This document shows, piece by piece, positions 1 through 29,458 of a DNA stretch of 29,458 nt (positions are counted from its first letter, which is position 1; every line of letters starts with the position of its first letter). The stretch comes from Acutalibacteraceae bacterium (GTDB lineage: Bacteria > Bacillota > Negativicutes > Veillonellales > Dialisteraceae). Both the position numbers and the translations under genes were made by a program. Below the pieces are notes generated by a model, which did no database searches, was not told where the DNA came from, and was given only the letters and a program-made list of their open reading frames with translations. The stretch covers positions 1-29,458 of the forward strand of contig CAVEYT010000001.1 in NCBI GenBank assembly GCA_963619995.1. The letters are read 5' to 3'.

Positions 1-26
1 GTATCATACTGTTTCTTCCTTGTCAA
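1..26 (-). promoter_or_regulatory. Divergent leftward sigma70-type promoter (probable lytic/cro side), truncated by window edge
   Basis: TTGACA on - strand at 26..21; 17 bp later TG-A-TAC... runs off the window; back to back with the repressor promoter. Confidence 0.5.
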
Positions 27-52
27 CAAAAATTGATAAATTTCAAAAAAAG

Positions 53-81
53 TTGATTTTCGGTGAACACGCCTTTATAAT
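53..81 (+). promoter_or_regulatory. Repressor promoter
   Basis: TTGATT (53-58), 17 bp spacer, TATAAT (76-81), then RBS AAAGGAG and ATG at 109. Confidence 0.75.
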
Positions 82-108
82 GAAGAAAACTTGAAAGGAG
101 ATTTTATC

Positions 109-504
109 ATGGAGAAAAATATTCGTCTCGTTGAAATGGGAAAACGCATTAGAAAATTGCGCTTGGAAAAAGAAATGTCTCAAGAGGCTTTGGCACACAT
201 GTGCGGTTATAATTCACGGTCAAGCATTAACAAAATAGAAGCAGGATTAAATGATATCCCTCAATCGAAAATAAAAGCTATTGCGGATGCACTTTCTGTT
301 TCCCCTGCGTGGCTTATGAGCGGAGAGAAAGAGAACGCCGAAACGGGCGGGGCGAGCGCTCCGGCCATCGACCTCGACGAAGCCGCCGTCCTCTCCCAAT
401 ACCGCCGCCTCTCCCCCGAAGGCAAAGAAGAGATCCACAAGCAACTCCGCTACCGCCTCCAAGATGAATACGAACAAAATAAAAAAGAAACCCGACATGC
501 CTAG
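109..504 (+). CDS. XRE-family HTH phage repressor (CI-like, no peptidase domain)
   Basis: RIRKLRLEKEMSQEALAHMCGYNSRSSINKIEAG...IADALSVSPAWLM HTH_3-like motif; C-terminal YRRLSPEGKEEI helix; upstream of integrase. Start moved to ATG 109 by RBS. Confidence 0.9.
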   Translation: MEKNIRLVEMGKRIRKLRLEKEMSQEALAHMCGYNSRSSINKIEAGLNDIPQSKIKAIADALSVSPAWLMSGEKENAETGGASAPAIDLDEAAVLSQYRRLSPEGKEEIHKQLRYRLQDEYEQNKKETRHA

Positions 505-539
505 CCTTCCCCACCCTCTTCCCCTGGGACCGCTTCATC

Positions 540-608
540 TTTGTAAAAACCGCGCTTTTTGCAAACATCATTTTTTATCTTTTCAAAAATGCCGCTTTTT
601 GAAAAGAT
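540..608. repeat. Two related inverted repeats (AAAAA-N6-TTTTT core)
   Basis: TTTGTAAAAA-CCGCGC-TTTTTGCAAA (540-565) and ATCTTTTCAAAAA-TGCCGC-TTTTTGAAAAGAT (577-608, perfect 13-bp arms). Confidence 0.7.
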
Positions 609-629
609 GATTCCCAATCCAATTTTATA

Positions 630-657
630 TTGACAAGTCTGTAAGATGTGGTAGCAT
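630..657 (+). promoter_or_regulatory. Promoter for abi leader RNA/abi gene
   Basis: TTGACA (630-635), 16 bp, TAGCAT (652-657) preceded by TG-G (extended -10). Confidence 0.65.
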
Positions 658-663
658 ACATCT

Positions 664-735
664 AAGCGAACCAGTGACGACTCTGCGGAGAACTCACGGA
701 AGCCTACCAATCTGCGGACTGGTAGGCTTTTCTTT
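664..735 (+). ncRNA. Structured leader/small RNA upstream of abi gene, ending in an intrinsic terminator
   Basis: Hairpin GTGA-CGA-CTC-TGCG-GAG-AAC-TCAC (674-697); terminator AAGCCTACCA...TGGTAGGCTT (700-729) + T-tract; both capped by C(UGCG)G loops. Confidence 0.55.
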
Positions 736-751
736 ATTTGGAGGTAAAAAT

Positions 752-1681
752 ATGAAGCAAATGAAATTCCATTCGGCATGCGAAGCGATTCAACACATGA
801 AAAGCCGTGGTATTACCTTCCGTTATATTTCCGAGGATGGCGCCGCCCGATTCCTCGAGAATAACAATTACTACCACAAAATCATCACATATTGCGAAAA
901 TTACCGAAAAATCCAAGACGGTATTCACGATGGAGAATATGAGCGTCTGGATTTCGCGTATCTTAAAGAGCTTTCAATTATCGATATGCATCTTAGGTAT
1001 CTGCTTATTCAAATGTGCCTTGATATCGAGCACCATATCAAATTGACGCTCATTCACGACGTTTCAAGCAATCCGCAAGAAGACGGATACAATATCGTCA
1101 ATCAATTCGATCCGAGCGGCGCAATTCGAAAACGCGTATTATCCCGCACGAGTAGCAATTACGCCTACGACCTAACAGCAGAATACCGCGAAAGCCTAAA
1201 TTTCCCCATATGGATTTTATGCGACCTTCTCACCTTCGGAGAATTATGCCACCTATACGGGACGTATGTAGATTTATATCCCGGTCGTCGGCTTCCGTCT
1301 CTCAAATTATTGTCGGCAATCCGAAGCATGCGAAACAGTTGCGCTCACAATAATTGTCTGCTGTATCGCCTTTGTTTTAGTAGCCGTCGCGGGAATACGC
1401 CCGTCATGAGTAATATCGTCTCTAAAATCCCTACGATTACAAAGACAAGCAGAAAATTCTACATGAATATTATTCCGATTCATGACTTCGTGGTGGTCTT
1501 ATATGCTTATGCCCAGTTCGTCAAAAGTAAAGGCTTGAAACGAAAACGGAAAAAGGATCTCTGTCGGCTGTTTCATCACCGAATAGCAGAACATGCGGAT
1601 TATTTCACGTCAAATCCGGCATTGATAAGTGCCTACCAATTTTGCACTCGCTTCCTTTTGTTCGTTTTGAAAAAATATTGA
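752..1681 (+). CDS. Abi family (Abi_2 / AbiD-AbiF-like) HEPN RNase, abortive infection protein
   Basis: QHMKSRGITF, FLENNNYY, LSIIDMHLRYLL...CLDIEH, PIWILCDLLTFGELCHLY and HEPN RxxxxH motif RNSCAH; RBS GGAGG before ATG 752; AT-richer than the structural genes. Confidence 0.88.
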   Translation: MKQMKFHSACEAIQHMKSRGITFRYISEDGAARFLENNNYYHKIITYCENYRKIQDGIHDGEYERLDFAYLKELSIIDMHLRYLLIQMCLDIEHHIKLTLIHDVSSNPQEDGYNIVNQFDPSGAIRKRVLSRTSSNYAYDLTAEYRESLNFPIWILCDLLTFGELCHLYGTYVDLYPGRRLPSLKLLSAIRSMRNSCAHNNCLLYRLCFSSRRGNTPVMSNIVSKIPTITKTSRKFYMNIIPIHDFVVVLYAYAQFVKSKGLKRKRKKDLCRLFHHRIAEHADYFTSNPALISAYQFCTRFLLFVLKKY

Positions 1682-1706
1682 CAAACCCCCTGCCTTGTTG
1701 TAGAAT
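1678..1706 (+). promoter_or_regulatory. Near-consensus promoter overlapping the abi stop codon
   Basis: TTGACA (1678-1683, includes the TGA stop), 17 bp, TAGAAT (1701-1706). Confidence 0.8.
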
Positions 1707-1712
1707 ACAGTC

Positions 1713-1777
1713 ACGAGGAAAAAGCCTTCGAGGCTTTTTGGATGGGGCATGTTACGGCATACCCCTTATTTTTATTT
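1713..1777 (+). ncRNA. Putative AbiF-associated small RNA (candidate RNA antitoxin)
   Basis: Own promoter; hairpin AAAAAGCCT-TCG-AGGCTTTTT (1719-1739); hairpin GGGG-C-ATGT-TACG-GCAT-A-CCCC (1744-1765) followed by T-rich tract; no RBS-led ORF. Confidence 0.55.
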
Positions 1778-1780
1778 GTG

Positions 1781-1823
1781 GGCGCGGTGTTTGTCAATAC
1801 GACAAAGCAACCGCGCCTTTTCT
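1781..1823 (+). terminator. Intrinsic terminator-like hairpin between abi module and integrase
   Basis: GGCGCGGT-G-TTTGTC-AATAC-GACAAA-GCA-ACCGCGCC followed by TTTTCT. Confidence 0.6.
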
Positions 1824-1830
1824 ATTTCTA

Positions 1831-1916
1831 CTATTTTGCCGACGTCGGCAAAATAGCAAAGTTCGTACCAATACGCACTATTTCAGTTGTTGCAAATTTT
1901 ACAACAACTGAAATAG
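1831..1916. repeat. Pair of long palindromes upstream of integrase
   Basis: Perfect 26-bp palindrome CTATTTTGCCGACGTCGGCAAAATAG (1831-1856); 15-bp arms CTATTTCAGTTGTTG-N9-CAACAACTGAAATAG (1878-1916). Both start CTATTT and end AAATAG-CAA. Confidence 0.85.
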
Positions 1917-1958
1917 CAATATTTATAAAATGAATATTGCTACAGAAAGGAGAAAGAG

Positions 1959-3029
1959 ATGGAGTACAATTTCAGCGTTAGAAAGCGCGGTAACAAATGG
2001 CACTTAGTGTGCAGTTATAAAACGGCCGACGGCTGGAAGCAAAAAACAAAAGGCGGCTTCGCGCTTCGCAAGGACGCTATGGCTTGGGAGGGAAAGGAAT
2101 CTCTGATAAAGGAAATAAAAAAAGCCGAGGCCGTTTCCCCGACGTTTCAAAATATCACCCTTCGCGGCTTTCTTGAGTTTTACATCGCCGAGCACCCCAC
2201 GCTTGCCTACAATACCATTGCCACCTATAGGACGTCTATTGACGGCTTGCCATATATCGCCAATAAACCGATAAAAGATATTTCTTTGCTCGCCATCATC
2301 AGCGCTCTTCGCGCGTTGCAGCATATGCCCGGTAAATTGAAAACGGCGCGAACATTATTAAAAACGCTTTTTTCCGCTGCCGTCATGTACAACGCCATCG
2401 CGAAAAATCCGCTGGTTGATTATAAATTTCCGCAAATAAAAAGTGACAAAGAGAGCAAGCGCCTCCGCGTCTTTACGGACGAGCAAATCGCCGACGTGAT
2501 GAGACGCGGCGCGGATGACGAGCCGTCCTTAATAATGGCCATCGCCGCTGCCACCGGTATGCGAGCCGGTGAGATACTCGGTCTTAAATGGAGCGACATC
2601 GATTTTGTCGCAAGCCGCCTGACGGTCAATAAGCAGTGGAAACGGATCGGGCGCGAAAACGGAAAAACGATATACGGCTTTGGCAACGTCAAAAGCAAAA
2701 ACGGAAACCGCACTCTATTTATACCGCCGTCCTTGATGCGTGTCCTGATAGAATATAAGGCAAGCCATCCCATCAATATCAGTGGCCGCATTGCAACAAT
2801 AGACACCACGTCGAGCTTAAATTATCGCGTCGAAACTCGCTACCCCAACCACTCGATGCATGACTTCCGGCACACATTCGGCACGCGTTTATCCTTGACG
2901 TGTCCAAACGTCTCTATCCTCGCGGCAACTCTCGGCGACAGCGAAGAAACAGTGGTTAAGACGTACTTGAACTACAGCGAAGAAATGCGAAAGGCGGCCG
3001 AAACGCACATAGCGGAAATGTTCTCATGA
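1959..3029 (+). CDS. int: Phage integrase, tyrosine recombinase with N-terminal arm-binding domain
   Basis: TGMRAGEILGLKWSDIDF (Arg), VKSK (Lys), HDFRHTF (HxxR), LGDS, KTYL (Tyr); N-terminal RKRGNKW...WKQKTKGGF; RBS AAGGAG. Confidence 0.96.
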   Translation: MEYNFSVRKRGNKWHLVCSYKTADGWKQKTKGGFALRKDAMAWEGKESLIKEIKKAEAVSPTFQNITLRGFLEFYIAEHPTLAYNTIATYRTSIDGLPYIANKPIKDISLLAIISALRALQHMPGKLKTARTLLKTLFSAAVMYNAIAKNPLVDYKFPQIKSDKESKRLRVFTDEQIADVMRRGADDEPSLIMAIAAATGMRAGEILGLKWSDIDFVASRLTVNKQWKRIGRENGKTIYGFGNVKSKNGNRTLFIPPSLMRVLIEYKASHPINISGRIATIDTTSSLNYRVETRYPNHSMHDFRHTFGTRLSLTCPNVSILAATLGDSEETVVKTYLNYSEEMRKAAETHIAEMFS

Positions 3030-3031
3030 AA

Positions 3032-3257
3032 TTTATTGCCACTTTTATTGCCACTTCCGTGCGAAATCGCATAAACAAGCGGAAAATTAGGTGTTTGATT
3101 ATATTTTTTAATTATATGGCATCTCGGCAAAAAAAGCTACAAAAAGATATATTTTGCTATTTTTCGGACAAAAATGCCTTTTTGTGTCTTTTGGCGCGTC
3201 AGGAAAAACTATAAAAAGCTAAATTTCATTTGCCACTTTTTTGCCACTTTTGACATT
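3032..3257. other. Probable attP: integrase arm-type repeats flanking an AT-rich core region
   Basis: TTTATTGCCACT twice in tandem (3032-3055); TTGCCACTT at 3230-3238 and 3241-3249; degenerate TTGACATT at 3250-3257; directly after the int stop, with phage genes on both sides. Confidence 0.7.
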
Positions 3258-3275
3258 AAAAGGGCAACGAAACGC

Positions 3276-3310
3276 AAAAATTAAAAGCGCCCATCTCTGG
3301 ACGCTTTTAA
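3276..3310 (-). terminator. Intrinsic terminator of the accessory (acr) operon
   Basis: TTAAAAGCG-C-CCA-TCTC-TGG-A-CGCTTTTAA inverted repeat (3281-3310); T-run on - strand; 27 bp after the stop at 3338. Confidence 0.7.
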
Positions 3311-3337
3311 CTCGCTTACTCATGCACTATTTCGCTT

Positions 3338-3745
3338 TTATTCTTCCGGAATGTCTATTCCGGCCTTCCGGAGTTCCTCTTTCTGCCAATCTCTCAGGTC
3401 GAATTTCGGCATCGGCTCGTCGCCGTAGTAAATCGCCGGTGTGATATTGATGATCGAAAGTGTGCTGTCGTATATGTCGTGATATTCTTCGCCGTCGTAT
3501 TCCCAGGTGGTGCCTTCTTCGATATCTTCTTCCGTCGCCGGTGTCGCTTCTACGAGCCAGACTTGCGCCCACTCTTCCTCGCCGCGTCTTTGCGCGTCGG
3601 CCATGTGGCGGATTTCAAATCTCGTGAGACGAGTCTGCACCATATCAAGCGCGCGCTCTTCCAAGAGACCTTCGCCGACGACTGCATGTGATTCTGTGGC
3701 GCCTGACATTTCGGCGAAAATTGTGAAAACTTTTTTGCTTGCCAT
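3338..3745 (-). CDS. Acidic hypothetical protein (135 aa), candidate anti-defence protein
   Basis: RBS AAAGGAG + ATG 3745 (MASKKVFTIF...); E/D-rich; last gene of the operon containing the AcrIC5-like gene. Confidence 0.75.
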   Translation of the reverse strand: MASKKVFTIFAEMSGATESHAVVGEGLLEERALDMVQTRLTRFEIRHMADAQRRGEEEWAQVWLVEATPATEEDIEEGTTWEYDGEEYHDIYDSTLSIINITPAIYYGDEPMPKFDLRDWQKEELRKAGIDIPEE

Positions 3746-3768
3746 TTTGTTTACTCCTTTACGAAAAC

Positions 3769-3966
3769 TTAATCCGATTCTTTTTGCTGTCCATACAGCC
3801 GCTCCATTCCGGCGCGAGTGACGAGCCATGTCCGGCCGGACTTGCGGAACTCCTCAGGACGGAAGCCGTTTTTCACGCGGCCTTGGCAGTTTTGCTTCAG
3901 CGCGTTTGGCGTAATACCCCAGCGTTCGCCCGCCTCTAGTGTTGTCATCACATCCTCAAGCTCCAC
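3769..3966 (-). CDS. Small helix-turn-helix protein (65 aa), candidate Aca-like autoregulator
   Basis: GGAGG + GTG 3966; LEDVMTTLEAGERWGITPNALKQNC...FRKSGRTWLVTRAGMERLYG resembles excisionase/MerR-like winged HTH. Confidence 0.8.
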   Translation of the reverse strand: MELEDVMTTLEAGERWGITPNALKQNCQGRVKNGFRPEEFRKSGRTWLVTRAGMERLYGQQKESD

Positions 3967-4099
3967 GCCACAGCCTCCATCCGATATATCCACCAATCAC
4001 AAGGCCGCTGATCAGTGCTTCGACGGCCACTTTGTCCCACGCGAGCGCTGACAATCCAAGCACTGACGCAGCAATAACCACTACATCACATGTTTTCAT
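3956..4099 (-). CDS. Small membrane protein (47 aa; not in ORF track)
   Basis: RBS AAGGAGG + ATG 4099; MKTCDVVVIAASVLGLSALAWDKVAVEALISGLVIGGYIGWRLWRGA*; two hydrophobic segments; stop overlaps HTH gene start. Confidence 0.7.
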   Translation of the reverse strand: MKTCDVVVIAASVLGLSALAWDKVAVEALISGLVIGGYIGWRLWRGA

Positions 4100-4112
4100 T
4101 TCGCCCCTCCTT

Positions 4113-4298
4113 TTAATCGACGCGAAATTCTTCGCCGTATTTTTCTTTGTGCGCTTTGCAATACGCTTCTAAAAATTCTTCTTCGCTGCAGGGCGCCATT
4201 TCGCGGTGCAGCTCTTCGCGAATATCATCATCCATTAAGGCCTCCGCCGCGACGTACGAAATTTCCTGTCCATTGAGATTCACGATTTTGTTTGCCAT
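4113..4298 (-). CDS. acrIC5: AcrIC5-like anti-CRISPR protein (61 aa)
   Basis: LNGQEI...AA..LMD..REELH...EFLEAY..AH..KYGEEF.V matches end to end the AcrIC5 sequence as I recall it (LNGQQIDFDAAVNLMDAELREELH...EFLDAYVQAHAAKFDGEEFQV); acidic; RBS AGGAGG. Confidence 0.8.
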   Translation of the reverse strand: MANKIVNLNGQEISYVAAEALMDDDIREELHREMAPCSEEEFLEAYCKAHKEKYGEEFRVD

Positions 4299-4317
4299 TT
4301 TGTTTTCCTCCTACTTA

Positions 4318-4417
4318 TGGTATAATGAGGGTGTTGAGAGGGCTCCTTGCCCTCTCTTCCCTCGGCTTTTCTCATCGCTCACTTATTTGCGCTTGCGGCG
4401 ATGGAAGAGCCCTTTTT
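4318..4417 (+). ncRNA. Putative antisense RNA (type I antitoxin-like) with promoter and terminator
   Basis: TG-G-TATAAT (4318-4326); hairpin GAGAGGGC-TCCTT-GCCCTCTC (4336-4356); long hairpin GGCTTTTC-T-CATCGC...GCGATG-GAAGAGCC ending 4410 + CTTTTT; overlaps the 3' end of the 39-aa ORF. Confidence 0.6.
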
Positions 4418-4502
4418 CGTTGAGCCACATCGTTATGATCGGTGAGGCTAACGTTGCAATGATTGATAGAAACCATTGCCAATCGGCTTTTTCGATTTGC
4501 AT
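4383..4502 (-). CDS. Small hydrophobic peptide (39 aa), type I toxin-like (not in ORF track)
   Basis: RBS AGGAGGTG + ATG 4502; MQIEKADWQWFLSIIATLASPIITMWLNEKGLFHRRKRK*; one hydrophobic helix and a basic tail. Confidence 0.7.
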   Translation of the reverse strand: MQIEKADWQWFLSIIATLASPIITMWLNEKGLFHRRKRK

Positions 4503-4536
4503 TTTTTATCACCTCCTCTCTTTCCTTTCTGTACCT

Positions 4537-4564
4537 ATTATACCACACTAGGGGTATGTGTCAA
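4537..4564 (-). promoter_or_regulatory. Strong promoter of the accessory operon with operator-like inverted repeat
   Basis: - strand TTGACA (4564-4559), 16 bp, TG-G-TATAAT (-10 at 4542-4537); ATACC-N8-GGTAT at 4540-4557; AT-rich upstream region. Confidence 0.8.
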
Positions 4565-4648
4565 GCGCTTTTTGAAATTTTTTTATAAAATTTTTTCGCT
4601 TATCCATGCGCTTTTTGCGCTTTGGTAAAAATTTTTTATATTTTTCGC

Positions 4649-4696
4649 AATAGAAAAACGGCACAGGTCATTTCTAACCTGTGCCGTTTTTCTATT
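4649..4696. terminator. Terminator ending the late/lysis operon (potentially bidirectional)
   Basis: Perfect 20-bp inverted repeat AATAGAAAAACGGCACAGGT-N8-ACCTGTGCCGTTTTTCTATT. Confidence 0.85.
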
Positions 4697-5093
4697 TTAC
4701 ACACGCCCACACGACCGCTCCAATGGCGACCGCTGCCCATATGTTCCGCTGCCTATTCTTGACGGTCTCCTTGCGTTTCTGCTCTTTCTCGTATTCTTGC
4801 AAGGATGCTTCGGCTTTCTGCAATGAGTTCACCGTCGCTTCGTTCGAGTCGCTCAAGAGTTTCAGCCGTGCGTTGGCTGTCGCTAACTGCGCCTGCAGCG
4901 TCTTCAATGATTCCTCTTTGGTTTTCGAGTTCTCGGCTAGCGTTTCTAAGTTCCGCTCGAGCGTCGCCAGTTCCTCCTCCGTCACTTGGTACGTCATCGC
5001 GTAGGCCGGGGGATAGCAGGACGGCAGCAGCAAGCAGAAGAGTAACAAGGCAAAAGCTGAGAGCAAGAGTTTTCGGTGATTTAACCATCTCAT
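4692..5093 (-). CDS. Spanin-like protein: signal peptide, coiled coil, C-terminal hydrophobic anchor (133 aa)
   Basis: MRWLNHRKLLLSAFALLLFCLLLPSC (lipobox-like) or AYA SPase I site; heptad-rich middle; IWAAVAIGAVVWAC at the C-terminus; follows the endolysin. Confidence 0.6.
   Translation of the reverse strand: MRWLNHRKLLLSAFALLLFCLLLPSCYPPAYAMTYQVTEEELATLERNLETLAENSKTKEESLKTLQAQLATANARLKLLSDSNEATVNSLQKAEASLQEYEKEQKRKETVKNRQRNIWAAVAIGAVVWACVK
4753..5088 (-). CDS. i-spanin (Rz)-like protein nested in a different frame (111 aa)
   Basis: N-terminal hydrophobic helix LALSFCLVTLLLAAAVLL, Gly-rich linker, helical charged C-terminus; ATG 10 nt from the shared GAGGAGG. Confidence 0.5.
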   Translation of the reverse strand: MVKSPKTLALSFCLVTLLLAAAVLLSPGLRDDVPSDGGGTGDARAELRNASRELENQRGIIEDAAGAVSDSQRTAETLERLERSDGELIAESRSILARIRERAETQGDRQE

Positions 5094-5103
5094 GCTGCCC
5101 TCC

Positions 5104-5685
5104 TCAGTGCCACTCATTCATGTCGTAGTAGGCGCCGTCGATTTCATAGGCGTCGGTGTACTGCCAGCCTTTCAGGGTGTTTCCCGGGAAATATTCCGCA
5201 AAGTCGCAAGTCCGGTCGTACTGCGCGCACCAATATGGAACGTAGTCTGCTAGGGCTTTGACGTCGATATTGTCGATAAAGGTGTAGAGGCTTGCGTAGA
5301 TGCCGGCGCTGTAATCGCGATGATTGCAGGCCGTGATAAAGGCGGAGCATATCGCGGTGACGTCGGCTTTTTTGAGGCGCAGGACGTCGTCTTCTTCGAC
5401 GTCGTACCAGATGCCGAGCTTCGGTGCGCCGTGGCCGAGCTCCTCGATGGCGTTTAGGACGACTTCGGCTTCTTCTTTCGCGCGGTCCGTGGTTTTGGCG
5501 TGGGTGTAGCAGTAAACGCCCCACAGGAGGCCGTGCGCTTCGGCTGCGGCGATTTGGTCGGCGTAAAGATCGGCCAGGTCGCGACCTTCGGAAATTTTGA
5601 CGATGACTCCCTCGACGTGATGCGTCTTGATCACGCTATCCCAGTCAATTTGGTCATTCCATCCGGAAATATCCATGACTTTCAT
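5104..5685 (-). CDS. Endolysin, GH25 muramidase (catalytic domain only)
   Basis: MDISGWNDQIDW, VIVKISEG, GVYCY, WYDVE, GIYAS, WCAQY, GWQYTD, DMN motifs; RBS AAGGAG before ATG 5685. Confidence 0.92.
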   Translation of the reverse strand: MKVMDISGWNDQIDWDSVIKTHHVEGVIVKISEGRDLADLYADQIAAAEAHGLLWGVYCYTHAKTTDRAKEEAEVVLNAIEELGHGAPKLGIWYDVEEDDVLRLKKADVTAICSAFITACNHRDYSAGIYASLYTFIDNIDVKALADYVPYWCAQYDRTCDFAEYFPGNTLKGWQYTDAYEIDGAYYDMNEWH

Positions 5686-5701
5686 TTTTTTTCGCTCCTT
5701 T

Positions 5702-6022
5702 CTATTTTTCTTTTGCTTTGACTTCCGCCGCGTCCGGCCGCCCGTCTCGATTTTTGTCCACATGGTAAACCGATAGAAACGTGACGGCAGCGACAACGGA
5801 CACGGATGTGTACTCTCTAAAGAAACTGATGAGTATCGTGATGTCCGGCGTTCCGGTCATGTACCACTGATAGCTCCAGCCCGCAATAAGTAAGAGGGTG
5901 ATGATGGCTAGGCCGGAGCCGTACAGGCAGACAATACGCATGCTGTCTTTAGCGGTGCCTCGCTTGGCCTTGGTGATGTTTCCGGCGGCTTTGGTGAGGT
6001 GGCCTTTGAGCTTGTCTAGCAT
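5702..6022 (-). CDS. Putative holin (two hydrophobic segments)
   Basis: Hydrophobic IVCLYGSGLAIITLLLIAGW and SVSVVAAVTFLSVY; charged C-terminus; directly upstream of the endolysin. Confidence 0.6.
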   Translation of the reverse strand: MLDKLKGHLTKAAGNITKAKRGTAKDSMRIVCLYGSGLAIITLLLIAGWSYQWYMTGTPDITILISFFREYTSVSVVAAVTFLSVYHVDKNRDGRPDAAEVKAKEK

Positions 6023-6348
6023 GACTCCTCCTTTAGCTTCCTTTTCAGGAGCGGCCGGATGTCTTCTATCATCTGTGTCGCTTGGCCATTTCCACCCAGG
6101 CTGTGGTATCGTTCGTAGATTTCCTCCGCCAGGTCTTCGTCCTCAAGGCCGATGTAGCCTTTGGCTAAAGACTCTAGGTACAGCTCTCTCAGGTTGCATT
6201 TCAAGAGCGTCCGCAATGACTCTTCGATGAGCGCTCTGTTCTTGCGGAGACTCTGCACTTTGTTCCAAAGGAAACCGACGGCGATACCCAGCAAGGTCGG
6301 GATGTAATGGATAATGCCCGCAAGCAAGGCTTCCATGTTCTCCGTCAT
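6016..6348 (-). CDS. Holin-like phage membrane protein (YxxLGGNG family)
   Basis: Single N-terminal TM helix; IYERYHSLGGNG motif typical of Firmicutes phage lysis-cassette proteins. Confidence 0.65.
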   Translation of the reverse strand: MTENMEALLAGIIHYIPTLLGIAVGFLWNKVQSLRKNRALIEESLRTLLKCNLRELYLESLAKGYIGLEDEDLAEEIYERYHSLGGNGQATQMIEDIRPLLKRKLKEESC

Positions 6349-6584
6349 TCAGCCTTCTCCAACTCTTCCAGCTCTTTCTGCGCCGCGTTGATTTTGTCTC
6401 TTATGCTCTGACGGTCTGCCAGCAAGGTATCCGTGTCGTAGGGGTCTTTCTCGCCCTTGAGCCGTGCCTCGTAAGTTTTCACGATTTTATAATCGCCGAT
6501 TGCCGAGTTTTCGCCCGAAAGCTCCGACTTGAGATTGATGATTTCCTGCTGAAGGATTAAGATTTTTCTTTGCTTTTCGTCCAT
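6345..6584 (-). CDS. Small helical phage protein (DYKIVK motif), possibly tail-fibre associated
   Basis: RBS AAGGAG; GDYKIVK...RQSIRDKIN pattern; overlaps RT 3' end; ATGA overlap with the next gene. Confidence 0.65.
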   Translation of the reverse strand: MDEKQRKILILQQEIINLKSELSGENSAIGDYKIVKTYEARLKGEKDPYDTDTLLADRQSIRDKINAAQKELEELEKAE

Positions 6585-7729
6585 GATGATTGTCTCCTTT
6601 TGTAAAAATCCATAGACTTTAGAGTTTTGTAGGCGTTATCCCGTTTCTTATCGCCTCGCCACGCGCGGTACTGGTTTTCGTACTCTTCGGCGGTCATGTC
6701 TCCCGCCGTGACTTTCTGGGCGAGTTTCTTGAGTTTGCGCCGCTCTCTTTTGGTGACGTCTTTCGGGATTTTCTTGATGATTTTTCCCGTCGACGTCAGG
6801 ATGTAGCGGGTTTTCAGCCACGTGAAGCCGTGACTGAGCTTGACTATCTGCGTTTTCTTTCGGTTGACATAGATGCCGAGCCGCTTGGCAAGTGTCTCGA
6901 TATCCCGCAGTAGGTCGCGAAGGAACACTTTATCTGGGTGCAGGACGATTCGGTCGTCCATGTAGGCGTCGTAGCAGTGTACCGATTTGACTGTTTTCAC
7001 GTATTGGTCAATCAGCGTCGGATACAAGATGCCGATGATTTGAGATATCGGTGCGCCGATGCCTAGAGATTTCTGCATCATTCTGTCACCCGTCAAGCGT
7101 TCCTTTGGAATTTTGACGTATTCCAGCGAGTTAAAAACTTCGTCCATGAGGTCATGCTCCGTATAGGAAATGTCCACCTCGTAGGTCTTTAGGATTTTCT
7201 TCGCCAGATTCGTCAGTTCCTCGTCTCGGAAAATAGTCTCGAGCTGTCTGATGGCGTCCTCGTGTCGGATGTTGTCAAAGTACTTTGAGAAATCGACAAT
7301 GAGCGCATAGCCTTCTATACCGTAGCGCCGATAGTGCCAGCGTAAATGCTCCTCGAAACGGCGTCTCGTAAAAGATAGCCCTCTGCCTTTCAGCCCTGCG
7401 CCGTTGTCATAGATGATGTGCTCTTTGACTTTTGGAATTATCACGCCGTCGCACAAGGCGTGCTGTAATACCGCGTCTCGCGGGGTCATGGATTTCACGA
7501 GCCGCCTGTGTCCGTTTTCGTTGATTTCAAAAACGGAGCCTTCCTGCGGTTCGTAAGTTCCCGTCTCGATTTCTCTTTTTAGCTTGGCGATTTCCGAAAG
7601 CCGATTCAAGAGAAATGCCTGTGATTTGTACTTCCACCCTGAGGATTTCGCCAATTTCTTAGCGGCTTCAAGGTATTGATTTACTGTGATGTTCATGATG
7701 TTTGAGATATGCCACGCCGATAGCGGCAA
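6557..7729 (-). CDS. DGR reverse transcriptase (start uncertain: TTG 7729 or ATG 7696)
   Basis: RDAVLQHAL, GKG-like GRG, VDFSKYFDNIRH, DGR-type LGIGAPISQ motif, catalytic YMDD, GFTWLK; no maturase or endonuclease extension. Confidence 0.95.
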   Translation of the reverse strand: MPLSAWHISNIMNITVNQYLEAAKKLAKSSGWKYKSQAFLLNRLSEIAKLKREIETGTYEPQEGSVFEINENGHRRLVKSMTPRDAVLQHALCDGVIIPKVKEHIIYDNGAGLKGRGLSFTRRRFEEHLRWHYRRYGIEGYALIVDFSKYFDNIRHEDAIRQLETIFRDEELTNLAKKILKTYEVDISYTEHDLMDEVFNSLEYVKIPKERLTGDRMMQKSLGIGAPISQIIGILYPTLIDQYVKTVKSVHCYDAYMDDRIVLHPDKVFLRDLLRDIETLAKRLGIYVNRKKTQIVKLSHGFTWLKTRYILTSTGKIIKKIPKDVTKRERRKLKKLAQKVTAGDMTAEEYENQYRAWRGDKKRDNAYKTLKSMDFYKRRQSSWTKSKEKS

Positions 7730-7941
7730 TATCCGTAGATAGCCGCGTCATGGCATTTGTTTACCATTTGGAAGGATACACACTCATTCCCTGCTCCGAT
7801 GTCTGACTTTTAGTCTCTTGATATCGTCTGAGAAGCGGGCGCACGCCCCCGACATTCGAGGCGTTGTTGTTGTTGGCATTGCCATTCTCGCTGGCATTGG
7901 CGAAATTCGACGAGTTCGCGATTAGCGTGTACCCCATGATA
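7730..7941 (-). ncRNA. DGR template RNA region (5' flank + TR + spacer)
   Basis: Non-coding gap between avd and RT containing TR; 5' flank 7935-7925 can pair with spacer 7783-7773. Confidence 0.75.
7836..7921 (-). repeat. DGR template repeat (TR)
   Basis: 86-bp ungapped match to 8532-8617; reads GCG AAC TCG TCG AAT TTC GCC AAT GCC AGC GAG AAT GGC AAT GCC AAC AAC AAC AAC GCC TCG AAT GTC GGG GGC GTG CGC CCG; 10 AAY codons, 22 adenines. Confidence 0.96.
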
Positions 7942-8469
7942 TTATTCCAATTTCGCCCTTCTTTTATTGTCTGACTTGCGCCAGCCCTTGAGTAGAGCGA
8001 TTTCCCTGTCTACTGCTTCTGCATACTGTATTAGCTTTTCTGCCTTGACTGGCAAGATGTCAGCCGCCAGCTCTAATTCCTGTTTGAGACTTTCGCAATC
8101 TGCAATCGCTAAATCTTGCGCGTTTCTCCGTAGGTCGGCTTCGGCTTTCGTCGTCGCCCAGATGGTGTAAGCCTGCGTGATGTGTTGCATCATGCGGCTA
8201 AGGCTCTTTAGGATGCCGTCTCGGACGTGCTCTATCATCCAGAGGGGATAATCGTCTATCACTTTTGTTTCGCCGTATTTTTCGAGCAGTTCGGCAAAAG
8301 TAATGGCGTCTTGCGGCTCCCATTTCTTCGTGCAAAATCTCGGCTCGCGGATTCTTGGCTTTACGCCAAAATCTCTGCCCATCAGAAATATGAGTTGCCT
8401 TCTGAGTTTCACGGCGTTCATGTAAAATTCGAGCTTAGACAAGCTGCGGTTTCGTGCTAATACAGACAT
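7942..8469 (-). CDS. avd: DGR accessory variability determinant (Avd-like four-helix bundle)
   Basis: MSVLARNRSLSKLEFY; RRNAQDLAIADCESLKQEL; EIALLKGWRKSD; lies between target and TR; RBS AAAGGAG. Confidence 0.88.
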   Translation of the reverse strand: MSVLARNRSLSKLEFYMNAVKLRRQLIFLMGRDFGVKPRIREPRFCTKKWEPQDAITFAELLEKYGETKVIDDYPLWMIEHVRDGILKSLSRMMQHITQAYTIWATTKAEADLRRNAQDLAIADCESLKQELELAADILPVKAEKLIQYAEAVDREIALLKGWRKSDNKRRAKLE

Positions 8470-8486
8470 GTTGTCTCCTTTCTAAA

Positions 8487-8505
8487 GCGCCCCACAAGGG
8501 GGCGC
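8487..8505 (-). promoter_or_regulatory. DGR target-recognition hairpin/cruciform downstream of VR
   Basis: GCGCCCC-CTTGT-GGGGCGC (7-bp GC stem), 8 nt after the target stop codon. Confidence 0.8.
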
Positions 8506-8513
8506 AGACAGGG

Positions 8514-9407
8514 TCAGCGGAGCAGGAAATACGGGCGCACGCCCCCGACATTGGAGGCGCCGCTGATGATGGCACAGCCATACTCGCTGGCATTGGCGAA
8601 ACCCGACAAGTTCGCGACGTCTCGGAGCCAGCACCAATAGGCTCTTGTAAAGTTCTGACCGTATCTAAAGATGGCAAGCTGTTTATTGCAATCGCCTTCT
8701 TCTTGCCCCGAGGACGCCATCGGGTGATTGCCATACATCATTGCCTGATTGGGGATGTTGACCTTGACCGTTGTCCACAGTGAGCCGCTCCAATCCCAGT
8801 AGGCGCTGCCCGTCCAGCATGCTCCTGCGGATGAGGCGGCGTTGGCGTTCATGCCGTTTGTCAGTATTTCCTTGTGCTCTAAAACGTGTGCGCTTCCGAA
8901 GGCGTTCACGATTCCCGTGACATACAGCGGTATCGTGGTTTTCCACATATAGCTTCCCTGATAGCCGCCAGCCGTGGTGTTCGTGCTGTTCATATAGCTC
9001 GTGCCGAGATTGTTCTCTGGTATCATCACGACATGGTGCGCCGTGGTTTCCGTACTGCCGCGGTGCAGGTGATAGTCCAAATCTGCCACGAGCCACTTTA
9101 CGTTGCTGTAGGTCGTGCCGTTGACCGTCACGGATTTCGTGATGTAGTCGCCAGGGAAAATATCATCAAAGGTACCAGCGGCGATGGCAGTACTCATGCC
9201 GCCGGAGTTAAAGTAACTTGTCAAGTCTTTGCCACGGTAGATGCTGTTGTGTGATGCCGCCGTTTTGGGCAAAATTTCAGCCAAAAGCTGTGTCTTTAAT
9301 GCTTCAAACGTGATGGCCTGCGTTTCATTCGTGCCTTCCGCCAGAAACAGGTCGGTGTCTTCCAGTGTTGCCACTTCGGGCAAATTGGTGATTGGGATTC
9401 CTGCCAT
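8514..9407 (-). CDS. DGR target protein, putative receptor-binding protein with C-terminal C-type-lectin-like variable domain
   Basis: Ends YWCWLRDV-[VR]-GGVRPYFLLR*, typical of CLec-fold DGR targets; last gene of the tail fibre cluster. Confidence 0.9.
   Translation of the reverse strand: MAGIPITNLPEVATLEDTDLFLAEGTNETQAITFEALKTQLLAEILPKTAASHNSIYRGKDLTSYFNSGGMSTAIAAGTFDDIFPGDYITKSVTVNGTTYSNVKWLVADLDYHLHRGSTETTAHHVVMIPENNLGTSYMNSTNTTAGGYQGSYMWKTTIPLYVTGIVNAFGSAHVLEHKEILTNGMNANAASSAGACWTGSAYWDWSGSLWTTVKVNIPNQAMMYGNHPMASSGQEEGDCNKQLAIFRYGQNFTRAYWCWLRDVANLSGFANASEYGCAIISGASNVGGVRPYFLLR
8532..8617 (-). repeat. DGR variable repeat (VR)
   Basis: 12 mismatches vs TR, 10 at TR adenines (AAT>GGT, AAT>TAT, AAT>TGT, AAC>ATC x2, AAC>AGC, AAC>GGC); GC-rich 3' end. 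Confidence 0.96.
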
Positions 9408-9428
9408 TTTTTTATCCTCCTAAAAAAC

Positions 9429-9647
9429 TTACAAAACTTTTTTTGCTGCGATGACGTCGCCGTCCGTTGTTCCCAGTAATGCGCCGTCAATGTCGCCTGT
9501 GATGGCAATGCCTGATTGGACCGTGACGCCGCCATTCCACAAGGCGTCCGCGTCGATGTAGTCCCATTCCACGCCGGAGGTGTCGGTAAGACGCACGATG
9601 TCCACGTCCGCATAAGACGCTCCGGCAATCTTGATCTTGTGCGCCAT
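9429..9647 (-). CDS. Small tail-fibre-associated protein (72 aa)
   Basis: RBS GAGG; N-terminus KIKIAGASYADV resembles that of the upstream gene; operon context. Confidence 0.65.
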   Translation of the reverse strand: MAHKIKIAGASYADVDIVRLTDTSGVEWDYIDADALWNGGVTVQSGIAITGDIDGALLGTTDGDVIAAKKVL

Positions 9648-9655
9648 ACTTTACC

Positions 9656-10162
9656 TCACGCGATGGTTAATACTTTGGTGGTGCTGTCCTGTGTGACTTT
9701 GACGAGGGTGAGACTCCCTGTGATTTTCTGCCCTGCGACGTATGCCGTGCTGCCTGTGACAATGGTCGATGCCGTCGCGGTCGCGTCTGAGGTGTCGACA
9801 ACGGTCGAGGAGCCGGACACGCCCAAGATGGTTACGCCGGATTTGATGTTCGCGGCAATAATTTTCGCCTTTTCGGCTGCCGCGATGGAAACTGTGCCCG
9901 TCCCGTCATGATAGCCCTGTTTAATCTTGATGCTGTCGGCAAGTTTGCTGATGGTCTCGGTCTGCGCTCCGTTATTGGCCATGGAGCCCGTGACCGAGCC
10001 GGACGCGCCGTAAGCAGTCTTTCCGGTCAAGATATCAGCTGCGACTGCCGTGGCGTCTGTGGTGTCGCGGAAAATGGCGGTGCCTGTCCCCGTCGAGAGA
10101 GGGATGACAACTTCCGGCACATTTTCGTATGTTGCATTATTAATCTTTACACTCTTGCTCAT
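9656..10162 (-). CDS. Tail fibre-like protein with internal repeat
   Basis: DTTDATAVAADILTGKTAYGASGSVTGSM and DTSDATATASTIVTGSTAYVAGQKITGSL repeats; GYHDGTGTV; RBS AAGGAG. Confidence 0.7.
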   Translation of the reverse strand: MSKSVKINNATYENVPEVVIPLSTGTGTAIFRDTTDATAVAADILTGKTAYGASGSVTGSMANNGAQTETISKLADSIKIKQGYHDGTGTVSIAAAEKAKIIAANIKSGVTILGVSGSSTVVDTSDATATASTIVTGSTAYVAGQKITGSLTLVKVTQDSTTKVLTIA

Positions 10163-10177
10163 TTTTTGTCTCCTTTT

Positions 10178-10408
10178 TTAAGAAACCATAATCTTTGTCC
10201 CGTCATAAGTGATGAGGCCGTAGCACTGCGGGATGGGCGCCACGGTTACCTTTCTAAGGCCGTCATATCCGGCGGAAGGAATCACAATTTGCTCTTCGCC
10301 GGATGGTGTGACTGTGCTTTCTTCCAGCCGAGCCGCCGCGCCTTTTTCGATGACGCAGTGTAATCGCCTGGTCGATGTCGATATGACGGCTTTCAGTTTT
10401 CCTTCCAT
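10178..10408 (-). CDS. Small tail-associated protein (76 aa)
   Basis: TVTPSGEEQIVIPSAGYDGLRKVTVAPIP motif of the kind seen in phage tail-fibre clusters; RBS AAGGAGG. Confidence 0.6.
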   Translation of the reverse strand: MEGKLKAVISTSTRRLHCVIEKGAAARLEESTVTPSGEEQIVIPSAGYDGLRKVTVAPIPQCYGLITYDGTKIMVS

Positions 10409-10418
10409 GCCTTCCTCC

Positions 10419-10733
10419 TTATTTCGTCACGTCGGCTGTTAAGTGGTATTCTGCGGGTCCAATGGTCTGCACCTCTCCTTCTGCCGTGTGGACTTCAATG
10501 TCATAAACGTAATCGCCAAAAGGTAGGTCCCGTGTCATTTCGTGGGTGATATCAATGGCGCCGTTTTTGACTTCCTGTTGAAACAAATATTCCACGTCTT
10601 TCAGCTTCTTCTTGACGGAAAACATAGCGGTGTAATCTGTGACTTCTTCGCCGTCCTCGTATTGGATGGTGACGTTCAGCCTAGCCGTGTCTCCTCGCGT
10701 GTGGTAAATGTTGCTCCCGATGATCTTAAACAT
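10419..10733 (-). CDS. Tail/baseplate adaptor-like beta protein (BppU N-terminal-like)
   Basis: TRGDT...FSVKK...LPFGDYVYDIEV pattern; ATG 10733 with GAGG RBS. Confidence 0.6.
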   Translation of the reverse strand: MFKIIGSNIYHTRGDTARLNVTIQYEDGEEVTDYTAMFSVKKKLKDVEYLFQQEVKNGAIDITHEMTRDLPFGDYVYDIEVHTAEGEVQTIGPAEYHLTADVTK

Positions 10734-10743
10734 ATCGGCCACC

Positions 10744-11268
10744 TCAGCCTTCGGGGGCTGTTTCTTCCGCGACTGTCGCAATGAGGGCGTTCTTCATGGC
10801 TATAGCGATTAGGGCTTCCACGTCGGCTCTCGTGACAAAGCCTGTCTGCGGAACGGTGATGTCTACCTCGTCGGCTGTTTCGACGTCAATCTTGATAGTC
10901 CATTCTTTATCATATGGACCGCTTGACGCAGTGTCGATGGCGCTCGGCATATCGTAGTAGTGGGCGCAATACAAAATTTCCCCTTCGTCCGGGTCGGTGG
11001 CATACAGGCCTAGTTCTCTGACGTAAAAAGCATTCTCGATGGACGCATTAGAAATGGTGCCTCTTACTTCGCAGGAAGCCCCGTCCGCCAGAATGAGCGA
11101 AATAGGAAAATCTATCACTCTTTTTACTAAATCGTTCATTGTGGCGTAATCTTTTTGCGTGGCGACATAGCCCTCTCCAAGCGCCATTTTCGTAAATGCA
11201 TATTTGCATTTTCCGGCCATGACTTTTGCTTGTAATGCTTTTCCTTTGTCTGTAATCATGTATCCCAT
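10744..11268 (-). CDS. Phage tail-collar fibre N-terminal-domain protein (DUF3751-like), short
   Basis: ITDKGKAL...FTKMALGEG...FYVRELGLYATDPDEGEILY motif. Confidence 0.8.
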   Translation of the reverse strand: MGYMITDKGKALQAKVMAGKCKYAFTKMALGEGYVATQKDYATMNDLVKRVIDFPISLILADGASCEVRGTISNASIENAFYVRELGLYATDPDEGEILYCAHYYDMPSAIDTASSGPYDKEWTIKIDVETADEVDITVPQTGFVTRADVEALIAIAMKNALIATVAEETAPEG

Positions 11269-11279
11269 ATGTGACCTCC

Positions 11280-12230
11280 TTAGGCAATGCGCTGCCAGAC
11301 GTTGACAGCAATGGATGCGGGTGTGATATCTAACGGCTCGCCTGAGCCGAGCGCTTCTGTCTGCCCTGTGTGGGTGTGGCTTCCGCTGTATCCCGTCTTC
11401 GCCGCGCGTTTGAGATTGTTGTAGGGGCGATTGTCCCCGTAAGCTAGCCGCGTCTTTTCCGGGTCTCCTCCGCCACCGTTCGTGGTATCAAAGCCGATTT
11501 CATCCAAAAAGTCCGAGGCGGCGTGTTGATGGTTTCCGGCACTGTCGGTCGATACGGAAATCTTGTCTTTCGGCAAGTTCTTTCTGGCAATCGTCGCTTG
11601 ATTCGAGCCGTAGTTTTTGCCGACTTCGTAGCCGTCCCCTGCCGTGATGAGCGCCTTGCCGCTGCCCATCTTCTGCCACGTGGTGGTCGGCCATAAATCA
11701 TTCGGGTCGACGCCGTTAAAGAGGAGCACTGACGCGCCCACAGGATAGACTTGGTCGATGGTCAGTGCGTCTTTCTTCAGAAGATACAAATCACTGTCGG
11801 CCGAGATGGTGATTTCCGCATCTCCTACCGCCAGATGGACCGTGTAAATCTGATTGAGTTTCGACGACGCGCTGTAAGCAGGCACATAGTTTCCGTCCAG
11901 CTTCGCCACGGCAAAGAGCGTTTCCTCATTGCTTTCCGGGTCTTTTACATACAATCCGGCTTCCCGCGCGTAATATCCCTCGGTGAGCGCATCGTTTCGG
12001 ATGGCGGCCGATACTTCCATACTGCCGTCTCGCTGTGTGATGCTGTTGATGAGGAGATTCTGCTTTGCTTCCACGAGAGCCGTCAGCGCCCGCAGCTCCG
12101 TTTCATCCTCCGGCAATACACCGTCTCCCAGCTTCAGAGAGGAAATTTCAATCATCGTCCCGGCAATCCCGAGCCGCAAGATTTCATTTCCTCGCTTGGT
12201 GAGATAATATTTGTTGATTTCAATCGCCAT
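11280..12230 (-). CDS. Tail fibre protein (DUF3751-like N-terminus + collar-like C-terminus)
   Basis: LTKRGNEIL...LGDG...GYYAREAGLYVKDP; YPVGA...P...W, AGNHQH/SHTH motifs, VNVWQRIA end. Confidence 0.8.
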   Translation of the reverse strand: MAIEINKYYLTKRGNEILRLGIAGTMIEISSLKLGDGVLPEDETELRALTALVEAKQNLLINSITQRDGSMEVSAAIRNDALTEGYYAREAGLYVKDPESNEETLFAVAKLDGNYVPAYSASSKLNQIYTVHLAVGDAEITISADSDLYLLKKDALTIDQVYPVGASVLLFNGVDPNDLWPTTTWQKMGSGKALITAGDGYEVGKNYGSNQATIARKNLPKDKISVSTDSAGNHQHAASDFLDEIGFDTTNGGGGDPEKTRLAYGDNRPYNNLKRAAKTGYSGSHTHTGQTEALGSGEPLDITPASIAVNVWQRIA

Positions 12231-12936
12231 ACAATACCTCCGTATCAAACTCGCCTGCGACGGCGTAAGCCTTTATCCCGCCTGACAATTTCGCATCATA
12301 CGGCGCGGCGCGGATGTCGACGTATTTTGTCAAGACTGCGCCGATGCCGATATAAATCGGTGCGTCACAATCCGCTATCAACTCGATTTCGCGTGTCAGC
12401 GTTTCTTGGTCGAATTCGGATGTCACGGCGATCAGCTTGCAGGATTCTTCCGTTTTGTACTCGATCCCGTCCATCCATGAGCGCACATTCTTCGCGTCCG
12501 TCATTGCCTTCATGAGAGCGCGCAGCTCGTCCATGCTCGGAATCGCGCTTGTCGTGACAGCCTTGAAGTGATACGGTTTCCCGTCATAATCAAACCATTC
12601 GACGATTTCCGCATTCTTCGACGCTAGGGCGGCCGCTTCCTTGACCGCCCACATCGTCCCTTTGTAGCGGTGATAACGTATCGCGGTCTTGACGGCGTTC
12701 CGCTTCGTCTCGATGTCGGCGGCGTCGTCGTAAATGTCCATGTGATATTCCCACGCGAGCGCATCCAGTATGTCCTCCGGCAATTCGTCGATACGCGACA
12801 AAATCAAAATGTTCCGGATGTTTCCCGTGACGTCATTGATGGATGCGTCCAATGACTTTGCGACATTTTGCACCGTCTCATCTTTGGCGATGGAGAACGG
12901 GGCAATCTGTAAGAGTTCAGCGTCATCGATTTTCAT
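12220..12936 (-). CDS. Baseplate/tail protein I (P2 gpI-like)
   Basis: IDELPEDILDALAWEYH, HRYKGT, VEWFDYDGKPYHF, KNVRSW. Confidence 0.88.
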   Translation of the reverse strand: MKIDDAELLQIAPFSIAKDETVQNVAKSLDASINDVTGNIRNILILSRIDELPEDILDALAWEYHMDIYDDAADIETKRNAVKTAIRYHRYKGTMWAVKEAAALASKNAEIVEWFDYDGKPYHFKAVTTSAIPSMDELRALMKAMTDAKNVRSWMDGIEYKTEESCKLIAVTSEFDQETLTREIELIADCDAPIYIGIGAVLTKYVDIRAAPYDAKLSGGIKAYAVAGEFDTEVLYGD

Positions 12937-14045
12937 TCGTCATCGACCCCCTGATACGTCACGCTCACATTCTCGGCCGTGGCGATTTTCGCATTGCCTA
13001 TCACCGTGATTTCCGGCGATGTGACGTCCACTTTCGCCGCGCCCGCTTTCACCATGAGAGAGCACAGCTTTGACGGGTCTAAGTCGCGACCGAGTTTTGC
13101 TTTCTGCCAGGTGGCGTATTCTGTCACGGCGGCATTGACGGCCGACTGGATCGCGCTTGCGTTTGCCGCGTCGGCTTTGGCAATCTTGTAGGAAACTTCG
13201 ATGTCGTAATTTAAGACGTCCGGCGCGAGCACCACGACCTTGTCCGTGAGCGGCCGGACCTTGTCAGCGTTGCACACGGCATAGACGTCATCTAAGATTT
13301 CCTGCTCCGGTATCGCGCCGCCGTCCAAAAGTGGATAAATATTTACCACGCCCGGCGTCGGCGATGTCACAAAGACGTCGGCAATCTCCGCGTTCGCCGT
13401 TTTCGCCCAATATTCATACGCGCCGTAGCTTCCGGCGTTGGAAAATTTCTCCGGCGCTTGGTGGATGCGTTCGCGGAAATTCTCATCGTCTTCTGTATCC
13501 GCGCCGACCGCCGTCACGGTCGTATTCGTCACGGCGTCCACGTACGCCACGGGGTCGACAATCTTATTCAGCTCGCCCACCGAAAATCCGTTTCCTCCGC
13601 TGCCCGTTTCCAGGCAAGAGGCGGCCACGGTGCCGGTCACCTCGCCGGCGGGGATGGACAGTGCCTCATCGGTCGCAAAATACACGGTCTCGCCCTTATT
13701 CGTGACGCGCGTACCGGCGGGGATGACGACGCCGACTTCATCCGTCGACAGCGTGAAGGTGAGCGTCGTCTCCGCCGCGCTTGCCGGAATGCGTATCACG
13801 TCCAAGAGCACGCCGATGTGGTCGAGATAATCTCCCGTCGCATACGCCAATAGATTCATCTTTCCCGCGAAATTGATAAGATTTCTTTGTAAAATCAGCT
13901 CGCTCGCAATCGCCAGCAAAAAGAGACGCACGGGGTCGCCGTCCGCGAGCGTTCGTCCCGATATCGTCTCATACTGCTTGATGATTTCCGCTTTGACGGT
14001 CTCCTCGTCCGCGTCGCAAAATGCAATGTCCGCCAAGTCATACAT
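12933..14045 (-). CDS. Baseplate J-like protein
   Basis: GDPVRLF, YATGDYLDHIG, GADTEDDENFRERI, AGSYGAYEYWA, VRPLTDKV. Confidence 0.93.
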   Translation of the reverse strand: MYDLADIAFCDADEETVKAEIIKQYETISGRTLADGDPVRLFLLAIASELILQRNLINFAGKMNLLAYATGDYLDHIGVLLDVIRIPASAAETTLTFTLSTDEVGVVIPAGTRVTNKGETVYFATDEALSIPAGEVTGTVAASCLETGSGGNGFSVGELNKIVDPVAYVDAVTNTTVTAVGADTEDDENFRERIHQAPEKFSNAGSYGAYEYWAKTANAEIADVFVTSPTPGVVNIYPLLDGGAIPEQEILDDVYAVCNADKVRPLTDKVVVLAPDVLNYDIEVSYKIAKADAANASAIQSAVNAAVTEYATWQKAKLGRDLDPSKLCSLMVKAGAAKVDVTSPEITVIGNAKIATAENVSVTYQGVDDE

Positions 14046-14349
14046 CGATAGCCACCTCCAACTTTGGCGTTAATTTCCCGTCGGTATCGGCGGTAAATGA
14101 AATAGAGGAAACGGTCGCACGCGGCTCGTATTCTCTGACGGCGCGGATGATTTCCGATGAGATCATCGCCTGCGCTTTCGCCGTCGGCTTGTCCACATAG
14201 CTCGCGTCAATCCCGAAATCTCGATCCAGCGGTACGGAATATTTCACGGTCGAAATAATCGTCCGGACATTTTGCAGAATTTCTTCTACTTCCGTCTCCG
14301 GCGCAAAATCGACGCCCTCCAGTTTCCCGATCAAATATCGCGCTTTCAT
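14038..14349 (-). CDS. Baseplate wedge protein GPW/gp25 family
   Basis: EILQNVRTIIST...SVPLDRDFG...YEPR; ATGA coupling at 14349. Confidence 0.88.
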   Translation of the reverse strand: MKARYLIGKLEGVDFAPETEVEEILQNVRTIISTVKYSVPLDRDFGIDASYVDKPTAKAQAMISSEIIRAVREYEPRATVSSISFTADTDGKLTPKLEVAIDV

Positions 14350-14753
14350 ATGGCAATTTCCTCCGCGTATTCTTTCAACGTGACGGAGCAGGAAATACTG
14401 ATTGGTGTGCCGAAAGCGCCCCATTGCGTCACACTTTCGGAGACGTCTGTCACCACCCAGAGCGTATTTCCTATCACGTCCGTCCCGAGCACCAAGGGGA
14501 CCGTCTCGCCCGTGTCTCGCAGTTTCTCCAGCCGTTTCACCTCATCGGCGGGGATGACGCCCATATCGGCGCGAAGGAGCATTGTGAAAGAAATTTCCGA
14601 CTGCCCCGCGCCCAGAAATTCGGATATCGGCTTTTTGCCGATGATGTCATGCGTCACCCACCTGGCGGACGCGCTTTTCTGGTAGCCGTCAAACGTCCGG
14701 ACGCAATAGCGCGACGATAAAAAGGGAATGCTTCCCAAGAAACCGACAATCAA
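14346..14753 (-). CDS. Tail tube initiator, P2 GpU-like
   Basis: RWVTHDIIGKKPISEFLG, LVLG...G..WV, VTLKEY; TTG 14753 chosen from AGGAGG spacing (track start 14762). Confidence 0.8.
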   Translation of the reverse strand: MIVGFLGSIPFLSSRYCVRTFDGYQKSASARWVTHDIIGKKPISEFLGAGQSEISFTMLLRADMGVIPADEVKRLEKLRDTGETVPLVLGTDVIGNTLWVVTDVSESVTQWGAFGTPISISCSVTLKEYAEEIAI

Positions 14754-14758
14754 TCGAA

Positions 14759-15049
14759 TCACCCTCCTATCGAAACATTCGGCGAGCCTTCCGCCACACT
14801 GCCGCCGCAGGAAACGGCGTCACCCACGCGCCCGGCGGGGATGGCGTCAATGGAAACGGAAGACGAGCCGGAAGAAATATTTCCCACGTGCGGCGCATGG
14901 TCCGGGCAAGAATGCGACGCGTAAGGATCGCCCACGCGCCCCGCGCCCTTGCCATTGATGAAAACGTCGCCCGATGCGCCCGAAAGCGGGACGCCCGGAC
15001 ACGCATCGTGACCTGTATTGTTATCACCCAATCTCGTCGCGGCCGGCAT
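14759..15049 (-). CDS. PAAR-repeat spike tip protein
   Basis: PAATRLGD, GAGRVGD, PAGRVGD repeats with His/Cys metal ligands; next to gpV. Confidence 0.93.
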   Translation of the reverse strand: MPAATRLGDNNTGHDACPGVPLSGASGDVFINGKGAGRVGDPYASHSCPDHAPHVGNISSGSSSVSIDAIPAGRVGDAVSCGGSVAEGSPNVSIGG

Positions 15050-15057
15050 GGTCCCTC

Positions 15058-15462
15058 CTAATTGATATCAATCTTCGGCGCCGTCAGTTTCAAATGACTC
15101 GCCGCGTGGATGGAAATCTCGCCATGGTCGTATCGGAAGAAAGAACCGTCCGCAAAGCGTATTTCTCTTACGTCCGGATCGGTTTCTTTCGGCGGCGCGG
15201 CTTTTGTGTAAAATGCACCGAGGATAAAGCCCGCATTCAGCCCGTGTCCCGACGGATTCGGCAAGAAAAGACACAAGACTTGCGTGCCGACTTCCGGCAC
15301 CCAGTAGCCCGCTGTCGCCGCCGCGCCCGTCTGCAATATCGGAAGTTCATCGGAGACGACGTCCTCTTTGTCCGGAAACGTCACCCGCGCCCGGCAAGTT
15401 TCCCCGTTCACACTCGACACCTTCCCGACGCGGACGAGATTTCTGTATTGATTAGTATCCAT
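15058..15462 (-). CDS. Baseplate spike protein V
   Basis: VRVGKVSSV...RVTFPD...WVPEVGTQVLCLFLP...GFILG, FADGS. Confidence 0.88.
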   Translation of the reverse strand: MDTNQYRNLVRVGKVSSVNGETCRARVTFPDKEDVVSDELPILQTGAAATAGYWVPEVGTQVLCLFLPNPSGHGLNAGFILGAFYTKAAPPKETDPDVREIRFADGSFFRYDHGEISIHAASHLKLTAPKIDIN

Positions 15463-16489
15463 CAAGGCACCTCCGCAATTCCAGCGACGTCGTGTAACCG
15501 CTGCCGATGTCGTGCGACGCCGTCACGATGATGTATTTCCCATCAAACGCACCGAAGCCCGTCACATTGACGCAAGCCGACGCGAGCAGCTCGATATTTC
15601 CCACCAGCTCGGCGCTCATCGTGTATTCGCCGCTGTTCTTTTCGCGGAGCCGTTTCTTCGCCAGCTTCTCCGCCTCGGCCACCGTCTTTACCTGTTCTTT
15701 GACTTCGAGCGTCTTGCCCTCTTTCTTCGTTTCGTCCGTGAAAGTCGCCTCTATCGTCTCGCCGCTTTCCGTTTCCGTATATTTCACGTGGCACGCTTTG
15801 TAGATGTCGCGCGTCGTAGCGTGGAAACGGTAGCTCTTAATGGTTTCTATGGCGCCCGCCGCGCCGCTGCCCGGTTTGGCCAAGGTCGCGATAGCGTCTT
15901 TTTTCTCGTAATCCGTCTCGTCGAAAATGACGAGCTGTCCGTCGTGGATCTTGAGCGCCAGGCCGTGATCGCCGCAAAGTTTCAAAAGAAATGCCAGGTC
16001 GCTTTCCTCCGTCTGCTCGATGCGGTCCGGCGTGGGGTTTTCCTCGGTATCGAATACCAATTCCAGCCCGGCGCCGTCCGCGATGTCTTTTGCGACGGTC
16101 TTGAGCTCCGCTTTTTCCCACGAACGCGTCCGCTCCGTGCCGCGCAGCGTGTTTCCGTCCGGCACCGATACGGCCTTGATGGAAACCTCCGACGGCGGAG
16201 CGCTCGCCTCTATCGTATCAATCGCAAACGTCCCGAGCCGCGTCACGGTCGTGCCGGAAAGAGAATTGTCCCAATTCGTCAGCTGTAGGGAAATATCCAG
16301 CGTCGCGCCGCGATCCGGAAACCATGACGCCATCCACAGCCCGGCGCGGTCTTCCAATTTCAATTCGATATCGTCGGCGTATCCGGAAAGATTGTCCGTG
16401 TATGACAGACTTTTGAGATACGGCCTAAGGTCCGCGCTGATATCTTTGCCGTCGTATTTCACAATCGGCACAATCTGCCGCGGCTTCAT
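15452..16489 (-). CDS. Baseplate hub / late control protein D-like
   Basis: YDGKDIS, YTDNLSGYADDIELKLED, QTEESDLAFL, GFGAFDGKY; ATG 16489 coupled to the tail X stop. Confidence 0.88.
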   Translation of the reverse strand: MKPRQIVPIVKYDGKDISADLRPYLKSLSYTDNLSGYADDIELKLEDRAGLWMASWFPDRGATLDISLQLTNWDNSLSGTTVTRLGTFAIDTIEASAPPSEVSIKAVSVPDGNTLRGTERTRSWEKAELKTVAKDIADGAGLELVFDTEENPTPDRIEQTEESDLAFLLKLCGDHGLALKIHDGQLVIFDETDYEKKDAIATLAKPGSGAAGAIETIKSYRFHATTRDIYKACHVKYTETESGETIEATFTDETKKEGKTLEVKEQVKTVAEAEKLAKKRLREKNSGEYTMSAELVGNIELLASACVNVTGFGAFDGKYIIVTASHDIGSGYTTSLELRRCLDGY

Positions 16490-16689
16490 CCGCGCCTCCA
16501 CGGCGGGAGCTTGGATGTGCTCTCTGCCTCGTAGGTCGGAACGGTCAAGACGACGCCGGCCGAGAAAATGGCGATGTGTCGGTATTCCGGATTCGCTTCC
16601 AAAAGCGCCGTCATGCCCGCTTCCGTCCCGTATTGCGCCTTGGCAATCGCGTCCCACATGTCGCCTTGATTTGTCGTGTAATTAGGCAT
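16486..16689 (-). CDS. Tail protein X (LysM-like)
   Basis: YTTNQGDMWDAIA...YG...LLEANP...LPPWR. Confidence 0.9.
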   Translation of the reverse strand: MPNYTTNQGDMWDAIAKAQYGTEAGMTALLEANPEYRHIAIFSAGVVLTVPTYEAESTSKLPPWRRG

Positions 16690-18808
16690 ACGCCACGCGC
16701 CTCCCGTCCGTCTGAATTTCCTGTAGCATTCGTTTCAGCTCGCGCATGGAAATTTTCGCAATCTCCTGCGCCACGTTTCCGTCGCCCGAGACATTGATTG
16801 TCGGATTGAAATTGATAGAAACGTTTCCGCCGCCCAGCGGATTTCCCATAATGCGATTCGTCTCGGCGAGAAGGCCGATGTTTCGCGCCGACGGCGTATG
16901 CGGAATGGCCGACTCGCCGCTTTCTTCGGCAAAGGTCGTCAGGAAAGCGCCCTTGCCGTAGATGCCGCCGGAGGCATTCTGCGCGACGTCCACGCCGCCG
17001 CCTTTCACCGTATTCACTATCGCGGTAATGGGCGAAGAGAAGAATTGTCTCACGTTATCCCAGCCGGTTTTCAGCCAGTTGAAAGCTTCTCCGAATTTTT
17101 GATAAATGCCATCAATGAAGGTCTGAATAGCCGCCGCCGGGTCATTCCATAAAAGCACGAACCATTCTTTGATGGCGCCCCAGTTTTGGTAGATGAGATT
17201 CGGAATGGCAAAGAGAGGATTCCATTCCAATATAAAATTTCCTATGGCCGCAATGGGACCATTCCAGAGATTCACGAAAAACTCTTTGATGGCGCCCCAG
17301 TTTTGGTAGATCACGTACCCCACGGCTCCGAGAGCAACAAGTCCGGCGATGACTAATCCGATAGGTCCCACCAAAAAGCTAAACGCACCGATGGCACCTT
17401 TGGCGAAGCTAAATATTTTCCCTATTCCTTCAGCAGCTCCAACGAAATCTTTTATCGCCTTACCCATTCCGACAACTTGCATTACGGAACCGGCTACAGA
17501 AGAAATCGCGCCAACCGCGCCGACAAAACCGGCGACACCGACCGCCGCACCGCCAAGAAATGCTGTAAGCCCTGGAAATTTTTTAGCAAAATTCCCTATC
17601 AAAGACGCACCGTCACTAAACAATCGGATTAACGGCGTCATTGCCGGAATTAAATCATTTCCGATGGCAATCTTTAACGCTTTCACGTTGTTTTCTGCCA
17701 ATTTCAGTGCGTTTTTGGTGGTTTTACTTTTGGCTGAATACTCGCCCTCCATGCTTCCGGCGTATTGCGAAGCGTCTCCTACCATGTTAAAATTATTTTC
17801 AAGAGAATCTAATGTCGTAAGCAGCGGCGAAAGAGCTTCGATAGATTCACTGCCGAACAAATCTTTCAATGTGGCCGCTTGCGTATCCTTATCGAGCCCT
17901 TGAAGAGCTTTGAGGACAGCCATGATGGAGCCTTGTGCGTCTTCTTGCATGGCCTTTGCTAAATCTTTTGTGGAGAATCCCAGCTTTGCAAACGCTTCTT
18001 TTTGTCTGTTCGTCGCACTTTCGCCGGCCGTTAATCCCAAAATGAGGTTTTTAATGCCGGTCGACGCGATTTCAGCCGGTTTCCCTGTCCCGACAATGGC
18101 CGATCCGAGCGCGGCGACTTCGCCCGCTGCCAGACCGCCGACTTCGCCCAGGGGGCCGATGCGCGTCACGACTTCAGCTATTTGCCCGGCGGATGCCGCC
18201 GAAGTGTTTCCGAGGTAATTGACTTTGTCCGCCAGTGACTCTACTTCTTTTTGATTCATTTTGAAAGCCGTGCGCCATTTGGCCATCATGTCCCCCGCTT
18301 GATCGGCGGTCGTGTCGAACGCGATCCCCATCTTAGCGGCGCTTTCGGCAAAGCCTAATAAATCCTCGCGCGCGATCCCTGATTGTCCGCCCGCTGCCAC
18401 GATGGCCGCGATTTCATCGGTGGTCATGGGAAGCGTTTTAGATAGCTCAATGATATCGTCGCCCATCTCCTTAAACTGTTGCGGCGTGTCGAAGTCTACG
18501 ACTTTGCGGACGTCGCTCATGGCATCTTCAAAAGATATGGCATCTTTGCTGATTTCGAGTAAAGCGCTTCCTATATTTCGAGATGCGGTCATTGCTTTTT
18601 GCCCGAATCCCGATAGAGCCTTCCCGCCGAATACTGTTGTGACGTTCTTGCCGAGATTGCGTAAATCTACTTTTCCACCGGCTAAGCCGATATCCTTTAT
18701 TTTCTGCTCCAAGCCGGAGAGCATTTTCCCGGCTTCTCCGAAGCTTGCACTGAAATTGGAGCCTAAGTTTGCGTTGATTTCAAACTTAAATTCCATTGTT
18801 TTTGCCAT
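16682..18808 (-). CDS. Tail tape measure protein (TP901-family core)
   Basis: AISFEDAMSDVRKVVDF, AAGGQSGIA, Ala/Gly-rich body, Trp repeats IYQNWGAIKE twice, C-terminal AEESGESAIP. Confidence 0.93.
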   Translation of the reverse strand: MAKTMEFKFEINANLGSNFSASFGEAGKMLSGLEQKIKDIGLAGGKVDLRNLGKNVTTVFGGKALSGFGQKAMTASRNIGSALLEISKDAISFEDAMSDVRKVVDFDTPQQFKEMGDDIIELSKTLPMTTDEIAAIVAAGGQSGIAREDLLGFAESAAKMGIAFDTTADQAGDMMAKWRTAFKMNQKEVESLADKVNYLGNTSAASAGQIAEVVTRIGPLGEVGGLAAGEVAALGSAIVGTGKPAEIASTGIKNLILGLTAGESATNRQKEAFAKLGFSTKDLAKAMQEDAQGSIMAVLKALQGLDKDTQAATLKDLFGSESIEALSPLLTTLDSLENNFNMVGDASQYAGSMEGEYSAKSKTTKNALKLAENNVKALKIAIGNDLIPAMTPLIRLFSDGASLIGNFAKKFPGLTAFLGGAAVGVAGFVGAVGAISSVAGSVMQVVGMGKAIKDFVGAAEGIGKIFSFAKGAIGAFSFLVGPIGLVIAGLVALGAVGYVIYQNWGAIKEFFVNLWNGPIAAIGNFILEWNPLFAIPNLIYQNWGAIKEWFVLLWNDPAAAIQTFIDGIYQKFGEAFNWLKTGWDNVRQFFSSPITAIVNTVKGGGVDVAQNASGGIYGKGAFLTTFAEESGESAIPHTPSARNIGLLAETNRIMGNPLGGGNVSINFNPTINVSGDGNVAQEIAKISMRELKRMLQEIQTDGRRVAYA

Positions 18809-18848
18809 TGTTTCACCTCTGTTTCTTGATTAAAAAGGAGGGGTCAAT

Positions 18849-19121
18849 ATGTACGCGTGTTGGTTTGGATTTTGGGGCGGTTTTTTTCTCGTTTTGGGCA
18901 TCCAATCGGTCATTGTCGGTTTCGGCGCGTGCTTAGGCGCGTTCCTCGGCGTCATTCCGTCTCTCTTGTTGGAAGCCGCCGGCGCTCCGCTTTCGTTTGA
19001 TATGTCACAAAACCTGATTTATGCTTTCGGCATCGTTTCCGGTTTGATAACATTCGCCGCCTCCTCTTTTCTCCCGATTCTTTACTGGAAAAAGCTGTAC
19101 AAGTACCGTCATTGGGCCTGA
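18849..19121 (+). CDS. Small membrane protein on the opposite strand (moron-like)
   Basis: RBS AAGGAGG; 2-3 hydrophobic segments and basic C-terminus; fills the gap between chaperone and tape measure genes. Confidence 0.7.
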   Translation: MYACWFGFWGGFFLVLGIQSVIVGFGACLGAFLGVIPSLLLEAAGAPLSFDMSQNLIYAFGIVSGLITFAASSFLPILYWKKLYKYRHWA

Positions 19122-19264
19122 ACGATTTCGGCATAATCAATCATCTCTGAAAGCGGTAAATCTAAGAAAAAAGGAATCGGTGTATACGTAGTTTGCGCCA
19201 GCCGTATTGCGATTTGTTTAATCGGCTTGGTCGTTTTTTCCGCGCCGATTATCCGAGTAAAAAA
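19109..19264 (-). CDS. -1 frameshift extension of the tail assembly chaperone (gpGT / P2 E'-like)
   Basis: Slippery T TTT TTA (19264-19258); -1 frame open for 51 codons: FFTRIIGAEKTTKPIKQIAIRLAQTTYTPIPFFLDLPLSEMIDYAEIVQAQ*. Confidence 0.75.
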   Translation of the reverse strand, partial: FFTRIIGAEKTTKPIKQIAIRLAQTTYTPIPFFLDLPLSEMIDYAEIVQAQ

Positions 19265-19524
19265 CTTGCTGTGAGCACGAGAATATTTTTGAAATCCGCC
19301 GCATTCATCTCGAAGACGTCATCCGGCTTGCACCCGATTGCTTTTGCAGCGATGATGGCTTGATATTTCATGCTTGCCAATACTGACGCTTCACTGCTTC
19401 CCAGTGCGCGCGCTTCCGCTTCCGCTTGAATCATGTCGTTGCCGGTGAGTTTCTCGAAATCCAGATTGACTGTCTTGACTTCTTTGTCTCCGATTTTGAT
19501 GGCCTTCTTCAGTGTGATCTCCAT
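19249..19524 (-). CDS. Tail assembly chaperone (Mu gp41 / P2 gpE-like)
   Basis: ITLKKAI...LDFEKLTGNDM..AE...M.AADF...FL; between tube and tape measure. Confidence 0.85.
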   Translation of the reverse strand: MEITLKKAIKIGDKEVKTVNLDFEKLTGNDMIQAEAEARALGSSEASVLASMKYQAIIAAKAIGCKPDDVFEMNAADFKNILVLTASFLLG

Positions 19525-19593
19525 TTTGTTTTCCTACCTTTCGTGAAAAAAAATATTGACGCGGCGCGGCGGTCTTCCCGCTTGGCCGCGATG

Positions 19594-19635
19594 AAAAGAA
19601 AAACCTCCAAAAATGCTTCGGAGGTTTCCTTTTTT
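19594..19635 (-). terminator. Terminator/attenuator after the tail tube gene
   Basis: AAACCTCC (19601-19608) / GGAGGTTT (19620-19627) stem with T-rich tails on both strands. Confidence 0.6.
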
Positions 19636-19643
19636 GTTACTTT

Positions 19644-20159
19644 TTAGCCCAGGCCGAGAGCCGTGCGGACCTTCGCGAGGTGATCTTCCCCGTCGATGTT
19701 GCAAATATAATTGAACTTGTCCAGCTCCAGCACCGTCGAGCCGTCGACGTCTATCTTGATATACGTGACTTCTATCGTATTCTTTGTGTCCGTCGTCGCG
19801 CCCATCTCGAGCTTGCCGAGGTCGGTGTTTTTCGTCATGCCGCGCACGACAATCTTCACCGGCACGGGTTTCAGCGTGCTCGTCGCCGGGTCATTCATCT
19901 GCACCGCGCCGCGCAGGTCGAGCGCCACGCCCGTCGGTTTCGCCAATACGATATTCGTCTTGGCTAAAGAGCGCCAATTCAGCTCCAATTCCATCGAGCC
20001 GAAATGCCCAATCGTCGGACTGTCGATTTCGCCCGCGATCCCCGCGCCCTTCACCGTCTCCGTCACCGCTTCCAGCTTCGGCAGCGTGACATCGGAGACG
20101 CCGAGCAAATCGTCGCCGTCTTGATATACTCTGAAGTTAATCAGTTTTTCCGGAATCAT
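19644..20159 (-). CDS. Major tail tube protein (P2 FII-like)
   Basis: IPEKLINFRVY, VTLPKL, GAGIAGEI, YIKIDVDG..LELDKFN, VRTALG. Confidence 0.92.
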   Translation of the reverse strand: MIPEKLINFRVYQDGDDLLGVSDVTLPKLEAVTETVKGAGIAGEIDSPTIGHFGSMELELNWRSLAKTNIVLAKPTGVALDLRGAVQMNDPATSTLKPVPVKIVVRGMTKNTDLGKLEMGATTDTKNTIEVTYIKIDVDGSTVLELDKFNYICNIDGEDHLAKVRTALGLG

Positions 20160-20171
20160 GCGCTGCCTCCT

Positions 20172-21617
20172 TTATGCGAAAAGCGTACTGAAATAATCGG
20201 GGTCGTACTCGATGACGTTCTCGATCTCCCGCGCCGGCGTCGGCGGCGTAAAGTACGTGTGAAACTTGATAATCCCGTCCAAAAGATTCGTCGTCGCGTT
20301 TTCATCCTCGCGGAACTCCACCCGCGCACCGAGAAGCGCACCGGACGCCACATAGGAATTGAGCCGAATGTTTTCGCTGTCGACAATCGTCTGAATGAGC
20401 CGCTTCGTGATAGGCTTGTCCACCTTCGTCCAGTATGTCTGAATGAACGTCTGCGCCTGCCAGTAGAACATCCGCTTGATGGAAATGAAAGCGTCCTTCG
20501 CGTCCGTATTCGACGGATAGCAACCCGTCCGATTGCCCCACGCCTTCCAGCCGCCAATGAAATTGAGCGCCGTCACGACGCCCTGGCCGTTCAAGTAATT
20601 CGCATTCTCCGGTCCCAGAATGATTTCGTTTCCGTCCGCGTCACACGTCCCCTGAATATTCATCGTCTTATTGGACGGCGATTCATACGGCACATCGTCA
20701 TTCGACGCATCGACGGAGGAAATCACGCCCATCATGTGGACGGACATGTGATATACCACATCGCCGTTTCTCACCATCGGCCAGCAGACGATTTCATTCT
20801 CGCCGACGTAGTTATTGGAATTTTTCCAAGAGGAAACTTCCGTGTACTTCGTGACTTCATCCGCCGGAATGTCCACGAGCACCATCGCTTTAAAATGCTC
20901 ATTGATATTGAGCGCTTTCGCTTTCATGACGGATTCCACCGCCGGGTTTCCGCTGTAGCCCGGCGCTAGCACCAAGCCCGGGACAAGGCCGGTGATGGGG
21001 AATACTTGATTCAGACATTCCAGCCCTTTCGCCTCGCCCGTCGTCGTGTCGATGCCGCCGATGATATCGGAATACGTCACGGCCGACGCGTCCAGCGCGT
21101 CATACGTCACATACGCATTCTTCGCTTTCGCCAAGGCGCCGCCCGTCAAAATGCTGATAATCAGCACGCCGTCATCGTCATAGGCTGCCGTGTAATCGGT
21201 ATCGACGACGCAGGTTGCGCCCTCCGCCGATACTTTTACGACGAGCGTATCCAGCAATACGGCATCTTCCACCGTCGCCGCACCGTCCGTGATTTCCACG
21301 GTCGCGGTCTTTTTCGCTTTATGCTTCTTCGAATCCAGTACGTTCACCAATACGACGGGACCGTACCCGTACAACGCGAACTGCGAATACATCGCCTCGC
21401 ACAATGTGTACTTTTCCCAATCGGCGCTGTAGCCGAAAGCCGCGACGGCCTCGGCGTAGCTGTAGCAAAGTGTCGGGCGATTCGCCGGCGCGGCATCACT
21501 GGCCAGATGCACCGGCGCCGTGCCGAAAATGACAGGAAGTCCCGCTGTCGTATTCACGGCCGGGACAATGCTCGTCGGCAATTCAGACACGTATACGCCA
21601 TGTTTATACCCGCTCAT
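20172..21617 (-). CDS. Contractile tail sheath protein
   Basis: YKHGVYVSE, GTAPV, YESPSNK, ANYLNGQGV, WGNRT, PPTPAREI. Confidence 0.94.
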   Translation of the reverse strand: MSGYKHGVYVSELPTSIVPAVNTTAGLPVIFGTAPVHLASDAAPANRPTLCYSYAEAVAAFGYSADWEKYTLCEAMYSQFALYGYGPVVLVNVLDSKKHKAKKTATVEITDGAATVEDAVLLDTLVVKVSAEGATCVVDTDYTAAYDDDGVLIISILTGGALAKAKNAYVTYDALDASAVTYSDIIGGIDTTTGEAKGLECLNQVFPITGLVPGLVLAPGYSGNPAVESVMKAKALNINEHFKAMVLVDIPADEVTKYTEVSSWKNSNNYVGENEIVCWPMVRNGDVVYHMSVHMMGVISSVDASNDDVPYESPSNKTMNIQGTCDADGNEIILGPENANYLNGQGVVTALNFIGGWKAWGNRTGCYPSNTDAKDAFISIKRMFYWQAQTFIQTYWTKVDKPITKRLIQTIVDSENIRLNSYVASGALLGARVEFREDENATTNLLDGIIKFHTYFTPPTPAREIENVIEYDPDYFSTLFA

Positions 21618-21869
21618 TTATACCTCCTTCGTTCTTTTGGAATACAAATACAGAGCCGTCCCCTTGCGGTTTCGCTCTGCCAGTTTCACGGTGTAACTTT
21701 CCACCGGTACAAAAAGATTTGCCATCCACGGATGCGCTTTTATGATCGCGGCAACGTGCTCCGGAAAGCCGCCACAAAACACAGTCGCATGTGCCAGCCG
21801 CCCGCTGCCCAGATTCGGGCCGATGTAGATCATCCTGTTTTCTTTAGATACGGTCGAATGTTTCGCCAT
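21618..21869 (-). CDS. Conserved small phage protein upstream of sheath
   Basis: IYIGPNL...LFVPV...GT motif; RBS GAGGAGG, ATG 21869. Confidence 0.7.
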   Translation of the reverse strand: MAKHSTVSKENRMIYIGPNLGSGRLAHATVFCGGFPEHVAAIIKAHPWMANLFVPVESYTVKLAERNRKGTALYLYSKRTKEV

Positions 21870-22314
21870 AATCGATACCCTCCTCTTCGATAAAAGCAAT
21901 CGTGTACGTCACGGTGATGACGCCCACCCATTCGGGAAACGGCTGCTCGGTCGGTATTTCCGTCTTAAGCGGCAATATCAACCGATTGCGCCCGCCGAGC
22001 GTCCGTTTCTTAAGCAATGCCTGTCGGATATGCTCCGCCAGATTGTACAGTGAGCGCCCACCCGAGTCTTTGTCGGCGTCGTAGACGGAAAGCCCAATCA
22101 TGAGTTTCACATCACTCGCACCGGCCGCGCTGTCATTGGCTTCCGTCGGCACACAATACACGCACGACGGCGTCTCGTCTCTCGACGTTCGCACCGGGGG
22201 GAACCCCGCATAAACCTCGATTTTCTTCCTTCCGCTCGCTTGCTTGGCGGAATACTCCGCGACGACCTCTTTGAGATACGCCGCGACATTTTCCATAGAT
22301 TCGACGATTGTCAT
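21844..22314 (-). CDS. Putative tail terminator/completion protein
   Basis: Position between neck and sheath genes; EQPFPEWVG end; ATGA coupling. Confidence 0.6.
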   Translation of the reverse strand: MTIVESMENVAAYLKEVVAEYSAKQASGRKKIEVYAGFPPVRTSRDETPSCVYCVPTEANDSAAGASDVKLMIGLSVYDADKDSGGRSLYNLAEHIRQALLKKRTLGGRNRLILPLKTEIPTEQPFPEWVGVITVTYTIAFIEEEGIDYGETFDRI

Positions 22315-22862
22315 TTGGTAAGCCTCCCGAGCTGATAATCAAGTTCATGCAGGAACCGCTGATTCAAAAAAGCGGAGATTTGCGGCGTCAATCTTCCGAG
22401 CACTTCCTCATTCCCGATCATGGTGGGGATGGAAGGTCCGAAAGGAGACTTGACAGGATACCTTGCCCCCGTCTTTCTCAGCAAAACGCCTTTATACCTC
22501 GCTTTTTCGTTTTGATACAGGCCTTGGACAGGTTTCAGCGCGCCTTTTTTCAAGACTTTCGCCTTCATCGGGCCGCGCCGCGATTTTGTGACTTTGAAAG
22601 AAACGAGCGGAAGCGGTGAGCCGGTGGAAACCACGCTCGCGGACAGCGAAGCCTTCGTCGCTTTTTTCTTTTTCAACGAGCTCTTCACGTCGGCCGCTTT
22701 CACGATGTAGCGCACGCGCGTTTCTTTGGAAATCAGCGCGGCCGTCTTCGTCACGGTACGGTTGATGGCACCGATGGCGGCCTTCACGGTCTGCTTCGGT
22801 GCCGACCGCATCGCTTCTTGTGCCGCCGCTGCCGCTTTCTCGTCAAAGTTGATTTCAATCAT
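22311..22862 (-). CDS. Neck/minor tail protein, lambda gpZ-like
   Basis: Basic; AINRT...Y.VK, PLVSF, GPSIPTM, RFLHEL. Confidence 0.75.
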   Translation of the reverse strand: MIEINFDEKAAAAAQEAMRSAPKQTVKAAIGAINRTVTKTAALISKETRVRYIVKAADVKSSLKKKKATKASLSASVVSTGSPLPLVSFKVTKSRRGPMKAKVLKKGALKPVQGLYQNEKARYKGVLLRKTGARYPVKSPFGPSIPTMIGNEEVLGRLTPQISAFLNQRFLHELDYQLGRLTK

Positions 22863-23185
22863 CTGTCATTCGCCTTTAGTCGTATCGTCAAAATGCCCAT
22901 GTTCTCGTCCACGGCATCAACAATAAACGGCTTGTCGTCCACCATGAAGAGCCCTTGTCCACTGACGGGGATTTCGTCTAAATCCTCCGTTCGGCAATGA
23001 AGCTCAACCGTGGTGCCGTACAGGTCATAATCGGGATTGGCGCTTTCCGTCAATTTCCCCGACGTGGATATTTCTTGTAGGACGGCGCGACATTGTGAGC
23101 CGTTCACGTCGTGCCATTCCGCGAAATCATCTAAATCGATGAAAATATCGCGGTCGTCGGTGACGATTTGGTCATGGAGACTCAT
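22859..23185 (-). CDS. Head-tail joining protein (FII-like)
   Basis: IFIDLDDFAEWHDVNG...GILTIRL; follows the DUF2190-like gene. Confidence 0.65.
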   Translation of the reverse strand: MSLHDQIVTDDRDIFIDLDDFAEWHDVNGSQCRAVLQEISTSGKLTESANPDYDLYGTTVELHCRTEDLDEIPVSGQGLFMVDDKPFIVDAVDENMGILTIRLKANDR

Positions 23186-23514
23186 TTTCCGGCGTCGAGC
23201 TTGACGGAGACGACGCCATTTGCGGAGTCAGCCGTCGCAATGCCGGCGCAGACAGCCGTCGTGGACGTTTCTGCCACGGCCGCATCGGTCTTGGTGTCCC
23301 AATAGACAGCTGCGCCCGCTTTGATGGTCGCCGCCGTCGGAAGCCCAAAGACGCCGACGATGGCAACGGAACCCGTCTCGCCGATGGCGATGCTTTCCGT
23401 CGCCACGCCGACGACGGAGCCAATCACCAATACCTGATGATAGGCGATATCGGCCTTGGTGGCGTTGGTGTAATCAATCAGGTCACCTTTTTTTTCGTAG
23501 CTTGCAATAGCCAT
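23182..23514 (-). CDS. DUF2190-family capsid cement/decoration protein
   Basis: GDLIDYT...GVA...GETG...GVF...GAAVYWD...V.VKL. Confidence 0.85.
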   Translation of the reverse strand: MAIASYEKKGDLIDYTNATKADIAYHQVLVIGSVVGVATESIAIGETGSVAIVGVFGLPTAATIKAGAAVYWDTKTDAAVAETSTTAVCAGIATADSANGVVSVKLDAGK

Positions 23515-23532
23515 TTTTTACCTCCTCGAAAA

Positions 23533-25353
23533 TCACTTGCCGGAGCTCTTGTAGAGAGCGCGGAAATCAAGCAGATTGACGCCGAAATCATGGAAAATCT
23601 GATATTTGATGCCGAGCACGTCGGAATCGACAAATGTCCGCATCGTCGGATTTTCCGCGCCGTTCAGATACGTCACTTCAATGCCCGGAAGGATGCCCGG
23701 CGCTGCGACGAGATACCATTCTTCGGCGCTCGACAGATTCGGATCGGCGACGACGGTCAATTTGTTCGCGAAGGGATTCGGATACGCATTGTTCTTCGTC
23801 GGATCGACAGCGGAAGCAATCAGCGTCGCCGCTTCGACTTCGAGTTCTGCCGGGACGATCAAATACGCCGGCTGCAGATTGAGGAACGTCTTGCCGGACG
23901 GGTCTTTCTGCTTCGCCATAGCCGTTTTGGCCGCTTTCAGCGATTCGATGGAAATAGCGCCCGAGCCGAGGTTTCCGTTTTTCGCGGAGAACATCGCGCC
24001 CGCTGCCAGAAGTTCATAGACCTTCTTATTGATGGTGCGTTTCGCTGCTGCGCCATACATGGCCGGGAGACGGGTGAGCGCGGACAGGTCATCGTTGATG
24101 ATGGCTTTCCGAGTCAGCGTCCATTCACGGCCATAGGTCGTGATATTCGTGACCTTCCCGTAATCGGTGGATTCCGAGGACGTAAATTCGCCGCCTTCGG
24201 TCATTTCGACGAGCTCATCCGCTGCGCCGAGGCCGACACGGGTGGCCGGTTTGAAATCCGGATTGGATCCCTTCGCTGTCCAATACTGGAACGTGGAGGG
24301 AACTTCTTCGTAGGCCTTGTCGAGCGCTTTGTGCGCTACGTTTGCCATGATGTTCGGGAATGCGCCCGTGCCGCCGGAGAATACGGAACGCATGAGCTCA
24401 TCCTGTGCGATGTGCGCGGATTTGCCGTTTTCGCGTTCATAGATGTCTTCCATAAGACGGAGCAGGGACATGCCGCGGAACTGGTCGGCACCGTCCGCCG
24501 GTTTCTCGACGGCGATACCGGCACGCAGCGCGATTCCGTCGACCGCTGCCGCGCGGAATTTATCGCTTTCATCCGCTGCCACGGTCGCCGTCTGCGGCGC
24601 ACGTTTCTTGGCAAGCTCGGCCAAGACAGCGGCGCGGGTTTCTTCGACGCTGTTTCCTGCGGAAATATAAGCGTCGGGCGCGATGTCAAAATCACGGCAA
24701 AGAGCGGTGATTTCGGCGGTGCGCTTTCTTTCCGCGTCAATGGCTTCGGCGCGGATCTGTTCTTCGTTGAGATTCTTTTCTTCCATCTCTTTTTCTTCCT
24801 CCTGAGACTGAATATCGGAAATTTCTTCCGTTTCTATCGACCGCCCCACGCCGACACTCGCATCGGCAGGCACGGATACGATGCTGATTTCCAAAGGCTC
24901 CCACTTCGTCGCAATGAGGGCGGGACCCGTGAAGCGACCATCCTTACTGATTTCGTCTTCTTCGAGCTCTTCCCACTCGTGAATGCGATAGCCGACGGAG
25001 ACGCCCTTCAAGGAGCCGCTCAGCACCTTTTGATAAATCTTTTCGGACTCTTCGTCCGTATCGAATTTGACGAGCGCATGACCGCGATGGTCTTCTCCGA
25101 CCCACACTTTCAGAATGCCGCCTATCGGACGGCCGGCGTCGTGATTAAAGAGCATGGTCCCGATTTCCTCGAGCCGCGTCAGGTCGCAAGCGCCGTCGGC
25201 GTGGTCCAGTATTTCGGGGCCGAAAAACCGTTCATACGGCTCTTCGCTCGAAAAGCTCAGCTCCACGGTGCGCTCCTCTTCTTTGGCTGCGTCAGCTCTC
25301 GCCGCCATCTCGCGATTCATAACCATGCCGTGTAAATACTCATTCTTGTCCAT
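23533..25353 (-). CDS. Prohead protease - major capsid protein fusion
   Basis: N-terminal ERTVELSFSSE, LFNHD, GVSVGY, WEPLEISIVSVPAD (HK97-type protease); AERKR scaffold-like linker; capsid motifs TYGR...TRKAIINDDL, LIVPAEL, DFG...DFR. Confidence 0.92.
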   Translation of the reverse strand: MDKNEYLHGMVMNREMAARADAAKEEERTVELSFSSEEPYERFFGPEILDHADGACDLTRLEEIGTMLFNHDAGRPIGGILKVWVGEDHRGHALVKFDTDEESEKIYQKVLSGSLKGVSVGYRIHEWEELEEDEISKDGRFTGPALIATKWEPLEISIVSVPADASVGVGRSIETEEISDIQSQEEEKEMEEKNLNEEQIRAEAIDAERKRTAEITALCRDFDIAPDAYISAGNSVEETRAAVLAELAKKRAPQTATVAADESDKFRAAAVDGIALRAGIAVEKPADGADQFRGMSLLRLMEDIYERENGKSAHIAQDELMRSVFSGGTGAFPNIMANVAHKALDKAYEEVPSTFQYWTAKGSNPDFKPATRVGLGAADELVEMTEGGEFTSSESTDYGKVTNITTYGREWTLTRKAIINDDLSALTRLPAMYGAAAKRTINKKVYELLAAGAMFSAKNGNLGSGAISIESLKAAKTAMAKQKDPSGKTFLNLQPAYLIVPAELEVEAATLIASAVDPTKNNAYPNPFANKLTVVADPNLSSAEEWYLVAAPGILPGIEVTYLNGAENPTMRTFVDSDVLGIKYQIFHDFGVNLLDFRALYKSSGK

Positions 25354-26854
25354 TCTCTGGATCCCCTCCTTCTCCACCTACTGGGTGGTTTGAAAGTGCC
25401 GCCTGCACAGATTCGGGCGTATGAATGCCAAGTGTCAGACCGAGCGATTCGGCCATTTCTTTTTCTTTGGCCATCTGCTCCAATTGGTCGCGCCAGTCGG
25501 AGCCGCTTTCGGCGCACTGTTGGCTCAGTGTCATCGTGCCATTCTTAAGCGCCAGAATGGCCGCCTGCATTTCTTTTTCCGGGTCGATAGACTGCCAGCC
25601 CGGCGCAATCCATTCGGCGCGGTGGTAGCTTTCTTTTGCCGCCGCATAGTTCGCAACGTCAAGCGCCCCTGACAGCGCGACGGAATCTAGAAACGCGCGA
25701 TACACCGGCTCACAGAAATGCGTGATGAGCCAGTTCTGCATCGGCTTGAATGTCTTCCGGTCTTCCAAGTTTCCCTGTCTGGCCGCGCTGTAGGACGATT
25801 GATTAAAATCGCGGCTCACCATTTCGTAGGAGAGGCCGCAGCCGCTGCCGATAAGACGTGTGTAGAGTCCCGTCATATCCGTCGCCGTGGAAGAAGAGCG
25901 CCCCGGATTGGCCGCTTTGATGTCTTCTCCCTCCGCCAGGCGAATAATCATGCCCGGACGGACACGCTCGACGGGTTTTCCTTCGATGTCCGTCAACATA
26001 TCATCCGATGTGAAGCGATTTCCTACGCCTGCGCCGTAATTGGCCTTGATGATGAAAATGGAGTAGCAGGCCGCCATGTAGGCCGCCATATTTTCGGCTT
26101 TAAGATATTCCTCCAGCTCGCGAATATGCGTCGCTACTTTTGCCAGGTCTGAAATGCCGCGAATCTGGTCAGGATGCGACTTTGTCCACAAGTGCAGAAT
26201 CTCTTTTGCGGGGATTCTTTCGCTTCCCGCCGTTTCCCAGCCGTCGGCGTTCTTCTTTTTAATCCAATACGCCAGCGGCCGGAGTGTGTCATCGAGCTCG
26301 ATGCCGCCGCGCACCACGTTCTTATTCGGCGCGCGAAGCATGGTCTCATCGAGCAAGTCCGGGCGGATGAGCTGCAGCTTCATCGGAAATTTCTTGTCGT
26401 GCGTCCATACCAATTTGACGAGGATTTCCCCGTCGACGGTCTTTCGCTGCACGATCATTCTCTGAATTTCGTAGAAATCCATCTGTCCCGTGATGTCGCA
26501 GTTCTCCGGTCTTGTCCATTCTTGGAAAAGCGTCTCAATCTTCGCGTTCACGTCTTCATCGGCGGACCGCGCCTGTGGGCGAATGCCGGTATTGACGACG
26601 TTTCGCACCATGGCCGAAATGATGGAATTTGTGATGTCACTGTTTCGCTCCAGACTTCGCGCCCGCGCCCGTATCAAATTGCGCTCGCCCTGCTCTGCGT
26701 TCTCTTGGTCTGACAGGTCGATGGGAAGCCAGCGGTGATTGTGCCTATTGACTTCTCCCGCACTATAAAAACGCTTGAGCGCGTCGCGCTGCATGGCACG
26801 CACGGCCGCTTTTTCCGGGGAAATATACGCAATGACTTTGTCTAAAAGGTTCAT
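25340..26854 (-). CDS. Portal protein, lambda family
   Basis: RARARSLERN, GIRP, DGE, QIRGIS, SYSAAR, IDPEKE. Confidence 0.93.
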   Translation of the reverse strand: MNLLDKVIAYISPEKAAVRAMQRDALKRFYSAGEVNRHNHRWLPIDLSDQENAEQGERNLIRARARSLERNSDITNSIISAMVRNVVNTGIRPQARSADEDVNAKIETLFQEWTRPENCDITGQMDFYEIQRMIVQRKTVDGEILVKLVWTHDKKFPMKLQLIRPDLLDETMLRAPNKNVVRGGIELDDTLRPLAYWIKKKNADGWETAGSERIPAKEILHLWTKSHPDQIRGISDLAKVATHIRELEEYLKAENMAAYMAACYSIFIIKANYGAGVGNRFTSDDMLTDIEGKPVERVRPGMIIRLAEGEDIKAANPGRSSSTATDMTGLYTRLIGSGCGLSYEMVSRDFNQSSYSAARQGNLEDRKTFKPMQNWLITHFCEPVYRAFLDSVALSGALDVANYAAAKESYHRAEWIAPGWQSIDPEKEMQAAILALKNGTMTLSQQCAESGSDWRDQLEQMAKEKEMAESLGLTLGIHTPESVQAALSNHPVGGEGGDPENGQE

Positions 26855-27069
26855 CAATCCATCCCCCTATCGGCAAATGTCACGCACAGCCCGCCGCTTT
26901 CTGCATCGGCGATTTGATTTTGCAGCGCCGTCTCGCGGTCATAGAGTGTTTTAAGGTCAGCTCGCGTTAAGCGCCTGTTTCCGATGGTATATTCCTGCGC
27001 GCCTTCCTCGATTTTGGAAATGGCCAGCTGCACGCTTCGTAGTCTTTTCTTGAGTTCGCTGATGTCCAT
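26854..27069 (-). CDS. Head-tail adaptor, gpW-like
   Basis: AISKIEEGAQEYTIGNRRLTRADL; between terminase and portal. Confidence 0.8.
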   Translation of the reverse strand: MDISELKKRLRSVQLAISKIEEGAQEYTIGNRRLTRADLKTLYDRETALQNQIADAESGGLCVTFADRGMD

Positions 27070-27077
27070 GTGGCCTC

Positions 27078-28880
27078 CTACATATCAAAATCCGGATAGT
27101 CTAAATCCGGGTAATCGTCTCTGTATTTCTTCTCCGGCTTCGGCTTTGGCGGCTGTTTCGGCTCTTTCTGAAAATACCGCACGCCTAAGAGTTCCGCTGC
27201 CAGCGCATTATTCGTTTCCACGTCTAGCATATGATTCTGTGCGTGGCTTGATATCGGCTCCCACGAGAAAGTGATGTGGCCTTTCTTGTCTTGGTGCTGT
27301 ACCTTTTGCTCGGCGCAGATCATGTCGGCATAGCGCCGGTCGCATTCATCATACAAATTCCAGCTTCCGGGACGCCCCGCTCCGATGGTGAGCCGCCCCG
27401 CAATGAAATCTTTGAGTTGATTCGTATCGAAAACGTACAGCTTCAAGCTCTTCATCGCGCCGATGGCCTTGTCGATGGTATTGACCGAGTAGAGCGTCGT
27501 CATCCGGCGACTGCTCCCTTTCGTCGGAATGGCCAGCCCCAAATGCTGCGTGCAAAATAGATAAACTTCGTCCGTATGGAAACCGGAGTCGACGCAGCAC
27601 AGATTGACCCGCCGCACTTCTCCGTTTTCGTCTGGATATATGCGATTGAGCCATTCCTCGACGTCTCCCCATGTTTCCACACGTCCGTAATCAATCAGGT
27701 AGCTCGTCATCGACGCGCCCCAGCCGCGCACGCCGACCCAGAAATGGTCCAGCTGCACGTCGACGCCCATTGTTAGGACTTGCACGTCATTCGGTACAAC
27801 GCCGCGATGGTACGGTTGGCGCTTATTCAAAACGATGTCGCTCCTCATGGAGTCGGCCTTGTCGCGCCACGGCTCCGCCAGCCAGCTGTTCACGAAATTC
27901 ATAAGCAGCTCCGGCGTATCTTTGACGGAAAGGAACTTCGACGCGATATCGCCGAAGGTGACCCACGGCGAATACAGAGAAGACAAATGAAACGCTACGG
28001 AACGGACGCGATGTTTCTTATCATCCACCCGCCGCCATTCGCCTTGGCGTATCATCTCGATTTTGTGCGGATCGTCAATGTGCTCCTTGCAATGGATGCA
28101 TTCGTAATGCGCCGCGTACAGCGCGTCTTGTGGTGTCGCGCCTTCCGGCCACTTCACCTGCTTCATTTCCAGCTCTTGAAAATACCCGCAATACGGACAC
28201 GGCACGAAATATTTGTATTGCGCGTCTGCTCGAAGCCACGCCTGCCAGATGTTTCCTATTTCCAGCGTCGGCGTCGAGACGCGCACGAGTTTTCGATTCC
28301 AGAATGTCTTCGTGCGTTCCGCTGCCAGCTCCATCGGACTCGCTTCGTCGCCCGTCCATTTCGGAAATTTGTCTATCTCGTCGAAAAAGACGTATCGCAC
28401 GGGACGGCTCGAGAGGTTTGCCGGGGAGTTGGCGCCGATGAGGGCGATATACATGTGGGGAAACTGCAGCTCGAGCCGCTGACTTTCCGTTTCCAGAAAC
28501 TTTTCGGCCAGCGGCGGCGATAGTCGAAACATGGGCTGCAGCCGATTCTCGCTCGTAAATTCGGCGAGTTTGTCCGTCGGATAGACAATCATCATGGGGC
28601 CCGGGTCTTGGTCGATGGCGTAGCCGATCATATTTTGCTCGGCGCTCGTCTTGCCGACCTGCGTGCCCGCGCAGAAGGTGATGTCTTGGATGCGCTTGTC
28701 GCAGAATGCGTCCATGACGCCTTTGAGGTACGGTGTCTTGGATGTCTGCCACGCGCCCGGCGCCGCCGTGTCTTTTTCGGACAGGATTCGGTATTTGTCC
28801 GCCCATTCGGACACGGTGATTTGCTGCGGAGGACGGAATACGGAGAGCGCCGCCGAGATGTATTTCGGATAGGCTTTCAT
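27078..28880 (-). CDS. terL: Terminase large subunit, lambda gpA family
   Basis: VSEWAD, TPY, QVGKT Walker A, FFDEIDK Walker B, STPT, VPCPYCG, GVDVQ, DSG, NHMLD. Confidence 0.96.
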   Translation of the reverse strand: MKAYPKYISAALSVFRPPQQITVSEWADKYRILSEKDTAAPGAWQTSKTPYLKGVMDAFCDKRIQDITFCAGTQVGKTSAEQNMIGYAIDQDPGPMMIVYPTDKLAEFTSENRLQPMFRLSPPLAEKFLETESQRLELQFPHMYIALIGANSPANLSSRPVRYVFFDEIDKFPKWTGDEASPMELAAERTKTFWNRKLVRVSTPTLEIGNIWQAWLRADAQYKYFVPCPYCGYFQELEMKQVKWPEGATPQDALYAAHYECIHCKEHIDDPHKIEMIRQGEWRRVDDKKHRVRSVAFHLSSLYSPWVTFGDIASKFLSVKDTPELLMNFVNSWLAEPWRDKADSMRSDIVLNKRQPYHRGVVPNDVQVLTMGVDVQLDHFWVGVRGWGASMTSYLIDYGRVETWGDVEEWLNRIYPDENGEVRRVNLCCVDSGFHTDEVYLFCTQHLGLAIPTKGSSRRMTTLYSVNTIDKAIGAMKSLKLYVFDTNQLKDFIAGRLTIGAGRPGSWNLYDECDRRYADMICAEQKVQHQDKKGHITFSWEPISSHAQNHMLDVETNNALAAELLGVRYFQKEPKQPPKPKPEKKYRDDYPDLDYPDFDM

Positions 28881-29404
28881 TTGTACCTCAGCTCCTTACC
28901 CGCTGCCAGTTTCTCCAGTGCGTCGCGCACGGTATCGTCGACGACTTTTCCCGCCGTGACCGCGATGTCCGGGTCTATCGCGACGAGGTCGGCCGAGATT
29001 TTATTTCCCAGCCCCATCAGCGATTTTTTCAGGGCAGAAAATAAGCGGCTGAGGTCCTTGGTGACCTGTGCCGCTTCGATATATCGTTTTTGCGTGACAT
29101 CGAGCCGGATTTGTTCGAGCGATGCCTTCGCTTCTTTGAGGTCGGCTTCGGCTTTGAGCTTCCGGGCTTCGGGACTTTCCTCGCTTCTGTATTTCCATTC
29201 GACGAGAGCTTGGACGTCCCATTTCCCGTATCCGACTTTCGGCGCGCCGGCCTTTTCCCAATTCCGGATGGTCTCATCCGAGACACCAAAGAAAGCACAA
29301 GTTTCTGACGTGCTCCGGATCCACCACAATTTGGGAGTTTCGGTCGATTCGCCTTTTTTACGTGCGCGTTTAATAGGATGCGCCGTTTTCCGCTTCCTCT
29401 CCAA
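28877..29404 (-). CDS. terS: Terminase small subunit, Nu1-like
   Basis: HTH CAFFGVSDETIRNWEKAGAP; coiled coil EARKLKAEADLKE; ATGA coupling to terL; TTG 29404 preferred by RBS spacing (track start 29413). Confidence 0.85.
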   Translation of the reverse strand: MERKRKTAHPIKRARKKGESTETPKLWWIRSTSETCAFFGVSDETIRNWEKAGAPKVGYGKWDVQALVEWKYRSEESPEARKLKAEADLKEAKASLEQIRLDVTQKRYIEAAQVTKDLSRLFSALKKSLMGLGNKISADLVAIDPDIAVTAGKVVDDTVRDALEKLAAGKELRYK

Positions 29405-29458
29405 AACTTCCAACTCCTTTTTTTCGATTTCATCCGGACATTTTTTGGGGTCGCGGAC

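Follow-up and report, generated by a model that had tools for sequence, protein, structure and literature searches.

The locus described here is closest to systems built around the anti-CRISPR protein AcrIC5. According to the available part of PMC7913775, AcrIC5 blocks CRISPRi and inhibits the type I-C systems of both P. aeruginosa and E. lenta, and its orthologs are broadly distributed in Proteobacteria, Firmicutes, and Actinobacteria. A homolog from a Bifidobacterium prophage inhibits type I-C on its own, as stated in the accessible text of PMC10651486. In the sections of the literature available to us, two members of the family block type I-C, the Pseudomonas one at the DNA-binding step. 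AcrIC5 was described as a monomer that binds the DNA-binding site (PMC10478522, in part), and an AlphaFold3 model of the AcrIC5-Cas8c complex placed it at the PAM site with an ipTM of 0.92 (bioRxiv 10.1101/2025.06.06.658234, in part). The neighbourhood of an AcrIC5 homolog has earlier served as the starting point for the discovery of AcrIB2 (bioRxiv 10.1101/2023.05.22.541795, in part). With regard to regulation of anti-CRISPR loci, the operator of Aca11 is reported as an inverted repeat between -35 and -10 in the available text of PMC12282945.

The window analysed in this work is the whole stretch of 29,458 nucleotides, which corresponds to bases 1-29458 of a 33,350-bp contig (C1). The contig belongs to a 1.53-Mb bin (G000) of 246 contigs with a completeness of 83%. 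The window contains phage genes for terminase, portal, capsid, tape measure, baseplate, tail tube, and lysis, together with a diversity-generating retroelement, an integrase, an Abi_2 gene, and a repressor. On the minus strand, a complete ORF of 61 codons runs from an ATG at 4298 to a stop at 4113, while the plus strand of 4113-4298 is interrupted by stops. The ORF is preceded by the ribosome-binding site AGGAGG (4307..4312, minus strand). The encoded 61-aa protein is acidic, as the first-pass annotation had stated, with a pI of 4.52 and 16 D/E residues against 7 K/R.

The same annotation had proposed that this protein aligns with AcrIC5 over its full length, and had suggested a profile and sequence search. 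The searches confirmed the proposal. Pfam family PF22147 matched the protein with 87.2 bits against a cut-off of 27 (E 8.1e-25, model positions 1-53 of 53). A phmmer search of the PDB gave 7YHR (Anti-CRISPR protein Type I-C5) with an E value of 8.2e-12 over residues 6-60, and the second-best of the seven matches listed had an E value of 0.35. The alignment to 7YHR contains 29 identities in 56 columns, as counted by hand, and all of the motifs that it had named (LNGQ, AA..LMD, REELH, EFL.AY..AH..K, and GEEF.V) are present in it. An AlphaFold2 model built from 52 sequences had a pLDDT of 89.0 and a beta-beta-alpha-alpha-alpha topology. In a Foldseek search of this model, 7YHR (TM 0.87, rmsd 1.2) was the sole match at E<=0.001 among the 136 listed at E<=10. 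The NCBIfam search gave no match, and PHROGs gave a weak one only (phrog_4785, E 0.0095). The ORF 4298..4113 thus encodes an AcrIC5-family protein.

Homologs were plentiful: 53 proteins were collected, and homologs were also found at 32 viral loci, in 9 of 401 genomes of the class, and in 7 phage records. All 53 candidates contain PF22147, and their median acidic excess is 9, the same as in the window protein. At least seven database proteins are 93-97% identical to it and have intact frames. In the order, acrIC5 was present in 2 of 222 genomes. The literature search, itself not exhaustive, met no anti-CRISPR in Negativicutes among the papers listed. Members of this gene family have been described before and occur widely, and a specialist would find the gene itself unsurprising; with this finding, AcrIC5 is also recorded from a temperate phage whose lineage is diderm, of Firmicutes type, and has type I-C systems.

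Several observations were made among the homologs. Two unannotated ones, with 60% and 52% identity, are found in single-stranded DNA microviruses (MG945373.1, L148:2501-2674, and KT264799.1), and the one in MG945373.1 sits between the VP2 and VP4 genes. At six loci (L047:1745-2194, L114, L115, L116, L015:3611-4201, and L032:3815-4126) the AcrIC5 domain forms the C-terminus of a longer fusion protein of 103-196 aa. In G464:C5 (L113:1293-2555), the homolog lies amid three acidic ORFs of 63, 149, and 98 aa with no assigned function. In many small phage contigs (14-16 kb viral contigs L001-L004, L006-L009, and similar ones) the acrIC5 homolog is the first gene, within about 230 bp of the contig end.

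The acrIC5 gene belongs to a minus-strand operon with the order promoter, 39-aa peptide, acrIC5, 47-aa membrane protein, HTH_59 protein, and 135-aa orphan. The operon is bounded by a 20-bp hairpin (4649-4696) and by a terminator-like hairpin at its end (3313-3278). The sigma70-type promoter at 4564..4537 (TTGACA-16-TATAAT plus TG) matches the consensus at 12 of 12 positions. It was the best of 16 sites in the region 1-8000, where shuffled sequences averaged 9.1 sites, and it lies 238 bp upstream of the acrIC5 ATG, with the peptide gene in between. The consensus promoter and the 20-bp hairpin claimed earlier are therefore both real features of the sequence. The hairpin is a perfect inverted repeat with an 8-nt loop (4649-4668/4677-4696), located after the lysis genes. 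The terminator scan did not list it; it is likely the terminator of the late operon.

The 39-aa peptide (4383..4502, minus strand), which the first-pass annotation had not included, is hydrophobic with a basic tail. It has a homolog in L082, and a Pfam search with it gave no family. On the opposite strand, an extended -10 site, TGGTATAAT (4318-4326), precedes a candidate antisense RNA of about 85 nt (4333-4417, within 4318..4417, plus strand). This putative RNA has two hairpins and a U-run, overlaps the 3' end of the peptide gene, and folds with an MFE of -38.9 kcal/mol (z -5.3). An Rfam search returned 26 matches, every one below the gathering score. Related modules likewise have extended -10 sites on the antisense strand. 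By its anatomy, the peptide is a candidate type I toxin-like protein. A Racr element beside acrIC5 was sought with five I-C repeats and the II-A repeat as queries and was rejected: the best sites had at least 15 mismatches of 33-36 positions in the region 3000-4800 and at least 13 anywhere in the contig.

Comparison with related modules showed where acrIC5 entered the operon. The closest module lacking acrIC5, in G160:C8 (L126), is collinear with that of the window. The two align at 68% (206/303) in the upstream flank and at 73% (240/327) in the downstream flank. Because both flank alignments end at the same three bases of G160:C8 (1131-1133), behind a shared AGGAGG, the segment of about 200 bp at 4100..4298 (minus strand) is taken to be an insertion. 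Besides acrIC5, it brought in a new ribosome-binding site that now serves the membrane gene; in the empty module, this gene is served by the AGGAGG that precedes acrIC5 in the window. The peptide, the antisense site, the 47-aa membrane gene (3956..4099, minus strand; a constant member of the module), and the HTH gene recur across the 31 loci examined. Relatives of the HTH protein occur in 127 of 222 genomes of the order, and acrIC5 is present in 1 of 33 HTH loci, the window's own. The phage would thus have gained acrIC5 through an insertion that made use of a ribosome-binding site already present in a widely occurring module of the order. The classic acr-locus layout claimed earlier was not found in this operon, which is not acr-first and in which acrIC5 was inserted behind a peptide/antisense unit. 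A clean insertion of a single gene into an existing expression module shows how phages acquire such genes.

Two genes downstream of acrIC5, on the same strand, lies the gene of the HTH_59 protein (3769..3966; PF20038, E 5.2e-29). AcaFinder (bioRxiv 10.1101/2022.08.29.505781, in the part available) uses guilt-by-association criteria for Aca proteins, with an HTH of <150 aa, and on account of this rule the HTH_59 protein is a candidate Aca-like autorepressor. A PDB search with it gave no relative at E<1. No literature devoted to PF20038 was found, and in the partial sources available HTH_59 appears only in connection with a Parageobacillus phage. Neighbours of HTH_59 in Listeria plasmids include no annotated acr. 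Both copies of acrIC5 in the order are co-oriented with an HTH_59 gene and lie within 1 kb of it, and they occur in genomes of different families; in the second copy, in G061:C28, the HTH_59 is part of a fusion. HTH_59 as a general partner of AcrIC5 was considered and rejected outside the order, as it was near acrIC5 in 2 of 44 loci, both of this order. The other 42 loci scanned lack it, and several of them have HTH_3 or RHH neighbours. The G061:C28 locus also shows a run of small ORFs, several of them acidic, at a prophage-like end (L127:3860-6134). A Pfam search with three neighbours there (101, 73, and 48 aa) gave no match, and these are Acr candidates.

A candidate operator for the HTH_59 protein is the dyad ATACC-N8-GGTAT (4540..4557), which lies between -35 and -10. 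It is present in a single copy in the 1.53-Mb bin, where about 1.2 are expected by chance. The same dyad was found in 5 of 31 HTH loci, all with an HTH protein at least 80% identical, and the N8 differs in each; a sixth locus of this identity has only 140 bp of upstream sequence. The window dyad was matched by 44 of 300 shuffles, which alone is not significant, and shared descent also explains its recurrence. Other HTH subgroups have different dyads at the same place, such as a repeat with 8-bp arms that five related loci share and that 0 of 300 shuffles matched, and several HTH loci have no dyad at the promoter position. We lean towards a regulator as the function of the HTH_59 protein. PHROG 2655 labels its family as excisionase, and this label and the position of the gene fit an excisionase, a function which we consider rather improbable. 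The regulator is favoured because relatives of the protein are located far from att sites, occur in several copies per genome, and are also found as fusions.

The first-pass annotation had placed acrIC5 next to attP. Its proximity to the integrase was confirmed; the attP site itself is inferred. The tyrosine integrase gene (1959..3029, plus strand) is directly followed, 3' of its stop, by an attP-like region (3029..3249) at which the lysis genes and the integrase converge. In this region, paired arm-type repeats TTGCCACTT surround an AT-rich stretch. They start at 3036, 3048, 3230, and 3241, two on either side, and represent four of the five copies in the window. The left pair is conserved behind the end of a related integrase gene in G008:C54. 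A DNA search of 53 genomes besides G000 with the region 2900-3330 revealed neither a crossover core nor attB. It gave one real match, to G008:C54 at a contig end, the others being at chance level. The 14-mers shared with three other contigs of the bin were considered as an att core and found unconvincing. Since convergent lysis and integrase genes together with paired repeats are what an intact attP would be expected to show, the contig looks like an unintegrated form of the phage.

Other features were noted in the phage region. The diversity-generating retroelement (6557-8617) consists of a reverse transcriptase (6557-7729), a template repeat (7836-7921), Avd (7942-8469), and a variable repeat at the end of a 297-aa gene (8532-8617). 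Ten of the 12 mismatches between the repeats fall on template adenines. An abortive-infection gene of the Abi_2 family (PF07751, 701-1681) lies between the repressor and the integrase, with a promoter-like site at 630-657, and two palindromes (1831-1856 and 1878-1916) lie in the interval from the Abi gene to the start of the integrase. After the endolysin, a nested out-of-frame gene pair (4692-5117/4753-5088) resembles the Rz/Rz1 spanin arrangement, which fits a host with an outer membrane.

The bin contains LpxC, and its phage and cas genes are of Firmicutes type, from which we infer that the host belongs to Negativicutes; the numbers of families and genera would fit Veillonellales. In the parts of the contig examined no host genes were found, so the assignment of the phage to this host rests on binning and on a CRISPR spacer. 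The spacer comes from a complete type II-A system (cas9-cas1-cas2-csn2 with an array) on contig C76 of the bin, where Cas9 is encoded at C76:2285-6424. It occupies C76:142-171 and matches positions 20258-20287 of the window, in a 481-aa gene beside the tail tube gene, at 30 of 30 positions, which is expected by chance at about 1e-12. This was the only spacer to match the phage contig among the 119 II-A and 95 I-C spacers collected. None of the 95 I-C spacers, taken from five genomes of the genus, had a match. No second protospacer that could serve to define a PAM was found among the 119 II-A spacers or by an array search, and no exact copy of the protospacer was found in viral contigs. The spacer ties the phage to the host population and shows pressure from Cas9, not from type I-C. 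Two explanations would fit: immune cells coexist with infected ones in the population, or the phage evades Cas9, whether by escape or by inhibition. A lone II-A repeat was also observed 689 bp from the rest of the array (G000:C91:4438-5126, L042), with short ORFs in between.

From acrIC5, the first-pass annotation had inferred a host with a type I-C system, and it had suggested a check of candidate hosts for such systems and for spacers against the phage. For this bin the proposal holds: I-C cas genes are present. The sole spacer found against the phage is of type II-A. The genes cas3, cas5c, and cas8c are located on G000:C141 and reach the contig end, where the assembly is broken. In G000:C141:1-1901 (L045), cas8c is represented by two non-identical overlapping pieces across a gap of 10 N. 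Both pieces are closest to proteins of G007 and G008 (62-69%), which suggests that the assembly joined two sequences here, not that the gene is broken. In this bin of 83% completeness, neither cas7, nor an I-C cas1, nor I-C repeats were assembled, and with cas8c in two pieces an intact type I-C system in this host is putative. Cas8c was found in 7 of 12 genomes of the genus (6 of 11 besides the bin), and I-C arrays were present at 5 of 6 genus loci examined. In the order, 32 of 151 genomes have Cas8c (31 of 150 besides the bin). As a general step, the conclusion from acrIC5 to a type I-C host is weak. Of the eight other genomes of the class with an AcrIC5 homolog, none of the five tested has Cas8c, nor was it found at the loci of three named carrier genomes, so carriage alone does not imply such a host. 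With Cas8c in about 21% of the genomes of the order, its absence from other carriers is unremarkable.

By analogy with the described members of its family, the protein is probably an acidic DNA mimic directed at Cas8c, blocking DNA binding by type I-C. The strong promoter of host type at 4564..4537 would express the five-gene operon early after injection, independently of the late genes. The predicted binding site of the protein is the PAM-reading surface of Cas8c, and phage DNA would as a result no longer be bound by the type I-C Cascade. The HTH_59 protein may then reduce expression of the operon by way of the dyad in the spacer of the promoter.

A reading that we consider quite unlikely is that the protein is a working AcrIC5 in general, ineffective on the divergent Cas8c allele of this host and of use when the phage meets other strains, or other species, of the genus. 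The N-terminal piece of Cas8c in the bin has GEDDSKN where many relatives have DxKGK, and it also differs from most relatives at the GAQSSG motif. The bin has two overlapping cas8c sequences that differ from each other, and the lack of I-C spacers to the phage (0/95) would fit as well. However, the equivalence of the GEDDSKN loop to the motif GVDAKGK was assigned by eye, and that motif is taken from a contact that is only predicted. Four of six other sequences of the genus likewise vary at this putative PAM loop. Moreover, the Pseudomonas AcrIC5 inhibited systems with cas genes of 35-55% identity, according to the available part of PMC7913775. Still less probable is an AcrIC5 fold that mimics DNA towards a different target, for example a restriction enzyme, a DNA-binding protein of the host, or a Cascade of some other subtype. 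The window protein and the Pseudomonas protein that was tested differ at about half of their residues, all eight other carrier genomes tested lack Cas8c, and homologs are found in very different phages, two microviruses among them. Yet the core motifs are kept in the window protein, the host lineage has type I-C, and both tested family members inhibit type I-C (PMC7913775 and PMC10651486, in the parts available). That acrIC5 is a silent or near-neutral passenger, with antisense pairing or repression keeping the second cistron off, is barely plausible: its rarity in the order would fit, and so would its place downstream of the peptide gene and the candidate antisense RNA, but the frame is intact, the ribosome-binding site is strong, the promoter matches the consensus fully, the hairpin has no U-tract after it in the sense direction, and the nearly identical database proteins also have intact frames. 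Inhibition of type I-C through Cas8c thus stays our preferred reading.

The last gene of the operon (3338..3745, minus strand) encodes an acidic orphan of 135 aa with a pI of 4.36. The start regions of the orphan and acrIC5 agree at 19 of 20 nt. Two close relatives were found, and a third at 58%. Searches of Pfam, PHROG, and the PDB gave no match, Atlas matches were at 0.84 or lower, and a model built from four sequences had a pLDDT of 50.6 and was unusable. By its genomic context, the orphan is a candidate second inhibitor or counter-defence gene. A broader interpretation, which we regard as doubtful, is that the whole module regulates itself and serves as a landing pad into which counter-defence genes are inserted, with HTH_59 as a new Aca on subgroup-specific dyads and the orphan as a new inhibitor. 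If this were true, the orphan would possibly inhibit the II-A Cas9, which has a perfect spacer against the phage, and the variable cargo beside HTH_59, in more than half of the genomes of the order (127/222), would be a source of new anti-CRISPRs. As a reusable lead, HTH_59 may mark counter-defence loci in the order, with the orphan as a concrete candidate.

In type I toxin-antitoxin modules of Firmicutes prophages, such as TxpA/RatA and BsrG/SR4, an antisense RNA overlaps the 3' end of the toxin gene. The window unit resembles these in its short hydrophobic peptide with a basic tail, its putative convergent extended -10 promoter, and its candidate hairpin RNA overlapping the 3' end, whereas its peptide heads a longer operon and has no Pfam match, nor the RNA an Rfam match above the gathering score. 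With the acr-aca operons (Aca1-Aca13), the locus shares short co-oriented genes, an Acr homolog, and a downstream HTH protein of <150 aa, and with that of Aca11 the position of the putative operator dyad between -35 and -10 (PMC12282945, in part). In contrast to these operons, the HTH_59 module mostly occurs without acrIC5. Its PF20038 domain is not one of the HTH families given for Aca proteins in the sources as available (HTH_24, HTH_3, HTH_29, KORA, DUF1870, and YdaS), a distinction on which the Aca-Pfam table of AcaFinder may bear. The acrIC5-racrIC1 locus of a Bifidobacterium pseudocatenulatum prophage (PMC10651486, in part) is likewise a short phage operon with its own promoter and a non-Pseudomonas homolog; compared with the description available there, the window locus is without the solitary CRISPR repeat. 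Compared with AcrIC5 of Pseudomonas delhiensis (WP_089394111.1, PDB 7YHR, PF22147), the window gene comes from a diderm host lineage of Firmicutes type, is linked to HTH_59 and not to Aca1, and stands second, behind a peptide/antisense unit. The window protein and its 51 aligned homologs have the motif LMDDDIREELH..PC, whereas 7YHR is without the Pro-Cys. Both proteins are phage-encoded and strongly acidic, are about 60 aa long, and have the same predicted fold.

Follow-up and report, generated by a model that had tools for sequence, protein, structure and literature searches.

Does the stretch from position 6557 to 9407 of a metagenome contig (CAVEYT010000001.1; the window is the whole stretch analysed, 29,458 nucleotides) encode a complete diversity-generating retroelement (DGR), what would it diversify, and is this copy still at work? 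A preliminary description had proposed an apparently functional DGR acting on a tail-associated, lectin-like protein. The evidence presented here makes it very probable that the locus is a complete BPP-1-type DGR, likely rewriting 12 C-terminal codons of a predicted C-type-lectin-like tail-tip protein. Whether this particular copy remains active is a separate matter, which I judge somewhat more probable than the opposite.

Results

All parts of the DGR are encoded on the minus strand of the window. A direct repeat of 86 bp (86%), stronger than any other in the window, pairs a template repeat (TR, 7836-7921) with a variable repeat (VR, 8532-8617), the latter covering codons 265-292 of the 297-codon target gene. 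They differ at 12 positions, of which 10 are TR adenines, all 10 in positions 1-2 of AAY codons (chance of at least 10 of 12 mismatches on adenines, P 9e-6); the other two are a C>T in codon 267 (S>L) and a silent G>C in codon 285. Among related TR/VR pairs, at least one non-adenine mismatch occurs in 37 of 83 and at least two in 17 of 83, and the accessible text of Wu et al. (PMC5758913) reports such mismatches in 23% of DGRs. The 22 adenines of the TR are spread over 12 codons (10 AAY, AGC and GAG), from which adenine mutagenesis cannot reach a stop codon, and allow 4^22 = 1.8e13 DNA variants or 9.2e12 protein variants. A recount reproduced the repeat length and the mismatch, adenine and codon numbers first given for this pair, as well as the unreachable stops. 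No second or remote VR was found in the genome, where other loci match at most 37 of the 64 non-adenine TR positions, and an exact 21-nt TR/VR motif had 0 matches in metagenome contigs.

The order target(VR)-hairpin-avd-TR-spacer-RT is confirmed by the open reading frames, the repeats and the hairpin, and the frames of target, avd and reverse transcriptase (RT) are all open, as originally claimed. TR and VR share an identical G+C-rich 3' tract of 18 nt (8532..8549 in the VR), likely to be the (GC)n part of the IMH by analogy with BPP-1 (PMC3240598). Past the identity, the VR-side segment 8514..8531, likely the IMH, differs from its TR counterpart (7818-7835); a shared tract followed by divergence is an IMH/IMH*-type difference as far as sequence goes, its role being assigned by analogy. 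After the target stop lies a DNA hairpin (8487..8505, minus strand) with a 7-bp G+C stem and the 5-nt loop CTTGT (z -3.5). Of 67 distinct related loci, 61 have a hairpin after the VR, the loop being of 5 nt in 43, and the stems of relatives differ in sequence. The spacer between TR and RT (7697..7835) is conserved in sequence and in predicted RNA structure, compensatory change on both sides being seen in 12 of the 27 predicted pairs.

The avd-like gene (7942..8469, minus strand, 175 aa) matches phrog_3206, 'Avd protein of DGR', weakly and in PHROGs only (E 3.9e-5), with no Pfam or NCBIfam match; a homologue is present in 63 of 80 RT loci, and relatives have the gene in the same position. The RT gene (6557..7696, minus strand) encodes 379 aa from an ATG, or 390 aa if the frame is read from a TTG, with the YMDD motif at residues 245-248 (6953-6964). 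It matches RVT_1 (E 1.6e-12) and phrog_1423 (E 2.8e-53) and scores far under the thresholds that NCBIfam sets for group II, retron and DRT models. Among its five PDB matches the RT of 8UB7 (328 aa), which I take to be the BPP-1 bRT, ranks first (E 9e-8), and the runner-up is a group II intron RT (E 0.004). By its sequence the enzyme is assigned to the DGR lineage. A frameshifted RT C-terminus was considered and rejected, as the closest homologues end in the same tail. Codon 353 (6638..6640, minus strand) specifies Asp, which departs from the column in 120 of 120 homologues, a 94% identical relative included, while the other near-invariant columns are intact. I call this column aromatic in 120 of 120, counting Tyr (117), Phe (2) and His (1).

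The preliminary description held that an absence of adenine-specific VR variation across reads or related genomes would indicate inactivity, and among relatives the variation found is concentrated on the adenine codons. In the 90% cluster of the target, of which 15 of 23 members with 13 distinct VRs were compared, variation reaches every one of the 12 codons with TR adenines, at a mean pairwise difference of 0.89; of the 16 remaining VR codons 2 vary (0.017), and beyond the VR 29 of 269 positions do so (0.034). Across 30 distinct close VRs, 358 of 360 residues at adenine codons fall within the 15-residue set of AAY, and where related loci share one TR (14 groups), 194 of the 201 VR columns that vary lie on TR adenines, the TR being unchanged while the VR varies. 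A further count, 1216 of 1285 mismatches on adenines in related pairs, is not evidential, since these pairs had been filtered for adenine bias. Searches at the DNA level found no relative above about 81% in the target domain, so close relatives were compared as proteins only. Judged from these sequences, the DGR lineage is active, and the adenine bias, the hypervariation in relatives and the RT match to 8UB7 bear out its BPP-1-type identity. It is extremely improbable that the repeat is a product of chance or assembly next to an unrelated reverse transcriptase: only the nature of the source, a metagenome bin of 246 contigs, favours this, and I rejected it given the adenine bias, the poor match of the remaining genome to the TR, the hypervariation restricted to the VR in relatives, and a layout that recurs with 693-699 bp spacing in independent contigs.

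The target gene (8514..9407, minus strand) encodes 297 aa, with a short N-terminal adaptor at about residues 1-45 followed by a predicted DUF6273-type domain, and the VR forms the C-terminus of its C-type-lectin-like domain. An earlier model from 38 sequences (pLDDT 53, no Foldseek match) was discarded; the structure prediction proposed at the outset now gives a confident C-type-lectin-like domain (pLDDT 96.4, pTM 0.93). A VIA-align search of the PDB with this model returned the N-terminal domain of 9QA6 as top match (Z 12.1, rmsd 3.1, 175 aligned), followed by Lcl, Bd2740, TvpA (Z 5.3), Mtd (Z 4.3) and many C-type lectins. In the accessible parts of the respective papers, this 9QA6 domain is named DUF6273 (PMC12402451) and described as C-type-lectin-like (PMC12237041). 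By sequence, the target itself matches nothing in Pfam or PHROG and nothing significantly in NCBIfam, and profile searches against PDB sequences gave no significant hit; the DUF6273 profile (PF19789) leaves the target unmatched and matches 7 of 38 relatives weakly (best E 0.034). Foldseek places the model with DUF6273 proteins (down to E 1.8e-8), and its Atlas neighbours (0.95-0.96) carry DUF6273 in 26-90% of members.

The association with the tail draws on several sources. Of the 2,620 target homologues, 15 of the best 120 carry a tail-collar fibre domain (PF12571) as an N-terminal fusion, which the target itself lacks, and BFVD matches of the model include receptor-binding and tail-collar fibre proteins. 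A lectin-like, tail-associated target is thereby backed by both structure and homologues, and the protein is likely the tail-tip receptor-binding protein; it would sit at the tip of a tail fibre and bind the host envelope. It could instead be an accessory adhesin of the virion that binds mucus, glycans or antibodies and is diversified to help the phage persist in the gut, which I consider improbable. The phage does carry two further tail-collar fibre genes (10744-11268 and 11280-12248, together 10744-12248), the nearest solved fold comes from a domain within a gut IgA peptidase, and DUF6273/C-lectin domains head the tentaclins, proposed in the accessible text of PMC10743442 as binders of bacterial receptors or gut cells. 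However, relatives fuse the target domain to a tail-collar fibre domain, the BFVD matches point the same way, a target-type domain ends the annotated tail fibre of phage JCL1032, and the target has no Ig repeats.

The phage is temperate and of gut type, with the DGR in its tail module, and its tail set (baseplate J, P2-like tail genes) is of the contractile type. A placement between tail fibre and lysis genes (4692-5796) holds loosely, small open reading frames separating the target from the tail-collar fibre genes. The host is likely a member of the Dialisteraceae (Negativicutes), supported by a CRISPR spacer matching the phage at 30 of 30 positions; a search for attB in the host genome gave no convincing match. 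A 79-aa gene (6345..6584, minus strand) overlaps the RT end and travels with the target in relatives, and is possibly a tail-assembly chaperone of the target. The 135-aa gene at 3338-3745 had no relatives among viral contigs, an Rfam scan gave 0 matches, and a promoter and terminator scan gave nothing above chance.

Discussion

Gene order and C-terminal VR are those of the BPP-1 DGR (mtd-VR/IMH/hairpin, avd, TR, spacer, brt; PMC3240598). Common to both are AAY-coded adenine mutagenesis, the G+C tract with a divergent IMH-like segment and a G+C hairpin after the VR, a YMDD RT (here with 8UB7 as best PDB match), and a target of C-type-lectin fold (Mtd, 1YU0; Z 4.3). The present system differs in its TR of 86 bp with 22 adenines, in a 5-nt CTTGT loop instead of a GRNA tetraloop (PMC3240598), a difference of subtype that does not define a DGR, in a DUF6273-type target without sequence match to Mtd, and in a contractile-tail phage of a Gram-negative-type Firmicute. 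By the BPP-1 model, one transcript would span avd, TR, spacer and RT, and RT and Avd would bind; the structured spacer would prime cDNA synthesis across the TR, adenines would be miscopied in the cDNA, and replacement of the VR by this cDNA would begin at the G+C tract, next to the DNA hairpin. Progeny phage would then show new binding surfaces, of which selection would retain those fitting the host surface, and a role in tropism switching is suggested by this analogy and the tail context.

The nearest catalogued phage DGRs are those of Acutalibacter phage Fontainebleau (ON453893) and Roseburia phage Shimadzu (LR596903). Fontainebleau likewise has target, accessory gene, TR and RT ahead of lysis genes, with a 94-bp repeat pair 715 bp apart (identity 32% for the target, 37% for the RT), and the Shimadzu RT is 35% identical; in contrast, these phages have Clostridia hosts and identities below 40%, and for its tail Fontainebleau has genes annotated as minor tail and tape-measure proteins, the baseplate set of the present phage being absent. 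In Faecalibacterium prophage targets (PMC11792537) and phages nd4 and nd12 (PMC10743442), as described in the accessible text of these papers, the VR also lies at the C-terminus of a DUF6273 domain with predicted C-type-lectin fold, and the RTs are 28-32% identical to the present one; here, by contrast, there is a single adjacent target, no second or remote VR, and no Ig-domain tentaclin. The C-terminal half of ORF23 (474 aa) of Lactobacillus phage JCL1032 is 35% identical to the target domain over 259 columns (E 2e-35), including the VR-equivalent end; ORF23 is annotated as tail fibre, 'possibly associated in host specificity', and no RT or TR/VR pair lies alongside. The target did not match LL-H (25 of 73 records listed), and a tie to the LL-H Gp71 host-range mutants (PMC3870949, accessible text) is unsupported.

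The claim that the DGR is functional stands for the lineage, through its VR-only hypervariation; for this copy the RT Asp353 counts against it. That the copy is still active is in some doubt because of this private substitution and because the TR has apparently partly lost two variable codons. These are AGC GAG (7887..7892, minus strand; target codons 274-275, identical in the VR at 8583-8588), where the TR seems unlike that of its closest relatives, whose state is deduced from proteins only. None of 12 other close VRs could derive from AGC GAG, and by sequence comparison the patch likely eroded from AAY AAY, which would have lowered the choices from 15 to 4 at each of the two codons.

A small overwrite of the template is the likely cause. 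Point-mutation drift, later copied to the VR, is a serious competitor and only slightly disfavoured: three base changes suffice, one of them off adenine, and homing copies any TR change to the VR, so that sharing between TR and VR gives no direction. The AAY state of the closest relatives' TRs is, moreover, a deduction from proteins, and the accessible part of a theoretical paper (10.64898/2026.02.18.706561) has adenines lost by point mutation in stable settings. Drift would leave unexplained why the altered codons are neighbours, within 19 bp over which TR and VR agree despite the presence of 4 adenines (chance about 0.04-0.09). Overwrite is clearer in the related loci L098 (RT 97.7% but TR 76.7% identical to L099, derived bases common to its own VR) and L042, which is 100% identical over 400 nt to L039/L040 and has its TR changed at 2 adenines only (two mis-anchored L070 rows were left out of this comparison). 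For natural template overwrite, the accessible literature yielded only engineered cases and one theory paper.

DGR shut-down is common in this clade. The present copy could be a true DGR recently silenced or weakened, the substitution at residue 353 impairing the enzyme and freezing the VR allele, though I regard this as rather unlikely. The column is aromatic in all 120 homologues, avd-TR-RT is missing from three of 30 loci with target homologues (L097, L110 and the single contig L009/L109), deletion scars marking two of the three, the L098 TR is down to 12 adenines, and the accessible text of 10.1101/2023.08.07.552389 describes an infant gut phage with its VR frozen by RT deletion. Against this, YMDD, the other near-invariant columns, avd, spacer and hairpin are all intact, residue 353 is far in sequence from the active site, and one base in an assembly from a metagenome could be wrong or represent a minor allele. 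More doubtful still is the wider proposal that the DGR is winding down, with a template tract overwritten by VR-type sequence and a damaging RT substitution, and that together with the nearly complete overwrite of L098, the L042 template altered only at adenines and the three deletion derivatives the clade would show natural erosion of the template acting as a brake on hypermutation that is graded and open to selection.

Among Firmicutes gut phages, tail-targeting DGRs are a common feature according to the accessible text of PMC8144416 and PMC12629997, and the present DGR is an ordinary new example of a well-known, canonical system, its clade having thousands of relatives. Literature searches on Dialister and Megasphaera found no dedicated description of DGRs in Negativicutes phages; the present work documents an active DGR clade there, and links a DUF6273-type target both to tail fibres and to a C-type-lectin-like fold of solved structure. 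As template mutagenesis is described only for engineered systems in the accessible literature found, the relatives are valuable natural material for the question of how DGRs get switched down.

Results and discussion

The preliminary description had presented a complete, apparently functional DGR and named adenine-confined variation of the VR as its check, and this variation is seen at the lineage level, among relatives of the target. In the 15 compared of the 23 members of the target's 90% cluster, all 12 TR-adenine codons vary, with a mean pairwise difference of 0.89, against 0.017 at the other 16 VR codons and 0.034 across the 269 positions that are not part of the VR. The residues at these codons fall within the 15-residue AAY set in 358 of 360 cases, counted over 32 close proteins with 30 distinct VRs. 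At the DNA level, 194 of the 201 variable columns lie at TR adenines in 14 groups of more distant loci with a common TR and differing VRs. By these sequence comparisons, activity of the DGR is demonstrated for the lineage, and one caveat stands for this copy, Asp353 of the RT.

The minus-strand order is target (8514-9407), hairpin (8487-8505), avd (7942-8469), TR (7836-7921), spacer and RT (6557-7696), as first described. My recount of the 86-bp repeat pair also agrees: 12 mismatches, 10 of them at TR adenines and all of those in AAY positions 1-2 (P 9e-6 for the adenine bias), and 22 TR adenines over 12 codons, from which no stop can be reached and 1.8e13 DNA variants, or by computation 9.2e12 protein variants, are possible. 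A second VR was not found in the host genome. The match of avd is weak yet specific, with homologues in 63 of 80 RT loci. The hairpin outscores 200 of 200 shuffles on the coding strand, and of 67 distinct loci, 61 have a stem of at least 5 bp 3' of the VR; the loop, mostly 5 nt in these and 5 nt here, differs from the GRNA loop of BPP-1 (PMC3240598). The TR-RT spacer is conserved across 15 loci, all kin, with 12 of 27 predicted pairs altered on both sides.

One-codon insertions occur within the VR near the AAC run in five homologous proteins (P0126, P0133, P0004, P0145 and P0214), such as slippage would produce, or a TR of greater length. At codon 288 (8544-8546 in the VR, 7848-7850 in the TR) the TR reads GGG, against AAC in many relatives, and as Gly is found in 30 of 30 distinct close VRs, the lineage seems to have lost one variable codon there.

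Past the anatomy, the adenine rule and the VR-restricted hypervariation observed here, the mechanism would follow BPP-1 by analogy (in part PMC3240598): RT-Avd would copy the TR RNA with adenines misread, and replacement of the VR by the cDNA would begin at the G+C tract; the hairpin would be the recognition signal, and the divergent segment past the tract would set the direction. AAY codons yield 15 residues and never a stop, and alleles would then be fixed by selection on adsorption.

The RT matches RVT_1 and carries YMDD at residues 245-248; among solved structures its closest match is the RT in 8UB7, the BPP-1 bRT. Residue 353 is Asp, where 120 homologues have Tyr (117), Phe (2) or His (1), and P0266, a 94% identical RT, does not share it; it may be an assembly error. 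Three further departures from well-conserved columns are all conservative. The C-terminal tail overlapping the next gene was considered as a lesion and ruled out, as close relatives have the same tail.

The TR itself has probably been eroded. Its codons 274-275 are AGC GAG, with identical bases in the VR, while the other 12 distinct VRs among the 15 of 23 cluster members carry residues there that are obtainable from AAY and unobtainable from this TR; Glu275 is one of just two residues outside the AAY set among the 360. The TR has therefore likely lost part of two codons, with about 14-fold less protein space. The patch lies within a 19-bp block of TR/VR identity holding four unchanged adenines, which fits an overwrite by the VR or by mutagenised cDNA; a point mutation that ordinary homing then copied into the VR is also plausible. 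Clearer cases of template erosion are found in two related loci. In L098 the TR (5420-5504) has 12 adenines and three mismatches to its own VR, one of 83 unique pairs; it is 76.7% identical to that of L099, against 97.7% for the RTs, and has derived bases in common with its VR, while L099 retains 12 AAY codons. Compared with L039/L040, the TR of L042 is changed at just two adenines. In the literature consulted, the only TR mutagenesis described was that of engineered systems and of a model.

The lectin-like nature proposed for the target is borne out by a structure model of residues 45-297, built from a 147-sequence alignment (pLDDT 96.4). Among 48,161 PDB representatives, 9QA6 matches best, through its N-terminal domain (Z 12.1, rmsd 3.1, 175 aligned), which has been named DUF6273 (PMC12402451) and C-type-lectin-like (PMC12237041); BFVD and Atlas matches likewise indicate DUF6273. 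BACOVA_04982 (Z 7.8), Legionella Lcl (7.3), Bd2740 (5.5) and TvpA (5.3) come next, and further matches include Mtd (4.3) and numerous C-type lectins of animals. As a module, the domain is joined to varied N-termini; it is fused to the tail-collar fibre domain in 15 of the best 120 homologues and forms the end of the annotated tail fibre ORF23 of phage JCL1032. A 79-aa gene lies 3' of the RT, as it does in 35 of 80 RT loci, and directly 3' of the target where the DGR machinery is deleted; the closest Atlas cluster with a name, at 0.84, is a tail assembly chaperone, which is no more than a lead. The target is therefore likely a tail-tip binding protein.

The window comprises the first 29,458 bases of a 33,350-bp contig of the host bin (246 contigs, 83% complete), and its gene content is phage only: terminase, lambda-type portal, capsid, tape measure, baseplate J, P2-like tail, tail-collar fibre, endolysin, integrase and repressor. 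The host likely belongs to the Dialisteraceae, Negativicutes. Its bin is of a genus other than that of G062, a genome of the same family in which this TR/VR pair recurs as locus L093; in G051, of the same order, the pair recurs as L094. A spacer of the bin (C76:142-171) supports this assignment: all 30 of its 30 bases match 20258-20287, in what is likely the tail-sheath gene. It is one of 17 in a CRISPR array adjoining a Cas9-like gene, the remaining 16 having at least 9 mismatches. However, DGR phages are frequently targeted by non-hosts, according to PMC13739734.

Along the contig, the repressor, an Abi-like gene and the integrase are followed by short imperfect repeats (3017-3056, 3222-3249) and then, head to head with the integrase side, by the anti-CRISPR/lysis end. 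With repeats at this position and no host genes, the stretch 1959-3255 looks like an intact attP junction, and the phage looks excised or free; neither an attB, sought in the host genome, nor a terminal repeat was found. The Abi-like gene (674-1681, plus strand; Abi_2, PF07751, E 1.3e-22), which resembles abortive-infection genes and stands between repressor and integrase, lies in a stretch richer in A+T. A perfect 20-bp inverted repeat 3' of the lysis genes (4649-4696) is likely a terminator.

Also 3' of the lysis genes, an anti-CRISPR-like locus (3338-4298, minus strand) holds an AcrIC5 match (4113-4298; PF22147, E 8e-25) and an HTH gene (3769-3996). Its third gene, which is acidic, encodes 135 aa and fits no family (3338-3745; a cluster of two); the viral contigs searched gave no relative of it. 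Since the bin carries type I-C genes on contig C141 (Cas8c identified by profile, and ORFs judged by eye to resemble cas3 and cas5) as well as the Cas9-like gene, with its perfectly matching spacer to the phage, this third gene is a candidate anti-CRISPR. The Cas8c gene is split into two overlapping pieces spanning a run of N (C141, 1-1901; locus L121), probably an assembly join.

The nearest catalogued phage DGRs, of Acutalibacter phage Fontainebleau and Roseburia phage Shimadzu, are both below 40% identity to this one. DUF6273 targets of DGRs are already described from Faecalibacterium prophages (PMC11792537) and phages nd4/nd12 (PMC10743442). Beside target homologues, avd-TR-RT is lost at L097:4816-4889, where half of the hairpin remains together with a scar of the RT end, at L009/L109:4855-5127, with an avd-RT fusion scar in L009, and at L110:1530-1650. 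In L001-L009 and L093 the same target-avd-TR-RT cassette stands behind unrelated tail modules and N-termini, and so, judging from these arrangements, the cassette travels between phage types.

Follow-up and report, generated by a model that had tools for sequence, protein, structure and literature searches.

A prophage DGR whose spacer RNA primer may also pair with the VR tail during homing

The spacer RNA of the DGR in the window (the whole 29,458-nucleotide stretch analysed here) carries an inverted copy of the VR 3' tail within its primer strand, and we propose that this primer probably pairs with VR DNA during homing and thereby sets its direction, a role first put forward in 2017 and given comparative support by the sequences analysed here. 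Four things were observed directly: the match itself, its location at the primer, about 10 bp of conserved pairing in the window's clade, and a surplus of primer matches to VR where VR and TR disagree. Cis-priming at the 3' end of TR is the established job of the primer; a guide role would come second, with a strength that depends on lineage. The idea of such a guide thus dates from 2017, and the sequence comparison of 100 DGRs gives it partial support.

The DGR locus and the primer/VR-tail match

Judged from its sequence, the locus is an ordinary prophage DGR on the minus strand, with the order target gene with VR, hairpin, avd-like gene, TR, spacer and RT, and with all genes co-oriented. Its parts are listed below.

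6557..7729, minus strand: DGR reverse transcriptase (PF00078, E 1.6e-12; phrog_1423, E 2.8e-53), with YMDD and a likely ATG at 7696
7773..7784, minus strand: spacer strand of the predicted cPRT-stop duplex, beginning two bases past the invariant AA
7786..7798, minus strand: spacer-RNA primer strand, which repeats the VR tail in inverted orientation; 7786-7795 form its conserved core, and 7787, 7786 and 7785 are the candidates for the priming base
7797..7826, minus strand: predicted spacer stem-loop (constrained fold, 7826-7823 with 7797-7800)
7830..7835, minus strand: TR 3' end (IMH* position), with the template strand predicted at 7830-7834 in a register common to the relatives
7836..7921, minus strand: TR, the 86-nt repeat shared with VR
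7924..7935, minus strand: upstream strand of the predicted cPRT-stop duplex, a 12-bp helix with 7773-7784
7942..8469, minus strand: Avd-like accessory gene, 175 aa (phrog_3206 'Avd protein of DGR', E 3.9e-5, partial match)
8487..8505, no strand assigned: GC-rich DNA hairpin with a 7-bp stem and a 5-nt loop, directly past the target stop codon (from sequence and DNA fold)
8515..8531, minus strand: VR 3' tail (IMH position); 8521-8530 is the conserved primer partner
8532..8617, minus strand: VR, an 86-nt direct repeat with TR
8514..9407, minus strand: target gene, 297 aa, an ORF in the phage tail module whose C-terminus is encoded by VR and the VR tail

TR and VR differ at 12 of 86 nt, 10 of the mismatches being at TR adenines and two elsewhere (7912/8608 and 7857/8553). 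The target gene matched no Pfam family and gave only a weak PHROG match (E 0.004), and the closest named relative of the RT is that of a Dialister sp. MAG (73%). A genome-wide check of the assembly revealed no further VR, nothing resembling a promoter or terminator was found within 7600-8700, and Rfam returned only two weak matches far below the cut-off, with no family near the cut-off for the spacer RNA. Elsewhere in the window, 674-1681 encodes an Abi-like protein (PF07751, E 1.3e-22) beside the prophage integrase.

The locus shares with BPP-1 the order of its elements (target gene with VR, hairpin, avd, TR, a spacer of about 140 nt, RT), a primer about 45-50 nt past TR, and a short TR-end duplex beside a stop duplex of 11-12 bp. 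A hairpin like 8487-8505 is reported to be required in BPP-1 (Guo 2011; PMC3240598). In contrast to BPP-1, the spacer sequence is unrelated, the upstream stop strand lies between avd and TR rather than within avd, and TR/VR identity ends at the junction, where VR has one extra base.

Alignment of the repeats reproduced the end of TR/VR identity at 7836/8532 given in a preliminary description of this DNA. As also described there, spacer 7786-7798 repeats VR tail 8518-8530 in inverted orientation with 12 of 13 positions identical, the sole difference being a G-T wobble; the match lengthens to 14 of 16 for 7786-7801 against 8515-8530. Among 5000 dinucleotide shuffles of the 106-nt spacer, 8 equalled the match against the 20-nt VR tail and 9 were as good against a 41-nt VR tail, corresponding to p of about 0.002 with the register left free. 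Searching both strands of the 3.07 million genome positions located the 13-mer, with at most one mismatch, 7 times including the two DGR sites, which amounts to 2.3e-4 per 100 nt. The match is real, with a chance level of about 2e-3, and exceeds chance by less than the level below 1e-4 originally claimed. Two of the seven occurrences are exact recurrences of the VR-tail 13-mer at 14384(+) and 13309(-), in unrelated coding genes of the tail module, and these recurrences are read as chance because no TR similarity surrounds them.

Only about 10 bp of the match, 7786-7795, are conserved among relatives; 7796-7801 are not conserved, and the three nearest relatives of the window lack this extension. 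The primer-VR duplex of the window ranks first in strength among 100 DGRs, and as an extreme case the window overstates the rule. Its predicted primer duplex reaches -22.0 kcal/mol with VR, versus -7.3 kcal/mol with TR.

Cis-priming architecture of the spacer RNA and the candidate junction

By analogy with BPP-1, 7786-7798 is the cis-priming strand, equivalent to Sp47-56. Priming in BPP-1 was mapped to Sp A56, with TR G117 as the first copied base (Naorem 2017; PMC5703328), and Handa 2018 (PMC6182149) found that TR and Sp pair to a limited extent and that G is specifically needed at Sp57. The bioRxiv report of Handa (10.1101/2023.10.23.563531) describes a TR117-129:Sp47-56 duplex, separated from the stop duplex by two disordered bases, and, in the pre-active state, a G57-G117 pair; its survey of 278 DGRs deals, according to the main text, with Avd hairpins and stop duplexes. 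In the window, the predicted TR:primer duplex joins 7787-7791 to 7830-7834 by four Watson-Crick pairs and one GU pair, with 7835 facing 7786. With primer positions numbered from 7786 (position 0) through 7787 (position 1) to 7798 (position 12), positions 1-4 pair with the TR end (Watson-Crick plus GU) in 100, 98, 99 and 88 of 100 DGRs, the register being anchored on these very positions. The stop duplex of the window comprises 12 bp (7784-7773 with 7924-7935), with pair probabilities of 0.93-1.0 in unconstrained folding. Across DGRs it starts at offset 2, two bases past the invariant AA, in 84/100, and its energy is -17.9 kcal/mol for cognate versus -12.0 kcal/mol for non-cognate strands.

The TR:primer duplex is not the free-energy minimum of the naked window RNA, and we thus infer it from homology. 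The unconstrained minimum contains a shifted 8-bp cis helix (7789-7797 with 7832-7839) covering the predicted initiation site, and in this model the helix could be an inhibitory state peculiar to the window's copy. When 25 clade sequences were folded with RNAalifold, the TR:primer duplex was not recovered and no compensatory pairs appeared; the upstream strand of the stop duplex lay outside that alignment. The predicted spacer stem-loop 7797-7826 sits where BPP-1 has its Avd-binding hairpin. Its 3' arm shares bases with the part of the VR match that is not conserved, and primer positions 10-13 covary with this cis stem.

As the priming base, 7787 and 7786 appear equally plausible, each just short of an even chance, and 7785 appears rather improbable; these weightings are our judgement and were not computed. 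Priming at 7787 would preserve an invariant A-U pair at the duplex end and a linker of two bases, in agreement with the active structure of BPP-1, with U at the base past the invariant A where BPP-1 needs G at Sp57. For priming at 7786, the next base, 7785, is G in 100/100 and faces a TR G in 92/100, resembling G57-G117, and the priming base itself would be mispaired with TR in 87/100. Priming at 7785 would need a bulged U. Modelled junctions for priming at 7787, 7786 and 7785 were free of VR mismatch in 10, 65 and 44 of 100 DGRs, respectively, and in 6, 8 and 13 of 25 members of the window's clade; the window itself fits only 7785. The junction near 7785 predicted by the preliminary description is thus gap-free for the window and for 13/25 of the clade, whereas the geometry derived from BPP-1 favours 7787 or 7786. 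The RNA-cDNA chimera colinear with VR that was envisaged with it holds if priming occurs at 7785, and becomes a chimera with a 1-nt bulge in the window if priming occurs at 7787 or 7786.

Spacer position 0, the base 3' of the invariant A, forms a Watson-Crick pair with VR in 77/100 and with TR in 13/100, with 64 VR-only versus 0 TR-only cases; its BPP-1 counterpart, in contrast, does not pair with VR. VR position 0 is C in 31/31 four-fold degenerate cases without a register shift, compared to 33-40% at Gly/Arg third positions, and this C holds across three reading frames. Adenine mutagenesis was considered as the source of VR position 0 and rejected, since opposite a TR A the VR base is C in 53/74 cases, versus 225/2222 inside the repeat. 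The switch from a G-C to a U-A pair is a single event on the tree, and eight rows have primer G against VR A, so that position 0 combines strong conservation with thin covariation. We tentatively consider that in this DGR family base 7786 might be read by the target and not by the template, and that the primer might be a programmable guide in a register unlike that of BPP-1, although we hold this with less than even confidence. Either cDNA would be primed from 7786 while that base is mispaired with TR, giving a seamless RNA-DNA guide, or the RNA would stay uncleaved on a 2'-5' branch and read VR across the junction.

Primer pairing with VR and TR among relatives

Relatives were fetched by likeness to the RT or Avd, yielding 288 loci from four scans. 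Of the 289 loci including the window, 212 combined a TR/VR pair with the spacer motif, 51 lacked a usable pair, and a further 26 were dropped since their spacer motif scored under 8 despite a TR/VR pair. The dropped loci (L053, L059, L060, L063, L066, L080 and 20 more) may have other primer layouts or misplaced repeat ends. The 212 loci collapsed to 102 distinct primer/TR/VR triples, and removal of L018 and L167 as misregistered left n = 100; the TR register was moved one base by hand in five (L011, L014, L263, L268 and L274). The window's clade comprises 25 distinct DGRs and is monophyletic, with an RT identity of 0.44-0.97 (median 0.52). The spacer was anchored on its own motif without consulting VR, and the final registers came from a joint search applied alike to TR and VR; since they were picked for maximal pairing, cognate scores are inflated. 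An unanchored best-match search was abandoned as too noisy outside the window's clade. A first anchored comparison with registers set on core positions gave VR and TR about equal scores (24 v 23 of 65), with TR ahead at distal positions; this core-only rule was replaced because it put the VR of the window's clade one base off, and whether a VR advantage is present or absent thus depends on allowing a 1-nt offset. L002 and L134, from two distinct lineages, each carry an additional G in the primer; their distal VR pairing is preserved and does not need the 1-nt offset found in their relatives. As a method control, BPP-1 Sp56-47 gave ten consecutive pairs with VR, nine Watson-Crick and one wobble, whereas its duplex with TR was broken.

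Within the window's clade, VR outperformed TR in 25/25 DGRs, whether scored by count or by energy. Pairing with VR at positions 0-9 occurs in 19-25 of 25, whereas positions 6, 8 and 9 pair with TR in only 3, 3 and 5 members, respectively. Because these positions pair with VR and mostly not with TR, priming and homing could be separately mutable. Synonymous sites inside the duplex are fixed: the Leu codon is CTG in 24/25, versus 23% of Leu codons in the target genes, position 1 is T in 24/25 and the third-base C at position 4 is present in 25/25, whereas the last Arg/His codon and the stop codon vary. At position 8 the two strands shift together in some rows, with VR T opposite primer A in four rows and forming a G-T wobble in two. 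At the 487 sites within positions 0-9 where VR and TR disagree across all 100 DGRs, the primer agrees with VR 266 times and with TR 124 times; the longer contiguous pairing is with VR in 65 and with TR in 25, with 10 ties.

Outside the window's clade (n = 75), however, there was no VR advantage at positions 1-9 (22 v 22) or by energy (33 v 41), and over all 100 the energy comparison gave VR 58 v TR 41 (p 0.11). Cluster-level tests of VR against TR were not significant by energy and faded by count (35 v 14, 20 v 10 and 7 v 4). The proposal that the RNA primer guides integration to VR is partly supported: the segment sits at the primer position and, in the clade, pairs much better with the VR tail than with the TR end. 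The check suggested in the preliminary description, covariation of VR tail and spacer across DGRs, gave a comparably divided result at n = 100: VR matches exceeded within-cluster partner shuffles between deep lineages (tree cut 1.5, z 5.3) and marginally at cut 1.0 (z 2.3, p 0.026), and covariation among close relatives was absent at cut 0.6 (z 0.5). In energy terms, covariation of the primer is stronger with TR (z -6.6) than with VR (z -3.2). In 41 sister pairs, 46/65 primer changes left VR unchanged, and nine of the 10 apparently compensated VR sites came from two rows with 1-nt indels, leaving one true substitution against eight for TR. Positions 10-12 pair with VR in 9, 6 and 6 of 25 clade members, near chance. 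VR position 10 is C in 20/25, yet the primer pairs there in 9/25, indicating that some codon fixation has another cause.

A two-partner scenario and its alternatives

Considering these results, we propose the following scenario, in which primer strand 7786-7798 would have two partners in turn, first the TR 3' end and then the VR tail. In cis, a fold-back of about 5 bp (7787-7791 with 7830-7834) beside the 12-bp stop duplex would prime adenine-mutagenic cDNA at or near 7786-7787, a step that is shown for BPP-1 and is suggested here by the homologous geometry. The RNA would then remain attached to the cDNA and anneal to single-stranded VR tail over 10 conserved bp (13 in the window), so that the heteroduplex would run past the end of TR/VR identity and favour VR over TR as recipient. 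The window's extra pairs at 7796-7801 would be a lineage-specific bonus, partly set by the cis stem-loop. The preliminary description did not know of this as a described rule; the same interpretation had been proposed by Naorem (2017; PMC5703328), whose Discussion and Fig. 6C legend describe better pairing of the primer at the end of VR than at that of TR and propose that this difference sets the direction of homing. As in that model, the primer here pairs more with the VR end, over about 10 pairs in the window's clade compared to 10 consecutive pairs in BPP-1; unlike in BPP-1, up to 13 consecutive pairs occur here. Unlu (2026; PMC12875486) still calls cDNA integration unknown and cites the Naorem model as unproven, and no comparative test of primer-VR pairing was found in the literature searched, which leaves out most subscription journals. 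Speaking against the scenario, DGRec (10.1101/2025.03.24.644984) is described as achieving mutagenesis without IMH, though by recombineering.

The segment could instead be a cis primer only, with the VR match arising from shared VR/TR ancestry and protein constraint on the VR tail, primer positions 6-9 held by protein contacts, and the length of the match in the window due to luck. The missing VR advantage in the 75 DGRs outside the clade, the lack of short-range covariation, the one clear VR-only compensatory substitution in the 41 sister pairs, the covariation of positions 10-13 with the cis stem while they pair with VR at chance, and the absence of the extension from the three nearest relatives all agree with this explanation. 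However, it does not account for why synonymous positions within the duplex are fixed, why discordant sites divide 266 v 124, or why VR position 0 is C in all 31 four-fold cases and in three reading frames, and we regard it as unlikely.

Two further explanations accept the pairing and assign it another partner or origin. The VR tail might sequester the primer within one transcript and damp or switch reverse transcription; the co-orientation of target gene, avd, TR and RT, the lack of a terminator-like site in 7600-8700 and the predicted duplex energies (-22.0 v -7.3 kcal/mol) are compatible with such RNA-RNA pairing, and the complementarity data fit DNA and RNA partners alike. The BPP-1 IMH, however, is reported to act in cis at the recipient DNA and to be movable to a heterologous target on another replicon (PMC3240598), and this explanation thus seems decidedly improbable. 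Overwriting of the VR tail from the primer RNA during repair, which would make the match a product of conversion and not of selection, would account for the near-invariant VR position 0 without selection. However, the G-T difference at position 3 persists in 19/25 clade members and the BPP-1 co-conversion boundary is placed upstream of the junction, at TR107-112 (PMC5703328), so that we give overwriting hardly any credence. If, as we favour, primer-VR pairing is an address label for homing, the IMH requirement would become a base-pairing rule that is predictable from sequence and reprogrammable. The window's clade suits a test of the 2017 model better than BPP-1.

Further adenine-biased repeat pairs were seen in four of the relatives (L038:4952-5267, L075:8057-8372, L065 with a minus-strand partner, and L019:6514-6734), possibly representing second templates or second targets.
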